Part shown: positions 1-43,563 of the stretch, one piece after another
Layout of the letters: every line of letters starts with the position of its first letter
How positions within the stretch are numbered: position 1 is the first letter of the stretch
Origin: Promethearchaeota archaeon
GTDB taxonomy: Archaea; Asgardarchaeota; Hermodarchaeia; Hermodarchaeales; Hermodarchaeaceae
Assembly (NCBI GenBank): GCA_048938385.1
Contig: JBHLMG010000003.1
Span: 85,190 to 128,752 of the forward strand
Reading direction: 5' to 3'
DNA: 43,563 nucleotides
The notes under the pieces: model-generated
Databases searched by the model: none
The model's input: the letters and a program-made list of their open reading frames with translations, nothing else
Told to the model about the DNA's origin: nothing
Translations under genes and position numbers: made by a program

Positions 1-1
1 G

Positions 2-77
2 AAGGCTTTGGTAAGGCTTTGGTAAGGCTTTGGTAAGGCTTTGGTAAGGCTTTGGTAAGGCTTTGGTAAGGCTTTGG
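2..77. repeat. 11-bp tandem repeat (AAGGCTTTGGT) x ~7
   Basis: Six perfect units at 2-67 plus a 10/11 unit at 68-77, read directly; no spacers. Confidence 0.97.
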
Positions 78-165
78 ATTTCATACTCCAAACTTTTTTT
101 AGGTTGGGCTCTACTAGCAAAGCTGGGGATTCGGTATCAGAAAAATAGCATTTGTCCTTTTTCGT

Positions 166-486
166 ATGTCGTTAGTTTTTGGTCTCTGTATAGTTGGTGC
201 TGCTGGAATTGCCATCTTTTCGTTACCTCTCGGGCTGTTTATTCCCACTTTTGGAATGGTGTTATTTGGTGAAGGGCTTTTCCTTCTCATATTAGGTGGA
301 GCCATGGGTGCGGGGTTGTGGTACAAGGTCTATTCTGCTGCTTGGATGCGTTCCCAAAAGCAAGCTATTCGCGAAGAGATGAAAACCTATCACCAAGAGC
401 GTCGAAAGTATACGATGGAGGGCTTTTACCTTGCAGCGGTGGGGATCATCGCTATTTTTGTTGGGTTAGCATTGTCGATGTTCTAA
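166..486 (+). CDS. Small hypothetical membrane protein (~3 TM)
   Basis: 106-aa ORF with hydrophobic segments separated by a charged linker; converges on the lactate permease with an 8-bp gap. Confidence 0.7.
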   Translation: MSLVFGLCIVGAAGIAIFSLPLGLFIPTFGMVLFGEGLFLLILGGAMGAGLWYKVYSAAWMRSQKQAIREEMKTYHQERRKYTMEGFYLAAVGIIAIFVGLALSMF

Positions 487-494
487 TGGTCCTC

Positions 495-2207
495 TTAGAT
501 GAGGAAATAAGCCCAAAAGAAGGCGAGTATCGCTACGGCTACAGTGACGATAAGAGCTATTGGGACAGCATAGCGAAGCACTTGGCCTTCGATATCCTTT
601 GCATCAATCACAGCAGCGGCATTCTGGAGTTTTGCAGGCGATAAGACGCTGGCTAAGCCACCACCAATACCACTACTTGCACCTACTACCAAAGGATGGA
701 CGCCGATATTTATGGAGGTCGTTTGGTGATAAGACTGGAACATCGCGATGGTCGAAGTTTCACTTCCGCTCACAAACCCTCCTAATAACCCAAGGAAGGC
801 TGCTGTTAAAGGGTACCAGGGTCCAAAGGTAAAGGCGGTGACATTGGAAAGCACCGCAATCATGTTCCAGCTTGGAACAATGACCCATGATCCGTTACTA
901 TCGAAGATGCTTCCTGAAAAAAGCATAACATAAGCAAGGGCGAAGAATATGGCGGCTGAGATGAAGGGTCGCCAAGAACGGCGTCCCCAGGTGGTCAGTG
1001 TTTCAGCAATCTCGCCTTTGAACCTGGGTATTTGTTTTCGTCTCCAAGCAAGGTAACCTTCTATTAAAATGGCAGCGACAGTAGCGATGAGTACCCAGAA
1101 ATAAGCATTCCATAGCACTCGAGTACGAATAGTGATGACGACATCGTTTGGTAACCCTGTGAATCCACCGATACTGATGGGAAATGTGTAGGTGAGGAAC
1201 AACAGCTGGTAAATTGGTGGGACAAGGTTGATAAGGAAACAGAACACGATGAGGATGAGCCAAGGACTTAAGGCTCGATATAGGCTCATTGATCGCAGTA
1301 TGGGTTGGTCTTTTTCTGTTAGTACTGAAACATCCACCAGTCGTAGACCTCGACTCTTCGAGTATACTAGCATTACGCAAATCACTGCTAATCCAGCGAA
1401 GACATTGGTTAAGGGGGTAAACCCGATCCAGGGTAGATTGCAAATGTAACAGATGATACCGGCTGTGACCCCTGTAATCACTGCTAAGGTAAAAGCTTCC
1501 TTATTGAGGAGAAGTTTCCGCCCACCCGCCATCCATAACATGGCCAGAGAAATGCCAGTCGCGACAACTGGCATAAACAAGGAAAACACATGGCCTGACA
1601 TGTAAAGGGGATTTAACCCCGGATATTGAGATGCCCAATAAGACCCTGGCACGGCATCAGCGAAGACCAAGACAGGTATCCCGAGTAAAGCGTATGTAGT
1701 CAGAGGATCGTATCCAATAGCGGGTAACATTACTGCAACTAAGGGAGAAAATCCCATGGCTAACATGACGGGTGGGAGCATGCTCAAAGGTGTGGCGCCA
1801 AGACCGACCAGGAACAGCCCGAGTCCTACATTAATTAGCATAATTTGGATGGCTTTATTGCCGGATCCAAGTGTTTTGAAGAAAACGGTGATGCGAGCTA
1901 ATGCGCCGGTTCGTGCCATGTAAGTAATCATGAGGATGGAGGTAACGACCATGAGGGAGATGGGGAAAGAGGCAATAATGCCTGCAATGCTAGCTAAGCC
2001 CGCAAGGAGTGGGTTAGTGCCAAAACAAAGAACCGCAATCAGGAATCCCAGAATGAATGCTACAACTCCTGTCTTGTCAGCTGACCAACGCCGAAATGCC
2101 AAAAGATAAAGGGCTACTAGAATCGGCAGTAAAATTAGGAGTGTTCCAAGCCAAGGAGTGGCTGCAACCAAATCCGTGAAGACCATGATAACATTCGCCA
2201 TCCACAA
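495..2207 (-). CDS. lctP: L-lactate permease (LctP family)
   Basis: 570-aa polytopic protein with GFSPLVA, GLLGGFVSGSETSTIAMF and GGGLASVLSPAKLQNAAA motifs typical of LctP; true start may be ATG at 2201. Confidence 0.85.
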   Translation of the reverse strand: MWMANVIMVFTDLVAATPWLGTLLILLPILVALYLLAFRRWSADKTGVVAFILGFLIAVLCFGTNPLLAGLASIAGIIASFPISLMVVTSILMITYMARTGALARITVFFKTLGSGNKAIQIMLINVGLGLFLVGLGATPLSMLPPVMLAMGFSPLVAVMLPAIGYDPLTTYALLGIPVLVFADAVPGSYWASQYPGLNPLYMSGHVFSLFMPVVATGISLAMLWMAGGRKLLLNKEAFTLAVITGVTAGIICYICNLPWIGFTPLTNVFAGLAVICVMLVYSKSRGLRLVDVSVLTEKDQPILRSMSLYRALSPWLILIVFCFLINLVPPIYQLLFLTYTFPISIGGFTGLPNDVVITIRTRVLWNAYFWVLIATVAAILIEGYLAWRRKQIPRFKGEIAETLTTWGRRSWRPFISAAIFFALAYVMLFSGSIFDSNGSWVIVPSWNMIAVLSNVTAFTFGPWYPLTAAFLGLLGGFVSGSETSTIAMFQSYHQTTSINIGVHPLVVGASSGIGGGLASVLSPAKLQNAAAVIDAKDIEGQVLRYAVPIALIVTVAVAILAFFWAYFLI

Positions 2208-2338
2208 GATATGAGTGGTCTTCGTAGACCTTTCTCCCTAAATATCTACTAGTTTGCTTTTTGTTGAAGAAATAGACGCATACTAAAGCCCATGCTTATA
2301 TAAGAAGTGTAATGCAAAAGAAGCGTTAGGTAATAACA

Positions 2339-2890
2339 ATGACTGAAGAGGTTCCATTGTGGTTAAGAGTTTTTGATGTATTAGTTGGTATCATATTAGC
2401 TGCTCTGGGCATATGGGTTATTTTGGGCATCGTTAATCCGATGATGCTCGTTGGTATTGCTATAATGCGAATTCTAGGAGTTATTCTCATAATCTGGGGG
2501 GTATGGAGATTCATCAAAGCATTCCTTGCTAAAGAGATGGTAACGACATCTCGAACATTACTATTAATTGCGGCAATGTTGCTAGTGATCTTTGGTGGGC
2601 TAGCGTTCGCTCATCCACTGCTTTTAGAGAGTTTGATTGCTTTTCTCTTTGCCGTCGGCTTGATCGTCTTTGGTGTCATTACTTTCATCGTTGCCTTCGT
2701 AGAGAAAGATGAAAAAGATTGGGTTCGAGGACTAAGAATGGGTCTTGGATTCTTCCTCCTGATCCTGGGAATCATCTTTGTCTTTTACTTACAAACCGCC
2801 GCCCAAATTCTCTATGTCTTTCTAGCAATTGCGCTAATCATCATAGGGTTCGTTCGTTTGGTATTCGGCTTGAGTGGTGACTATTACTAG
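2339..2890 (+). CDS. DUF308/HdeD-like repeat membrane protein
   Basis: 183 aa, six TM helices in three hairpin repeats (G-x-x-L-I-x-x-G pattern). Confidence 0.7.
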   Translation: MTEEVPLWLRVFDVLVGIILAALGIWVILGIVNPMMLVGIAIMRILGVILIIWGVWRFIKAFLAKEMVTTSRTLLLIAAMLLVIFGGLAFAHPLLLESLIAFLFAVGLIVFGVITFIVAFVEKDEKDWVRGLRMGLGFFLLILGIIFVFYLQTAAQILYVFLAIALIIIGFVRLVFGLSGDYY

Positions 2891-3071
2891 CTATAGAATC
2901 TGGACTCTTCTCCAAACTGAACTAGTAGCTCTTTTTAGGAGGCACTTTTCAGCTCCTTTTTGAACAAGACCGCCTTTGAGAGACCCTGTTTCTTTCCTTT
3001 CCATAAAGAACAAAAGGAGATGGTACCCCATTTCCTTCAAATTCTTCGATTTGAATGGAGTTTAGGCTACC

Positions 3072-4382
3072 ATGCCCGAAAAGTTCGATGTAATTGTTGT
3101 TGGTGCAGGAATCCTCGGAGTGGCTAGCGCCTATTACCTACAAAAGAACAATCCTGATAAAACCATTCTCTTAGTTGATAGTCAACCAGATGCGGGGCAA
3201 GCGAACACCGCGATGAGTGCTGCTGCTATCCGCAATATGTTTGCATCATCAACGAATCAACTACTCACGGATACTAGTATCGATTTCTTCCGTCACATCC
3301 AGGACGAGTTGAAGTTTGACCTCACCTTGCATTTCTGTGGATATCTCTGGCTGCTGAGTGAACAGCAATTTCGTGAACCTACAGTCCAGATTTGGATGCA
3401 ACGCATGGAAGCAAATGACATTGCCTTTCGCGTCATTGAACAACCTGAACTTGAGAAATTCCTCCCCGGATTAGTCACAGATTTTTCTGCTGATGAAGAA
3501 GCTGAGCTCATGCACCTCAAAAGTGTAGACTACGCGTTATTTGGTGCAGAATGTGGGGTTCTGGATCCTAGTCTTCTCGTCCAGTTCTACAAGGAGGAAT
3601 TCCTCAAACTTGCCAAGGTCAAACCCCGTTTTAACCTCCTTGTAGATCAACTTCTACTTGAGGCACAACCTTCTCTTGGGCTACCGGGTGAACCCCTTGT
3701 CTGGCAGGATAAACAAATCACTGGTATTAAGACACAACAAGGTGAAATTCATGCTAACAAAGTCGTTTTAGCTGTCGGTCCTTGGACTAATGCTCTCTTA
3801 GACCCAGTGGGCATTCCAAGTTATGTGAAAACCAAGAAACGCCAACTCTTTATGGTCGCCGCAAGTGATCACCCCTCCCTTGAAAATCTGCTCTTCTCAA
3901 AGGGATTTAGTGACACTGGTTTTATTCCATTCACAATTCTCCCTTCAGGGGGTGTTTACATCCGTGGGGTTCCAGAGGAGAAATCATTTTGGATTGGATG
4001 TGCAGATAGGGTTGGTCGGATGTACAAGTATTCCATGGAAGAGGAAGATTACAACGCTGAACGCGCCTATTACGAGCAAGGAATCTATCCAGTCTTAAGC
4101 AAATATTTTCCCGCTTTCAGTAATGCTCGACCAGGTAACATGTGGGCAGGAGCCTATTGCTACTCCGCTGATGCAATTCCTCTCGTATATGAGCATTCTG
4201 GGATTATCGTTGTTACTGGAGCAAGTGGAAGCGGAATAATGAAGGCCGATGCGCTAGGTCGACTCGCGGATGCTCTATATCGCGGAGAGCCAGAAACGGA
4301 GTTATTTGGCGGTCGAAAAATGTCGACAACCTCCCTCGGACTTGTCAACCGCGATGTTGAAGTTGAGAATGTCCTGATATGA
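3072..4382 (+). CDS. FAD-dependent oxidoreductase, DAO family (sarcosine oxidase beta / proline dehydrogenase beta-like)
   Basis: N-terminal DVIVVGAGILG FAD motif, VVLAVGPW, WAGAY, GASGSGIMKADALG C-terminal motif. Confidence 0.88.
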   Translation: MPEKFDVIVVGAGILGVASAYYLQKNNPDKTILLVDSQPDAGQANTAMSAAAIRNMFASSTNQLLTDTSIDFFRHIQDELKFDLTLHFCGYLWLLSEQQFREPTVQIWMQRMEANDIAFRVIEQPELEKFLPGLVTDFSADEEAELMHLKSVDYALFGAECGVLDPSLLVQFYKEEFLKLAKVKPRFNLLVDQLLLEAQPSLGLPGEPLVWQDKQITGIKTQQGEIHANKVVLAVGPWTNALLDPVGIPSYVKTKKRQLFMVAASDHPSLENLLFSKGFSDTGFIPFTILPSGGVYIRGVPEEKSFWIGCADRVGRMYKYSMEEEDYNAERAYYEQGIYPVLSKYFPAFSNARPGNMWAGAYCYSADAIPLVYEHSGIIVVTGASGSGIMKADALGRLADALYRGEPETELFGGRKMSTTSLGLVNRDVEVENVLI

Positions 4383-4561
4383 TCCATCTCAGAGGAATTG
4401 CGTTCAGATTCAAAGTGTATTAGCGCACAGAGATTGGATCTATTTTGTCCTGTTAAATGTAACAGAGGGAAACCTTAAAGCATCGAGCAGGTGTGCGTTA
4501 CCGTAAGCTTTTTAGGACTCGCCTAGGGTACGACCTCCTAACTCTTGAAGGGTGACAGACT

Positions 4562-6487
4562 GTGCGCCGCCAACTCCTCGGATTCTCACTGATTATCGTC
4601 TTAGCTGCTTTACCACTACTGCCTTCTCTCATGGGTATGAATCCCGTGACACCTGCAGTAGTTATTGCTCTTCCCCCCATTCCAGGACCCAACGACCTCA
4701 ACGCGACGACGCCAGAAATTATCTACGAAGAATACACACCTGCGAATCCTAGTGGCAATTCGTCGCTCATTAGTATTATAGTGTCCTCAGTAACTGCGTC
4801 AGATATCGGGGAATGTCGTACAGGTGACTTGCTTAACCATACATTCCACATACAGTTTGCGGCCAACACCACGGAAGTTTGGCAAGATGACCTTCAATAC
4901 GTCTCAGGTGTCGGTTGGGCAGCCCTCAACTATAGTCTGCTCCCGGTTTTTCTCGGTGGTGAAAAAAACTACACAGCGTATCGAATAAATTGCTTCTTTG
5001 CACGCGATAGTGGAATCGAAATATGGAATACGACAACCGATTATTCAGCGAGCTTTTTCTACTCTCATCGACTTACTATTGGAAAACCAGATTTCACCTA
5101 TATCGCTGACACTTCCGATACCATTGATATCGTTATAGGACATATCTCGAGCACCATCTGGGGACAACTCACCCAAGCAAACCACACCCTCGCCATTGTT
5201 CAAAAATCGAATACTTCGAATGTGTTACAATTCACAAACTTGTTAGTGTACAATGCCTCCTCGACCGATTGGGAATATAATGAACTTAACATATCTGCGT
5301 TGATACCCGGTGAAATCTATACAATCCGGGTAAGTGGAAACTATTCTCTGAGATACCCTTTCCATTCTGGTACGAGTAGCATATCCGATGAGTTCACATT
5401 CAGAGGTCCTTTCCTCCGTGTGAGCAATCCTATAATTCTCTATATTGGGAGAGATATACAAACGCTGAACATTACTGTACTTACAGTATGGCATTCTGTC
5501 TTTGGCTACCTTACGGATGCAGATATTAGCATCGCCAACTTCAGTATCTATCTGGCCTCAGGTGGAGTAGCTCTCGTAACCAATATCCTCACCTACAATA
5601 GCACAGGAGGAAACTGGTATCTCGCAGATTTCAATGTAAGTGAGTACATCGAACAGGGATCCCTCCTCATCGGAGAATATTACAATGTGTCGACCTTCTT
5701 CCATGCACCTAGTCAAAGTGGCCGAGTTGCTGTTAATGCAACAAGTCCCTTCTCTGAACCGTTTCTTATCGACCGTGATCCACCTAAGGTAGAAACAGCC
5801 TTTACTACACCGAGTTCTCCCGATGATGACGATTTCGTTATCATCACTGGGACAGTATCCGATGATGCACTTGTGCATACTGTGATTTGCAGTTATTATA
5901 ACGGGACCCAATGGATCAATGTCACCATGCGCGGTCATCGCGCAAAACTTGCTGACTTTACCACTACCCTTCCAGCTTTTCCTGAACGATCCATCATTCA
6001 GTACCGCATCTTTGTCAATGACACTCAAAGTGCGTGGACTAATTCATCACTCTTCTCCTATACTGTGGTTGATACGCCTCCAATCATCGCGTATGTATCC
6101 TATCTTCCCAATACTCCTAGGGATACTGACCAAGTAGTTGTAAATGCCACTATCACAGATGGCACTGGCGTGAACCGTGTCCAACTTTCCTACTCCTTCG
6201 ATGGTATTACTTGGATAACCATCGATATGCAACTTATCAGCGATTCTGTGTACCAAGCGACAATTCCTGCACATGGGTTATTGCCGAGTTATCAATTCGA
6301 TTCCGTTCTGTTCCGGGTTGAAGCCTTCGATGTCTACGATAATATGCGGCAATCCGCTGACTATGCCTACATCGTTCGAGGAACCATGCTCTCCATTGAT
6401 CCAATTACAGGTCTCCTTCTCTTGAGCGCTTTTGCACTTGCAGTGGTTGTTATCATCGTCTTGCTTAAAATCTATGAGCAGTTCTAA
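4562..6487 (+). CDS. Secreted, C-terminally anchored surface glycoprotein with Ig-like repeats
   Basis: Signal-peptide-like N terminus, many N-x-S/T sequons, two DxxPP...P..P.D.D repeats, C-terminal TM helix. Confidence 0.8.
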   Translation: MRRQLLGFSLIIVLAALPLLPSLMGMNPVTPAVVIALPPIPGPNDLNATTPEIIYEEYTPANPSGNSSLISIIVSSVTASDIGECRTGDLLNHTFHIQFAANTTEVWQDDLQYVSGVGWAALNYSLLPVFLGGEKNYTAYRINCFFARDSGIEIWNTTTDYSASFFYSHRLTIGKPDFTYIADTSDTIDIVIGHISSTIWGQLTQANHTLAIVQKSNTSNVLQFTNLLVYNASSTDWEYNELNISALIPGEIYTIRVSGNYSLRYPFHSGTSSISDEFTFRGPFLRVSNPIILYIGRDIQTLNITVLTVWHSVFGYLTDADISIANFSIYLASGGVALVTNILTYNSTGGNWYLADFNVSEYIEQGSLLIGEYYNVSTFFHAPSQSGRVAVNATSPFSEPFLIDRDPPKVETAFTTPSSPDDDDFVIITGTVSDDALVHTVICSYYNGTQWINVTMRGHRAKLADFTTTLPAFPERSIIQYRIFVNDTQSAWTNSSLFSYTVVDTPPIIAYVSYLPNTPRDTDQVVVNATITDGTGVNRVQLSYSFDGITWITIDMQLISDSVYQATIPAHGLLPSYQFDSVLFRVEAFDVYDNMRQSADYAYIVRGTMLSIDPITGLLLLSAFALAVVVIIVLLKIYEQF

Positions 6488-6700
6488 TCGTGCTAACATT
6501 GAATCGACGATTAGCACGCCCTACCCATTTTTTGCTCCTGTTGTAGTGGATTTACCATACCGCAAAAACCGCTACAAGACGAATCAAAGGCACAAAACCT
6601 TTTTAATAATCCATCGCGGTGTTTTTTTAAAGGCAGAGATGGTGTGAAAGCAGGGGAAAGAACACCTTGTAGACCGCCTTTCTGCGTAAGGTGAACGCCT

Positions 6701-7009
6701 GTGATCGTACTCGAATATCAAGATGGGACATTCATTGAATCAAAGCAAGGCGCAGGGGGTATCCGCTGCGAAGTTGACAAAACGAGCAAAAAGATCAATG
6801 TCATCATGCCGCAGGGGACCAACCTGATTGAACGCCGTACCGCTTTACGCCTGGCCGACACCATTGCGCGGAGTGGATATCTCCTTTCCACAGGTGAACG
6901 CGTTGGTCAAGGTTACCAACTTGTCATCGATGAAAAGGGTAGTGCGATTCCAGAAAGACTGAAAGTTAGTCCAAGGATCAGTTATAGTACAACTACGAAA
7001 CCTGAATAG
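6701..7009 (+). CDS. Hypothetical protein, possible single gelsolin-like domain
   Basis: GTG start with SD AGGTGA at 6689-6694; VDKTSKKINVIMPQGTNLIERRTALRLADTI resembles the gelsolin strand-strand-helix pattern. ORF is solid; fold call is inference. Confidence 0.55.
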   Translation: MIVLEYQDGTFIESKQGAGGIRCEVDKTSKKINVIMPQGTNLIERRTALRLADTIARSGYLLSTGERVGQGYQLVIDEKGSAIPERLKVSPRISYSTTTKPE

Positions 7010-7109
7010 TAAGTAAACGAATGAATAGGAATAGCTTGTCCCTCTGCGAGATGGTTGAACATCAACTATGGAAAAAATGGTACAAACTAGAAGAATCGAG
7101 GTGAAAGGT

Positions 7110-7271
7110 GTGAGTGAAGACAATTTCAGCGAAGAATTGAAGCGGGAAATTAGAGAAGGAGCTAAGCTCCAAAGCGCACCTAAATCAAAGAAAGAAGAAA
7201 TAGACCTTTCTGCTGAGAAAGCGCTGCTTGAGAAACTGAGGGCTGAAGGCAAACTCGAAGAGGAGGATTAG
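7110..7271 (+). CDS. Small charged peptide with WH2/beta-thymosin-like motif
   Basis: ORF track starts at 7068, but GAGGTGA SD at 7098-7104 favours GTG at 7110 (53 aa); ELKREIREGAKLQSA fits the WH2 pattern LxxxIxxGxxL. Confidence 0.55.
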   Translation: MSEDNFSEELKREIREGAKLQSAPKSKKEEIDLSAEKALLEKLRAEGKLEEED

Positions 7272-7338
7272 GATTCAACTCTCTCCGGCAGCCCTTTTCT
7301 TTCATTAAGTATCTTCTTCCAGCCTACTTAATTCGAGA

Positions 7339-8214
7339 TCATACATTTGGTATTATGGGTATTTTTTGATATTTTTTGATGCGTGATTTGATTTCTTCAC
7401 GAAGGGTTTGATAGACTGGTCCTGTGCGGAGTACCCATTCTGAGAAATGTTTTGCCATGGCTTCGGGGCTCCATCGATCCTTTTGTTCTTCCTTCTTCCA
7501 TGTTATTGTAGAAATGCCTTCATGGTATTGAAGGGTGCCTTGGGCTAGACACAGTTGGCACTCTACCATGTTTTCTTGACGCAACTGGAAAAAGGGTGTC
7601 CCACATTGAGGGCATGCATTTGAAGGAATTGGTAAGGGGCGCACAGCATTGGGGTTATCAACAAACTCCAATAACTTGTCACCAATTAATTGCACTCGTG
7701 CCATCGTGTCTTTATCTAATAGGACCTCGCCAGGGCCAGGGCGGTAGGCAGTAAAGCGATCTACTAGGTCAAGCTGGAGTATCCCTGCGAGCATAGAGAG
7801 CATGGGGAGGGTGAATGGATCCCAATCACGCAATCCGGCTGTTGCGATGATCGCTCCAGGGCGTCGTTTCTTCCTCCCGAGTTGGAGACTGTATTCGAAT
7901 AATCGGTCAATAAGAAGTTTGATGCTCCCTGCTGGGCCAAGGAAGTAGGTAGGAGCGGAGAGAATGATGGCGTCAGCCCATTCCAAGTGCTCCCATAAGG
8001 TGTGCATATCGTCAGGTAATCGGCAGAGCTCCCCTTTCATCACACACGCTAGACATCCCTTACACGGTTGTAACTGGAAATCAGGTAGTCTAAGAGCACG
8101 CACCTCTGCTCCCTTCTCTTGCACTTGAAATAAGGCTTCCTTAACTAAGACTTCACAATTTCCCAGCTTACGAGCGGAACCAATGACGCCAAGCACCTTC
8201 AATAGGGTCACCAC
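7339..8214 (-). CDS. Flavodoxin-fold iron-sulfur flavoprotein (FMN_red family) with C-terminal Zn ribbon
   Basis: GSARKLGNC, CKGCLAC-x5-C-xx-DDM, ADAIILSAPTY; C-terminal CPQC...CQLC. Confidence 0.85.
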   Translation of the reverse strand: MVTLLKVLGVIGSARKLGNCEVLVKEALFQVQEKGAEVRALRLPDFQLQPCKGCLACVMKGELCRLPDDMHTLWEHLEWADAIILSAPTYFLGPAGSIKLLIDRLFEYSLQLGRKKRRPGAIIATAGLRDWDPFTLPMLSMLAGILQLDLVDRFTAYRPGPGEVLLDKDTMARVQLIGDKLLEFVDNPNAVRPLPIPSNACPQCGTPFFQLRQENMVECQLCLAQGTLQYHEGISTITWKKEEQKDRWSPEAMAKHFSEWVLRTGPVYQTLREEIKSRIKKYQKIPIIPNV

Positions 8215-8261
8215 CTCGATAAAGGCACTCTTCCCTTAAGAGGTTGCAGTTCCGATGAAAA

Positions 8262-8549
8262 CTAGTAGCTAATTTCGAAGCGGTGAAGATTTGGATTCAC
8301 AGGAATTTCTATAATTGTGACATCATCAACTTGTGATGAGGGCGACCCTTGGTGTAGAAATTGGATGAACTCATCTATGGATATTTCAATTCCTTGCACC
8401 TGGCATTCAACTGTTCCATCCGGATTATTCCTCACCCATCCTGCTAGATTGAGTTCATTGGCTTTATCACGCGTATAGGCTCGGAAGAAGACACCCTGGA
8501 CGTGTCCCTGAACGAGTGCTCGAATTGCACGCAACAGAATGGACCTCAA
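8262..8549 (-). CDS. acyP: Acylphosphatase
   Basis: GHVQGVFFR and GWVRNNPDGTVE signatures. Confidence 0.95.
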   Translation of the reverse strand: MRSILLRAIRALVQGHVQGVFFRAYTRDKANELNLAGWVRNNPDGTVECQVQGIEISIDEFIQFLHQGSPSSQVDDVTIIEIPVNPNLHRFEISY

Positions 8550-8704
8550 TCTACTGAAAGATACATACCTCCTTAGAAGAGTACCGGAAATAGGGGAAGG
8601 TTCACAGAATAAAAAACAAAAGAGGGATTATCAACTTCTAACCTTTACATCCTAGGCTCAATATTCTTGTGAGGTTTAGTCAAGACCTTGTTCGCAATCC
8701 TTAA

Positions 8705-9040
8705 ATGACATCACTTGTACCTCCGCAACTCGAGGACTCGTTTATGCCCCAGCCAGACACTGAAGAAGGTCAGACTCCTGCTACATTCAAAAATTATCCA
8801 GGGAAAGTGGGGCGCCGTGACTTATCTATTTGGACAAAGGTTTGCCCCGGATGCTTTAGTCCTAATATCGAACCTTTAACCAATATCTCAGGTTTCATCG
8901 TACACGAACAATGGATTTGTAAAAAGTGTGACTATTCTGGAGTTTCAATTGAAGTTAAAACAGAAGACCTTATTCAGTTTCGATTACAGCAACAACGACA
9001 GCAATTTAACCGAAATAAGAAAACATTTTCTACAAAATAG
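8705..9040 (+). CDS. Small Zn-ribbon protein
   Basis: CPGC...WICKKCDYSG; 111 aa. Confidence 0.7.
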   Translation: MTSLVPPQLEDSFMPQPDTEEGQTPATFKNYPGKVGRRDLSIWTKVCPGCFSPNIEPLTNISGFIVHEQWICKKCDYSGVSIEVKTEDLIQFRLQQQRQQFNRNKKTFSTK

Positions 9041-9056
9041 CACTATACTCAATTTT

Positions 9057-9926
9057 TTAGGCTGGAGGAAATGCAACCTCAGCAGCAGCTCCCATGAGGG
9101 TCTTGTAGAGCAAGTCTTTGTTGCGCGGGTCAATGGCTACTAGCCCGATCGTACGAAGACCAAGTAATCGAGCGACGGTATCGGGTAGTAAGGCATCCTT
9201 GAGATCTTGCTTGTTTGCAATAGCCCAAATCAGAGCACCATCAGTCCATTTTTGGATAATAGGTAGTAGTTTCCGTGTGGACATCACATTCTTCAGAGTA
9301 GAGTCACACACCATCAACACCACATCGGTTCCTCGCAAATAGTCCTTCCACTTCGGCACAAGCAACTCTTGTCCTGGAAAATCCCATACAGCAAGTTCGT
9401 AGGGTCCGAGTTTTGCTGTTTCCATTTCCTCCACATATACTGCCATAGTCGCATAGTGGTTGAGGTCTGCACGTTTTCCCACCAGCATTTTGAGAATAGT
9501 GGTTTTACCGACGCCTCCTTCGCCTAAAAGCACTACTTTTAGCGTGGAGACAATTGCTTTGTCGAGGATGGGTCCAATTCCTTGAAATACTGCTGAATTT
9601 CGGTTACTTTTAAACTCCCAAATCTGCTTGGCGAATTTTTGTTTGATGGTTCTAACGCCTGCCTCGATTTTTTCCTGTAGAATTTCATCTTTATCCTGGG
9701 GGTCAGCAATTAAGACAAGGATGAGGTCGCTATCGACATGTTTGTGAATGAATTTCATGTTATCCACAAAAATGGGTACCAAAACATCAGAGCCTGTGTC
9801 TCGTTCTAGTTGGCGGAGGGATTGGATGTATTCTGCAATGATTGGTTGATCGACTTCAATTGCCCAGTAGGAGCGATGAAAGAGTTTGATGCCGTTTCTC
9901 GTTAAAAGCAGGACATTGTGAATCAA
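9057..9926 (-). CDS. Longin-domain + Arf/Rag-like small GTPase fusion
   Basis: N-terminal ~125 aa longin pattern (MIHNVLLLTRNGIKLFHRSY); G1 GEGGVGKT, G3 WDFPGQ, G4 NKQD. Confidence 0.88.
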   Translation of the reverse strand: MIHNVLLLTRNGIKLFHRSYWAIEVDQPIIAEYIQSLRQLERDTGSDVLVPIFVDNMKFIHKHVDSDLILVLIADPQDKDEILQEKIEAGVRTIKQKFAKQIWEFKSNRNSAVFQGIGPILDKAIVSTLKVVLLGEGGVGKTTILKMLVGKRADLNHYATMAVYVEEMETAKLGPYELAVWDFPGQELLVPKWKDYLRGTDVVLMVCDSTLKNVMSTRKLLPIIQKWTDGALIWAIANKQDLKDALLPDTVARLLGLRTIGLVAIDPRNKDLLYKTLMGAAAEVAFPPA

Positions 9927-10039
9927 ACAGAATGCCTCCCAGCTGTGCTAAGCCCCGCAATTCTGTATCTTGAATATTCACTGTCTGTTATAAAATGGTT
10001 CCTCAACCCAGGAAAATCACAAAAGGGAATTAAACTAAC

Positions 10040-11515
10040 CTAAGGGGTGAAATTTGGGAGTTTTGTACACTTGTGGCGTTTCATGAAGGATTTTACAACG
10101 GCATCCAAGTCTTGCTGTTGGGTCTTCGAAAGTGGAGGTACCTCATGCGTCTTTAAAATCGTATTCACGCGTTGACGCGCTCGTTCTTGGCTGGTTGATG
10201 CCCCTTGATTAATCCAACTTTCATATGGTTGCCGGTCTACAAGTACTCCTGGTAGATAATGCTCTTTTCGGAACCATTCGAGGGTATGGCGTAAGCGGAG
10301 GAAGTCTCCACCCTTGGTGCCTACATCCCGAAGTTCCTGAAGAGCTAAGGTGTCATCAGAGACTAGGATTCCCTTGATAAAGCGCGACACCATGCCAGCT
10401 AAAACATCATCGATAACGAGTTTTTCAAAACTCTGAGTGCTCTCAAAGCAAAGCATGCCTGCTCCTGCGATGTTATTGATTCCTGCCATAGTGGCTAATA
10501 ACATTCCCGTGGCGGCTTCATAGCCTGTTTGCGCGTCTCCGCCCATTTTGGCATCGGATAGCCCTAGATATCCATGCGTGGGTAGACCATAATATTTCGC
10601 CATTTGTGTGTAAGCGCAGGTTAGCATGATGCTTTCAATCGCTCCTAACCGGGCGGTACCATATTGCATGTCCACTGCTGTCGGTGATCCGCCATAAATT
10701 ACTGGCGCTCCTTGGGCAGCAAGTTGGGTAAGGACAACTCCGCTAAGAGATTCAGCGTTATGTAAGACAAGAGATCCTGCTAAGGTGATAGGGCCTGTGG
10801 CTCCAAGTTGTGGCATAGAAATCAGTTCAATGGGAATACCTGCTTTCGCTCCAAGCAGTAAATCGTGGACGGTTAATTCGCTCCATTGTAGAGGTGCTGA
10901 AGGGCAAGTATCGAAAATCGCCAGGGGGCGTTTTCGAAGATTTTCAGGACTACCTCTAATGGCTTCTAGCATCCGTTGCATGTCCGTGAAAGCGTCTAAG
11001 GTAAAAGTACCGGTTACAATGGGTTTGGTCGAATGACAGAGTATCTGGTACAAGCGATATCGATCTGAAAGTACAGCAGGAACATCGGCTGGAATGAGGG
11101 CGGTGCTTTGCACTTCAATGTAGGGTAACGAATCAACCACTTTTGCGAACTCGATCACATCAGTCACAAGGGGGTGTCGGCGAGCACCTGTTTGACGATC
11201 TAACAGATGGGTAGCTGCAGAGCCTGGGTTGAATGCCACACAATTTTGCTCTAGCTTGACGGTCGGGTCTCCATTCCGAGTAAAAAGGCTAATCGATGAA
11301 GGGGCATATTTGATAGTCTCTTCAACAAGTGAAACGGGAAAATATGCGTGTTCATCGCTGAAATCAACCTTGGCCCCAGCTTCTTTAAGAAGTTGGAGGG
11401 CTTCTTGGCTTTGGATTGTCATTCCTACCTCTTCGAGCAATACCAGGCTTTCGTGGTGAATTCGTTGAACTTCTTCATCAGCAAGTAACTTGAGTTGTGG
11501 ACGCACTACCATCAA
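10040..11515 (-). CDS. Trimethylamine methyltransferase (MttB) superfamily, non-pyrrolysine
   Basis: IHHESLVLLEEVG, GATGPITLAGSLV, GAPVIYG, SDAK..DAQTGYE, SFEKLVIDD; no in-frame TAG. Confidence 0.92.
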   Translation of the reverse strand: MMVVRPQLKLLADEEVQRIHHESLVLLEEVGMTIQSQEALQLLKEAGAKVDFSDEHAYFPVSLVEETIKYAPSSISLFTRNGDPTVKLEQNCVAFNPGSAATHLLDRQTGARRHPLVTDVIEFAKVVDSLPYIEVQSTALIPADVPAVLSDRYRLYQILCHSTKPIVTGTFTLDAFTDMQRMLEAIRGSPENLRKRPLAIFDTCPSAPLQWSELTVHDLLLGAKAGIPIELISMPQLGATGPITLAGSLVLHNAESLSGVVLTQLAAQGAPVIYGGSPTAVDMQYGTARLGAIESIMLTCAYTQMAKYYGLPTHGYLGLSDAKMGGDAQTGYEAATGMLLATMAGINNIAGAGMLCFESTQSFEKLVIDDVLAGMVSRFIKGILVSDDTLALQELRDVGTKGGDFLRLRHTLEWFRKEHYLPGVLVDRQPYESWINQGASTSQERARQRVNTILKTHEVPPLSKTQQQDLDAVVKSFMKRHKCTKLPNFTP

Positions 11516-11537
11516 TCGGTTCCTCCATAATTTCTAG

Positions 11538-12191
11538 TTAGCTTTTCGTATGACCAGTAAGGCGTTTGGCAATAGTTACAGCTTGGTTAAAATCAACACC
11601 ATACCCATCGGCACGGATCCTGTCGGCAAATTGCTGACTCACAGGGGCTCCTCCCACCATGACTTTCACTTGGGCATCGAGTTTTTCTTTCTTGATCAAG
11701 TCGATGGTTTCTTGCATGCGTTCCATTGTGGTGGTCAATAATGCTGACATGGCAATAATGTCTGCATTAACTTCTTTGGCTTTGGTAACGAAATCCGTTG
11801 GTGAAACATCGGTTCCCAAATCGTATACTGTAAATCCTGCAACTGTGAGCATGGTGGCGACAATGGATTTTCCGATATCGTGAATGTCACCCTGCACAGT
11901 TCCAATAACAATTGTGCCTAACGCATCTTCGTCAATGGTCTTAGCTAAATAGGGGTCAAGGAACTTCAGGGCCTGTTTCATTGTTTCAGCTGCCACGGCA
12001 AGTTCTGGGAGGAACGCTTCACCCTTTTCAAATCGGTCGCCTAAAACACGAATTCCTGCAGTTAGGCCTTCGTTTACGATAGTCGCGGCTTCGATACCCT
12101 GGTCAATTCCTTCCTTAACCAATTCGAGGACGACATCAGTTTGACAGTTGATTAGCTCGTCACGAATCGATGAAATGATGTTTGAAGTCAT
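11538..12191 (-). CDS. Cognate corrinoid protein (MttC/MtbC-like)
   Basis: B12-binding DIHDIG, SALLTTT, VGGAP motifs; start moved to ATG 12191 (MTSNII) to avoid overlap with the upstream gene. Confidence 0.93.
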   Translation of the reverse strand: MTSNIISSIRDELINCQTDVVLELVKEGIDQGIEAATIVNEGLTAGIRVLGDRFEKGEAFLPELAVAAETMKQALKFLDPYLAKTIDEDALGTIVIGTVQGDIHDIGKSIVATMLTVAGFTVYDLGTDVSPTDFVTKAKEVNADIIAMSALLTTTMERMQETIDLIKKEKLDAQVKVMVGGAPVSQQFADRIRADGYGVDFNQAVTIAKRLTGHTKS

Positions 12192-12205
12192 TTGGTTCCT
12201 CTCTA

Positions 12206-13252
12206 TTATTCTATGATTTCCCAATTGCGTTGGTATTTATTCAGTTCTTTTTTAGTCCGTTCATCCATCGGGTGTTCACGGTCTGGAACATCTAGATGTT
12301 TGGGTTCTCCACACAAGGGTGTAGTGAAGTAGCGCTGACCACTATCATTAATCATCGTAACAATGGTTTTCAGCTCGGGGTGTTTCTTTGCGAGTTTGAG
12401 CGCCGCAGCTACATTACATCCTGACGAAATCCCACAGAAGAGGCCTTCTTCACGACTAAGCCATTGAGCCGTTTCAATAGCTTCGTCTGATGTAGTTGTA
12501 ATAATACCATCAAGGAGGCTTAAATCCAAATTTTCTGGTACAAAACCATCGCCGATTCCTTCAATCCGATGTGAACCCCACCGACGATGTGCAAGTAAGG
12601 GGGCTTCAGTAGGTTCGATGGCATACAATTTCACTCGTTGATTTTTTTTGCGTAAGTAACGACCTACGCCTGTGAGGGTACCTCCGGTTCCTTGACTTGC
12701 AATAAAGGCTTCCACCTTTCCCTTGGTCTGCTCCCAGATTTCCTTTCCTGTGCCCTCATAATGTGCTAAAGTGTTATCGGAGTTGTTAAACTGACCCGGC
12801 TCCCAATACTTCCCAGGATTTGCAGTTTTAAGCTGTTGAACCTTCTCTAAACATAAATCCACATCCGATTCACCGCCTGGTGTGAATATTATTTTTGCAC
12901 CATAAGCTGCCATTAATTTCCTGCGTTCAACGCTCATTCCTTCAGGCATCACGATGGTGACTGGATAGTTTAACATACGCCCGACGAAAGCACACGCAAT
13001 CCCTGCATTTCCTGTCGAAGACTCCAAAATCTCCATTCCGGGTTTCAAGTCGCCACGCGCAATAGCGGCATGAATCATCTTGTGGTAGATGCGGTCTTTC
13101 AAACTACCGGTGGGGGAATACCACTCAATCTTACCAAGAATATTTGCTCCAGCTTTTTCGCTTACCTTTGGCATCCGAAAAAGTGGAGTCAGGCCTATTA
13201 GATCGAAGATGTTCACTTGCACCTGCTTGTATTTATCCCACTTCATTGACAC
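12206..13252 (-). CDS. Cysteine synthase family PLP enzyme (CysK/CysM-like)
   Basis: IGLTPL, SPTGSLKDR (PLP lysine), ESSTGNAG, GTGGT, HRIEGIG, GISSG. Confidence 0.9.
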   Translation of the reverse strand: MSMKWDKYKQVQVNIFDLIGLTPLFRMPKVSEKAGANILGKIEWYSPTGSLKDRIYHKMIHAAIARGDLKPGMEILESSTGNAGIACAFVGRMLNYPVTIVMPEGMSVERRKLMAAYGAKIIFTPGGESDVDLCLEKVQQLKTANPGKYWEPGQFNNSDNTLAHYEGTGKEIWEQTKGKVEAFIASQGTGGTLTGVGRYLRKKNQRVKLYAIEPTEAPLLAHRRWGSHRIEGIGDGFVPENLDLSLLDGIITTTSDEAIETAQWLSREEGLFCGISSGCNVAAALKLAKKHPELKTIVTMINDSGQRYFTTPLCGEPKHLDVPDREHPMDERTKKELNKYQRNWEIIE

Positions 13253-13390
13253 TTACTTTCAACTCCTCGAATCTCTCTTGCTGCTTGGTCTAGCCCGTAT
13301 TTAAGCCTACTACTTAGCGGAGATGCAATAGGAGAAGAGTGATAAGGCTTAATGCAGGGCAAGAGATAACGCACAGCAGGAGACGACTCC

Positions 13391-14116
13391 TTGAAATTAA
13401 ACGGACCCTTTGCATATGCTGAGTTCCTTGAGCGTCCTAACCGGTTCCTTGCAATTTGCCAATTGAATGGTCAACGAGTTCGTGCTTATATTCCAAATCC
13501 AGGACCCATGCCAGAGTTACTCTATCCTAGTGTTGAACTGATTCTTCGGCATAATACAGCACCACATCGTTCAACTGACTTTGATTTAGTGTGTGCACGC
13601 CATAAAGGTTGCTTCCTCTCCATAGACTCCCGAGTCCCCAACTGGTTGCTAAGCGAGGTTTTACCCGCTCGTCAGTTATTACCTTTCGCTGATTATGATG
13701 AGGTCGTGACAGAACCGGTCTATCGTGAAAGCCGCTTGGATTTCCTTCTCCACGGAGACAACTTGCCTTCTTGTTTTATTGAAGCAAAATCCTCAACAGA
13801 TGCAATAAATAACATCGGTTATTTTCCACGGGCAATAACCACTCGAGGGCACCGACATCTGCACGAATTGATGCACGCGAAAACTCAAGGACATCGTGCT
13901 GCCATCGTGTTCATCGTTCAACGGACTGACGCTAATATGCTGCGACCAAACGATCAAATCGATCCGTCCTTTGGAGACATTCTCCGAAAAGCCGCATCTC
14001 AAGGGGTCGAAACCTATGCGTGGACCACAAGATTCGATGATCAAACCTTTGAGATTAGAATTGACCGCCAAGTGCCCGTAGACTTAACATCCGTTGGTAC
14101 TCACAACTTCTCATGA
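13391..14116 (+). CDS. sfsA: DNA/RNA nuclease SfsA
   Basis: FLERPNRF, PNPGPMPEL, SRLDFLL, FIEAKS, FP...TTRGHRHLHEL, FIVQRTD. Confidence 0.93.
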   Translation: MKLNGPFAYAEFLERPNRFLAICQLNGQRVRAYIPNPGPMPELLYPSVELILRHNTAPHRSTDFDLVCARHKGCFLSIDSRVPNWLLSEVLPARQLLPFADYDEVVTEPVYRESRLDFLLHGDNLPSCFIEAKSSTDAINNIGYFPRAITTRGHRHLHELMHAKTQGHRAAIVFIVQRTDANMLRPNDQIDPSFGDILRKAASQGVETYAWTTRFDDQTFEIRIDRQVPVDLTSVGTHNFS

Positions 14117-15151
14117 AAACTTGCCATACTTTTCAGCGGCTCTCACCATGGCTCGAATGTTTTCAAGGGGTGCTTGGGGAGGAACCTCACACCCACTACT
14201 CAGAATATAGCGGCCATCACCCCTAAAGGTTTCAATACTAATCTTGGCGGCTTGTTCTACTTGCTCAGGGGTACCAGAAAGGAGTAAGTTTGTTGGATTC
14301 AAGTTCCCCATTAAAATTACTCGGTCGCCCACTAGCTGTTTGGCTTCATCGAGATTTACTAGGTGATCGACTTCTAGCATTCTTGCTCCAGTATCTGCCA
14401 TTAATTTCAGGAGAGGCGTTGTTTTTCCACAGATGTGGAGGCTGGGGATCGCCCTAACCTTATTGACGGCAGATGCAATATGTCGGAGGTGGGGGGCAGC
14501 AAAGGTTGAGAAGGTCGTTGGACTTATGAGGCTCCCGCTTGCTGTGGGATCCGCTGTGACGATGACATCAGCGCCTTCCTTCACATTCGCTCGAGCGTAC
14601 AAGGTTGAGGCGACTGTAGTTTTATATACGAGGGCTTTGACGAACTGCGGATCTTGAATCGTTGCAGTCATCAGTGTGTTGACACCACAGAGCTGACCTG
14701 CTAAGGTGAAAGGGCCTGGCGTGTATACAAAGATGGGTACTTGCCCTTTCACTTCAGTTTTGATGAGCTTGAGCATTTCCATGTGTAAAGGAAGCCGTCC
14801 TGTACGCATGGGATCAGGAATCTCAAGGGCGTCGACATCCTGTGGTCCTTTTATTATGTGTTCAGCAACCTGGGGCACTGAGTCTTCCGGAAAACGCATC
14901 ACACACCCCATCGCTTCCGCTAAGAGGTTAAATGAACTCTCCCATCCCGCATATATCGCATCATACCCTAATTCGCGTTGCCCAGTTAGTAATGTTTTTG
15001 CTGTTTTTTCAGGGCTATGAAGTGCCTCAACCAACCCTACACCAGTAAGTTGTGCTGTTGTGTAAGTGATTTGGGGAATCACTGGTACTCGATCCGGAAG
15101 TTTTCCCTCTAGTACTGCCATAACCCGTTGGTAAGGTGTAAGCTGTTGCAT
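14111..15151 (-). CDS. MtaA/CmuA-like methylcobamide methyltransferase (URO-D fold)
   Basis: PDRVPV, GPFTLA, ADPTAS, Zn-binding LHICG, GNLNP, LSSGCEVP. Confidence 0.88.
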   Translation of the reverse strand: MQQLTPYQRVMAVLEGKLPDRVPVIPQITYTTAQLTGVGLVEALHSPEKTAKTLLTGQRELGYDAIYAGWESSFNLLAEAMGCVMRFPEDSVPQVAEHIIKGPQDVDALEIPDPMRTGRLPLHMEMLKLIKTEVKGQVPIFVYTPGPFTLAGQLCGVNTLMTATIQDPQFVKALVYKTTVASTLYARANVKEGADVIVTADPTASGSLISPTTFSTFAAPHLRHIASAVNKVRAIPSLHICGKTTPLLKLMADTGARMLEVDHLVNLDEAKQLVGDRVILMGNLNPTNLLLSGTPEQVEQAAKISIETFRGDGRYILSSGCEVPPQAPLENIRAMVRAAEKYGKFS

Positions 15152-15340
15152 AGATATCTCCTTTCACGCCTCATTTTATCTTGTGATGTTGATGCTGAGT
15201 ATTTCTTCATTTCTCCTTATAAGCAACTGAAATACCGTGTTTCAGACATCACCTTTAAATGAACTCAAGGGAAAGGGGCAATGGGGAATGCGACTTTCCC
15301 CAGTACATCGCTGGATAGGATGGGTTCGGATCCGATTACC

Positions 15341-16297
15341 ATGTCTGAAGAACCACGTCGTGGAACGCAATCAGGTGAAAGTCCACCAGAAGATGAGCTG
15401 ACAAAATGCCCAAATTGTGGTAGCACAAACTATGTCATGACGCCTTCTCGTGAGTTAGTTTGTGGTAACTGTGGCATGGTGCTCAATGACGATGTCATCG
15501 ATTTTGGGGCGGAATGGCGAGAATTTTCTCCTGAAGAACGAGATAAGCGTGCCCGTGCGGGACCACCATCCACGCTGACGATTCATGACAAGGGGTTATC
15601 TACTCAAATTGATTGGCGTGATGTCGATGCTCGGGGGCATCGTTTAGATGCTCGACGACGGGCTGAAATGCAGCGAATTCGTAAATGGCATAACCGCAGC
15701 CGCGTTTATCAGGCTAGTGAACGAAATCTTGCCAGTGCGATGAGTGAATTAGACCGCCTTGCGGGGCAACTCGACTTGCCACAACGCGTTCGCCAGTCTG
15801 CTGCACTATTGTATCGACGGGCCTTGGATAAGAACTTGATTCGTGGGCGAAGCATTGAAGCCATCGTTGCGGCATGCGTGTATGCTGCTTGTCGGTTGAC
15901 CAGTTTTCCCCGTACCCTAGCTGATGTGGAACGCTTTACTCGCGTGGGTCGGAAGGAGTTAGGTCGATCCTATCGACTAATCGTTCGACGACTAGGTCTC
16001 CAGATGCCAGTGACTCAACCCGAAGACTTCGTGTCTCGCTATACTACAGCCCTCCATCTTTCTCAGCGGACCCAAGCTCGGGCGTTACAGATCTTAATGG
16101 CTGCCCGAACCAAAGGCATCACTTCAGGGAAGGATCCTACTTGTATCGCTGCTGCGTCCATTTACATTGCTTCAATTTTAGAAGGGGAGCGCCGGACCCA
16201 ACGAGAAATCGGTGAAGTCGCTGGGGTCACAGAAGTCACAGTTCGGAACCGTTACAAGGAATTAGTTCGGGCATTGGACCTTGGAGTAGAAGTTTAG
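15341..16297 (+). CDS. tfb: Transcription initiation factor IIB
   Basis: Zn ribbon CPNC..CGNCG, EWREF B-reader, HDKGLST, ERNL, GRS, GKDP, TEVTVRNRYKEL; start may be 15281, 15320 or 15341. Confidence 0.97.
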   Translation: MSEEPRRGTQSGESPPEDELTKCPNCGSTNYVMTPSRELVCGNCGMVLNDDVIDFGAEWREFSPEERDKRARAGPPSTLTIHDKGLSTQIDWRDVDARGHRLDARRRAEMQRIRKWHNRSRVYQASERNLASAMSELDRLAGQLDLPQRVRQSAALLYRRALDKNLIRGRSIEAIVAACVYAACRLTSFPRTLADVERFTRVGRKELGRSYRLIVRRLGLQMPVTQPEDFVSRYTTALHLSQRTQARALQILMAARTKGITSGKDPTCIAAASIYIASILEGERRTQREIGEVAGVTEVTVRNRYKELVRALDLGVEV

Positions 16298-16412
16298 AGG
16301 TGCTCAACCGTTTTTTCTTCCAGTCCATATCTAGACAAAATTACTTAAAGCTGAATTTACCCTGTACACCCTAGATTTCCAGCTGCGGCGTTTTAATGCT
16401 CACTGGCAATTC

Positions 16413-18371
16413 ATGTATTTGGAAGCGGTTACTGTGAAAAAAGCTTCACATCTCCTTAGTCATCTCTTTACAATTCTAATCGTCCTGCTTGTGGGAGCTT
16501 CTGCTGTTCCAAACCTGACGCCTGCTGGGTTACCAGGTAGTTATTTTGTATCTGAATCCAGCTATCCAAGTGTCAATGTAGTTGCAGCACCTCCTCTCCT
16601 CGTTCCGCCTAGCCCCGCAGGAGAGTACATCGTCGTCATTGTCGAAAGTCCCCTGTACAGCATTCCTGCTGTGCAAACAGCCGTTACGACGTATGTAACA
16701 GACCTGAACAATACAGGATACAATACTATCCTCTATACTACTGCTATAGCCACCGTCCAAAACTTACGGACGCTCCTCCAAAATTGGTATACTACCTACA
16801 ACATCATTGGGGCCGTTCTGATAGGAAACCTCCCCTTTGCCTGGTACTACCACCCGCCTTCATCCGGATTCTCAGCTGACACCTTCATCTGTGATCTATT
16901 CTTGATGGATCTAGATGGACTGTGGTGGGATCTTAACATAGATACCGTGTATGATAAGCACAACGCCTCCACCGGTGATATCTACCCAGAGATCTTTGTC
17001 GCTCGTATCGATGCTTCAACTCGAACTTTGGGTGGAGCTTCCAACGCTAACAACATCATCATGCTTCTCAACCGAATCCACACCTATCGTACTGGCGGAG
17101 TCGCCCGCACACATCGAGCCATTACATATATCGATGATGACTGGCAATCCTGGGCCGATGGCACCGTCGACAACTGGCCTGCCTGGCTCAACAATGTCTA
17201 TCCAACCCGGACCGATGTTCACACACCAGCGTCTTGGACAAATGCTACAGATTGGCTGACGAACCGAATTACCCAAGACTACGAATGGGCACACCTCTGT
17301 GCACACAGTGACAACATAACGCACTACTTCGGACCCGGTGGGTGGGGTGAAGGTACTGTCTCATCTGCCCAAATTCACGCCCAAGTGCCAACATTCAACT
17401 TCTATAACCTCTTCAGTTGCCATGCTGCCAACTGGGTTGCTGCTGATTGTTTAGCCACAACCTACCTCTTTTCTGGCAGTCACTCACTAGCCGTGATAGG
17501 AAGCACGAAAACAGGTGGGATGCTTGGAGGAACTAGCTTCTACAACGCGTTAGGTCAAAACGACACTATTGGTGAAGCCTTTGAAACCTGGTTCCAAGGC
17601 ATCACTGGCTACTCTGGGCAGTATGTTGAATGGTTCTATGGTATGACCATTTTGGGTGATCCTCTCCTTACAACCCATTATGACATTACAGCGCTTCCTC
17701 CCGTTATCTCCTCAGCCACTCATCCGGATCAAACGCTATGGTATGGAAGTGGGCTACCACAGTTCACCTGGACCACACCCACAGATGTCAATGGCATCTC
17801 TGGTTACTATTACCTCATTGATCAATCACCAACAACCGTGCCTACATCAACTACCGGCACCTACACTACTCTGAACACATTCACTCCCAGCGTAGCGCTT
17901 GGCGACGGAACTTGGTACTTCCATGTGGTAACCAATGATAGTGTGGGCAACATCGGTACTGAAGCAGCCCACTATCAGGTCAACATCGACGCCACTGGTC
18001 CTACCTGTTCAATCACCTCTCACACAACAGGCAGTATCATCGGGCGAAACATTACGTTGGTCTGGTCAGTAAGCGACACCGGGACGGGTGTCAATCGGTC
18101 CGAGGTTTACCTTGATAGCATTCTCAACCAGACGGTATACTACCCAACCACACAGTTGTCATTCATTGGATTACCTCTAGGTACACATCTGTTGAATGTC
18201 ACCGCTTACGATGAGCTTGGACAAACAGGTTCTGACCAAATTGTTGTAACAGTTCTTGGGATCACTATTCCACCAATTCCTGGCTTCCCCATCGAAGCCA
18301 TTGCCCTCGGAGCCATCCTCGCCGTGGGTGTGGGTCTAGTTTCCCGTCGAAGAAAGCAGCATCAAACCTAA
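16413..18371 (+). CDS. Secreted peptidase C25 (gingipain-like) domain protein with Ig-like domains and IPGF sorting signal
   Basis: Signal peptide; GAVLIGNLP, PEIFVARID, putative His (CAHS) and Cys (FSCH), ILGDP; C-terminal PIPGFP-TM-RRRK. Confidence 0.75.
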   Translation: MYLEAVTVKKASHLLSHLFTILIVLLVGASAVPNLTPAGLPGSYFVSESSYPSVNVVAAPPLLVPPSPAGEYIVVIVESPLYSIPAVQTAVTTYVTDLNNTGYNTILYTTAIATVQNLRTLLQNWYTTYNIIGAVLIGNLPFAWYYHPPSSGFSADTFICDLFLMDLDGLWWDLNIDTVYDKHNASTGDIYPEIFVARIDASTRTLGGASNANNIIMLLNRIHTYRTGGVARTHRAITYIDDDWQSWADGTVDNWPAWLNNVYPTRTDVHTPASWTNATDWLTNRITQDYEWAHLCAHSDNITHYFGPGGWGEGTVSSAQIHAQVPTFNFYNLFSCHAANWVAADCLATTYLFSGSHSLAVIGSTKTGGMLGGTSFYNALGQNDTIGEAFETWFQGITGYSGQYVEWFYGMTILGDPLLTTHYDITALPPVISSATHPDQTLWYGSGLPQFTWTTPTDVNGISGYYYLIDQSPTTVPTSTTGTYTTLNTFTPSVALGDGTWYFHVVTNDSVGNIGTEAAHYQVNIDATGPTCSITSHTTGSIIGRNITLVWSVSDTGTGVNRSEVYLDSILNQTVYYPTTQLSFIGLPLGTHLLNVTAYDELGQTGSDQIVVTVLGITIPPIPGFPIEAIALGAILAVGVGLVSRRRKQHQT

Positions 18372-18378
18372 AACTGAA

Positions 18379-18412
18379 GGACGCCTTGTGCGTCCCTCCC
18401 TCATCTTTTTTT
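18379..18412 (+). terminator. Hairpin plus T-tract terminator
   Basis: GGACGC-cttgt-GCGTCC followed by a T7 run, between convergent genes. Confidence 0.55.
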
Positions 18413-18430
18413 CCACCCAACACCCTTAAC

Positions 18431-19207
18431 TTACTTTTTGTATTGGTTGTTTAACAGAGACTCACAATTTTTGTATAGCTGCTCGATATTTTGAGCGAAA
18501 AGATGGCTGGGATTAGTTTGCACGAGTATTTGTCGACTTCCTAATTCAATTAATCGTGTAAACAAGGGGATCACCGTTGCGACTTGGGTGTCGAACTCGC
18601 GTTCGATGTCTTTTTCCACCTTGTCAAAATCATAGATGCCCGGACACTTATTGCAAATGATGTAGGTGGCAGGTACTCCGAGCTTCTTTGCCAAGGCAAG
18701 AGTAATGGCTGTGCCTAAGAAATCTTGTTGATCCAAACGCATGATGACGAACAACAAGTCGGTCGTTGCCATGGATAATAGGGTTTCTTGATCGAGTCCT
18801 GGGTGAGTATCGATAAAGAGGTAATCGAGGTTCTTTGCTTGCATTATGCGCTTGAATCCTGTTCGGAGTTCCGAAACTTCATAGCCTTCTCGAATGATAG
18901 CGGAAATATCGTCTGCGTTCAAGCTTGCCGGGATGATATTCAAGCTACCAGCTTTGAGTTTCATGGCTTTGGTGTGGTCTAAAGTGGCTTTTTCAATTGT
19001 GCATTTTTTACGCAGATAATCGTTGAGAGTGTAGCGGAACCGGTAACCACCGAGTCCAAACAACACATGGAGGCCAGGGCTCTGAATATCTGTATCCATG
19101 ACTCCTACATTGCGACCTTTCATAGCAGCCCACATGGCAAGATTGGCGGTAAGGTTGCTCTTCCCCGTCCCACCACGGAAGCTGTGAAGTGTAATGATTT
19201 TACCCAT
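18431..19207 (-). CDS. MinD/ParA-family ATPase
   Basis: Deviant Walker A HSFRGGTGKS, DTDIQSPGL, DYLFIDTHPGL. Confidence 0.9.
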   Translation of the reverse strand: MGKIITLHSFRGGTGKSNLTANLAMWAAMKGRNVGVMDTDIQSPGLHVLFGLGGYRFRYTLNDYLRKKCTIEKATLDHTKAMKLKAGSLNIIPASLNADDISAIIREGYEVSELRTGFKRIMQAKNLDYLFIDTHPGLDQETLLSMATTDLLFVIMRLDQQDFLGTAITLALAKKLGVPATYIICNKCPGIYDFDKVEKDIEREFDTQVATVIPLFTRLIELGSRQILVQTNPSHLFAQNIEQLYKNCESLLNNQYKK

Positions 19208-19303
19208 GTTCTAAGCACCCTTGTGCAATTATTCTCCCAGAACTCGAAGGTATGAGATGCAGATCTGTTCGAGTGTTAGGGAAAAGCGTTTTTAAACATT
19301 GGT

Positions 19304-20572
19304 CTAGGTTAACCACTCCACATTCTCCCCAAGTTTTCGTAGAATCGACACTAACTTGCCTTCATCTACTCCAATGCGCTGAGAAATATCACGTGTTGAG
19401 TTATTACCATCAGAAAACGCTGAGGCTTGCTCCAAAATTGCATATTCGTCACGGGTTAATCCAACGGTTTGGAGGTAGGTAAGAAACCGTGCATCACTCC
19501 CGATGAGTTTGGGATAAAATTGCACTCGTCGAATGTATCCCCGTGATGTGAGGTAACTGATAATTTCAATTAACTGGCGGCCTGTAACTCCTGTGCGTGT
19601 GCGTACCTCTTCAACTGTAGAAACTCCATCAATAGCTCGCAACACATCTAATCCAGAATTTCCAAAGAGGTTTCCAAACTCTCGAGCAGGTCCTGTTTGT
19701 TCTGCAAAAAGAGTGCTTTCCATCATCGGGTTCGAAGTGAAAACATCATGATCAAAAAAAGTGAGGGTCTCTTTGGTTTTAGGGTGGACCTTTACCATAT
19801 TGGATAAATCGAGATTACCAAGACCGTATACTAGTGGAGCGATTCGTTCCGCAGCGCGACCCACTTTGAGATCTTCTCGGATAATTACCAGAAGTAAAAG
19901 CTCTTGTTTCACTTGATGAATTAAAAGCTTAGTACCCTTTTCGAGCGTTGTTTGGGATACTGCAAAGTAGGCTGGTAATTCCATATTTTGTGCTTGCTGC
20001 ATTTGCTTAGCGGCTACTTCAATTTCATGCTGCAGTAATTTCGAGGAAATAAAGAAACCATCTTTGGTTACTAATGCTGTTCGGATGATTCCAGTTTGCC
20101 CCTCGGCGATGCTGAGGATGCTTTCTACCTGTTCCAATACTTCTGGAGGAAGAATGGCGGTGGCATGTCGTGGAAGTACTTCAGGTACCCGGTCATATTT
20201 TGCTAGAATGTTAACGACATGTTCTCGAAATCCACCAAATAGGTGAGAGGGAATCACTGATTGTTGTAAGATTTTTTTGTATTGTTTTTCAAAGGATTGA
20301 GCGATTTCTTTGAGAATCACTCGATAGACATGTTCGTCATCCATTTGTTCAATGACGACTATAAAGAGCATCTCTGCCCGGCTCTCATAGATGAATTTGT
20401 TATTAGCAAAGCTTACTACTTGGATTTGCCCTTCACCGATTTCTTCTGCGAATCCTGCTTGAGCTGAAAGAAAACCTGCAACTAACGCATCGAGTTTTGG
20501 AGCCCCACTTGGTGCGAAGTTGAAAAGTGGCACACCGCCTTTCTGTAAAACGATAATCTCTTTGACGGGCAA
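19304..20572 (-). CDS. Longin + roadblock + tandem winged-helix protein (NPRL2-like)
   Basis: Longin (IIVLQKGGVPLF...LVAGFLSA), roadblock (GIIRTALVTKDGFFISS), two wHTH (IDGVSTVEEV...LTSRGYI; SDGNNSTRDISQRIG). Confidence 0.75.
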   Translation of the reverse strand: MPVKEIIVLQKGGVPLFNFAPSGAPKLDALVAGFLSAQAGFAEEIGEGQIQVVSFANNKFIYESRAEMLFIVVIEQMDDEHVYRVILKEIAQSFEKQYKKILQQSVIPSHLFGGFREHVVNILAKYDRVPEVLPRHATAILPPEVLEQVESILSIAEGQTGIIRTALVTKDGFFISSKLLQHEIEVAAKQMQQAQNMELPAYFAVSQTTLEKGTKLLIHQVKQELLLLVIIREDLKVGRAAERIAPLVYGLGNLDLSNMVKVHPKTKETLTFFDHDVFTSNPMMESTLFAEQTGPAREFGNLFGNSGLDVLRAIDGVSTVEEVRTRTGVTGRQLIEIISYLTSRGYIRRVQFYPKLIGSDARFLTYLQTVGLTRDEYAILEQASAFSDGNNSTRDISQRIGVDEGKLVSILRKLGENVEWLT

Positions 20573-20733
20573 AGTCTATCACCCGGGGTGAGATTGCGTT
20601 AGAACACTAAATAGATTAACCTTTGCTTTGGATGGTCTAGAGGAGATGAATTACGAGGTTTTTGGTGAAACCCTTATAATCACTACACCTTAGTAAGGTA
20701 GCAATTCTTGTGAACTCATAGGAGTCCCCAACA

Positions 20734-22254
20734 ATGAAGATCGGGTATAACTGGTCAGTGGCAATGGTATTAGCGCTTCCATTCAGTTGGTTCATCGCGT
20801 ATGTCTTGTACATTCGGTTGCAGATCCTATCAAATCCCGAATATCTTGTTGTCAGCCTTATCGTGATAAGTTGTGGTCTATTTTTGGGATTGTTGGTTGG
20901 TGGGTTTATTGCTGATTATTCGAAAGGGATGCCCTACATCCTCGTTGGAGCTCAAGGGTTGCTTCTTTTCCTTGGAATATTAGAAGTCTTCATTACTCCA
21001 ATTCAGTGGAATTCTCTGTCTGGGACTATCCTCTTATTTCTTTACTTCTTCTTGTTTGCCGTCGGACTTCTTCTATTTACTGGGTTCCTTAATCGTCTAG
21101 TGCCAAGCATCCGACGAGGACGTGTCGCCAGCACTGTAACCATTCTTGCCCTAGCCTTAGGGAGTCTACTGTCATTTATGTGGAATCTTGCTGGCGTGTT
21201 TTACGCTCCCGCTTTAACGGCTGTCATTATTCTAATTAGCCTCGTCGTGGGTGTTGCGGTTAGACCCTGGAGGAAAGAGCTCCAAACCTATCTGGTACCC
21301 GGTTCTTTTGGTCCGTACCTCTTATGGTGGATAATTTACCTAACGGTCTATGGGCTTTACATTTATGCGACACCAAGCGGGTATCGACTTCTCTTCAATA
21401 GTTTGTTTATTCCTGGCTCAACCGTTTTATCTGCTGAAATGGTTTTGCTTGGTCTTAGCGGAGCCATCCTAGTTTTCCTTTTTCTACCCGATAAGCTAGG
21501 TCGTAAACGCGTCTTCACAATTGCATCGTTACTTCTCAGTGAACTAGTTCTGTTTGGTCCTGCGCAAGCTCAGATCGAAATTGCTGAAGTAGTTGTGCAG
21601 GTTCTATTTATTGCTGAAATTTTTGTTCTAGCTTTTATTGTCAGCGTCGGTGCGTGGCTAGTCTGGGCGGAAATCGGTCCTGTTCGACAGAAGGGGCGTC
21701 GCGCTTTTTTGGGTTGGGGACTTTTCGGCCTTCTCTTAATTGTAGTTTGGGTAATGGTGTCGGCTTCGATTGTGGCTCCCATTCCCTTTCTTGTCTATCC
21801 GATTGCCGCCACCTTAGTATTCATGAGCCTTCTACCTTTAATGAACGCCATTGAGGTTTTGCCCAATGAGCGAGTTGTCGAAGACATTGATATTAGCGTT
21901 GATACTCGTCAAGTAAGTCGGGCGCTTAAAGACTTGGTCGTAGACACTTCCTTGAAGAGCATTGAAGAACAGATCGAAGTTGAACTGGAACAACTTCTAA
22001 TGATAAAGGGTGTCACCAAGGTCTATGCGAAAGCCCTCCGTAACGCTGGATATGAAACTCCGACGCTGGTGGCTAGCGCTAACGCTGACATCCTCGCATC
22101 GATTCTTTCTGTTCCTGAAACAACGGCTTCCCAAATAATCGAAAACGCGAAAGCCCTCGCCCAGAGGACACCCAAGAAAGGAGCGTCAAGGAGAACTTTC
22201 CGGCACAAATCTACCAAGACAGAGAAATCCTCAAAAAAGAAAAAGCCCAAGTAA
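20734..22254 (+). CDS. MFS-like membrane protein fused to a C-terminal helix-hairpin-helix domain and basic tail
   Basis: ~12 TM helices with GFIADY and PDKLGRKR motif-A-like loops; LLMIKGVTKVYAKALRNAGYET...IIENAK HhH; Lys-rich tail. Confidence 0.75.
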   Translation: MKIGYNWSVAMVLALPFSWFIAYVLYIRLQILSNPEYLVVSLIVISCGLFLGLLVGGFIADYSKGMPYILVGAQGLLLFLGILEVFITPIQWNSLSGTILLFLYFFLFAVGLLLFTGFLNRLVPSIRRGRVASTVTILALALGSLLSFMWNLAGVFYAPALTAVIILISLVVGVAVRPWRKELQTYLVPGSFGPYLLWWIIYLTVYGLYIYATPSGYRLLFNSLFIPGSTVLSAEMVLLGLSGAILVFLFLPDKLGRKRVFTIASLLLSELVLFGPAQAQIEIAEVVVQVLFIAEIFVLAFIVSVGAWLVWAEIGPVRQKGRRAFLGWGLFGLLLIVVWVMVSASIVAPIPFLVYPIAATLVFMSLLPLMNAIEVLPNERVVEDIDISVDTRQVSRALKDLVVDTSLKSIEEQIEVELEQLLMIKGVTKVYAKALRNAGYETPTLVASANADILASILSVPETTASQIIENAKALAQRTPKKGASRRTFRHKSTKTEKSSKKKKPK

Positions 22255-22317
22255 GACAATGTTTTCCAGTTTTGGGAGGAGCTTGTAAACGACGGATTTG
22301 GGAGGTACACGATAACA

Positions 22318-23973
22318 ATGAAGAAAGGGGGTTCAAAGAGAGCGCATCGGAGGCAAAAACGCCTTGGACAATACTACACTCCTGATTGGGCAGTTGATTA
22401 CATCATCGAACATACCCTAGGTCTGACTCTTGCTGAGCACCCGGACCGCCTTCTGGGCGAGTTTTCCCTCCTAGATCCTGCTTGTGGCAATGGTGCATTT
22501 TTAGTTGGAGCGTTAGGTTTTCTAGCTCAACAAGCCGAATCATTAGACAAGATAAGAAGTAGGCTCTTGTTTCGAAGCATCATAGATAGCATCCATGGAA
22601 TCGATGTTGATCCCACCGCATTGCAAGACTGTAGACAACGCCTTGAAGAGTTAAGTCGTACCGTCCTTGGCATCGACGCAGAGTTCTCCCAAAAAATCCT
22701 CTTAGGCAATAGCCTCGTTCAAACTGATGATGCCGCTCAGACTATTTTTGGTGATAGGCTGAACGATATTCACCCCGTTGATTGGCACCGTGTATATCCC
22801 TGGGTAATGAGAGATGGTGGATTTGATGTCATCGTAGGCAACCCTCCTTTTCTCAGCACTAAGGCCATGGACCCATCTCTGAAAGACTACATTCGCCAAA
22901 AATTCCGAACTGTCCACCAGCAATTTGACATCATTATCCCTTTTATTGAACTTGGACTCCGACTCCTCCGACCCGGTGGTCGTTTAGGATTCATAATCAG
23001 TAACAAAGTCCTCGCTGCTGATTACGGGATCAATCTTCGCAAAACCTTAGTCACAAGCTATGTGATCGAACGAATGGTGGATATTTCTCATTTAAACATC
23101 TTCGAAGATGCCGCTACTTACCCCCACATCATCATCATTCGCCGACCTATTCACCCAGGGGAAACACGAAGTAACAAAATTCGCATCATCCCTCCACCCC
23201 ATCAGCCCAAAGATCTTACAAATGAGTCTGCTATAACCACGCTTCTTCCACAACAATACTATGCAAGCTTACCAAACACCATCCTCGCGCCTACTCTCAC
23301 GGAAAAAAAATTTGCCATTCTTCGGAAAATGTTCCGCAATACCACTCCCCTTGGTAAAGCGTGTAAAATTCGCTGTGGTATAGCAAAAACCGGATTCACC
23401 AAACACCTTCTCACACAAGAGAACTACGAACAGCTGAGTATGGCAAAGAAAAGAAACGCTCTGCCATTTCTTAATGCTGGTGATGTTCGCCGTTATCACA
23501 TACGCTCCAAGAAATACCTAAGCGCGAAAACAGCCCTTGTTTCTGATGACCAGTGGAAAGACTTTCAAGAACCAAAAATTGTCATCGCCGGGATGGCTAA
23601 ATTCTTACGCGCCGCATACGACACGACTGGTCATGCTCTGGGGCGAGTTTATTACATCACTCAAAACCATGCACCCTATCATCCGCTTTACCTTCTGGCT
23701 GTTCTTAATTCACAACTCATTAATGCGTATTTTACCCTCCTTTTTGTGGCCACTCATCTTCGGAGTAACTACATTCGCTACAATGCTACATACCTCGAGC
23801 AAATCCCTCTTGCCCAACCCACTCAACAACAAGAAGATGCTCTCGTAGATCTAGCTCAATATGTCCTAATGCACCCATCCTATCTGAAACGAGGATTGGA
23901 TGAGGAAATCAACCAAGTCGTTTCTGTAATATATGGACTTAGCCCTGAAGAAGTGAACCATTTCCTCGCCTAG
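22318..23973 (+). CDS. N6-adenine DNA methyltransferase, TaqI/Eco57I-like (gamma class)
   Basis: GQYYTP, motif I DPACGNGAFL, motif IV GNPPF, C-terminal TaqI_C-like YLLAVLNS. Confidence 0.92.
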   Translation: MKKGGSKRAHRRQKRLGQYYTPDWAVDYIIEHTLGLTLAEHPDRLLGEFSLLDPACGNGAFLVGALGFLAQQAESLDKIRSRLLFRSIIDSIHGIDVDPTALQDCRQRLEELSRTVLGIDAEFSQKILLGNSLVQTDDAAQTIFGDRLNDIHPVDWHRVYPWVMRDGGFDVIVGNPPFLSTKAMDPSLKDYIRQKFRTVHQQFDIIIPFIELGLRLLRPGGRLGFIISNKVLAADYGINLRKTLVTSYVIERMVDISHLNIFEDAATYPHIIIIRRPIHPGETRSNKIRIIPPPHQPKDLTNESAITTLLPQQYYASLPNTILAPTLTEKKFAILRKMFRNTTPLGKACKIRCGIAKTGFTKHLLTQENYEQLSMAKKRNALPFLNAGDVRRYHIRSKKYLSAKTALVSDDQWKDFQEPKIVIAGMAKFLRAAYDTTGHALGRVYYITQNHAPYHPLYLLAVLNSQLINAYFTLLFVATHLRSNYIRYNATYLEQIPLAQPTQQQEDALVDLAQYVLMHPSYLKRGLDEEINQVVSVIYGLSPEEVNHFLA

Positions 23974-24019
23974 TATATTAGCGCGTTTGCGTTTTTGAAG
24001 GGTTCACAGGTTAAACTGT

Positions 24020-24034
24020 TCTCATATCGTGCGA
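24020..24034. promoter_or_regulatory. Putative operator, copy 1 (TCTCA-tatcg-TGCGA)
   Basis: Matches three further copies at 24876-24979; lies upstream of the wHTH gene. Confidence 0.6.
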
Positions 24035-24087
24035 CAGTAAGATTAAAATGCGTAAACAGAATATTTACCAATGAGAAAAACGAGCTG

Positions 24088-24750
24088 ATGTCTATGAGCT
24101 CCGAAGCAAAAAGCCAAGATGTTATTACTTTCACTCCTGAACGCATTAAAATCGTCCGGGATAAAAAAGAAATTGAAACCCTTTACGACCCCAATCATGG
24201 GCCAATCATTCGTGCTCTCCGAAAAGGGCCCATGACGGTGCGAGAACTAGAAAAAGCTTACGAAAAAGAAGCGAAAGATAAAGAAGACCTTGAAGCCAAA
24301 ACGGACAAAACCATTTATCGCTACCTCAAAGAGCTCAAGGCAGCAAACCTCGTTGTTGAAGCTGGAAAGCGCGTCGTCATCGGGAAAACCGCCACTGAAT
24401 CCCTCTTCTCCCGTACCGCTGAAGCCTTCATTGCCCATGACACAGATGAGGAGCACTGGAGCTGTGACGAAGGGAAAGCCCTTTGCGAAACGGTGGGGCT
24501 CATGCTAGCCAAATCCATGGGCAAAGACAAGCTTGACGAAAAATGTATGGAGCAATTCATGATCGATTTCGATAAAGAAGCCAGCAGGCAAACAGTCGCC
24601 GTCTTGGAAGGCGCGGACGAAAAACTCCTCGACCTGTTTGCCTCCATTGACTGGAAGCACAAAGACAAGGTTCTTTTCTATGTTGGCTGCTTATCCTCAA
24701 TTGTCCATAAACCCCAACTCATTGAGCAACTTCGGGCTTGCCTCAAATAG
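24088..24750 (+). CDS. Winged-helix (ArsR-like) transcriptional regulator with C-terminal helical domain
   Basis: IIRALRKGPMTVREL...KTIYRYLKELKAANLVVEAG...LFSRTA; ATG at 24088 or 24094 preferred over TTG 23995. Confidence 0.82.
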   Translation: MSMSSEAKSQDVITFTPERIKIVRDKKEIETLYDPNHGPIIRALRKGPMTVRELEKAYEKEAKDKEDLEAKTDKTIYRYLKELKAANLVVEAGKRVVIGKTATESLFSRTAEAFIAHDTDEEHWSCDEGKALCETVGLMLAKSMGKDKLDEKCMEQFMIDFDKEASRQTVAVLEGADEKLLDLFASIDWKHKDKVLFYVGCLSSIVHKPQLIEQLRACLK

Positions 24751-24875
24751 CCCGCTCCCCACCTCTTCTTCTTGAAAGCATTTTGCCTCTGTTTGCGTTT
24801 AACATCCGTTGGTTCTTCAATCGTGAGTAGGCGCTCTCTTTGGGGGTGTCAATAAGGTGTGCAGGGAGCCTTTTT

Positions 24876-24983
24876 TCGCTCGATGTGCGACAATTATTAT
24901 TCTATAATAAGGTAGTTTTCGCACACGATGAGAAATCTTTATATAGTTGTGTGCTATATACTGTTCTCAGCCCTTGCGAAAAC
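24876..24983 (+). promoter_or_regulatory. Promoter with three TCKCA-N5-TGMGA operator copies around a BRE/TATA (GAGAAATCTTTATATA)
   Basis: Copies at 24876-24890, 24919-24933 and 24965-24979; TATA-like TTTATATA at 24938-24945. Confidence 0.65.
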
Positions 24984-25008
24984 AAGGACATGATGTGGTG
25001 TAATAATA

Positions 25009-25131
25009 ATGTCAAAGAAGAAAATTAACTTCAGTCGGATCCCAGTGGTTGAACGAGCCGCACTCGGATGTCGGAATCCGACGGCTACACCAGGCCACCG
25101 ATTCGTCTTCACGCTCGTGACCTCTCGGTGA
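25009..25131 (+). CDS. Micro-ORF 1, 40 aa (MSKKKINFSRIPVVERAALGCRNPTATPGHRFVFTLVTSR)
   Basis: Translated by hand; SD-like GTGGTG at 24995-25000; directly downstream of the promoter. Confidence 0.4.
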   Translation: MSKKKINFSRIPVVERAALGCRNPTATPGHRFVFTLVTSR

Positions 25132-25179
25132 GGGACACGAAGAGCCGTAGAATACACATGATGAAAGTGGTGGAGAAAA

Positions 25180-25284
25180 ATGGAACAATGCAGTCTGATT
25201 CATCACCAAGAACGAATGAAAAATAAAACGCGCTACGCGGAATTGGCTTCGCAAGCTTACCTTATGCGAATCATTAACCGGTGA
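25180..25284 (+). CDS. Micro-ORF 2, 34 aa (MEQCSLIHHQERMKNKTRYAELASQAYLMRIINR)
   Basis: Translated by hand; SD-like GTGGTGGA at 25167-25174; helical, protein-like composition. Confidence 0.5.
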   Translation: MEQCSLIHHQERMKNKTRYAELASQAYLMRIINR

Positions 25285-25294
25285 TGATGGTACG

Positions 25295-25414
25295 ATGATG
25301 GGTCTTCTGGAACTCTACATCCTTGGTACCCTTCCGTTGCCCACAAGCAGTAGGTTCGAAAGCCATGATCGGCAGAACAAGGATGGAACGGTTTCAAACC
25401 TCTTGGTTCGCTAA
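25295..25414 (+). CDS. Micro-ORF 3, 39 aa (MMGLLELYILGTLPLPTSSRFESHDRQNKDGTVSNLLVR)
   Basis: Translated by hand; SD GGTGA at 25280-25284; lies almost entirely within the structured element, so may be incidental. Confidence 0.3.
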   Translation: MMGLLELYILGTLPLPTSSRFESHDRQNKDGTVSNLLVR

Positions 25415-25432
25415 GAGATTTCCAGAAGACCC
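25300..25432 (+). ncRNA. Unclassified structured RNA element (~133 nt)
   Basis: Perfect 13-bp closing stem, 8-bp inner stem, UUCG-capped hairpin; G-U pairs work on the + strand; followed by a pyrimidine tract. Confidence 0.55.
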
Positions 25433-25568
25433 TTCTTACTTCTCCTTTTAGTGCTTTTGTGGGGGTTGATGCAAAAGCTTTTTACATAGAGTGCGATTAT
25501 ATTCTTACCCTTGTAGAATATCTACGCGCACTGAGAGAACGAATCACACTTCCTAAGAGGTAATCTCC

Positions 25569-26768
25569 TTGAGTTCAAAAGTTTATTTTGGATCGATACA
25601 ACAAGGCCAAGACGCAGCCTTCGCTTCCCTAGCTGCGAAGTATGAAAAACTCCTCGAGCTTTTAGATTTCTCGACAATTAAGAAACAGGACAAAGTTGCC
25701 ATTAAAATGCACCTTGGGTTCCATGATGGCTACCAAACCGTGCCAGTCTTTTTCGTGCGACGACTTGTAAGGGCAGTGAAGAAATCGGGTGGGTGGCCCT
25801 TTGTTACCGATAACCCGACAGCCGTGTATAACGCCGCTGACCGTGGATATACGCCTGAGACTTGTGGTTGCCCTCTTATTCCAGTTGCTGGCGTAAAGGA
25901 TGGATATACGAAAAGCGTGAAAGTCGATTTCAAGAATGTTAGCCAACTCGAGATGGGTGGTGTCCTTAATGATGCTGATGTCCTGATCGATTTAACCCAC
26001 TCAAAGGGTCATGCGAACTGTGGCTATGGTGGTGCAGTGAAAAACATCGCCTTAGGAGGATATTCTGGACCTACTCGCTGGAACCGAATCCATGGAGTGG
26101 AGAATGCGTTTCCATGGTGGAATGCCAAAAAGTGTTCACCAGAACATGCGCAAAAACTCGTGGAAAGCTGCCCCTATAATGCCTTGTCATATGATAAAGA
26201 GAAGCACGAACTCCGAATCACGCGGTTTTCGTGTCATGTCGGAAACTGCACTGAATGCCTTAAAGTCGACAAAGATGTCAAGTGCTTGAATTTGCAGCCT
26301 GAGCAGTTTGAGGCGTTTCAAGAATTCATGGCGATCACAGCACACAATATCTTAGAAACCTTCGATGAAGAGAAGCGATTCTTCATAAATGTCGCCATAG
26401 ATATTACTCCCCATTGTGACTGCATGGGAATTATTCAACCCATCGTGGTTCCGCACATAGGCGTTCTTGCTAGTCGTGATATCGTAGCAATCGATCAAGC
26501 AACTTTAGATCTTATTGCTAAGGTAGGCTTGATTGAAAGCCAAATTCCTCTTTACTTCAAGCATGCGAACCTTGATCCTAAAGCAGATTTACATCCGTTC
26601 GCTCGATTGTGGGGACCGATGAAGAATCCCTATCTGGTCACCAAGCATGCTGAGAAACTGGGAATGGGCACACGAAAGTATGAACTGATCGAAGTCTTAT
26701 CTCCGGAAAAAACTTTGACAATGGAAAGACCTAAACAAGAGTTTGAACGAGCCCCCTCCTTCTACTAG
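25569..26768 (+). CDS. DUF362 family Fe-S protein
   Basis: KVAIKMHLG, LTHSKGH, GGAVKNIALG, Cys cluster, DITPHCDC, ASRDIVAIDQA. Confidence 0.88.
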   Translation: MSSKVYFGSIQQGQDAAFASLAAKYEKLLELLDFSTIKKQDKVAIKMHLGFHDGYQTVPVFFVRRLVRAVKKSGGWPFVTDNPTAVYNAADRGYTPETCGCPLIPVAGVKDGYTKSVKVDFKNVSQLEMGGVLNDADVLIDLTHSKGHANCGYGGAVKNIALGGYSGPTRWNRIHGVENAFPWWNAKKCSPEHAQKLVESCPYNALSYDKEKHELRITRFSCHVGNCTECLKVDKDVKCLNLQPEQFEAFQEFMAITAHNILETFDEEKRFFINVAIDITPHCDCMGIIQPIVVPHIGVLASRDIVAIDQATLDLIAKVGLIESQIPLYFKHANLDPKADLHPFARLWGPMKNPYLVTKHAEKLGMGTRKYELIEVLSPEKTLTMERPKQEFERAPSFY

Positions 26769-26856
26769 CTAAAATTTGAATGATGTATAAAGACTCCTTG
26801 TGGGAATTCATCATTATGAGTCATAAGGGGGGAAGTTTTACCTGGGGCTCCAGTAT

Positions 26857-27717
26857 TCATGAAAAAACTGGTAGCATGTCCCATTCATCAATAATAGTAT
26901 CCATTTCTGTTTGGGATGGTCGCTTGTTAAAACTGTTGGCAGCATCTAATATCTTGGGCAGAAACTCTATGTCACCTGCTGTGATGAGAAAGCTGTTGGG
27001 TAAACCAAGGGCCCAATGCACCGTCTTGTCAATGGCTTCTTGGTTCTTTAAAGGTTCATAGAAGTATGTATTGGAAGTCTTAGGTTGGCTCCCCCAAGGT
27101 CGCTGAGCAATGGATTTGATAGTTTGCACTGCAACATTTCGTTTTTGGCACAACCCAACTAGCTCATTGAAGTCAGCTGCATAACGGGGATTCTGCATCA
27201 GCGGATAGTTGTATGGTAAAAGGATAGAATCGAAATTAAAACGCTCCAAACTACGCTTATGCATTGCTGGTACTTTTGTTCCATGACCTGTTACACCCAG
27301 ATATCGCACTAGACCTTTATCACGCGCTTCAATAAAGGCCTCCAGCGCACCTCCAGGTCCCATTGCTTTCTCCCAGCCTGCTGGATTAGTTAGGCCATGC
27401 ATCTGCCAGAGATCGATGTGTTCAACGCGTAACCGATCTAATGATCGCTTCAGATCGTTCAAAGCATCTAAGCGTGATCGTTTGCGGGTTTTAGTAGCAA
27501 TGAAGAAGGCATCTCGATGTTTAACCAACCAGGGACCAATGACCTTCTCAGCGTTACCATACATGGGTGCAGTATCAATATGATTCACTCCATATTTTTG
27601 AAGCAGGGCTAACGCGCGATCTGCTTCCGCCTGGGTTGCCTTGTTCAGTGCATACGCGCCGAAGATGACGCGCGTACTTTGATGTTCTGTTCGTCCAAAT
27701 TTCTGTTTTGGGATCAT
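26857..27717 (-). CDS. Aldo/keto reductase
   Basis: GVNHIDTAPMYG, IATK, SLDRLRVEHIDLWQMH, GLVRYLGVTGH. Confidence 0.93.
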   Translation of the reverse strand: MIPKQKFGRTEHQSTRVIFGAYALNKATQAEADRALALLQKYGVNHIDTAPMYGNAEKVIGPWLVKHRDAFFIATKTRKRSRLDALNDLKRSLDRLRVEHIDLWQMHGLTNPAGWEKAMGPGGALEAFIEARDKGLVRYLGVTGHGTKVPAMHKRSLERFNFDSILLPYNYPLMQNPRYAADFNELVGLCQKRNVAVQTIKSIAQRPWGSQPKTSNTYFYEPLKNQEAIDKTVHWALGLPNSFLITAGDIEFLPKILDAANSFNKRPSQTEMDTIIDEWDMLPVFS

Positions 27718-27774
27718 CTTGACCTTCCACCTTTCTATTTCAGCTCCACTAATCAGCTCGAATCAACATAGTCT

Positions 27775-28209
27775 TTATGGTGGGTTCTGAACAGGTCGCA
27801 TCTTCACTAGGAGCAACTTTTCCACATCCTGAGCATCGGATTCGTTCATCACTGGGATGAACAACCACCGCCCATCTCGTAATTGCGGGGCTTCTTGTAG
27901 TATCTGCGAGGTGTTATCTCCCAGCTCAAGCTCAAGGGCTCGTTCAGCCTGAGCCTTACCAAGTACGATCTGAGCTAGGATCCGTTCCTGTTGTGGATGT
28001 AATGCTGTTAGAGATCTCCCTTTTCGTCTGTAACGAAGATTCCAACCGCTTTTGGCTGGACCCCAGGTGCTCCAGGTTCCTTTTATCCGGTAGGACTCCT
28101 CAATGAATCTGGTTAAACGCTTCCAGACGGGGAAGCATGAGCCTAGAGCTGAGCGGATTTCCTCTGGGCTTGGGGGGTGCTTGGGGTTAGTGAAGCAACT
28201 CTCGGTCAT
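27775..28209 (-). CDS. DUF3788 family protein
   Basis: GWNLRYRRKGRSLTALHP and DGRWLFIPV...DVEKLLLVK motifs. Confidence 0.75.
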   Translation of the reverse strand: MTESCFTNPKHPPSPEEIRSALGSCFPVWKRLTRFIEESYRIKGTWSTWGPAKSGWNLRYRRKGRSLTALHPQQERILAQIVLGKAQAERALELELGDNTSQILQEAPQLRDGRWLFIPVMNESDAQDVEKLLLVKMRPVQNPP

Positions 28210-28514
28210 CGATGTGGTCTCCTCTCATCATTAATGCTTTTTCAAAAGTTATCTCCTTCAAATTGGTTATTTCATTCTCTAATAGCTCTTACTTTCCAAA
28301 TCAATTATTTGTATTCTACATAATTCTGGAGAGAAGGGTTTAAATAGGGTCATCAGAGTCAAAGCCACAGAGGTATGAGCAGATGTTAGGTGTTTATTTT
28401 CCCAATCACCTTGCAAACCGTTAAGACCATCCACTCACTTTTTACTGCTCAAACCCATTGTATTCCAATACTGTACTTGCAAGTGAGCGGAGGTTTTCAA
28501 AGGCAGGTGTAAGA

Positions 28515-30017
28515 ATGACTAAAGAAATGAAACAACGCAAGAATGATACTGCAGACCAAGAGGAAACCGTGACCTTCCACTATGACAAGGTCAACGATTT
28601 TTCCAATTGGTTTACAGAAATTAACAAACGTGCGGAACTCTCTGACCAACGCTACGGCGTGAAAGGGCTGGTGGTGTACCGATCCTGGACCGTCGTGACC
28701 TTGAAAATCATGTACCGGCTTCTAGAAGAGGCTCTAGAACGCACCGGGCATCTTCCTATCATCTTCCCTGCCCTTATTCCTAAATCCAATCTCGTTAAAG
28801 AAGCTGAACATGTTGAAGGTTTCAACCCGGAGGTCTTCTGGTGTACTCGTTCTGGAGACAACAACATTTTCGAAGAGCCACTAGCTTTGCGTCCAACTAG
28901 CGAATCTGCAATTTATCCGATGTATTCTTTATGGCTACGGAGTTGGCGTGACTTACCATTCAAACGGTATCAGAGTGTGGCGATTTGGCGTTACGACACG
29001 AAGATGACTCGACCTTTCCTGAGAGGCCGTGAGTTCTACTGGATCGAAGCTCACAATGTCTTCGCCACTCAAAAGGAAGCTGAAAATCAAGTGCTGGAAG
29101 ACCTTGAAATAACAACCAAGTTTGTTGAAGGACACCTTGGGATGCCTGTAATTGTTTTGAAGCGTCCGCAATGGGATAAGTTCGCTGGGGCTGTCTATAC
29201 CGTAGCTGCAGAATCATTCCTCCCGAATGGGCGATTCATTCAGAATGCCACCACACATATGCTTGGGGACAACTTCGCTAAAGCCTACAGTGTCAAATAT
29301 GTAGACGAGAATGAACAGGAACACTATGCTCAACAAACCTGTTACGGTCCAGGTCTAAGCCGAATGTATGGGGCAATGCTCATCATGCATGGAGACGATG
29401 ATGGGTTGATTCTTCCCTTTGCCTTAGCCCCTATACAAGTCGTGATCATACCGATTCCGAAGAAAGGTGCAAAAGTAAAAGTGTTAGAAAGGTGTCAAGA
29501 ACTGAAAAACAAACTCCGAAAAGCTGGTCTCCGAGTGCAATTGGACGACACAGATCGACGTCCAGGAGACAAATACTACTACTGGGAAATGCGTGGTGTT
29601 CCTCTTCGTCTTGAGGTGGGTAATCGCGAAGTTGATACTAACACTGCAACCATCTTTCGACGCGATCTACGAACCCGTGACACCGCTGATTCAAAGAAAA
29701 TAGTTCAAGTCGTGCGGAAAATAGGTGAAGGTGTTACCAAGGAGTTACGACGCCGTGCTCAATTGCACTTCGATAAAGCTATCCAAGATACTACGACCAT
29801 TGATGAAATCCGTGAAGTCATCAATGTAAATCGCGTTGCACGCATTAACTTCTGCACACTGGAACTCGAAGGCATCACTTGTGCAGAAAAAATCAAAGAT
29901 GAGACTGGTGCTGAAGTACGAGGCTCGCGCCTTGACATTGAAGAAAAACCAACTGGGAATTGCCCGATGTGTGGTAAAAAAGCAACCGTGGTAGTCTATG
30001 TAGGCAAGTCCTATTAG
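28515..30017 (+). CDS. proS: Proline--tRNA ligase (archaeal/eukaryotic type)
   Basis: EAEHVEGF, LRPTSE, PFLRGREF, HGDDDGLILP, WEMRGVPLRLEVG, C-terminal Zn domain ending KSY; ATG 28515 after AGGTG SD. Confidence 0.97.
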   Translation: MTKEMKQRKNDTADQEETVTFHYDKVNDFSNWFTEINKRAELSDQRYGVKGLVVYRSWTVVTLKIMYRLLEEALERTGHLPIIFPALIPKSNLVKEAEHVEGFNPEVFWCTRSGDNNIFEEPLALRPTSESAIYPMYSLWLRSWRDLPFKRYQSVAIWRYDTKMTRPFLRGREFYWIEAHNVFATQKEAENQVLEDLEITTKFVEGHLGMPVIVLKRPQWDKFAGAVYTVAAESFLPNGRFIQNATTHMLGDNFAKAYSVKYVDENEQEHYAQQTCYGPGLSRMYGAMLIMHGDDDGLILPFALAPIQVVIIPIPKKGAKVKVLERCQELKNKLRKAGLRVQLDDTDRRPGDKYYYWEMRGVPLRLEVGNREVDTNTATIFRRDLRTRDTADSKKIVQVVRKIGEGVTKELRRRAQLHFDKAIQDTTTIDEIREVINVNRVARINFCTLELEGITCAEKIKDETGAEVRGSRLDIEEKPTGNCPMCGKKATVVVYVGKSY

Positions 30018-30425
30018 CTATTGGTAGGCGTGCTTCTCCATCCATTCTCGCATGATTGGATAATAGCCAGGAAAGTTCCGATCGATGTATGTGAAGACCG
30101 TGTATAAGAGATCACGATCGAATTCGGGTCCAAAAGCAATATCTTGCACCCCATCATCTCCATAAAAGAAGATGTTTTCACTAGGTTTAACGGTGATACC
30201 TGCTTCTTTACCTTCGATGTAGTAGTCCCAACGGATGAATAGTTTCTGAAAGAACTCAACATCGAGGGAGCGGTTTATTGTGATGTTCGCATACCCAGAT
30301 GCAGTTACTTCGATTTCGAGGTTTCCAAGGAATATAGTGTCACCTGATATAACTGGCTTCACTGCAGCCAATAAAGTAATGAGAGCATCTTTGCTCGCCT
30401 GTTTAGTCGCTTCATTAGACGACAA
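30018..30425 (-). CDS. Hypothetical protein
   Basis: 135-aa ORF with globular composition, abutting the proS stop; no family recognised. Confidence 0.6.
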   Translation of the reverse strand: MSSNEATKQASKDALITLLAAVKPVISGDTIFLGNLEIEVTASGYANITINRSLDVEFFQKLFIRWDYYIEGKEAGITVKPSENIFFYGDDGVQDIAFGPEFDRDLLYTVFTYIDRNFPGYYPIMREWMEKHAYQ

Positions 30426-30526
30426 ACCCGATATCCCCTCTATAAATCAACATAGTGGTATTTGATTATTCCGTTTAATAATTTCATAGGCGAAAAGGGG
30501 CTTGAACGAAGAGCAACTAGTCCCTA

Positions 30527-31000
30527 CTACTTGGTAGAACCATTGGTTCGTGCTTCTAGTAAGTCGTAGGCGAGTCCTGTAGTTATGCTGACGATGTCAC
30601 GACATCGCGTTTCCCATAGTTTCAGCTCTTGATAGGCACGACGGTCCTCGTCCACTGCGAGATTCAATCCAATGAGATCGCGACAACGGAGATGTCCAAA
30701 TCGGGCAATAAACAAGTTAGCCATAGTGGTACTGAATTCATAAGGAACTGTCTCCGCCGTTGTTTCTTCAACTTGGTTTCGACCAAACTTTAACCCCAAT
30801 CCCATGATGGCTCCAGAAGCGGCACCACACACTTCGCCTAACTGACCTATTCCTGCACCAAAACCAGTGGCAATTTTTGGGATGATGTCACTTTTCACAT
30901 TGAGAGTTTGACTTAAGGCGAGTAGAATGGACTCAGAACATAGAAACCCCTGTTCTGCACTTCGTTGAGCGAGTTTGATTGTCTCATCCTTTGACAACAT
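30527..31000 (-). CDS. C_GCAxxG_C_C family putative redox protein
   Basis: FLCSES, GFGAGIG, VCGAASG, CRDL, final Cys. Confidence 0.9.
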   Translation of the reverse strand: MLSKDETIKLAQRSAEQGFLCSESILLALSQTLNVKSDIIPKIATGFGAGIGQLGEVCGAASGAIMGLGLKFGRNQVEETTAETVPYEFSTTMANLFIARFGHLRCRDLIGLNLAVDEDRRAYQELKLWETRCRDIVSITTGLAYDLLEARTNGSTK

Positions 31001-31038
31001 ACTTGAAAACCCCTAATATTCTAGCAATTGAAACTCAA

Positions 31039-33069
31039 TTAGTTTCTGCTTTCCTCTCCTTTTTGGCCTTCGGTAGTATCTGAATCGGACGATGATCCAG
31101 AAGACGGATCATGTCGATATCGCCAAAGTAGTATTACAAGAATCGCTAGCCAAATGGGTAGAATCCACAATTGGAGCGAAGGAGCGAGAAAGGAAGCAAT
31201 CACCTGGCTAATAGCTGAGCCTGCGATAAATCCGACTGCGATGACTTGCCCACGCTTGGCAAACCACTCAGTGCTATATTTTTTCTGGGCATACAAACGG
31301 AGGAATCCACCTATACTAAAGGGAATAAAGTAAGATGGGGGCAAAAACATGGCCAAGGCAACCCCCAGCGATGAAACGGGAAATAACGCTGCAAGCAAGC
31401 CCACGACACCGCCATAAATGAAGAAGGAGGTAAAGTCGAAACCCACGCCAATAGCTTGGTTGGCAAAGAGCGAGACGATGGCAAACCCTTGAATAACGCC
31501 GACAGCAGGAAAGGTCACCGTTGGAAACCCAACGAGATACCATGCAGCTAATACAAAGGCCACGCTAGTAATGATGCCTGGAAAAGTCTTGACAAGTTGA
31601 GCAATTAGAATTGCGCGGCGAGGTGTCTCTGTCATGACGCCAATCTTCATATTTCCTAAGGCATCAGTCGTTTGAAAGGGATTGATTACCGGATACGCCA
31701 TGAAGGGTACATAACCTCGGAATCCCACCATCGTGAGGGGAATCTCATAGAAGGCTAGTCGCTGAACTCCCATGCCAAGGCCTGCCTCACCAACGAACTT
31801 AATCAGAACGAAAGTATCGATGATGGCGACAGGTAATAAGAGAACGATTGAAATAAGTATTCCAACCCAGAGGGGATAGAGCGAGAAGACATTGAGCGCA
31901 GAGACAAGGACGATGAAAATCACCATTATTAAAAGGTAGAGTGGTCCAAGAAGGCGATTAGCAAAAAGTCCTTTGAAATAAATTTTGATGTAATCGCCAA
32001 AGCCTACAACACTTCCCTCTTCTGGCTTAACAGATTGCTCAAGAGTTTCGGAGGCTTCCTTGGCATTCCGTCGTTTTCTCAGTCGATTAATGGCAAAGAC
32101 GATTAATCCACTAATTAACATAATGCCTAAGGCTGGACTAAAGGTGTATTGAAAGAGGAGATTGAAATAGAAATCCTGTCCGGTCAGAGCGGGTGTTACG
32201 ACACCTAGGGACACCAGAATTGGGGCAATCACTAAGTAAGTGATGATTCCTGCAAAGAGCATCGAGATGGAAACTTTAGGATCGATTATGAAAGACACCG
32301 CTAAAAGACTGATGTTGAGAATGAAGCCTAAAGCAAACCCTAAAGGCAGAAAGGGGGTGAAATCCCAATTGATTGCTGAGAAACCGAAGGGGGCAACTAA
32401 GGCATTAATGAAATATTGGAGTACTGTTACTACGATACCAATGGCTAACCAACGAAACATGAACCGACTTTGTTGCCCTGCCTGCATGCAAGTATTGATG
32501 GTTACTCCACTGGCTAAGTAGAAGGGGAAGGAGGTCTTGGGGCGACTATGAACATAATCAACAACGGCTAGGGCTGTAATGAAACCCAGAAATGTGCCCA
32601 ACAGAATGACACTTATATGAAAGAGGATTGGCGGGAGCCAGCTTGGATCGAAGGGTGTTCCATAGAGCAAGACATCTTTAGGAGGAGCGAGCCACCACGG
32701 GAGTGTAAAGGCGGTGTAGGCTTGGATGTACATTGCAATAGTCAATGTATAGTAGACAACAAAACCTGTTGAGGCAATCATCGTCGTTGTAATTTCCTGG
32801 CGATTTGACCCACCGCGACCAACATGAAACAGGGTATAAGCGGTCAGTACGGTGAGGATTCCAAATCCCAAGCCAAATCCGAAGTTGATGCCTAGATAGG
32901 CATTGATCACTGTATAAACCATGTTAAGAATGATCGCAAGGCTAATTCCTCGAAAAGTTATTACTCGGCTTGAAATCCTCTGAGGCGGAGTTGCATCAGT
33001 TTCACATTGGAGTTCTGACTGGATTTCATTTGCTCCAATACCCTTACCAGGGTCTTTTGTATCTGTCAT
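31039..33069 (-). CDS. OPT/YSL-family oligopeptide transporter-like protein
   Basis: ITFRGI...INAYLGINFG, KIGVMTETPRRAILIAQ, LAMFLP, GFIAG motifs; polytopic; start 33069 or 33093. Confidence 0.78.
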   Translation of the reverse strand: MTDTKDPGKGIGANEIQSELQCETDATPPQRISSRVITFRGISLAIILNMVYTVINAYLGINFGFGLGFGILTVLTAYTLFHVGRGGSNRQEITTTMIASTGFVVYYTLTIAMYIQAYTAFTLPWWLAPPKDVLLYGTPFDPSWLPPILFHISVILLGTFLGFITALAVVDYVHSRPKTSFPFYLASGVTINTCMQAGQQSRFMFRWLAIGIVVTVLQYFINALVAPFGFSAINWDFTPFLPLGFALGFILNISLLAVSFIIDPKVSISMLFAGIITYLVIAPILVSLGVVTPALTGQDFYFNLLFQYTFSPALGIMLISGLIVFAINRLRKRRNAKEASETLEQSVKPEEGSVVGFGDYIKIYFKGLFANRLLGPLYLLIMVIFIVLVSALNVFSLYPLWVGILISIVLLLPVAIIDTFVLIKFVGEAGLGMGVQRLAFYEIPLTMVGFRGYVPFMAYPVINPFQTTDALGNMKIGVMTETPRRAILIAQLVKTFPGIITSVAFVLAAWYLVGFPTVTFPAVGVIQGFAIVSLFANQAIGVGFDFTSFFIYGGVVGLLAALFPVSSLGVALAMFLPPSYFIPFSIGGFLRLYAQKKYSTEWFAKRGQVIAVGFIAGSAISQVIASFLAPSLQLWILPIWLAILVILLWRYRHDPSSGSSSDSDTTEGQKGEESRN

Positions 33070-33330
33070 CAAAAGGCTCCTCACAACATGCATTTGACAA
33101 ACGAGGGTTCAAATTTCGCAGACTTCATTTGTTTTAGTACAAATGCATTGCGCAGTTGGCAATGAAGTATAGGACTCTTCACCAATCAATGAAGGAACTC
33201 GTTAGCTTAAGGCAAGGCTCTTTGAGCAACTATGCATGTCTATGGTGCAAACCTGTAAGGTCTCCAGAATCGCAAGACAGTGCAACTCAAATACTAAAAC
33301 TCCCCTGTCGAACCAGAGGTTACGGTTCCA

Positions 33331-34506
33331 ATGATTGATTTTCACCTTACTGACGAACAAGTGGCCCTCCGTGATAAAGCCCGACAATTTGCCCTCAATG
33401 AGGTTCTCCCCGTCTCACTGCACTATGATCAGACGGGTGAATTCCCACGAGAAGTCATCGCTAAAGCTCACAAAGCCGGGTTGATGAATCTCAGTATTCC
33501 CAAAGCCTATGGAGGTCAAGAGGCTGGCTCCCTCGAATCTGCTTTGGTCGTTGAAGAAATGGCCGCAGCCTGTGCAGGAATGACAACATCGATCTATGTT
33601 AATGATCTTGGTTTAACTCCTATAATTTTAGGAGGAACCGAGGTTCAGAAGAAAAAATGGTTACCACCATTCACCAGGGAGCTTCAACTCGCTAGTTTTG
33701 CGACTAGTGAACCCGGCATGGGTTCCGATGTAGCTGGGATACAAACCACTTACACCCGAGACGGTGATACCTTCATCCTCAACGGTAACAAGTTTTGGAT
33801 CACGAATGGAAACCATGCGAACCTCTACACAATTTTTGCCAGACAAGAAGGCACCAAACGCCATGCGGGGATAACTGCTTTCGTAGTTCCTAGTGATACT
33901 GAAGGGCTCTCCACAGGGAAGCCCTTACAGAAACTGGGACATCGCGCCTCCGACACAGCCGCCGTTATTTTGCGTAACGCCAAGGTTCCAGCAGAAAATG
34001 TGCTTGGTAGTGAGGGGATGGGCTTTCTCCTTGCGATGATGACATTCGTCAAAACTCGACCTGCAATTGGGGCTATGGCTACTGGTCTTGCTCGCTCCGC
34101 AATGGAGTATGCCATCAACTACGCCAAACAACGCACAGCCTTTGAGAAAAAAATCAGTAGTTTCCAAGCAATCCAAGATCTGGTTGCAGATATGTATGCA
34201 CGCATCGAAGCCATTCGCCTCCTCACTTGGAAAGCAGCCTGGATGGTGGATCAAAAGGTTGACGGTAATATCGCAAATGTCGCCTCTAGCTGTGCCAAAC
34301 TCGTGGGTGCTGAAGATGCCATGAAAATTGTTACTGACGCCCTTCAAATCTACGGAGGTAAAGGCTACCTCCAGCAGTATCACATTCAGAAACTCTTTCG
34401 AGATGCAAAGCTTTACCAAATTTACGAAGGCACAAGCCAAATTCAGCGCTATGTCATTTCCCGGTTTCTCTTCAAAGAGTATGAACCCATAATGAAAAGT
34501 TACTAA
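33331..34506 (+). CDS. Acyl-CoA dehydrogenase
   Basis: FATSEPGMGSD, LNGNKFWITNG, KLGHRASDT, QIYGGKGY, IYEGTSQIQ. Confidence 0.96.
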   Translation: MIDFHLTDEQVALRDKARQFALNEVLPVSLHYDQTGEFPREVIAKAHKAGLMNLSIPKAYGGQEAGSLESALVVEEMAAACAGMTTSIYVNDLGLTPIILGGTEVQKKKWLPPFTRELQLASFATSEPGMGSDVAGIQTTYTRDGDTFILNGNKFWITNGNHANLYTIFARQEGTKRHAGITAFVVPSDTEGLSTGKPLQKLGHRASDTAAVILRNAKVPAENVLGSEGMGFLLAMMTFVKTRPAIGAMATGLARSAMEYAINYAKQRTAFEKKISSFQAIQDLVADMYARIEAIRLLTWKAAWMVDQKVDGNIANVASSCAKLVGAEDAMKIVTDALQIYGGKGYLQQYHIQKLFRDAKLYQIYEGTSQIQRYVISRFLFKEYEPIMKSY

Positions 34507-34643
34507 CAAACGCTCTTGTTTTGTCTGTCATACGAGCGTTTCCAACAAAATTGGTTACCAAATCACATATCTGGGCGATAAAAAACGAAGCTTTGCGAAA
34601 TTAATTTCTAAAAATAAAAAAAGGGAAGAAGGTAGGAATGATC

Positions 34644-35696
34644 CTACCCTCTTCGGCGCATAAATACGTATACGATGACAATCACTATGACGATGACAAT
34701 GGCTACGCCAGCTCCAATGAGGAGGAGTGTTGGGTCGAATGGCGTTATTGGAGGCGTAAGTCCCCAAATGATCGTATTCTTCACAAAGGTTTGCCCATCA
34801 GCAGTTATGTTCTTGTATTCATCGAAGAACATCGGTGCATAACCACCAATGGGTGCACAACTTGAAGCCACGAGTTTGTTCGTTGTCCCGCCAATACCAA
34901 GCTCTGCGGCAACCATTGTCCAGTGTCCTTCAGCACCATTGGTGTGGGCGTACATTGGATCAGTTGTCGGGATTGGATCGTTGATGATGCCTGCGGCTCC
35001 TGTTCTCAGAATAAGATAGACATTGGGTAGAGTTGTAGTCTCTAGGGCCACAGGAGTATCACTGGCATCTACTCCATAGAGCAGCGTTGGGCTGTGACAT
35101 AAGACTTGGTCAACACCTGTAACGGTGGAAGCCACCATGGGATCCGTGGTTGTCCAGTTAGCAAAGGGTCGATAAGCCCCCTCGGCATTGTTGTCAGGAT
35201 CTTCAACCGATGAGGGTTCATACCTAAGGCTTGAACCAAGCACCTCAAGGATCATGGATGCATTGTTTGACCGATAACCCTTAGGATATCCTGCCGTAGT
35301 ATAGGATGAATCCGAACTTGACCAAAGGAATTTGTGAACTCCTGGGGCGAGGAACCAATCTCTGACGGCTTGAGCTTGAGCCATTGTGAAATTAGTGACC
35401 TCGTGCGCCTCATCTTGGTCAGCATCAGGACAGTTAAGGATCAGAGCTGTCACGCCATCCAGTGTGGTGGATGTCAAGTCAGTGATGTTTACGCATTCGC
35501 CACCTTCAGATTCAAACCAATCCATGAACACTGAAACATTGGTTGTCGGTAACGCTGTGTATACATTATAGAAGGCAAGTTTTTGACCGTCGAACATACC
35601 TTGAGCTTGGACATTTGGAAGACTGGTTAAGAATCCGAGTGACATTGAAGCGGCAAGAATTGCTAATAGAAGAACTGGTTTTAGTTTTGTACTCAT
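34644..35696 (-). CDS. Secreted membrane-anchored protein, GIFT/DUF4350-like domain
   Basis: Signal peptide, alpha/beta domain (LDGVTALIL...AVRDWF...LWSSSDS), C-terminal TM + RRRG; divergent from the ABC operon. Confidence 0.6.
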   Translation of the reverse strand: MSTKLKPVLLLAILAASMSLGFLTSLPNVQAQGMFDGQKLAFYNVYTALPTTNVSVFMDWFESEGGECVNITDLTSTTLDGVTALILNCPDADQDEAHEVTNFTMAQAQAVRDWFLAPGVHKFLWSSSDSSYTTAGYPKGYRSNNASMILEVLGSSLRYEPSSVEDPDNNAEGAYRPFANWTTTDPMVASTVTGVDQVLCHSPTLLYGVDASDTPVALETTTLPNVYLILRTGAAGIINDPIPTTDPMYAHTNGAEGHWTMVAAELGIGGTTNKLVASSCAPIGGYAPMFFDEYKNITADGQTFVKNTIIWGLTPPITPFDPTLLLIGAGVAIVIVIVIVIVYVFMRRRG

Positions 35697-35881
35697 TTTG
35701 ATTACCCTCGGAGACTCGTTTTTTCTCCGATTTGTTTCTACAGGCTAGCTATGTTCTATAAAGTCTTTGCCCTGTTTTGGTCTTCTAAGTCTAGGCAGTC
35801 ATGATGGAATGACCAACAAAAAAAGATATGAACACCTTCTTGCCAATCAACCCACAGATTTCGACTGGAGTGTTAAATTAA

Positions 35882-37309
35882 ATGTCAGAGATATCTTCAG
35901 GTTCGTCTAGAAAAAAACTCTACGCGATTGTTGCCATTGTCATAATCGCCGGTGCTAGTATTAGTGTTGGAGCTTGGTGGTTATTGACACATCCTTGGAC
36001 CCCTCCCACCGAAGGAGTTACTCTCAAAATCATAACACGCCATGACACAACGATCTGGAATATCTTCCGCGATGCATTTCTTGCTTCTGATCTAGCAGCG
36101 GCTACAAATGTAACTTGGATTGATTACATATCGCCATTAGCGCCCCAATGGATTGAGGTTATCACCAATCCTGCGGGATTACCTGATGTTGCTTGGGGTG
36201 GAGGACCCACCTTATTTGACGAGCTCATAGAGGCAGGATTACTCTCGAAGATGAATAGCACCTACATGCAAGAGGTAATTGGGCGAGTACCAGGTGATAT
36301 TGCGGGTGCTGCCATGAAGCGCAATGACTCGGAAAACGATGTTCTCTGGGCAGCAGCGGCAATCAGTTCGTTCGGATTTACCGTAAATAACCAAACCTGG
36401 GCGGCCAAAAGCCTTCCATGGCCTTCAACTTGGGAAAATCTAACTAGTCCACTCTACTATCACCCTACAGCCACTATTTCCATGGGCAACGCACCAGGAA
36501 CTACAAGTAATACGCGCATTTACGAAATCATTATCCAGAAATTTGGATGGGAGGCTGGCTGGTCCATGCTTACCCAAATGGCTGGAAATTCACAAATCTA
36601 CGCGGGCTCTGTAGACACCCAAACTGCTGTTGAAACAGGTGAAGTTGCTGTTGGCATGACTATCGATTTCTATGGCTACACTTCGATGTACAAGTATAGC
36701 TATTGCCAGTATGTCCTCCCTCAGAACGGTTCCATTGTGAATGGTGACCCTATCGCAATTCCCACTACATGTAGAAACAGGGCTGCAGCTGAAGCCTTCG
36801 TTGACTTTATTCTCAGTCCAGAAGGACAAGCTCTTTGGCTTCGACCTACTATCAATCGGATGCCGGTATTGGAATCAGCTTTTGATACTACTTACGGTCA
36901 AACTCGACCAGATCTTGAGGCGTTCTATCAATCCACGATTAGTAACATAGGAATTCCATTCAATGACTCTCTCGTGTTGTCCTATGAACGAAGCTTTGTT
37001 CACTACTTTGAGGCTGCTATTACTAATGCCCACGCAGAGCTTCGAAGTGCTTGGGGTAAATTGGTTACTTGGTATCTCGTCGATCCTGTTGGAAGACAAG
37101 GCCAATTTGAGACCTATGTTGCACAGCTCGCAGATACACTCACTGTTCAAGACCCAATCACTTCGGTTAGTGAAAAATTCACCGAATCCTACGCTCAAAA
37201 CATCAATGCCCTCATCCGAACAGACGATGTATTCAGAGAGATAATAAAAAGTCGATGGACTGCTGCGGCTATTGCCCAGTATGAGGCTGTTGAAGCCTCA
37301 ATTCCCTAA
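35882..37309 (+). CDS. ABC transporter substrate-binding protein (Fe3+/thiamine-like family)
   Basis: N-terminal anchor, DVAWGGG, IDFYG, NGDPIAI, AAEAFVDFILSPEGQ. Confidence 0.88.
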   Translation: MSEISSGSSRKKLYAIVAIVIIAGASISVGAWWLLTHPWTPPTEGVTLKIITRHDTTIWNIFRDAFLASDLAAATNVTWIDYISPLAPQWIEVITNPAGLPDVAWGGGPTLFDELIEAGLLSKMNSTYMQEVIGRVPGDIAGAAMKRNDSENDVLWAAAAISSFGFTVNNQTWAAKSLPWPSTWENLTSPLYYHPTATISMGNAPGTTSNTRIYEIIIQKFGWEAGWSMLTQMAGNSQIYAGSVDTQTAVETGEVAVGMTIDFYGYTSMYKYSYCQYVLPQNGSIVNGDPIAIPTTCRNRAAAEAFVDFILSPEGQALWLRPTINRMPVLESAFDTTYGQTRPDLEAFYQSTISNIGIPFNDSLVLSYERSFVHYFEAAITNAHAELRSAWGKLVTWYLVDPVGRQGQFETYVAQLADTLTVQDPITSVSEKFTESYAQNINALIRTDDVFREIIKSRWTAAAIAQYEAVEASIP

Positions 37310-37325
37310 GCGCGTCTATTAAAAA

Positions 37326-37348
37326 GGGCGAAGAATGTCTCTTCGCCC
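37326..37348 (+). terminator. Intercistronic hairpin (terminator or mRNA stabiliser)
   Basis: GGGCGAAGA-atgtc-TCTTCGCCC perfect 9-bp stem, with a T-rich run shortly after. Confidence 0.6.
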
Positions 37349-37507
37349 CCCAACTCTTTTATTTAAACAGCTCGTTAATCTGCCATGCTGATGATTGTTT
37401 GGTTTCTTGTTTTGTTGACCTTCATTAAAGCTTTTTATTACCTTTGGAATCTATAATGCTACATTACCATAATCGCCCTAACCTCCCAATGAGAAATAAA
37501 TGAAGGT

Positions 37508-39427
37508 ATGCTAATGACTGGTACGCTCTCTGAAGATGGTTTGAAGATGAGGGTAACCAACTGGTTACGCCGGAGGAAAGAGCAAATACTATCTTGGCGT
37601 AAGTTCTTCACATGGCAGTATTGGGTAAACCTCTATATTCAACTCCGTTCAGAATTAGGTACTTTTTCCCTTCTTCAATTACTCGTTGTAATCTTTGTCT
37701 TCGCGCTGTTCATGATACTACCACTAATAAGCGTGATATGGACCGCATTCGTTATCAATGGGCAGTTTTCATTACTCTGGTTCCAACTTATTTTTAGTGA
37801 CGCAAGATTTTGGCCAGTGGGGGGCATTTCAGGTGTTCCTATTGAGCTAGTTGGCGATTACTTGTATATTCGTGGCATTGACGCTGGAGCGATTCTTAAT
37901 ACAATTTATGTCGGTCTTGCTACAACGGTTATCTCTACCCTGATTGGTGTGGCACTTGCATTTTTCATGGCGCGTTATGAGTTTCGTGGAAAAAGTATTT
38001 TACGAGTTCTTCTGCTCATTCCAATCCTTTCAACGCCCTTTGTGAGCGCCGTTTCCATCAAGAAGATATTCGGCGAATTTGGAATGTTGAACTTGATATT
38101 TTATCCTCTCACCCATGTTCGCTTAATTATCGAAGGATTAGCCGCAGTAATTCTAGTGCAATCTCTTCACTTCTTCTCCTTGGTGTATCTCTCAACCTAT
38201 GCGGCTTTTCTGGCTATTGATCCATCTCTTGAAGAGCAGGGAGAAAACATGGGAGCAAAGGGGTTTGGGCTTTTTAGACGAGTAACCCTCCCTTTAGCAT
38301 TACCTGGGATTGAGGCCGGTGCAATTTTAACCTTCATCCTCAGTGTCGAAGATCTTGGAACGCTCGTTGTGTTTTCTCAAGATCCACAAGTGCGTCGAAC
38401 GATAACCTATCAAATCTTCTCACTGATTTTTGCCCCCACTGGGACGATAAATCCCATTGCTCCAGCTCTCAGCGTATTGTTACTGTTCATTGCCATTATT
38501 AGTTTCCTTCTCATCCGAAGATACATGTCGTTAAGACAATACGCTATGCAAACGAAAGGTGGAACATGGAATCCAAGATTACATAAGGCAAAATGGTATC
38601 AAGCTATCGCGATTTACATCTTCATCGGTGTTGTACTCTTTTTTGCGTTGCTTACGCCATTAGGGATTATTTTACTTGCGTTTTCTACAGAATGGGGAAC
38701 CACAATCCTGCCCGTCAATTTCCCTACTATCATCAACTTTTTCCTCGTTTTTACTGATTATCTTGTGGTCAATTCAATTGTCAATAGTTTGCTGTATAGT
38801 GCCGTAGCGGTACTAATTATAATCGGGTTGGCAACAGGGATAGCCTATATTGTGGCGAGAAAGAAGCTACCAGGCTTAGGCGTTATAGACCTTTTGGTCA
38901 CCATTCCTATCGCGCTACCAGGAATCGTCATCGCCATGGGCTATTTCCTTTTCTTCGTGCGAATCCCACTATTTACCAACACGCTTCTTAATCCCCTCAT
39001 CACAACTATATTTCTGTTTTTCATGGCTTTAGCAGTCAGAAAATTCCCCTTTACAGTAAGATCGACTTTTGCAGGTCTTCAGCAAACTAATGTGGAACTC
39101 GAAGAAGCAGCAGAGAATCTGGGTGCCAGTCGAGCACGAACATTTGTGGGTATTGTGATACCTTTAGTGGCAGTTAGTGTTTTAGCGGGGGGAATGATGT
39201 CTTTCGTATATTGCATGTCTGAGGTCAGTGTGAGCTTAGTGTTAGGAGGAGTCAAGCCGGAACAGGCTCCACTCACTTGGAAAATGATGGATGTCTTAAG
39301 TCAAGTGGCCGCAGGTTCTCACTCAGCTGCGGTATTAGGATTTCTTTTGATGATAATCCAAATCACAATAATCACTATTGTAAATGTCGTATTGAAACAC
39401 CGTACCGAAGCAATGGTGGGATTATAA
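37508..39427 (+). CDS. ABC transporter permease (FbpB-like, two fused TM domains)
   Basis: Two EAA loops (IDPSLEEQGENMGA; LEEAAENLGA). Confidence 0.92.
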   Translation: MLMTGTLSEDGLKMRVTNWLRRRKEQILSWRKFFTWQYWVNLYIQLRSELGTFSLLQLLVVIFVFALFMILPLISVIWTAFVINGQFSLLWFQLIFSDARFWPVGGISGVPIELVGDYLYIRGIDAGAILNTIYVGLATTVISTLIGVALAFFMARYEFRGKSILRVLLLIPILSTPFVSAVSIKKIFGEFGMLNLIFYPLTHVRLIIEGLAAVILVQSLHFFSLVYLSTYAAFLAIDPSLEEQGENMGAKGFGLFRRVTLPLALPGIEAGAILTFILSVEDLGTLVVFSQDPQVRRTITYQIFSLIFAPTGTINPIAPALSVLLLFIAIISFLLIRRYMSLRQYAMQTKGGTWNPRLHKAKWYQAIAIYIFIGVVLFFALLTPLGIILLAFSTEWGTTILPVNFPTIINFFLVFTDYLVVNSIVNSLLYSAVAVLIIIGLATGIAYIVARKKLPGLGVIDLLVTIPIALPGIVIAMGYFLFFVRIPLFTNTLLNPLITTIFLFFMALAVRKFPFTVRSTFAGLQQTNVELEEAAENLGASRARTFVGIVIPLVAVSVLAGGMMSFVYCMSEVSVSLVLGGVKPEQAPLTWKMMDVLSQVAAGSHSAAVLGFLLMIIQITIITIVNVVLKHRTEAMVGL

Positions 39428-39433
39428 GAAAAG

Positions 39434-40573
39434 GTGAAAAAAATGGTTTCAATTGATTTAGTCCAATTAACTAAACGGTTTGGAGAAGTCGTCGCTTGCG
39501 ATCATATAGACCTTCATATTGAGGATGGAGAACTCTTCACTCTGCTAGGACCTTCTGGGTGTGGAAAGACAACAATACTTCGCTGTGTGGCGGGATTCTA
39601 TCGACCTGAAGAAGGTCAAGTATTTTTTGGAAAAGATGATGTTACACTTGTTGAACCAAACAAGCGCGATACAGGCATGGTCTTTCAAAATTACGCGATC
39701 TGGCCACATATGAAGATCTTCGATAATGTAGCCTTTGGTCTGAAAATTCGAAAACTTCCCAAAGAAAAGATTCGAACGAAGGTCTTGGATATCCTCGAGT
39801 TAGTTCGACTAGGTGGTTTTGAAAATCGTACTCCTTTCCAATTAAGCGGTGGTCAACAGCAACGGGTTGCTTTAGCTCGAGCCTTAGTCATTGAACCGCG
39901 GGTTCTCCTCTTCGATGAACCTTTAAGTAATTTAGATGCGAAACTACGCATAGAGATGCGCCATGAAATCAAACGCATCCAAAAGGAATTTGGAATTACA
40001 ACAATCTATGTGACTCATGATCAAGAGGAAGCATTAAGCATATCTGATCGTATTGCAGTCATCGACCTTGGTCATATCATGCAAGTGGGTTCACCGGTTG
40101 AAATTTATGGCGAACCTCAAAACCTCTTTGTTGCTGATTTCATCGGATCCTGCACATTTCTTCCTGGAACCATTACCAGCACTAATGGTTCAGAACTCGT
40201 TATGAAAACACCTTGGGGTCTTCAACTCCATGGACGAACAACTGCTGATGCTGCGCGAATTAAAAAAGACGAGAAGGTGTTTGCAGCAATTCGACCAGAA
40301 GATTTCAGGGTGCGTAAACCTACTTCGCGTTTTAACTTGATACCCAGTTCAATCGAAAGCGTCGTATTTACTGGAAGGTATTATCAAGTGTTCGCAAATG
40401 TTGGTGGAACTCAGCCTGTAAAAGCCGAACTCGCTGCTGATTCGGCTGTAAAAATCGGAGACAAGTGTGATTTACATGTTGGCTACAACGATGTAATTAT
40501 CCTGAAAGCGGAAGGGGATCCTTTCACCAATCGAATACGACAACTAATCACTGGTAGAGCGGAAGCGGATTAG
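39434..40573 (+). CDS. ABC transporter ATP-binding protein (PotA/FbpC-like, TOBE domain)
   Basis: GPSGCGKT, LSGGQQQR, LLFDEPLSNLD, YVTHDQ. Confidence 0.96.
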   Translation: MKKMVSIDLVQLTKRFGEVVACDHIDLHIEDGELFTLLGPSGCGKTTILRCVAGFYRPEEGQVFFGKDDVTLVEPNKRDTGMVFQNYAIWPHMKIFDNVAFGLKIRKLPKEKIRTKVLDILELVRLGGFENRTPFQLSGGQQQRVALARALVIEPRVLLFDEPLSNLDAKLRIEMRHEIKRIQKEFGITTIYVTHDQEEALSISDRIAVIDLGHIMQVGSPVEIYGEPQNLFVADFIGSCTFLPGTITSTNGSELVMKTPWGLQLHGRTTADAARIKKDEKVFAAIRPEDFRVRKPTSRFNLIPSSIESVVFTGRYYQVFANVGGTQPVKAELAADSAVKIGDKCDLHVGYNDVIILKAEGDPFTNRIRQLITGRAEAD

Positions 40574-40649
40574 CCTCTCAGTGCCAACTCTAAGGGACTA
40601 AGTCTGTAAATGCGGCGTATAGAGGCCTCTTTTTCCAGAGTTACGAAAG

Positions 40650-41336
40650 CTAAGATCGATATTTTATGATTAATGAAATGATAACATGCGCCACTTCGTT
40701 GGTACGATCTCCAATTCTACCGAGAAGCTGAATAATATCATGTAATAACACAAAGGTAGCTGTTTTCATTTTATGCTTCATGAGTGTTTGGAGCGTTTCA
40801 AACTCCACAAGCCGGTTCTGTTTACGAATCGGTCTAACCTTTTGAGCCTCAGTGAGAGCCGAATTAAAGTCTGTACTTAACAGTCGGATGCTTTTAACAA
40901 CGGCTTCCGTGGCCTCAAGGCAATAATGCCCCATTTCACTGAGTTTCTCCTTGATTTTCAATGGTATGGCCTCATCAATAATGCGGAGTTTTCGAACGAT
41001 AATTTCACTTCGATCTGCAATACTATCCATTTTTTCAATTAGGGAATATCGTTCACTACTAGTAACTGGAAGGGCTGTTTCTTGCAGTTTTTCATCAAGC
41101 TCTTCTTCAACGCGATCAGCTTCAGACTCAAGTTCTAATACGCGTTCTGAAAGTTCCTTTTCTTCTTTCATTAAGCGGTAATCGGGCTTTTTCTTTAGAA
41201 TAACATCGAGATACTGATTGAGCACTTTAACTGTTTCTAGTATGATCTCACTCTGCTCGTTGATGAGCTCACTAATGGCTTTTTCATCTTTTTTTCTCCA
41301 CAAGCTCAACACCTGAACGCGAACAGAATGGAGCAT
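40650..41336 (-). CDS. DUF47 / PhoU-like phosphate transport regulator
   Basis: LESEADRV and DSIADRSE helical motifs; adjacent to PiT. Confidence 0.85.
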   Translation of the reverse strand: MLHSVRVQVLSLWRKKDEKAISELINEQSEIILETVKVLNQYLDVILKKKPDYRLMKEEKELSERVLELESEADRVEEELDEKLQETALPVTSSERYSLIEKMDSIADRSEIIVRKLRIIDEAIPLKIKEKLSEMGHYCLEATEAVVKSIRLLSTDFNSALTEAQKVRPIRKQNRLVEFETLQTLMKHKMKTATFVLLHDIIQLLGRIGDRTNEVAHVIISLIIKYRS

Positions 41337-41406
41337 CTAGACTAAAACGGTTTTCATAATTTGAAGACGCACTGTAACACGATTCTAAACTGAAAAGTGT
41401 TGTTAA

Positions 41407-42423
41407 CTAAATTAATGCGAATACTAGAAAGGTTGGTCTAATGAATAGATAGAGCCAAAATATTCCCAGGGCCAAAAGCGCTGAAACTGGAATGGTCAAA
41501 AAAGTTGCAAGCAAAATTTTGTTCAATCCTGGACCTCTTACTGGATTACGGTTAGCTAGTCCTACTCCAATCACCGCAGTTACTAGCACATGGGTTCCGG
41601 AAAGGGGGATACCGAAAATGGTTCCAATCAGAAGGACTGTGGCTACAGCTACTTCTGCAGAAAAACTTGTGCTTGGTCGAAGTTCAGTGATTTCTATTCC
41701 GATAGTTGCTACTACTCGCCGCCCAATTAAAAAGAGGCCAATAGCCATTCCAATACCTCCAAGAAGTAAGAACCATGGCCACAAGGCACGATCTGAGAAA
41801 ATCATGGTTAGAATTCCTACAGCCTTAGAGACATCATTACCTCCACGGCTTAACCCACTGATCACTACCATTATGAGTAAGAGCCATCCAAAGATTTTCT
41901 CAAATCGTTGGATGGCATCTAGGTTAGTCGCTCGTGGTAACACAAATTTCTTTACAGCTGATTGTAAAAAGAAAGCAATAATTAAACCAAAGACCGGGCT
42001 CAAAATCCAACCAATAACGATTTCAATAATCGTGAACCAGTTGATTAATGGTGTCTGGGTAGTTAATTCAATGAATAGGCCCACACCTAAGACACAACCG
42101 ACAATCGAATGAGTAGTTGAGGCTGGATATCCTCGTAGCGAGGCAATTAGAAGCCAAACCGTCATGGCTATGGCTAATACGAGTACGATGTCAATGGACA
42201 ACGGGGCTAGGACCATTTCTTCTCCAATAGTCTGAGAGACTCCTGCTCCTAGCAATTGCGCACCGATAATCTGAAGGCACGCACCCAATAAGATTGCTGC
42301 GTTTAGTTTGAGCACTTTTCCACCGACAACACTTGCCACTGTTTCATCGTTTGCCCCAATCGCAATTGCTACTATAAACAGAAGAATAAGTAGGAATGCG
42401 ACTAAGATCATTGGGGCAATCAT
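41407..42423 (-). CDS. Inorganic phosphate transporter (PiT family)
   Basis: GAND, PASTTHSIVG, GGNDVSKAVG, GIPLSGTH signatures. Confidence 0.93.
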   Translation of the reverse strand: MIAPMILVAFLLILLFIVAIAIGANDETVASVVGGKVLKLNAAILLGACLQIIGAQLLGAGVSQTIGEEMVLAPLSIDIVLVLAIAMTVWLLIASLRGYPASTTHSIVGCVLGVGLFIELTTQTPLINWFTIIEIVIGWILSPVFGLIIAFFLQSAVKKFVLPRATNLDAIQRFEKIFGWLLLIMVVISGLSRGGNDVSKAVGILTMIFSDRALWPWFLLLGGIGMAIGLFLIGRRVVATIGIEITELRPSTSFSAEVAVATVLLIGTIFGIPLSGTHVLVTAVIGVGLANRNPVRGPGLNKILLATFLTIPVSALLALGIFWLYLFIRPTFLVFALI

Positions 42424-42631
42424 GGGTGTTAAGATACCTCCGTGTCTGCACGAGGGTGACCACTATATATTCTATAGTCTCTATAGACACGAGACTCGCC
42501 TCCCCTAACTAAAGAAGTTTTCGAATGCATTTGTTGTAAAAATTCCAAACATTGTCATTCAGGAAGCTCTGTGTTTCAAATAGCATTTGAATCTCAGATA
42601 TTGGAAGAACTAGCTTGCTTTCGGTGTTTAA

Positions 42632-43563
42632 TCACTCTTCATCGTTCTTGAAGAGTTTCTTGCTAGATTTACGGGCGCGTTGCATGCTCATTGCCGCGTC
42701 TTCGTCTGCAATGGGTGCTGCTTGAGCAACGCCTACAACAGAGCGCTTACTCATTTCTTCCTTTTGACGTTCAGCCACTTGTTCGGCTTCTTGGATCTCA
42801 TCGTCTAGCACTTTATCGACCTTGTCAATAGCTTTGGATAAGGCCCTTGGGGCCTTGCTACGGACGGCACGGAACGCATGTTGTGTAGCCTCCAGGATTT
42901 TCTTGCTTTTCGCTACTTCACCGCGATATTGCTCTTCACCTGCTCGTTGGACGGCGTAGGTGGCAGGGAGCTCGGCATCAAGGGTCTCAATAATCGGTGT
43001 AGCGTCTTCTGATACTTTCACCCGTTTGGTGATGACTCGCATCCGTTGGTTACCATCTTCGTCCATGTAGGAGACTTGGACTTGGATTGGCACTTCCTTC
43101 TTTTTGACTTTCTTGGAGGGTTCTAATCGAACATACACTTCTCGGTCTTCGGTTACCGATCCCATCCGGATACCTTGTTTCAGTTGTTCTGGGGACGGCG
43201 TTCCTAGACCGCTGACTTCAGCGACTTCAACCCCTGTTGGAGCGATGACCCGCATTCGGACACCTCGGGCAACGACCTTGTCACTAGATGAGGCTACCAT
43301 GGCATCTGCGAGTTCCGAAGCTTCTGCGTAGTACATGTTTCCTCCGGTTTGCATGGGCATTACTGCCAGGGCTTCCAGGGCCATGAATGCAGAGGGATCC
43401 TTTATGCCTACAACATCGATGATGATGCTAGCGTTTGCGGCTTTTGTGGCTAGATCAGCGTAGAGTTGGGCACCCGTTGTGGAACTGCCTTCTAAAGCTC
43501 CAACCCCTTCGTTTGCGAGGCCATCGGTCAAGAGGATAACGCGTCCACTGCGGTCTTTCATGA
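42632..43563 (-). CDS. Sec23/Sec24-like vWA + beta-sandwich protein (N terminus outside window)
   Basis: GRVILLTDGLANEGVG, LYADLA...IDVVG...TGG vWA trunk; IQVQVSYMDEDGNQRMRVIT beta-sandwich motif. Confidence 0.72.
   Translation of the reverse strand, partial: MKDRSGRVILLTDGLANEGVGALEGSSTTGAQLYADLATKAANASIIIDVVGIKDPSAFMALEALAVMPMQTGGNMYYAEASELADAMVASSSDKVVARGVRMRVIAPTGVEVAEVSGLGTPSPEQLKQGIRMGSVTEDREVYVRLEPSKKVKKKEVPIQVQVSYMDEDGNQRMRVITKRVKVSEDATPIIETLDAELPATYAVQRAGEEQYRGEVAKSKKILEATQHAFRAVRSKAPRALSKAIDKVDKVLDDEIQEAEQVAERQKEEMSKRSVVGVAQAAPIADEDAAMSMQRARKSSKKLFKNDEE

What the first reader, a model, noticed from the sequence alone, without database searches (positions are those of the whole stretch)
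7110..7271. Stand-alone WH2/beta-thymosin-like micropeptide
Seen: MSEDNFSEELKREIREGAKLQSAPKSKKEEIDLSAEKALLEKLRAEGKLEEED with a strong SD. ELKREIREGAKLQSA fits the WH2 layout (amphipathic helix LxxxIRxG, then LKKV/T-like motif; WASP reads approximately ALLDQIRQGIQLNKT, from memory). A linker and second helix ALLEKLRAEGKL follow, which could be a second WH2-like unit or a thymosin-type C-terminal helix, then an acidic tail. Size and low-complexity composition resemble beta-thymosins. Inference: an archaeal actin-monomer sequestering or nucleating peptide. Caveat: LQSA deviates from LKKT, and short charged helices can match by chance.
Basis: partly seen in the sequence, partly recalled or inferred. 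Interest (0 to 1): 0.8.

Follow-up and report, generated by a model that had tools for sequence, protein, structure and literature searches.

The report
Thorarchaeal WH2-like peptide beside mini-gelsolin
A real, strongly conserved 53-residue protein of a Thorarchaeota family always sits just after a small gelsolin-fold gene and has the layout of eukaryotic WH2/beta-thymosin actin-binding peptides, so it is a good but untested candidate for an actin regulator in close archaeal relatives of eukaryotes.

Summary
Window 7110-7271 (+) is a GTG-started 53-codon gene with a Shine-Dalgarno site. It occurs in all 18 other genomes of its Thorarchaeota family and is under strong purifying selection (pN/pS 0.06-0.16).

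Two context results raise the actin reading:
- The gene is always 57-122 nt downstream, on the same strand, of a ~100-residue protein. That protein's model matches gelsolin/cofilin domains, best the Thorarchaeota ProGel-actin structure (Z 9.7).
- The N-terminal half is homologous (hhalign 93%, E 3e-7, reciprocal best genome hits) to 50-residue mini-proteins of Loki-type Asgard families. This scan flagged those before on other DNA. Their unit is also fused to profilin and repeated in ~490-residue arrays.

Against: Pfam WH2 and Thymosin do not match. The LKKT position lacks basic residues. Designed TIM barrels match the same helix-Gly motif. The best-conserved C-terminal helix is unexplained.

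Verdict: a real gene and a probable actin-system component. Direct WH2-like actin binding has odds of about one in two. It is a new variant of a known kind.

The parts
7110..7271 (+). 53-codon gene of the WH2-like micro-protein (GTG start, TAG stop)
   Evidence: Orthologues in 18/18 family genomes. pN/pS 0.06-0.16.
7098..7104 (+). Shine-Dalgarno site GAGGTGA, five bases before the start codon
   Evidence: The same site type precedes the aligned start in all 19 genomes.
7119..7154 (+). N-terminal amphipathic helix (residues 4-15), with hydrophobic positions F6, L10, I14 at i, i+4, i+8
   Evidence: AF2 helix 4-15. L10 and I14 are invariant; position 6 is always F, L, M or I.
7158..7178 (+). G17-A-K-L20-Q-S-A23: helix cap and LKKT-like position in an extended stretch (L-x-[HST]-[AVT] in relatives)
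   Evidence: Aligns in register with the G..LKKV of N-WASP WH2 units through the sister family.
7203..7262 (+). Most conserved block, D32 to E51: N-cap DLS, a second amphipathic helix (AF2 34-45, pLDDT 88) and G47-K-L
   Evidence: Invariant columns. pN/pS 0.06. Helix.
7257..7268 (+). Acidic tail EEED (EEED to EEEEE in relatives)
6701..7009 (+). Upstream partner gene: 102-residue single-domain gelsolin-fold protein (ProGel/1DGelX type, no Trp), with a conserved tail P-x-R-L-[KTV]-x-[ST]-P-R
   Evidence: AF2 pLDDT 77.6. Best PDB matches 7c2f Thor ProGel-actin (Foldseek prob 1.0; VIA Z 9.7), then gelsolin, villin, fragmin and ADF-H. hhalign to the genome's 1DGelX-like protein: 87%, E 4e-6.
6688..6694 (+). 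Shine-Dalgarno-like AAGGTGA before the GTG of the gelsolin-fold gene
   Evidence: sequence only.
6600..6609 (+). TTTTTAATAA, a possible archaeal TATA box for the two-gene unit (inference)
   Evidence: No comparable A/T box lies in the 100-nt spacer 7010-7109.
7295..7303 (+). T-rich tract after the stop codon, a possible archaeal terminator shared with the convergent FMN-reductase gene (inference)
   Evidence: No hairpin terminator was found.

Best explanation
The ORF encodes a 53-residue, largely unfolded two-helix protein made together with the small gelsolin-fold protein encoded just upstream. It acts on the archaeon's eukaryote-like actin.

Shown:
- The gene is real and under purifying selection.
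- It forms a fixed two-gene unit with a gelsolin-fold gene.
- Its N-terminal half is homologous to a two-helix unit of other Asgard lineages. That unit also occurs fused to profilin and in tandem arrays.

Inferred:
- G17 ends the helix, and L20 to A23 run along the actin surface as the LKKT stretch of WH2/beta-thymosin does.
- The invariant second helix and acidic tail make a second contact, either on actin, as the C-terminal helix of thymosin beta-4 does, or on the gelsolin-fold partner.
- The likely outcome is sequestering or hand-over of actin monomers, in competition or cooperation with the weakly binding ProGel-type partner, which uses the same cleft.
For: 1. Real gene. It is in 18/18 family genomes, has an SD site and start codon in all, and shows pN/pS 0.16 and 0.06.
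2. Layout. Helix 4-15, coil 16-33, helix 34-45. L10, I14 and L20 are invariant and G17 is in 19/21.
3. Partner gene. It lies 57-122 nt upstream on the same strand in all 19 genomes and in three distant metagenome contigs. Its model matches Thor ProGel bound to actin at Z 9.7, followed by about 35 gelsolin and ADF-H entries. It is linked by sequence to the genome's 1DGelX-like protein.
4. Sister family. hhalign of the Thor profile against the Loki-type 50-residue family gives 93.1%, E 3.2e-7. Each profile's best hit in the other group's genomes is the small gene itself. The two families align end to end.
5. Profilin fusion. The sister unit lies in one ORF with a profilin domain (L160, L161). 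It is also repeated in a 492-residue protein (L162).
6. WH2 likeness of the sister family. The top PDB match of its profile is the N-WASP tandem WH2 chain 3m3n_W (E 2.2e-4), aligned L-I-G-L-V in register.
7. Language-model look-alikes. The nearest named clusters are Thymosin (0.87, 0.85) and WH2 (0.79). These scores are below the 0.9 line, so this is a lead only.
8. Target site. The actin cleft residues used by gelsolin and cofilin are reported as largely conserved in Asgard actins (PMC7444086). This family's actin is eukaryote-like.
Against: - Pfam WH2 and Thymosin give no match to any of 21 members, nor to this place in a six-frame genome search at E up to 10.
- The two basic residues of LKKT are absent. 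The second position varies freely (D, E, A, Q, S).
- G17 is K in the two most distant members.
- The Thor profile and the merged profile do not find N-WASP in the PDB. All three profiles find designed TIM barrels with the same helix-Gly motif. Part of the likeness may therefore be a generic helix cap.
- The layout occurs about 10 times by chance in this proteome.
- The most conserved part is the C-terminal helix, which the WH2 model does not explain.
- The gelsolin-fold partner would use the same actin cleft and carries its own LKKT-like tail.
- The Loki-type sister gene lies between an acetyltransferase-like gene (named from sequence by eye) and a Pelota-like gene, not near actin genes.
Confidence: 0.47

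Rival explanations
1. The peptide is a subunit or regulator of the gelsolin-fold protein and does not bind actin itself. Its invariant C-terminal amphipathic helix would dock on the partner, for example as a latch or adaptor that sets the partner's access to actin.
For: - The gene pairing is strict in every genome and contig seen.
- The C-terminal helix is the best conserved part, pN/pS 0.06.
- The partner would occupy the same actin cleft that a WH2-type helix needs (PMC7444086). It also has its own LKKT-like tail.
Against: - The gelsolin-fold family is widespread in the phylum, in 141 of 201 genomes, with other downstream genes and no such peptide.
- The homologous Loki-type unit exists without a neighbouring gelsolin gene and is fused to profilin instead. 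This fits a shared target, actin, better than a gelsolin-specific one.
Confidence: 0.2
2. The peptide is a small charged helical protein with a role unrelated to actin, for example in translation or as a general binding tag. The WH2 likeness would be a generic helix-Gly-Leu pattern, and the pairing with the gelsolin-fold gene would be inherited gene order within one family.
For: - No WH2 or Thymosin profile matches.
- Designed TIM barrels match the same motif.
- The motif is frequent by chance.
- The sister gene sits next to a Pelota-like gene.
- All Thor genomes with the pair are kin, so the synteny is not made of many independent events.
Against: - Two independent links to actin regulators occur in two Asgard classes: a gelsolin-fold neighbour and a profilin fusion.
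- The language-model look-alikes are Thymosin and WH2 only.
- The sister unit forms tandem arrays, as multi-WH2 and multi-thymosin proteins do.
Confidence: 0.2
3. It is not a gene: a chance open frame in the spacer between a gelsolin-fold gene and a convergent FMN-reductase gene.
For: It is short, low in complexity and has a GTG start. An overlapping 135-codon antisense frame exists.
Against: - It is conserved in 18/18 relatives with an SD site and start codon.
- Synonymous sites are saturated while the protein is nearly unchanged.
- The protein is on record in metagenome collections, as 4 clusters.
Confidence: 0.01

Closest known systems
WH2 domain (Pfam PF02205), e.g. the N-WASP units in PDB 3m3n
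   Same: A short unfolded module with a three-turn amphipathic helix carrying three hydrophobic positions, a Gly at the helix end, then Leu and, three residues on, Val/Ala in an extended stretch. Through the sister family it aligns in register with D-A-L-L-D-Q-I-R-Q-G-I-Q-L-K-K-V.
   Different: No match to the Pfam model. The second hydrophobic residue of the LL pair is K. The two basic residues after Leu are D/E/A/Q/S and H/S/T. It is a free-standing protein with a further conserved helix and an acidic tail. Common descent is not shown.
Beta-thymosins (Pfam PF01290; thymosin beta-4, ciboulot repeats)
   Same: A stand-alone peptide of about 45-55 residues: N-terminal helix, central L-x-x-T/V stretch, a linker of about 9-12 residues, and a C-terminal helix. 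The nearest named language-model clusters are Thymosin. The sister family forms tandem repeats, as multi-thymosin proteins do.
   Different: No match to the Pfam model. There is no LKKTET. The C-terminal helix is much more hydrophobic and better conserved than the N-terminal one. It ends in an acidic tail.
WH2-like linker motif of gelsolins (human FKHV; Thor LRRV, Heimdall LKHV/LRRT, Loki LVDV/LKDV; PMC7444086, PMC9433394, bioRxiv 10.1101/2025.11.30.690169)
   Same: An L-x-H-V type tetrad linked to a gelsolin domain in Asgard archaea. Many relatives of this peptide read LEHV, LAHV or LDHA. Non-basic variants of the tetrad are documented to contact actin, as with the calcium-bridged LVDV.
   Different: There the motif is part of the gelsolin chain, between two domains. 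Here it is on a separate 53-residue protein encoded after a single-domain gelsolin-fold gene, which has its own R-L-K-x-S tail.
Arcadin-2 of Crenarchaea (PMC5173319)
   Same: An archaeal protein encoded next to actin-system genes. Its short C-terminal peptide binds the hydrophobic groove of crenactin and sequesters monomers, and its authors compare this to thymosin beta-4. It is the only archaeal precedent for this mode of action.
   Different: Arcadin-2 is about 200 residues, its binding peptide relies on a Trp, and it belongs to the arcade cluster of Crenarchaea. No sequence relation was tested or expected.
Loki-type Asgard 50-residue mini-proteins, their profilin fusions and ~490-residue arrays
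   Same: Same size, same N-terminal motif ([FLM]-x2-[DE]-E-L-K-x2-I-K-x-G-x2-L-x2-[AVLP]) and a second helix ending L-E-K. hhalign 93%, E 3e-7, with reciprocal best genome hits.
   Different: About 21-33% identity to the window's peptide. The Thor branch has the DLSAEKALLEKLRAEGKL helix and acidic tail in place of a long K/E-rich helix. It has H/S instead of K at the LKKT position. It is tied to a gelsolin-fold gene, not to the acetyltransferase-like/Pelota-like neighbourhood.

Membership tests
WH2 domain (PF02205) | Match to the family profile at or near its cut-off (23.1 bits) | tested here: not met
   None of 21 members matches at E up to 10. A six-frame search of the own genome with PF02205 at E up to 10 hits only an unrelated place. 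In 201 phylum genomes there is one marginal match elsewhere.
WH2 domain (PF02205) | N-terminal amphipathic helix of about three turns with conserved hydrophobic positions (established: Chereau 2005, Hertzog 2004, as cited in PMC5173319) | tested here: met
   AF2 helix 4-15. [FLMI]6, L10 and I14 are conserved at i, i+4, i+8.
WH2 domain (PF02205) | LKK[TV] motif: Leu, two basic residues, Thr/Val, shortly after the helix (PMC9433394, PMC7407642) | tested here: not met
   Leu is invariant and the fourth position is A/V/T. The middle positions are D/E/A/Q/S and H/S/T. Documented variants exist: LRST in WIP, FKHV, and LVDV in gelsolins.
WH2 domain (PF02205) | Binds an actin monomer in the cleft between subdomains 1 and 3 | not testable with these tools
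No other route was tried.
Beta-thymosin (PF01290) | Match to the family profile (cut-off 24.8 bits) and the LKKTET signature | tested here: not met
   No match. The signature is absent.
Beta-thymosin (PF01290) | Free peptide with N-helix, central extended motif, linker and C-terminal helix | tested here: met
   One search gives the secondary structure. The protein is 53 residues. No fused or longer form was found among 1.84 billion representatives.
Asgard WH2-like two-helix unit (Loki-type mini-proteins) | Profile-profile similarity and reciprocal best hits | tested here: met
   hhalign 93.1%, E 3.2e-7 over 28 columns. The Thor profile finds 52-68 residue ORFs in f9 and f33 at E 6e-5 to 1e-2. 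The Loki profile's best hit in five Thor genomes is the peptide gene; in the own genome at E 0.106.
Asgard WH2-like two-helix unit (Loki-type mini-proteins) | Homology of the C-terminal helix as well | tested here: inconclusive
   The two families align end to end, with L49 invariant. The significant hhalign stretch ends at residue 32.
Gelsolin/ProGel fold (upstream partner, 6701-7009) | Gelsolin/cofilin fold | tested here: met
   Foldseek top hit 7c2f_B (E 8.5e-3, prob 1.0). VIA Z 9.7, then about 35 gelsolin, villin, fragmin and ADF-H entries at Z 4.3-7.9. Model pLDDT 77.6.
Gelsolin/ProGel fold (upstream partner, 6701-7009) | Match to Pfam Gelsolin (PF00626) and the DWG motif of ProGel/2DGel (PMC7444086) | tested here: not met
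   No Pfam match at E 0.1. No PDB sequence match. There is no Trp at the motif. A sequence link exists only to the genome's 1DGelX-like protein: 87%, E 4e-6. That protein weakly matches PF00626 (E 0.081) and 7c2f (E 0.11).
Arcadin-2 | Sequence relation to the crenactin-binding C-terminal peptide | not tested
   Considered as a functional analogue only (PMC5173319).

The most novel reading that the evidence does not exclude
A WH2/beta-thymosin-type actin-monomer-binding unit existed in Asgard archaea before eukaryotes arose. It survives in at least two classes: Loki-type lineages, where it is free, profilin-fused or in arrays, and this Thorarchaeota family. In Thorarchaeota it works in trans with a single-domain gelsolin. 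That would be a split version of the gelsolin-domain-plus-WH2-like-linker arrangement that is joined in one chain in two-domain and eukaryotic gelsolins.
Probability: 0.25. Interest if true: 0.85.

Novelty: new variant of a known kind. Interest (0 to 1): 0.68.

Why it matters
The known actin regulators of Asgard archaea are profilins and gelsolins. Free WH2/thymosin-type peptides are regarded as eukaryotic, and the papers found here mention only a four-residue WH2-like linker inside Asgard gelsolins.

A conserved free peptide with the WH2 layout, genetically tied to a mini-gelsolin in Thorarchaeota and related to a profilin-fused unit in other Asgard lineages, would add a third class of actin regulator to the pre-eukaryotic toolkit.

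It can be tested directly. The peptide can be made synthetically and assayed with rabbit actin, as was done for the Thor gelsolins. It may also explain why ProGel alone binds actin so weakly in vitro (Kd 337 uM, PMC7444086): a natural partner may have been missing from those assays.

Tried and rejected
- **Complex prediction.** The tool does not pair a eukaryote-like chain with a microbial one. This gives no evidence either way, and no other route was tried.
- **Fused forms of the Thor peptide.** The profile search of 1.84 billion representatives found only four clusters of 57-67 residues.
- **Longer relatives of the Loki-type unit.** The 'longer' protein search found none, although genome searches did find fusions.
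- **RNA evidence.** One metatranscriptome run holds contigs of a relative covering only part of the gelsolin-fold gene (6794-6959), and nothing on the peptide. Nothing can be said about expression.
- **Other PDB sequence matches of the Thor profile.** These were the ATP synthase alpha C-terminus (E 0.11), the SAM sensor and designed TIM barrels. All were judged chance or generic helix motifs.
- **Weak Pfam hits** (GAAD E 0.026 and others) were judged noise.
- **The ~470-residue protein** that follows the gelsolin-fold gene in another family is not related to the peptide (hhalign 0.5%).
- **A 497-residue hit in L149** looks by eye like a carboxypeptidase (not checked) and was judged a chance match.
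- **C-terminal extension of ~202-residue profilins in f9.** It carries an L-x2-I-K-x-G-x2-L stretch, but hhalign is not significant (0.6%).
- **Direct hhalign of the Thor profile against the profilin-fused unit** is not significant, because of a 4-residue insertion. The link is only transitive, through the Loki-type family.
- **MIM, UIM, RPEL, CPI and VCA-type readings of the second helix** were considered by eye. They were dropped for lack of the defining residues; for example, there is no Trp in the acidic tail.

Full report
**1. The observation**

GAGGTGA lies at 7098-7104. The window is part of contig 22 of a 2.48-Mb, 90% complete genome. Database names of close homologues of the neighbouring gene place it in Thorarchaeota.

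**2. It is a real gene**

- A six-frame search finds the protein in all 18 other genomes of the family (14/14 in the genus, 4/4 in a second genus), at E 9e-19 to 1e-12.
- In each genome a GGTGA-type ribosome-binding site precedes an ATG, GTG or TTG at the aligned position. The in-frame ATG at 7068 is not conserved.
- Synonymous sites are nearly saturated (pS 0.71-0.86) while the protein barely changes. pN/pS is 0.16 for the N-terminal block and 0.06 for the C-terminal block.
- A profile search of 1.84 billion representative proteins finds only four clusters, all 57-67 residues, and no fused form.

**3. Anatomy**

- In 21 sequences, E9, L10, I14, L20 and the block D32-L-S-x-E-x-A-L-L-x-x-L-x-x-E-G-K are invariant. 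G17 is present in 19 of 21 and is K in the two most distant members.
- Position 6 is always F, L, M or I. The first helix therefore carries hydrophobic residues at i, i+4 and i+8.
- AF2 with this alignment gives helix 4-15, coil 16-33 and helix 34-45. pLDDT is about 65 for the first helix and 88 for the second.
- The tetrad after the helix reads LQSA here. In relatives it reads LDHA, LAHA, LEHV, LAHV, LSHA or LAST.
- The second genus has one extra residue between G and L.

**4. The neighbour**

- The ORF 6701-7009, 100 nt upstream on the same strand, has no Pfam match but is highly conserved.
- Its AF2 model (pLDDT 77.6) matches the Thorarchaeota ProGel-rabbit actin structure 7c2f best: Foldseek probability 1.0, and VIA-align Z 9.7 over 74 residues.
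- The next roughly 35 entries are gelsolin, villin, adseverin, fragmin and ADF/cofilin domains.
- By sequence it is linked (hhalign 87%, E 4e-6, 31% identity over 54 columns) to a 259-residue protein of the same genome. That protein weakly matches Pfam Gelsolin and 7c2f, and has the build of Thor 1DGelX.
- The genome also has two canonical two-domain gelsolins.
- The pair, gelsolin-fold gene then peptide gene with a 57-122 nt spacer, is present in all 19 family genomes. It is also in three metagenome contigs that carry the two most distant peptide relatives.
- A TATA-like box lies about 95 nt before the first gene and none in the spacer. A T-rich tract follows the peptide gene. Co-transcription is therefore likely but not shown.
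- The gelsolin-fold family itself is widespread in the phylum, in 141 of 201 genomes. There it has other downstream genes: a ~470-residue protein in one family and a small Ras-like GTPase in another.
- Its tail, [DE]-[RK]-L-[KRTH]-[HQK]-S-P-R-E-x-Y, is itself LKKT-like.

**5. Relatives of the peptide outside the family**

- The Thor profile, searched in 400 genomes of the phylum, hits small ORFs of 52-68 residues in two other families at E 6e-5 to 1e-2. All hits are over its N-terminal half.
- These are 50-residue proteins beginning M-P-Q-L-D-D-E-L-K-x-x-I-K-x-G-x-x-L-x-x-V (alignment A6).
- hhalign between the two families gives 93.1%, E 3.2e-7.
- The Loki-type profile occurs in 125/135, 13/14 and 4/4 genomes of three families. 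It hits 10 of the 14 other genomes of this genus at E under 0.01.
- In five Thor genomes checked, its best hit is the peptide gene. That includes this window at 7128-7235, although only at E 0.106.
- The two families align end to end without large gaps.
- The Loki-type unit also lies in one ORF with a profilin domain: L160, 256 residues, and L161, 251 residues. Pfam Profilin scores E 2e-4 and 1.3e-3, below the cut-off as is usual for Asgard profilins. The unit scores E 4e-11 and 7e-11.
- It is repeated in a 492-residue protein whose only Pfam match is WH2, at E 0.07.
- Earlier notes of this scan had flagged the Loki-type family. One later check stated it was absent from other Asgard groups. 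The Thor family found here is a divergent exception.

**6. Is it a WH2 or thymosin?**

By profile, no. Pfam WH2 and Thymosin match none of the 21 Thor members, none of the 11 Loki-type members and not this place in the genome.

By weaker measures the likeness is real but modest:
- The top PDB match of the Loki-type profile is the N-WASP tandem-WH2 chain 3m3n_W. Its E of 2.2e-4 is summed over three units, each aligned L-I-G-L-V in register.
- The Thor profile and the merged profile do not reach N-WASP. All three profiles match designed TIM barrels that carry S-E-E-L-K-x-A-L-K-A-G-A.
- The protein-language-model search places Thymosin (0.87, 0.85) and WH2 (0.79) clusters nearest among named clusters. 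These are below the level that counts as more than a lead.
- The bare layout occurs about ten times in this proteome, no more often than in shuffles.

**7. Mechanism**

The best-supported reading is an actin-binding two-helix peptide that works like WH2/beta-thymosin: the first helix in the barbed-face cleft, with L20-x-x-A23 along the surface. It acts together with, or in competition with, the ProGel-type partner.

ProGel alone binds rabbit actin very weakly (Kd 337 uM) at that same cleft (PMC7444086). Non-basic tetrads such as LVDV are known to contact actin in Asgard gelsolins (PMC9433394). Arcadin-2 gives an archaeal precedent for a short helix that sequesters an actin homologue through this groove (PMC5173319).

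What the invariant second helix and acidic tail contact is open. It could be the pointed face of actin, as in thymosin beta-4, or the gelsolin-fold partner.

**8. Verdict**

It works like, and is laid out like, a WH2/thymosin peptide, and it sits in an actin-regulator context. It is not a demonstrable member of either family, and binding is untested.
- No paper in the searched library describes a free WH2-like protein in Asgard archaea.
- I rate it a new variant of a known kind. Odds are about 0.47 for direct WH2-like actin binding and about 0.7 for some role in the actin system.

Noticed in passing
L150:1413-2891 (-), genome G186; similar hits in at least eight genomes of genus g28: A ~492-residue protein with hydrophobic stretches that look like membrane segments carries E-E-L-K-K-K-I-E-K-G-I-Q-L-Q-H-E-E in its tail. 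This is a WH2-like stretch whose G-I-Q-L is identical to N-WASP. hhalign to the Thor peptide gives E 0.005, probability 7%. It may be a membrane-anchored actin-binding motif.
   Followed up: partly
L109, L110, L114 (family f21); L092-L102 (family f6): The small gelsolin-fold gene has other fixed downstream neighbours elsewhere. In f21 it is a ~180-residue Ras-like small GTPase. In f6 it is a ~470-residue protein that by eye has helical repeats, a beta-rich middle and a coiled-coil end.
   Followed up: no
L021 (G000 contig 15, 3-608): The eukaryote-like actin gene of this genome is cut by a contig end; only 202 residues are present. Actin lies at contig ends, or was not found, in about half of the genus's assemblies. 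This suggests a repeat or a strain-variable region next to it.
   Followed up: no
window 4562-6487 (+): A 641-residue protein with many N-x-S/T sequons and a C-terminal hydrophobic anchor has no Pfam match. It is conserved directly upstream of the gelsolin-fold gene throughout the family. It is probably a glycosylated surface protein.
   Followed up: no
window 9057-9926 (-): A 289-residue protein has an Arf/Roc/Ras-type GTPase domain (residues 128-260) behind an N-terminal part that weakly matches the clathrin-adaptor small chain (longin-like).
   Followed up: no
L152-L158 (family f9): Profilin-domain proteins of ~202-211 residues have a conserved ~70-residue C-terminal extension. It contains L-E-W-I-K-D-G-E-G-L and ends E-L-R-Q-I-F-G-V. 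Its relation to the WH2-like unit is not significant.
   Followed up: partly
L132, L134, L137, L141-L148 (family f9): The Loki-type 50-residue gene lies between a ~155-residue protein that looks like a GNAT acetyltransferase and a ~356-residue protein that looks like Pelota (both named from sequence by eye). This order held in 10 of the 11 f9 loci read; L146 lacks the acetyltransferase-like gene.
   Followed up: no
window 7339-8214 (-) and 8262-8549 (-): An FMN-reductase-family protein with a C-terminal Cys-rich stretch and an acylphosphatase converge on the peptide gene. This neighbourhood is kept in the family and in the distant contigs L034 and L035.
   Followed up: no

Follow-up and report, generated by a model that had tools for sequence, protein, structure and literature searches.

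The gap between a winged-helix regulator gene and a DUF362 gene of a Hermodarchaeia (Asgard) archaeon (genome G000) probably encodes a repressor-controlled transcript that yields micropeptides together with an antisense RNA acting in trans. The probability of this reading, which takes together a single transcript, control by the winged-helix (wHTH) protein, pairing within the cell and repression of a protease, is estimated at about 60% from comparisons with related genomes. A preliminary description of the same DNA had proposed a self-contained unit of regulator, micropeptides and RNA, and the core of this idea holds, with two ORFs and an RNA in place of three peptides. An antisense role of the 3' RNA on a distant protease mRNA was not raised there; the evidence favours that role. 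The operator-guarded promoter and the structured 3' end that it had recognised are both borne out, the former by conservation of the TATA box and operator copies and the latter by covariation over copies.

Short ORFs of the gap and the micropeptide family

The window, i.e. the whole stretch of DNA analysed, is 43,563 nucleotides long. In the DNA search the gap matched 12 of the 14 genomes of the same genus and no others. The gap and its candidate genes are:

24751-25568: gap between the winged-helix gene (24094-24750) and the DUF362 gene (25569-26768)
25009..25131, + strand: ORF1, basic micropeptide of 40 aa, Shine-Dalgarno sequence (SD) at 24997-25000; new Hermodarchaeia family
25180..25284, + strand: ORF2, 34 aa, SD at 25169-25172; diverged positional orthologue of a gene for a peptide of 26-27 aa

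The array of three micro-ORFs (40, 34 and 39 aa), each preceded by GGTG, is present at the reported positions, and no comparable trio arose when the gap was shuffled 1,000 times with its dinucleotides kept; only ORF1 and ORF2 are gene candidates. Since the 16S rRNA tail in the Hermodarchaeia family is GGAUCACCUCCU, GGTG is a genuine ribosome-binding core. The reported resemblance between leaders 1 and 2 is not conserved: their 8-nt identity is confined to G000, and the relatives have GGTG, and sometimes ACA or ACAT, in common.

The dN/dS comparison with relatives supported ORF1 (0.15 versus 1.84-1.86 in its shifted frames) and the ORF2 set (0.32), shifted frames in the comparison of the two ORFs giving 0.8-1.9; the frame of ORF3 is not conserved. 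The window's own copy of ORF1 is also constrained (pairwise dN/dS 0.14-0.35). It terminates five codons earlier than the copies of the relatives, and the orthologues have an identical SD and start position. This substitution pattern and the conserved SD and start identify ORF1 as a genuine coding gene, and it belongs to a new family.

Of the 19 Hermodarchaeia genomes, 18 contain members of the family, at 1-6 per genome. With the ORF1 profile, copies were detected in 17 of the 18 other Hermodarchaeia genomes, and outside Hermodarchaeia there was a single marginal match (E 0.009) in 381 other Asgard genomes. G000 has three copies (C22, C5 and C27). The 65 distinct copies are 33-57 aa long with a net charge of +5 to +12. 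All of them have kept Glu-Arg, followed five or six residues later by Asn-Pro, and nearly all end with a short hydrophobic run and Arg or Arg-Arg, in some with a tail of 3-4 residues. Cysteine is variable, being present in 48 of the 65. No membrane-length hydrophobic helix was found in the 65 copies (maximum 19-residue hydropathy 0.38), nor a signal peptide on the family peptides. The peptides of ORF1 and probably of ORF2 appear to be short, basic and cytoplasmic. A strong SD precedes every copy. Copies occur singly or in pairs, each under a separate promoter and closed by a 3' hairpin with a U-tail, and their neighbours vary by locus; the members are therefore free-standing small genes.

Searches of the family peptide against Pfam, NCBIfam, PDB sequences and the ESM Atlas gave no significant match and no library name for the family, and in Pfam 34 members had no match at E ≤ 2. 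Two long matches from a search of 1.8 billion proteins (P0004 and P0019) were rejected as unrelated Cys-repeat proteins, and no relative was found in viral contigs. The AlphaFold model of the peptide, with two short helices, pLDDT 64 and a best fold Z of 2.7, was uninformative, and the predicted complex of the wHTH dimer with ORF1 scored 0.00, which is evidence neither way.

For ORF2, a counterpart of 26-27 aa was found at the same position in 11 relatives, nearly all closing with a hydrophobic stretch and Arg-Arg. The SD, the ATG start and the position are maintained in these relatives, which supports the gene as such; the peptide of the window scored only 1.7 bits against their profile, which is not significant. 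ORF2 of the window is probably translated, and as its 34-aa version has no significant match to the profile it may be drifting. ORF2 and P3, a third peptide of the relatives (see below), look like truncated, divergent paralogues in the ORF1 family.

In the region of ORF3 the third codon positions are the most conserved (0.62 versus 0.54 and 0.47), and in all 13 orthologues a matching start is lacking and the frame is shut after 4-15 codons. On this conservation pattern, ORF3 is not a gene. The TGATG noted ahead of it exists, as part of an ATGATG motif conserved where the structured RNA has its 5' edge; the GGTG overlaps the stop of ORF2. An ORF beginning at this ATGATG in another frame is open in some relatives; it was discarded, being broken in other relatives and interrupted by a stop codon in the window.

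Structured RNA at the 3' end

The region that had been read as ORF3 contains the following elements:

25285..25450, + strand: RNA A, structured non-coding RNA of ~150 nt, spanning the former ORF3
5' edge of the structured RNA, + strand: UGAUG motif
25300-25312 / 25420-25432, + strand: terminal stem, enclosing a large loop
25328..25358, + strand: seed, loop segment antisense by complementarity to the leader and start of a subtilase mRNA (G000 C2:88893-88918, + strand)
25397..25417, + strand: second conserved loop motif, CCUC-rich, with a local UUCG hairpin in the window
25433-25450, + strand: U-rich tail

The terminal stem was 96.9% paired over 32 copies with two-sided changes at four of ten pairs, a level reached by none of 500 shuffles (slid controls 27-55%), such scores being inflated by related sequences. 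G-U pairs occur, and therefore the + strand is the folded one. The distance between the stem arms occurs in all three frames. This covariation shows that the 3' region forms a structured RNA that has been conserved. The spacer ahead of it is ~50 nt shorter in the window than in the relatives.

The 48 matches to a covariance model are spread over 17 of the 19 genomes, and 38 of them, training copies included, lie behind family ORFs. The remaining ten were held-out matches at a beta-lactamase-family hydrolase locus and bear the same seed and loop motifs; eight of them start at the stop codon of the secreted hydrolase and two lie where the gene body is deleted. The loop motifs kept by these held-out copies show that RNA A is an independent module whose loop sequence is conserved regardless of pairing within the RNA. 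At L138 and L139 (G013:C446 and G011:C7), where the hydrolase body is deleted, the promoter, start region and 3' RNA are retained, and the remnant includes a 10-nt perfect complement of the second loop motif of the RNA.

Rfam gave no match for the window or six relatives, and ARAGORN found no tRNA or tmRNA in the window. RNase P RNA and SRP RNA were ruled out, as both genes lie on other contigs. A box C/D or H/ACA guide was also rejected, a conserved 3' CUGA or ACA and a long match to 16S rRNA, the rRNA checked, being absent. Inspection by eye revealed no obvious bulge-helix-bulge motif at the terminal stem, and no promoter was seen between ORF2 and RNA A. Pairing of RNA A with the leaders of ORF1, ORF2 and P3 or with the ORF1 coding region showed no cognate preference.

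Complementarity of the loop to a subtilase leader

The predicted target of the seed is the start of a gene on another contig for a 1,547-aa subtilase of the S8 family with a signal peptide and a C-terminal anchor. The site (C2:88893-88918) was found via the complement of the first loop motif, and within it the second part of the seed likewise has its complement, correctly ordered. Each of nine genomes contains the seed complement exactly once, where the subtilase gene starts, with no matches for the reversed control, and the same 26-nt leader precedes the subtilase orthologue in all nine. With the window's seed, the subtilase start ranked first of 2,266 starts (-34.1 kcal/mol, z -4.9), and with the seeds of five relatives the subtilase gene ranked 1-5. 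Other parts of RNA A ranked it 496-2024 and shuffled seeds 618-2168. Rank 1 alone proves little, since any 31-nt seed, shuffled ones included, has a top match at a similar z (-3.3 to -4.7), and the agreement among the seeds is not independent because they are homologous. The seed of the window is only partly unpaired in the predicted fold, and it is intact, although RNA B and P3, described below, were not detected in G000.

The target block is invariant at 27 of 29 positions across the nine genomes, and the two variable positions face the unpaired bubble of the duplex. In five genomes, in which the proteins have 36-66% identity, 28 of 29 positions are invariant with a run of 21 nt, compared with 13-21 of 29 and runs of 5-10 in four control leaders of mostly better-conserved genes. 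As the target is invariant, compensatory changes could not be seen. By these comparisons the loop of RNA A is complementary to an unusually invariant leader, and it is this conservation of the target that provides independent support for the pairing.

The seed has drifted in G006, G002 and G005, in which the subtilase was not found, while G011 and G013 are also without subtilase yet have kept a functional seed; these losses were assessed in genomes 74-86% complete and amount to about two events. No new target was found for the drifted seed of the three genomes. Neither the RNAs of the second genus, compared with their own subtilase leader, nor the C27, type-3a and type-2 copies matched the subtilase leader. 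For the second, CCUC-rich loop motif no conserved target was found, the matches being near control level and not orthologous. Target matches with two mismatches in another family were rejected, as they lie within an open frame and not in a leader.

The conserved AUG in the subtilase leader opens an upstream ORF of three or five codons, immediately ahead of the protease start, in five of the nine genomes (L153, L154, L157, L158 and L159), and in four genomes it is in frame with the protease. Because of these upstream ORFs, the next AUG may be the true start, in which case the target would hold its SD. The duplex spans the ribosome-binding region of the subtilase whichever AUG is the start.

Promoters, regulator and neighbouring genes

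The elements surrounding the transcript are listed below; no strand is assigned to the operator copies.

24020..24034: operator copy upstream of the regulator gene, conserved at the regulator's own promoter
24094..24750, + strand: winged-helix (ArsR-like) regulator; Pfam HTH_5 weak, E 5e-4
24876-24890 and 24919-24933: two operator copies upstream of the TATA box, seen in the sequence, with a match to the conserved pattern at 24919
24938..24945, + strand: archaeal TATA box for the small transcript; orthologues and the second genus keep TTTATA in this position
24965..24979: operator covering the predicted start of transcription, of the TCTCA-N5-TRAGA type, conserved in 11 orthologous promoters
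24972..24987, + strand: small 5' hairpin of the transcript, predicted by folding; arms differ yet pair in relatives
25479..25486, + strand: separate TATA box of the DUF362 gene, conserved in relatives, where the same operator lies behind it
25569..26768, + strand: DUF362 protein (Pfam PF04015, E 5e-31), separately promoted, in conserved synteny

The operator is conserved behind the TATA box of the unit in both genera and also at the promoter of the regulator and at the DUF362 promoter of the relatives. The wHTH gene is single-copy in G000 and lies upstream of the locus in nine loci. From this arrangement, the protein is a probable repressor of both the unit and itself, and the DUF362 gene, whose closest relatives (74-82% identity) include those of Candidatus Hermodarchaeum and Hermodarchaeota, is probably a co-regulated neighbour. 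The strict operator pattern has 14 matches in G000 with 9 expected, and hence only matches placed at promoters count. Behind a TATA box, the operator also precedes a probable MFS transporter gene (C50:2558) and a GNAT-like gene (C45:9682) in G000, both identified by inspection. The operator-bearing genes suggest a regulon of chemical or envelope stress. A sigma-70 promoter scan was discarded as unsuited to archaea.

Two further genes were seen in these surroundings. An N6-adenine methyltransferase of the Eco57I/TaqI type (window 22318-23973) is a conserved upstream neighbour of the regulator, and near a wHTH operator site of G000 an ORF with an extremely Arg-rich stretch (C50:931-1407) lies behind a beta-lactamase-like gene.

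Second RNA and third peptide in relatives

Beyond RNA A, the relatives have a second stem-clamped RNA, RNA B, followed by the separately promoted peptide gene P3 (dN/dS 0.18) with a small hairpin; neither RNA B nor P3 was detected in G000. RNA B (L003:2100-2235 and orthologues) has a stem of 10-19 bp and a loop that fits the leaders of ORF1 and ORF2, and in several genomes a poorly conserved, SD-led ORF of ~45 aa enters its 5' arm. The loop showed some cognate preference for the ORF1 leader in the relatives (permutation p 0.01, the kin not being independent), and no other target was found. Negative feedback of RNA B on the ORF1 leader is possible on this basis.

The P3 promoter of the relatives (L018:3665-3811 and orthologues) has the palindrome TTAAC-N3-GTTAA, which is also present in G000 promoters at C34:17444, C34:64400, C36:26147 and C51:29284. 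The genes bearing it were by inspection a CopA-like ATPase, a TusA-DsrE-IscS-IscU-like operon, a fasciclin/peroxiredoxin pair and a ferredoxin-like gene, and this set is a probable metal or redox stress regulon.

Proposed mechanism

A transcript of ~480 nt, from about 24968 to 25450, would have two outputs. As its motifs suggest, the adjacent winged-helix protein would keep it off via the operators around the TATA box. The 5' part would deliver ORF1, as selection indicates, and probably ORF2, and the 3' part would fold, as the covariation indicates, into an RNA in which the stem clamps the ends, the U-tail follows and the loop is held open. The loop would then pair in trans with ~26 nt of the subtilase leader, over the ribosome-binding region and the first AUG, a step for which the comparative support is strong. 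Pairing would most likely stop the synthesis of the surface subtilase: repression is favoured over activation by about four to one, since the duplex covers the start and not the 5' arm of the leader hairpin alone. Sibling RNA copies under other promoters bear the same seed.

The peptide most likely acts on nucleic acid, with its own RNA or the ribosome as a partner, although this is a guess. Action as an RNA-binding partner is given about a third of the weight, RNA release coupled to translation at the Arg-Arg stop about a quarter, and other actions the rest. Entertained only tentatively is a lineage-wide Asgard module in which a new class of basic micropeptides would act with, or control the release of, their own 3' antisense RNAs, several stress promoters each driving one unit and the sibling RNAs converging on one invariant leader, thereby switching off a surface protease.

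Alternative explanations

RNA A could also be solely a cis-acting 3' element (a stabiliser, a terminator or a fold-back onto its own mRNA start), the subtilase match being incidental or a relic. Some 3' hairpin with a U-tail lies behind every peptide gene, and in the hydrolase-locus copies pairing of the seed with the start of the host gene, 1.27 kb upstream, is feasible (z -1.0 to -3.2), but seed-bearing copies of type 1 and of the hydrolase type form far stronger duplexes with the subtilase (z -3.1 to -8.7) and the window's own leaders rank only about 650-710 for the first seed motif. Moreover, no RNA A accompanies the subtilase gene, whose leader is nonetheless invariant, and the cis reading is considered unlikely. 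More improbable is a type I toxin-antitoxin-like unit, in which the ribosome-binding site of a toxic peptide would be masked by an RNA, in the relatives RNA B. Such a unit would fit the multi-copy small ORFs, the structured mRNAs, the better pairing of RNA B with cognate than with mismatched ORF1 leaders and the lack of another RNA B target. Against it, the 65 copies lack the membrane helix that is a usual, not universal, trait of such toxins, G000 has three intact copies in the absence of a detected RNA B, and the seed of RNA A points to another gene.

Precursors of modified or exported peptides (RiPP, pheromone or archaeocin) would account for paralogous short ORFs with a conserved core, and some copies have an ABC exporter, a C25 peptidase or a GNAT beside them. 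The family peptides also loosely resemble methanobactin leaders, but DUF692 was not found in G000, no neighbour is common to all copies, a modifying enzyme is absent from the annotated neighbour families, and neither the incomplete presence of Cys nor the lack of a signal peptide fits. This option is still less probable; like the toxin-antitoxin one, it had been offered in the preliminary description and drew at best weak support. Slimmer again is the chance that the peptides are ligands or anti-repressors of the wHTH protein in a feedback loop: the gene is adjacent and the operator is in common, but the wHTH is single-copy and tied to one locus, while the peptide motif persists under other promoters at no fewer than five loci. 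The least probable of all is the suggested leader-peptide attenuator controlling DUF362. In most copies the Arg or Arg-Arg ends are separated from the stem by a fairly constant 51-68 nt, which would suit attenuation, but DUF362 is served by a separate TATA box, the gene behind many copies is convergent, the cassette of G010 has no DUF362 behind it, and in G007 a gene is inserted within the cassette.

Comparison with known systems

In the dual-function RNAs SgrS/SgrT of E. coli and sRNA154 of Methanosarcina mazei, a 5' small ORF is followed by a region that pairs with a target in trans and masks its ribosome-binding site (PMC12612679, PMC5867862). The same two features were found here in silico, with a 5' small ORF that selection marks as coding and, downstream, a segment complementary to the start of a trans mRNA. 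SgrR is a regulator adjacent to SgrS, and a regulator is likewise adjacent here. The present candidate unit has no sequence relation to these RNAs and differs in its two ORFs, stem-clamped seed loop, sibling copies at several loci and surface subtilase target. CpxQ and MicL are 3' UTR-derived envelope-stress sRNAs that lower the synthesis of envelope proteins and need RNase E and Hfq in bacteria; RNA A also lies at an mRNA 3' end, at some loci directly behind the stop codon of the secreted hydrolase.

CcaF1 (DUF1127) with the CcsR 'cuckoo' RNAs of Alphaproteobacteria joins a gene for an Arg-rich small protein to a structured 3' UTR RNA with C-rich loops (PMC8034643). The layout is similar in its basic small protein gene, 3' structured RNA with C-rich loops, duplicated loci and stress-type promoter. 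In contrast, there is no DUF1127 match here, repeated CCUCCUCCC hairpins are absent, and the seed is long and gene-specific rather than a generic anti-SD; binding of the RNA by the peptide is conjecture in the present case. The CCUCCUCCC cuckoo loops were looked for and not found, the alignments having one large loop and CCUC motifs only. By sequence the unit belongs neither to SgrS/SgrT or sRNA154 nor to CcaF1/CcsR. The archaeal intergenic RNAs sRNA41 and sRNA162 of M. mazei act in trans on mRNAs, sRNA41 by masking ribosome-binding sites (PMC5867862). They differ in lineage and sequence and are not described in that source as 3' parts of micropeptide operons. Six weak PDB matches (best E 0.34, not significant) relate a local motif, ERA-x-x-x-x-RNP, to the DNA-binding arm of HU; the family peptides are without the HU dimerisation helices, and the Pfam HU family was not matched.

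Within an incomplete coverage of the literature, no report was found on trans-acting small RNAs or a small-protein family of this kind in Asgard archaea. The locus supplies a defined RNA, a defined target site conserved in step with the pairing, and 65 distinct natural variants of a new peptide family, and with these in hand seed-based antisense control of translation in archaeal relatives of eukaryotes is testable without culturing. In this class, several conserved genes per genome are overlooked by annotation.

Other loci and additional observations

The peptide copies of the second locus (G000 C5:35850-35945, - strand, and L056-L065) are followed by a different conserved 3' element of two hairpins with overlapping alternative pairings, for which no target was found. 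Tandem peptide-RNA units were found amid multiple double-HTH Lrp-like regulators (L075-L082, L086, L087 and L090), often near a C25 (gingipain-like) peptidase, with a weak TATA box and an upstream GTGCA...TGCAC palindrome. The 16S rRNA gene of G006 (L106, G006:C71:619-4212, - strand; also L105 and L107) spans 3.6 kb and has several insertions, three of which are by inspection long enough for homing endonucleases. The 16S genes of other Hermodarchaeia are likewise interrupted.

Follow-up and report, generated by a model that had tools for sequence, protein, structure and literature searches.

The Locus, Its Promoter and Its Micro-ORFs

The window analyzed here is a 43,563-nt stretch of contig JBHLMG010000003.1 (positions 85,190 to 128,752, forward strand) from the assembly of a Promethearchaeota archaeon of the family Hermodarchaeaceae (GCA_048938385.1). 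Between a winged-helix regulator gene and a DUF362/Fe-S gene lies an 820-bp stretch without long ORFs, and within this stretch an element of about 135 bases is located at 25300-25432 on the plus strand. From the TATA box to the U-tract, about 630 nt can be aligned in nine loci that share one conserved architecture, in which the BRE/TATA block is followed by a small hairpin, a Shine-Dalgarno (SD) sequence with micro-ORF1, an SD-like leader with ORF2, a purine box (in the relatives), an ATGATG box, the element and the U-tract. The functional unit reaches upstream of 25300, and its features, together with the flanking genes, are as follows:

23995-24750: winged-helix regulator gene
24938-24945, plus strand: TATA box within a BRE/TATA block at about 24930-24947; TTTATAT invariant in the nine aligned loci
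25009-25131, plus strand: micro-ORF1, encoding a 40-aa basic protein, with a GGTG-type SD upstream; coding periodicity
25180-25284, plus strand: ORF2, 34 codons, with an SD-like leader; start and leader conserved in the alignment
25284-25289, plus strand: ATGATG box, conserved in the orthologues
25300-25312, plus strand: 5′ strand of the 13-bp closing stem P1; three covarying pairs in 11 orthologues
25333-25339, plus strand: single-stranded motif TCCGTTG; invariant in 11 orthologues and in the paralogues behind a hydrolase gene
25340-25364, plus strand: short hairpin region Pa, pairing either as CCCAC/GTAGG (25340-44/25350-54) or alternatively as 25353-64; conserved sequence
25372-25376, plus strand: 5′ strand of the inner helix Pb; four of six pairs covary among the orthologues
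25399-25406, plus strand: pyrimidine-rich motif CCTCTTGG; invariant in the orthologues and in the behind-hydrolase paralogues
25407-25411, plus strand: 3′ strand of Pb; covariation of Pb
25420-25432, plus strand: 3′ strand of P1; covariation, inverted repeat I2
25433-25452, plus strand: pyrimidine/U-rich tract, a likely archaeal terminator; T-rich 3′ flank in 11 of 11 orthologues
25569-26768: DUF362/Fe-S gene

In the nine loci the TTTATAT block precedes the closing stem by about 360-395 nt, and it forms part of a stretch conserved in blastn comparisons. Around the TATA box, the imperfect 29-nt arms of an inverted repeat (24915-24983) adjoin the winged-helix regulator gene and are possible operator sites. 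Comparison of variability at the three codon positions separates the reading frames of the unit. Micro-ORF1 yields values of 0.38/0.22/0.80, a pattern of purifying selection on the protein by which this frame is judged truly coding, and the values of ORF2 (0.75/0.71/0.89) leave its coding status doubtful. The ATGATG box precedes the closing stem by 13-16 nt in the orthologues, or by 13-19 nt when G011, G012 and G013 are counted. In the window it overlaps the stop codon of ORF2, the frame that begins at 25284 ends after four codons, and a second copy is found at 25295-25300.

A third micro-protein could in principle be encoded across the element itself, as the frame from 25295 runs for 39 codons without a stop in the window, and its counterparts in the relatives for 54 to over 65. 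This openness is a consequence of the pyrimidine-rich composition. The frame over the element displays no codon periodicity (0.63/0.64/0.74, as opposed to 0.38/0.22/0.80 for micro-ORF1), and the reading frame of the invariant nucleotides varies, with three frames among the species and another one in the window, which makes a third product extremely improbable and places the conservation at the RNA level.

Downstream of the element, a 9-bp hairpin followed by TTTTT (25453-25487) overlaps the palindromic AAAAGCTTTT in a promoter-like block of the DUF362 gene, and this block is conserved in three relatives in blastn comparisons. The distance from the element to the DUF362 gene amounts to 137 nt in the window and to as much as about 730 nt in relatives. 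The long spacer of about 730 nt is found in L005 (at 2400-2740) and in the same stretch of L003, L006, L007 and L011; its distal half shows good conservation and includes a frame that carries a degenerate, micro-protein-like motif (…ECRNPK…).

Fold, Covariation and Strand of the Element

The predicted minimum free energy of the plus strand is −51.9 kcal/mol (z = −3.7), and none of 200 shuffled sequences was equally stable. A repeat finder describes the terminal arms as a 20-nt inverted repeat (I2), 90% complementary, with 99 nt between the arms, and the two strands of P1 enclose an interior of 107 nt. The pairings proposed by an earlier sequence-only reading are all present in the sequence, namely the 13-bp stem 25300-12/25420-32, an 8-bp stem 25318-25/25378-85, a TGCC/GGCA pairing, hairpins at 25353-64 and 25400-17, and the pairing of CCGTT (25334-38) with AACGG (25387-91), as is the pyrimidine/T-rich tail at 25433-52. 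Orthologue comparison revealed that the closing stem is kept in the relatives, as is one inner helix (Pb) that uses a register different from the proposed one; for the inner stem of 8 bp, for the UUCG hairpin and for the CCGUU/AACGG pseudoknot, counterparts were not found there, and these helices are specific to the window, the UUCG hairpin having arisen by an insertion of 5 nt seen only in this species. The detailed three-way-junction model of that reading consequently had to be given up, most of its helices being without conservation.

Orthologues were identified with nhmmer and motif anchors, followed by a covariance model (R1), in 11 of the 14 species of the genus with scores of 90-139 bits, and all 11 are located upstream of the same DUF362 gene. 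In these sequences P1, Pa and Pb together are paired in 86.9% of cells, compared with 28-49% in slid registers. Across these Asgard homologues, for which the sequence-only reading had proposed a covariance model, seven compensatory pairs with changes on both sides were counted, three in P1 and four in Pb, a number reached by none of 500 shuffles. Four of the five Pb pairs form in the window (25372-76/25407-11). Pa displays no covariation in the 11 orthologues, nor does any covariation among them choose between its CCCAC/GTAGG and 25353-64 pairings. The invariant parts in the 11 orthologues are the closing stem, TCCGTTG, GTAGG with the ensuing conserved AAGCC-like segment (both within 25340-25364) and CCTCTTGG, which resembles an anti-SD sequence; TCCGTTG is also retained in L040 and L041. 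These results characterize the element as a probable conserved structured RNA, the covariation support being moderate because the comparison comprises only 11 closely related sequences.

A natural variant is encountered in two genomes, G002 and G006 (L010:1189-1322 and L012:1188-1321, minus strand), in which the syntenic element keeps P1 and Pb and has lost all three invariant motifs. It would be useful for testing the role of these motifs.

The 13-bp terminal inverted repeats could also point to a selfish, MITE-like mobile element or, with the U-tract directly after them, to a mere elaborate terminator hairpin. Each genome has related elements at two or three loci, and one paralogue occupies a different context in two species, both of which are in keeping with such an origin. 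There is nevertheless only one copy of each type in a genome, its syntenic slot is the same from species to species, and target-site duplications are lacking; the invariant internal single-stranded motifs together with the compensatory changes argue for selection on the fold beyond the needs of a terminator. Archaeal termination, moreover, requires only a U-tract and no hairpin. We therefore consider a selfish or purely terminating element quite improbable. The MITE proper, offered as an alternative by the sequence-only reading, was rejected: the search for further copies and target-site duplications found a single copy in the 2.48-Mb assembly (89.8% complete), in a syntenic position conserved in 11 species, and no target-site duplications.

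The fold by itself would favor the opposite strand, as the minus-strand structure is the more stable of the two (−57.8 kcal/mol, z = −4.9). Nor do the wobble pairs decide the strand, since within the conserved helices the cells with a plus-strand-only pairing (G-U, 14) are not more numerous than the cells with a minus-strand-only pairing (A-C, 17). The plus-strand assignment of the sequence-only reading was right, although its argument from the G-U pairs fails and its reasoning from the UUCG loop found no support. A functional RNA read from the minus strand could draw on the slight excess of A-C cells, on the stability of its fold and on a minus-strand T-run at 25218-29. This T-run is, however, not conserved, whereas in 11 of 11 orthologues the 18 nt of the plus-side 3′ flank include 8-13 T, compared with 4-7 on the other strand. 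The element is also co-oriented with the conserved promoter and with the coding micro-ORF1, and one of its paralogues directly adjoins the stop of a gene with the same orientation. From the promoter to the end of the element, runs of at least four T are absent in eight of the nine aligned loci, the sole exception being one T4 within the 3′ strand of P1 in L003, and the first T-runs appear 5-25 nt past the end of the element. The plus strand is thus supported by the T-rich flank, by co-orientation with the promoter and the coding ORF, and by the near-absence of internal T-runs, and a minus-strand RNA is considered very unlikely.

Upstream of the element, a purine box (GAGGGG-like) located 36 nt before P1 is the best complement of CCTCTTGG in 8 of 10 relatives, and several lineages possess a complementary box pair of their own between the upstream region and the interior of the element. 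A helix between the purine box and CCTCTTGG would cross P1 and thus create a pseudoknot. This pairing is formed in 70.7% of cells with one covarying pair, and the duplex energies of cognate and non-cognate combinations are close (−23.3 vs. −21.4 kcal/mol), so that it is to be regarded as only suggestive. The window lacks the upstream purine box; here CCTCTTGG is masked by a local complement at 25411-17 (hairpin 25400-17), which is consistent with, and no proof of, a need to keep this motif paired. Complements of CCTCTTGG number 102 in the genome, with no clear association or enrichment near start codons.

Such pairing could also operate as a cis switch, in which the SD-like purine box and ATGATG would constitute an initiation site sequestered by the pyrimidine motif of the element, controlling ribosome loading on a non-conserved frame or read-through into the DUF362 gene. 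The fixed position of the box at −36 and its complementarity to CCTCTTGG, the existence of lineage-specific complementary boxes, the conservation of ATGATG at SD-like spacing and a frame from ATGATG that is open through the element in relatives would all accord with this mechanism. It is difficult to reconcile with the window, which has no purine box and whose homologous ATG opens only four codons, or with the behind-hydrolase paralogue, which carries neither purine box nor ATGATG. The DUF362 gene, in addition, is 137 to about 730 nt away and has its own conserved promoter-like block, and the covariation of the purine-box pairing is weak. A switch of this type is therefore considered unlikely.

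Paralogues, Family Range and Known RNA Classes

Besides the orthologues, R1 detects weaker matches of 25-46 bits at a second and a third locus in most genomes of the genus. One type of paralogue is hydrolase-linked and situated 7-24 nt past the stop codon of a co-oriented gene for a membrane-anchored protein of the beta-lactamase fold. It has a nearly invariant core of about 50 nt in common with the element, is closed by a stem of about 20 bp, carries a U-tail, and was not found by blastn in the organism’s own genome. Its purine box and ATGATG are lacking, as noted above, and its position behind a hydrolase gene shows that a micro-protein gene in cis is not strictly required by the RNA. At L032:1501-1642 (minus strand) and ten similar loci, this paralogue measures about 140-155 nt and carries repeated UUGGA and UCCAA segments with alternative pairings possible.

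The second type has the same P1 sequence and follows a paralogue of micro-ORF1; in the own genome it lies on contig C27 at 25387-25498. The surrounding region (C27:25203-25500) comprises the micro-protein paralogue and then the element with the same closing-stem sequence and a purine-rich interior. A third micro-protein paralogue of this genome (C5:35949-36089, L102) precedes a 9-bp stem and a U-run with GTAGG- and CGTTG-like strings. In all 15 further micro-protein loci inspected, from both genera of the class, a GC-rich stem structure accompanied by a U-run lies downstream of the stop codon, and one locus of the sister genus has the same P1. Four loci of the sister genus (L088, L089, L090 and L091) carry a hairpin loop with an SD-like AGGGUGU at most about 150 nt after the micro-protein stop. 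A purine-rich motif of the GAGGG type recurs in most element types of the class. The genes downstream differ among the paralogues and include DUF362, a methyltransferase and a convergent regulator.

The micro-protein family is defined by the motif ERA..GC.NP...P....SR (alignment A5) and was detected in 18 of 19 genomes of the class, mostly in two to six copies per genome, and was not detected in any of the 114 other Asgard genomes sampled at a completeness of at least 85%. The few members called in public records are annotated as ‘hypothetical protein’, in three NCBI MAG clusters (Thor-, Hermod- or Promethearchaeota). The protein has no Pfam match, and the ESM Atlas offered no leads above chance. 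An AlphaFold model consists of two helices at low confidence (pLDDT 61.5), and with such a model and no Pfam family, RNA binding by the micro-protein is unsupported.

The RNA itself does not correspond to a catalogued family. Rfam 15, whose families include cuckoo/ar14-type sRNAs, gave no match at gathering thresholds in the whole window and none on six related loci, a search of 24800-25700 at E up to 10 returned two irrelevant sub-threshold matches only, and ARAGORN identified no tRNA or tmRNA genes in the window. That the element matches no tRNA, 5S, SRP, RNase P or riboswitch consensus, as the sequence-only reading had judged, was thus borne out, and the known Rfam family that would have removed its novelty was not found. 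The exact core pattern, searched over 400 Asgard genomes, occurs in the home genus only, apart from chance-level matches; a metagenome pattern scan returned at least 120 stretches, and none of the 80 loci listed matches the covariance model. As far as searched, the element appears to represent an RNA family that is absent from the catalogues and limited to a single small class of Asgard archaea.

Several specific candidates were rejected individually. A divergent 5S, SRP or RNase P RNA was discarded, as canonical copies are present on other contigs at high scores, and the genome’s own SRP RNA bears no resemblance to the element. A box C/D sRNA is defined by a C box (RUGAUGA) near the 5′ end and a D box (CUGA) near the 3′ end, which form a k-turn; a UGAUG-containing box is conserved upstream, but CUGA follows the 3′ strand in no orthologue. 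One short loop string, which we take to resemble the P4 loop of twister, suggested a twister-like reading that was dropped for want of partner motifs or covariance-model matches. A CcsR or ‘cuckoo’ sRNA was likewise rejected: the CCUCCUCCC loop motif is absent, the invariant motif differs, and the neighboring gene has no DUF1127 or other Pfam match.

A new class of ligand-sensing riboswitch or self-cleaving ribozyme would be in line with the multi-helix fold, the invariant junction and loop nucleotides, the possible pseudoknot topology and the proximity of a terminator. No Rfam riboswitch or ribozyme matches at E up to 10, however, and the family does not extend beyond one genus or class, unlike most aptamers, which have a wide distribution. 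The downstream genes vary among the paralogues, as described above, and the element is positioned behind coding regions instead of ahead of them. Little probability is therefore assigned to this class of RNA.

Proposed Function and Comparison with Known Systems

Taken together, the rival explanations are all less supported than the reading in which the element is the structured 3′-terminal domain of a plus-strand micro-protein transcript of about 490 nt and belongs to an uncatalogued, class-restricted RNA family, a reading to which we give a somewhat better than even chance. The architecture of the unit is consistent with a 3′-UTR element or a 3′-derived sRNA, and ‘novel ncRNA or 3′-UTR element’, as the locus had been labeled from the sequence, was the right category. 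The transcript would start at the conserved promoter near 24938, encode the basic micro-protein of 40 aa, perhaps along with another very small ORF, and end at the U-rich tract directly after the closing stem. Elements of this family would likewise close micro-protein transcripts and, in one paralogue, a hydrolase transcript.

By clamping both ends, P1 could, together with the U-tail, give a nuclease-resistant RNA, which would persist either as the 3′ UTR or as an sRNA processed out of it. The unpaired invariant motifs TCCGTTG, GTAGG and CCTCTTGG may then serve as contact sites for a partner acting in trans, putatively the co-encoded basic micro-protein or purine-rich SD-like sequences, with the pyrimidine motif normally masked by a complementary purine segment. 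To our knowledge, very few structured RNAs other than housekeeping ones have been described from Asgard archaea, the prokaryotes most closely related to eukaryotes. The present RNA family has several members, is supported by covariation and is linked to a micro-protein family that likewise lacks annotation, both partners being overlooked by routine annotation (Rfam, Pfam and gene callers). It thereby offers a concrete and testable way into post-transcriptional regulation and small-protein biology in this lineage.

Among catalogued RNAs, 5S rRNA, the SRP Alu domain, twister and hammerhead ribozymes, and three-way-junction riboswitches are alike in size and in the topology of a closing stem plus branches, but no covariance model of these matches the element at E up to 10. 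Intrinsic terminator hairpins and REP-type 3′ stabilizers are similar in placing a GC-rich stem and then a U-tract at the end of a gene. The element differs from them in its 107-nt interior, its invariant motifs, its covarying inner helix and its occurrence as a syntenic single copy. The bacterial sRNAs that are released from the 3′ UTRs of mRNAs, such as GlnZ (PMC9731577), resemble the proposed RNA in lying at the 3′ terminus of a coding RNA, whose terminator they share. Such sRNAs are typically short, Hfq-dependent and composed of a seed plus terminator, whereas the element is about 135 nt long, multi-branched, possibly pseudoknotted and archaeal.

The nearest described layout is that of CcaF1, a small DUF1127 protein, and the CcsR ‘cuckoo’ 3′-UTR sRNAs of Alphaproteobacteria, in which tandem simple hairpins with CCUCCUCCC loops adjoin the DUF1127 gene (PMC8034643). 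As proposed for the present locus, a gene for a small basic protein is followed by structured RNA in the same transcript; in both systems the RNA carries pyrimidine-rich anti-SD-like motifs, and the loci are duplicated within genomes with some RNA copies detached from the protein gene (PMC8034643). The two are not related by sequence or profile (neither Rfam nor Pfam gives a match), and they differ in structure, tandem hairpins as opposed to one large multi-helix domain with a 13-bp closing stem, and in the host, which here is an archaeon. Membership is accordingly excluded, and the likeness would be one of functional logic only. More tentatively, and on balance rather doubtfully, a class-specific Asgard RNP or regulatory system can be envisaged, in which basic micro-proteins of 40-50 aa and co-transcribed, pseudoknotted 3′ RNAs would act on ribosomes or mRNA translation through SD/anti-SD mimicry. 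If true, archaea would have evolved, independently, a counterpart to small-protein/sRNA pairs of the CcaF1-CcsR kind.
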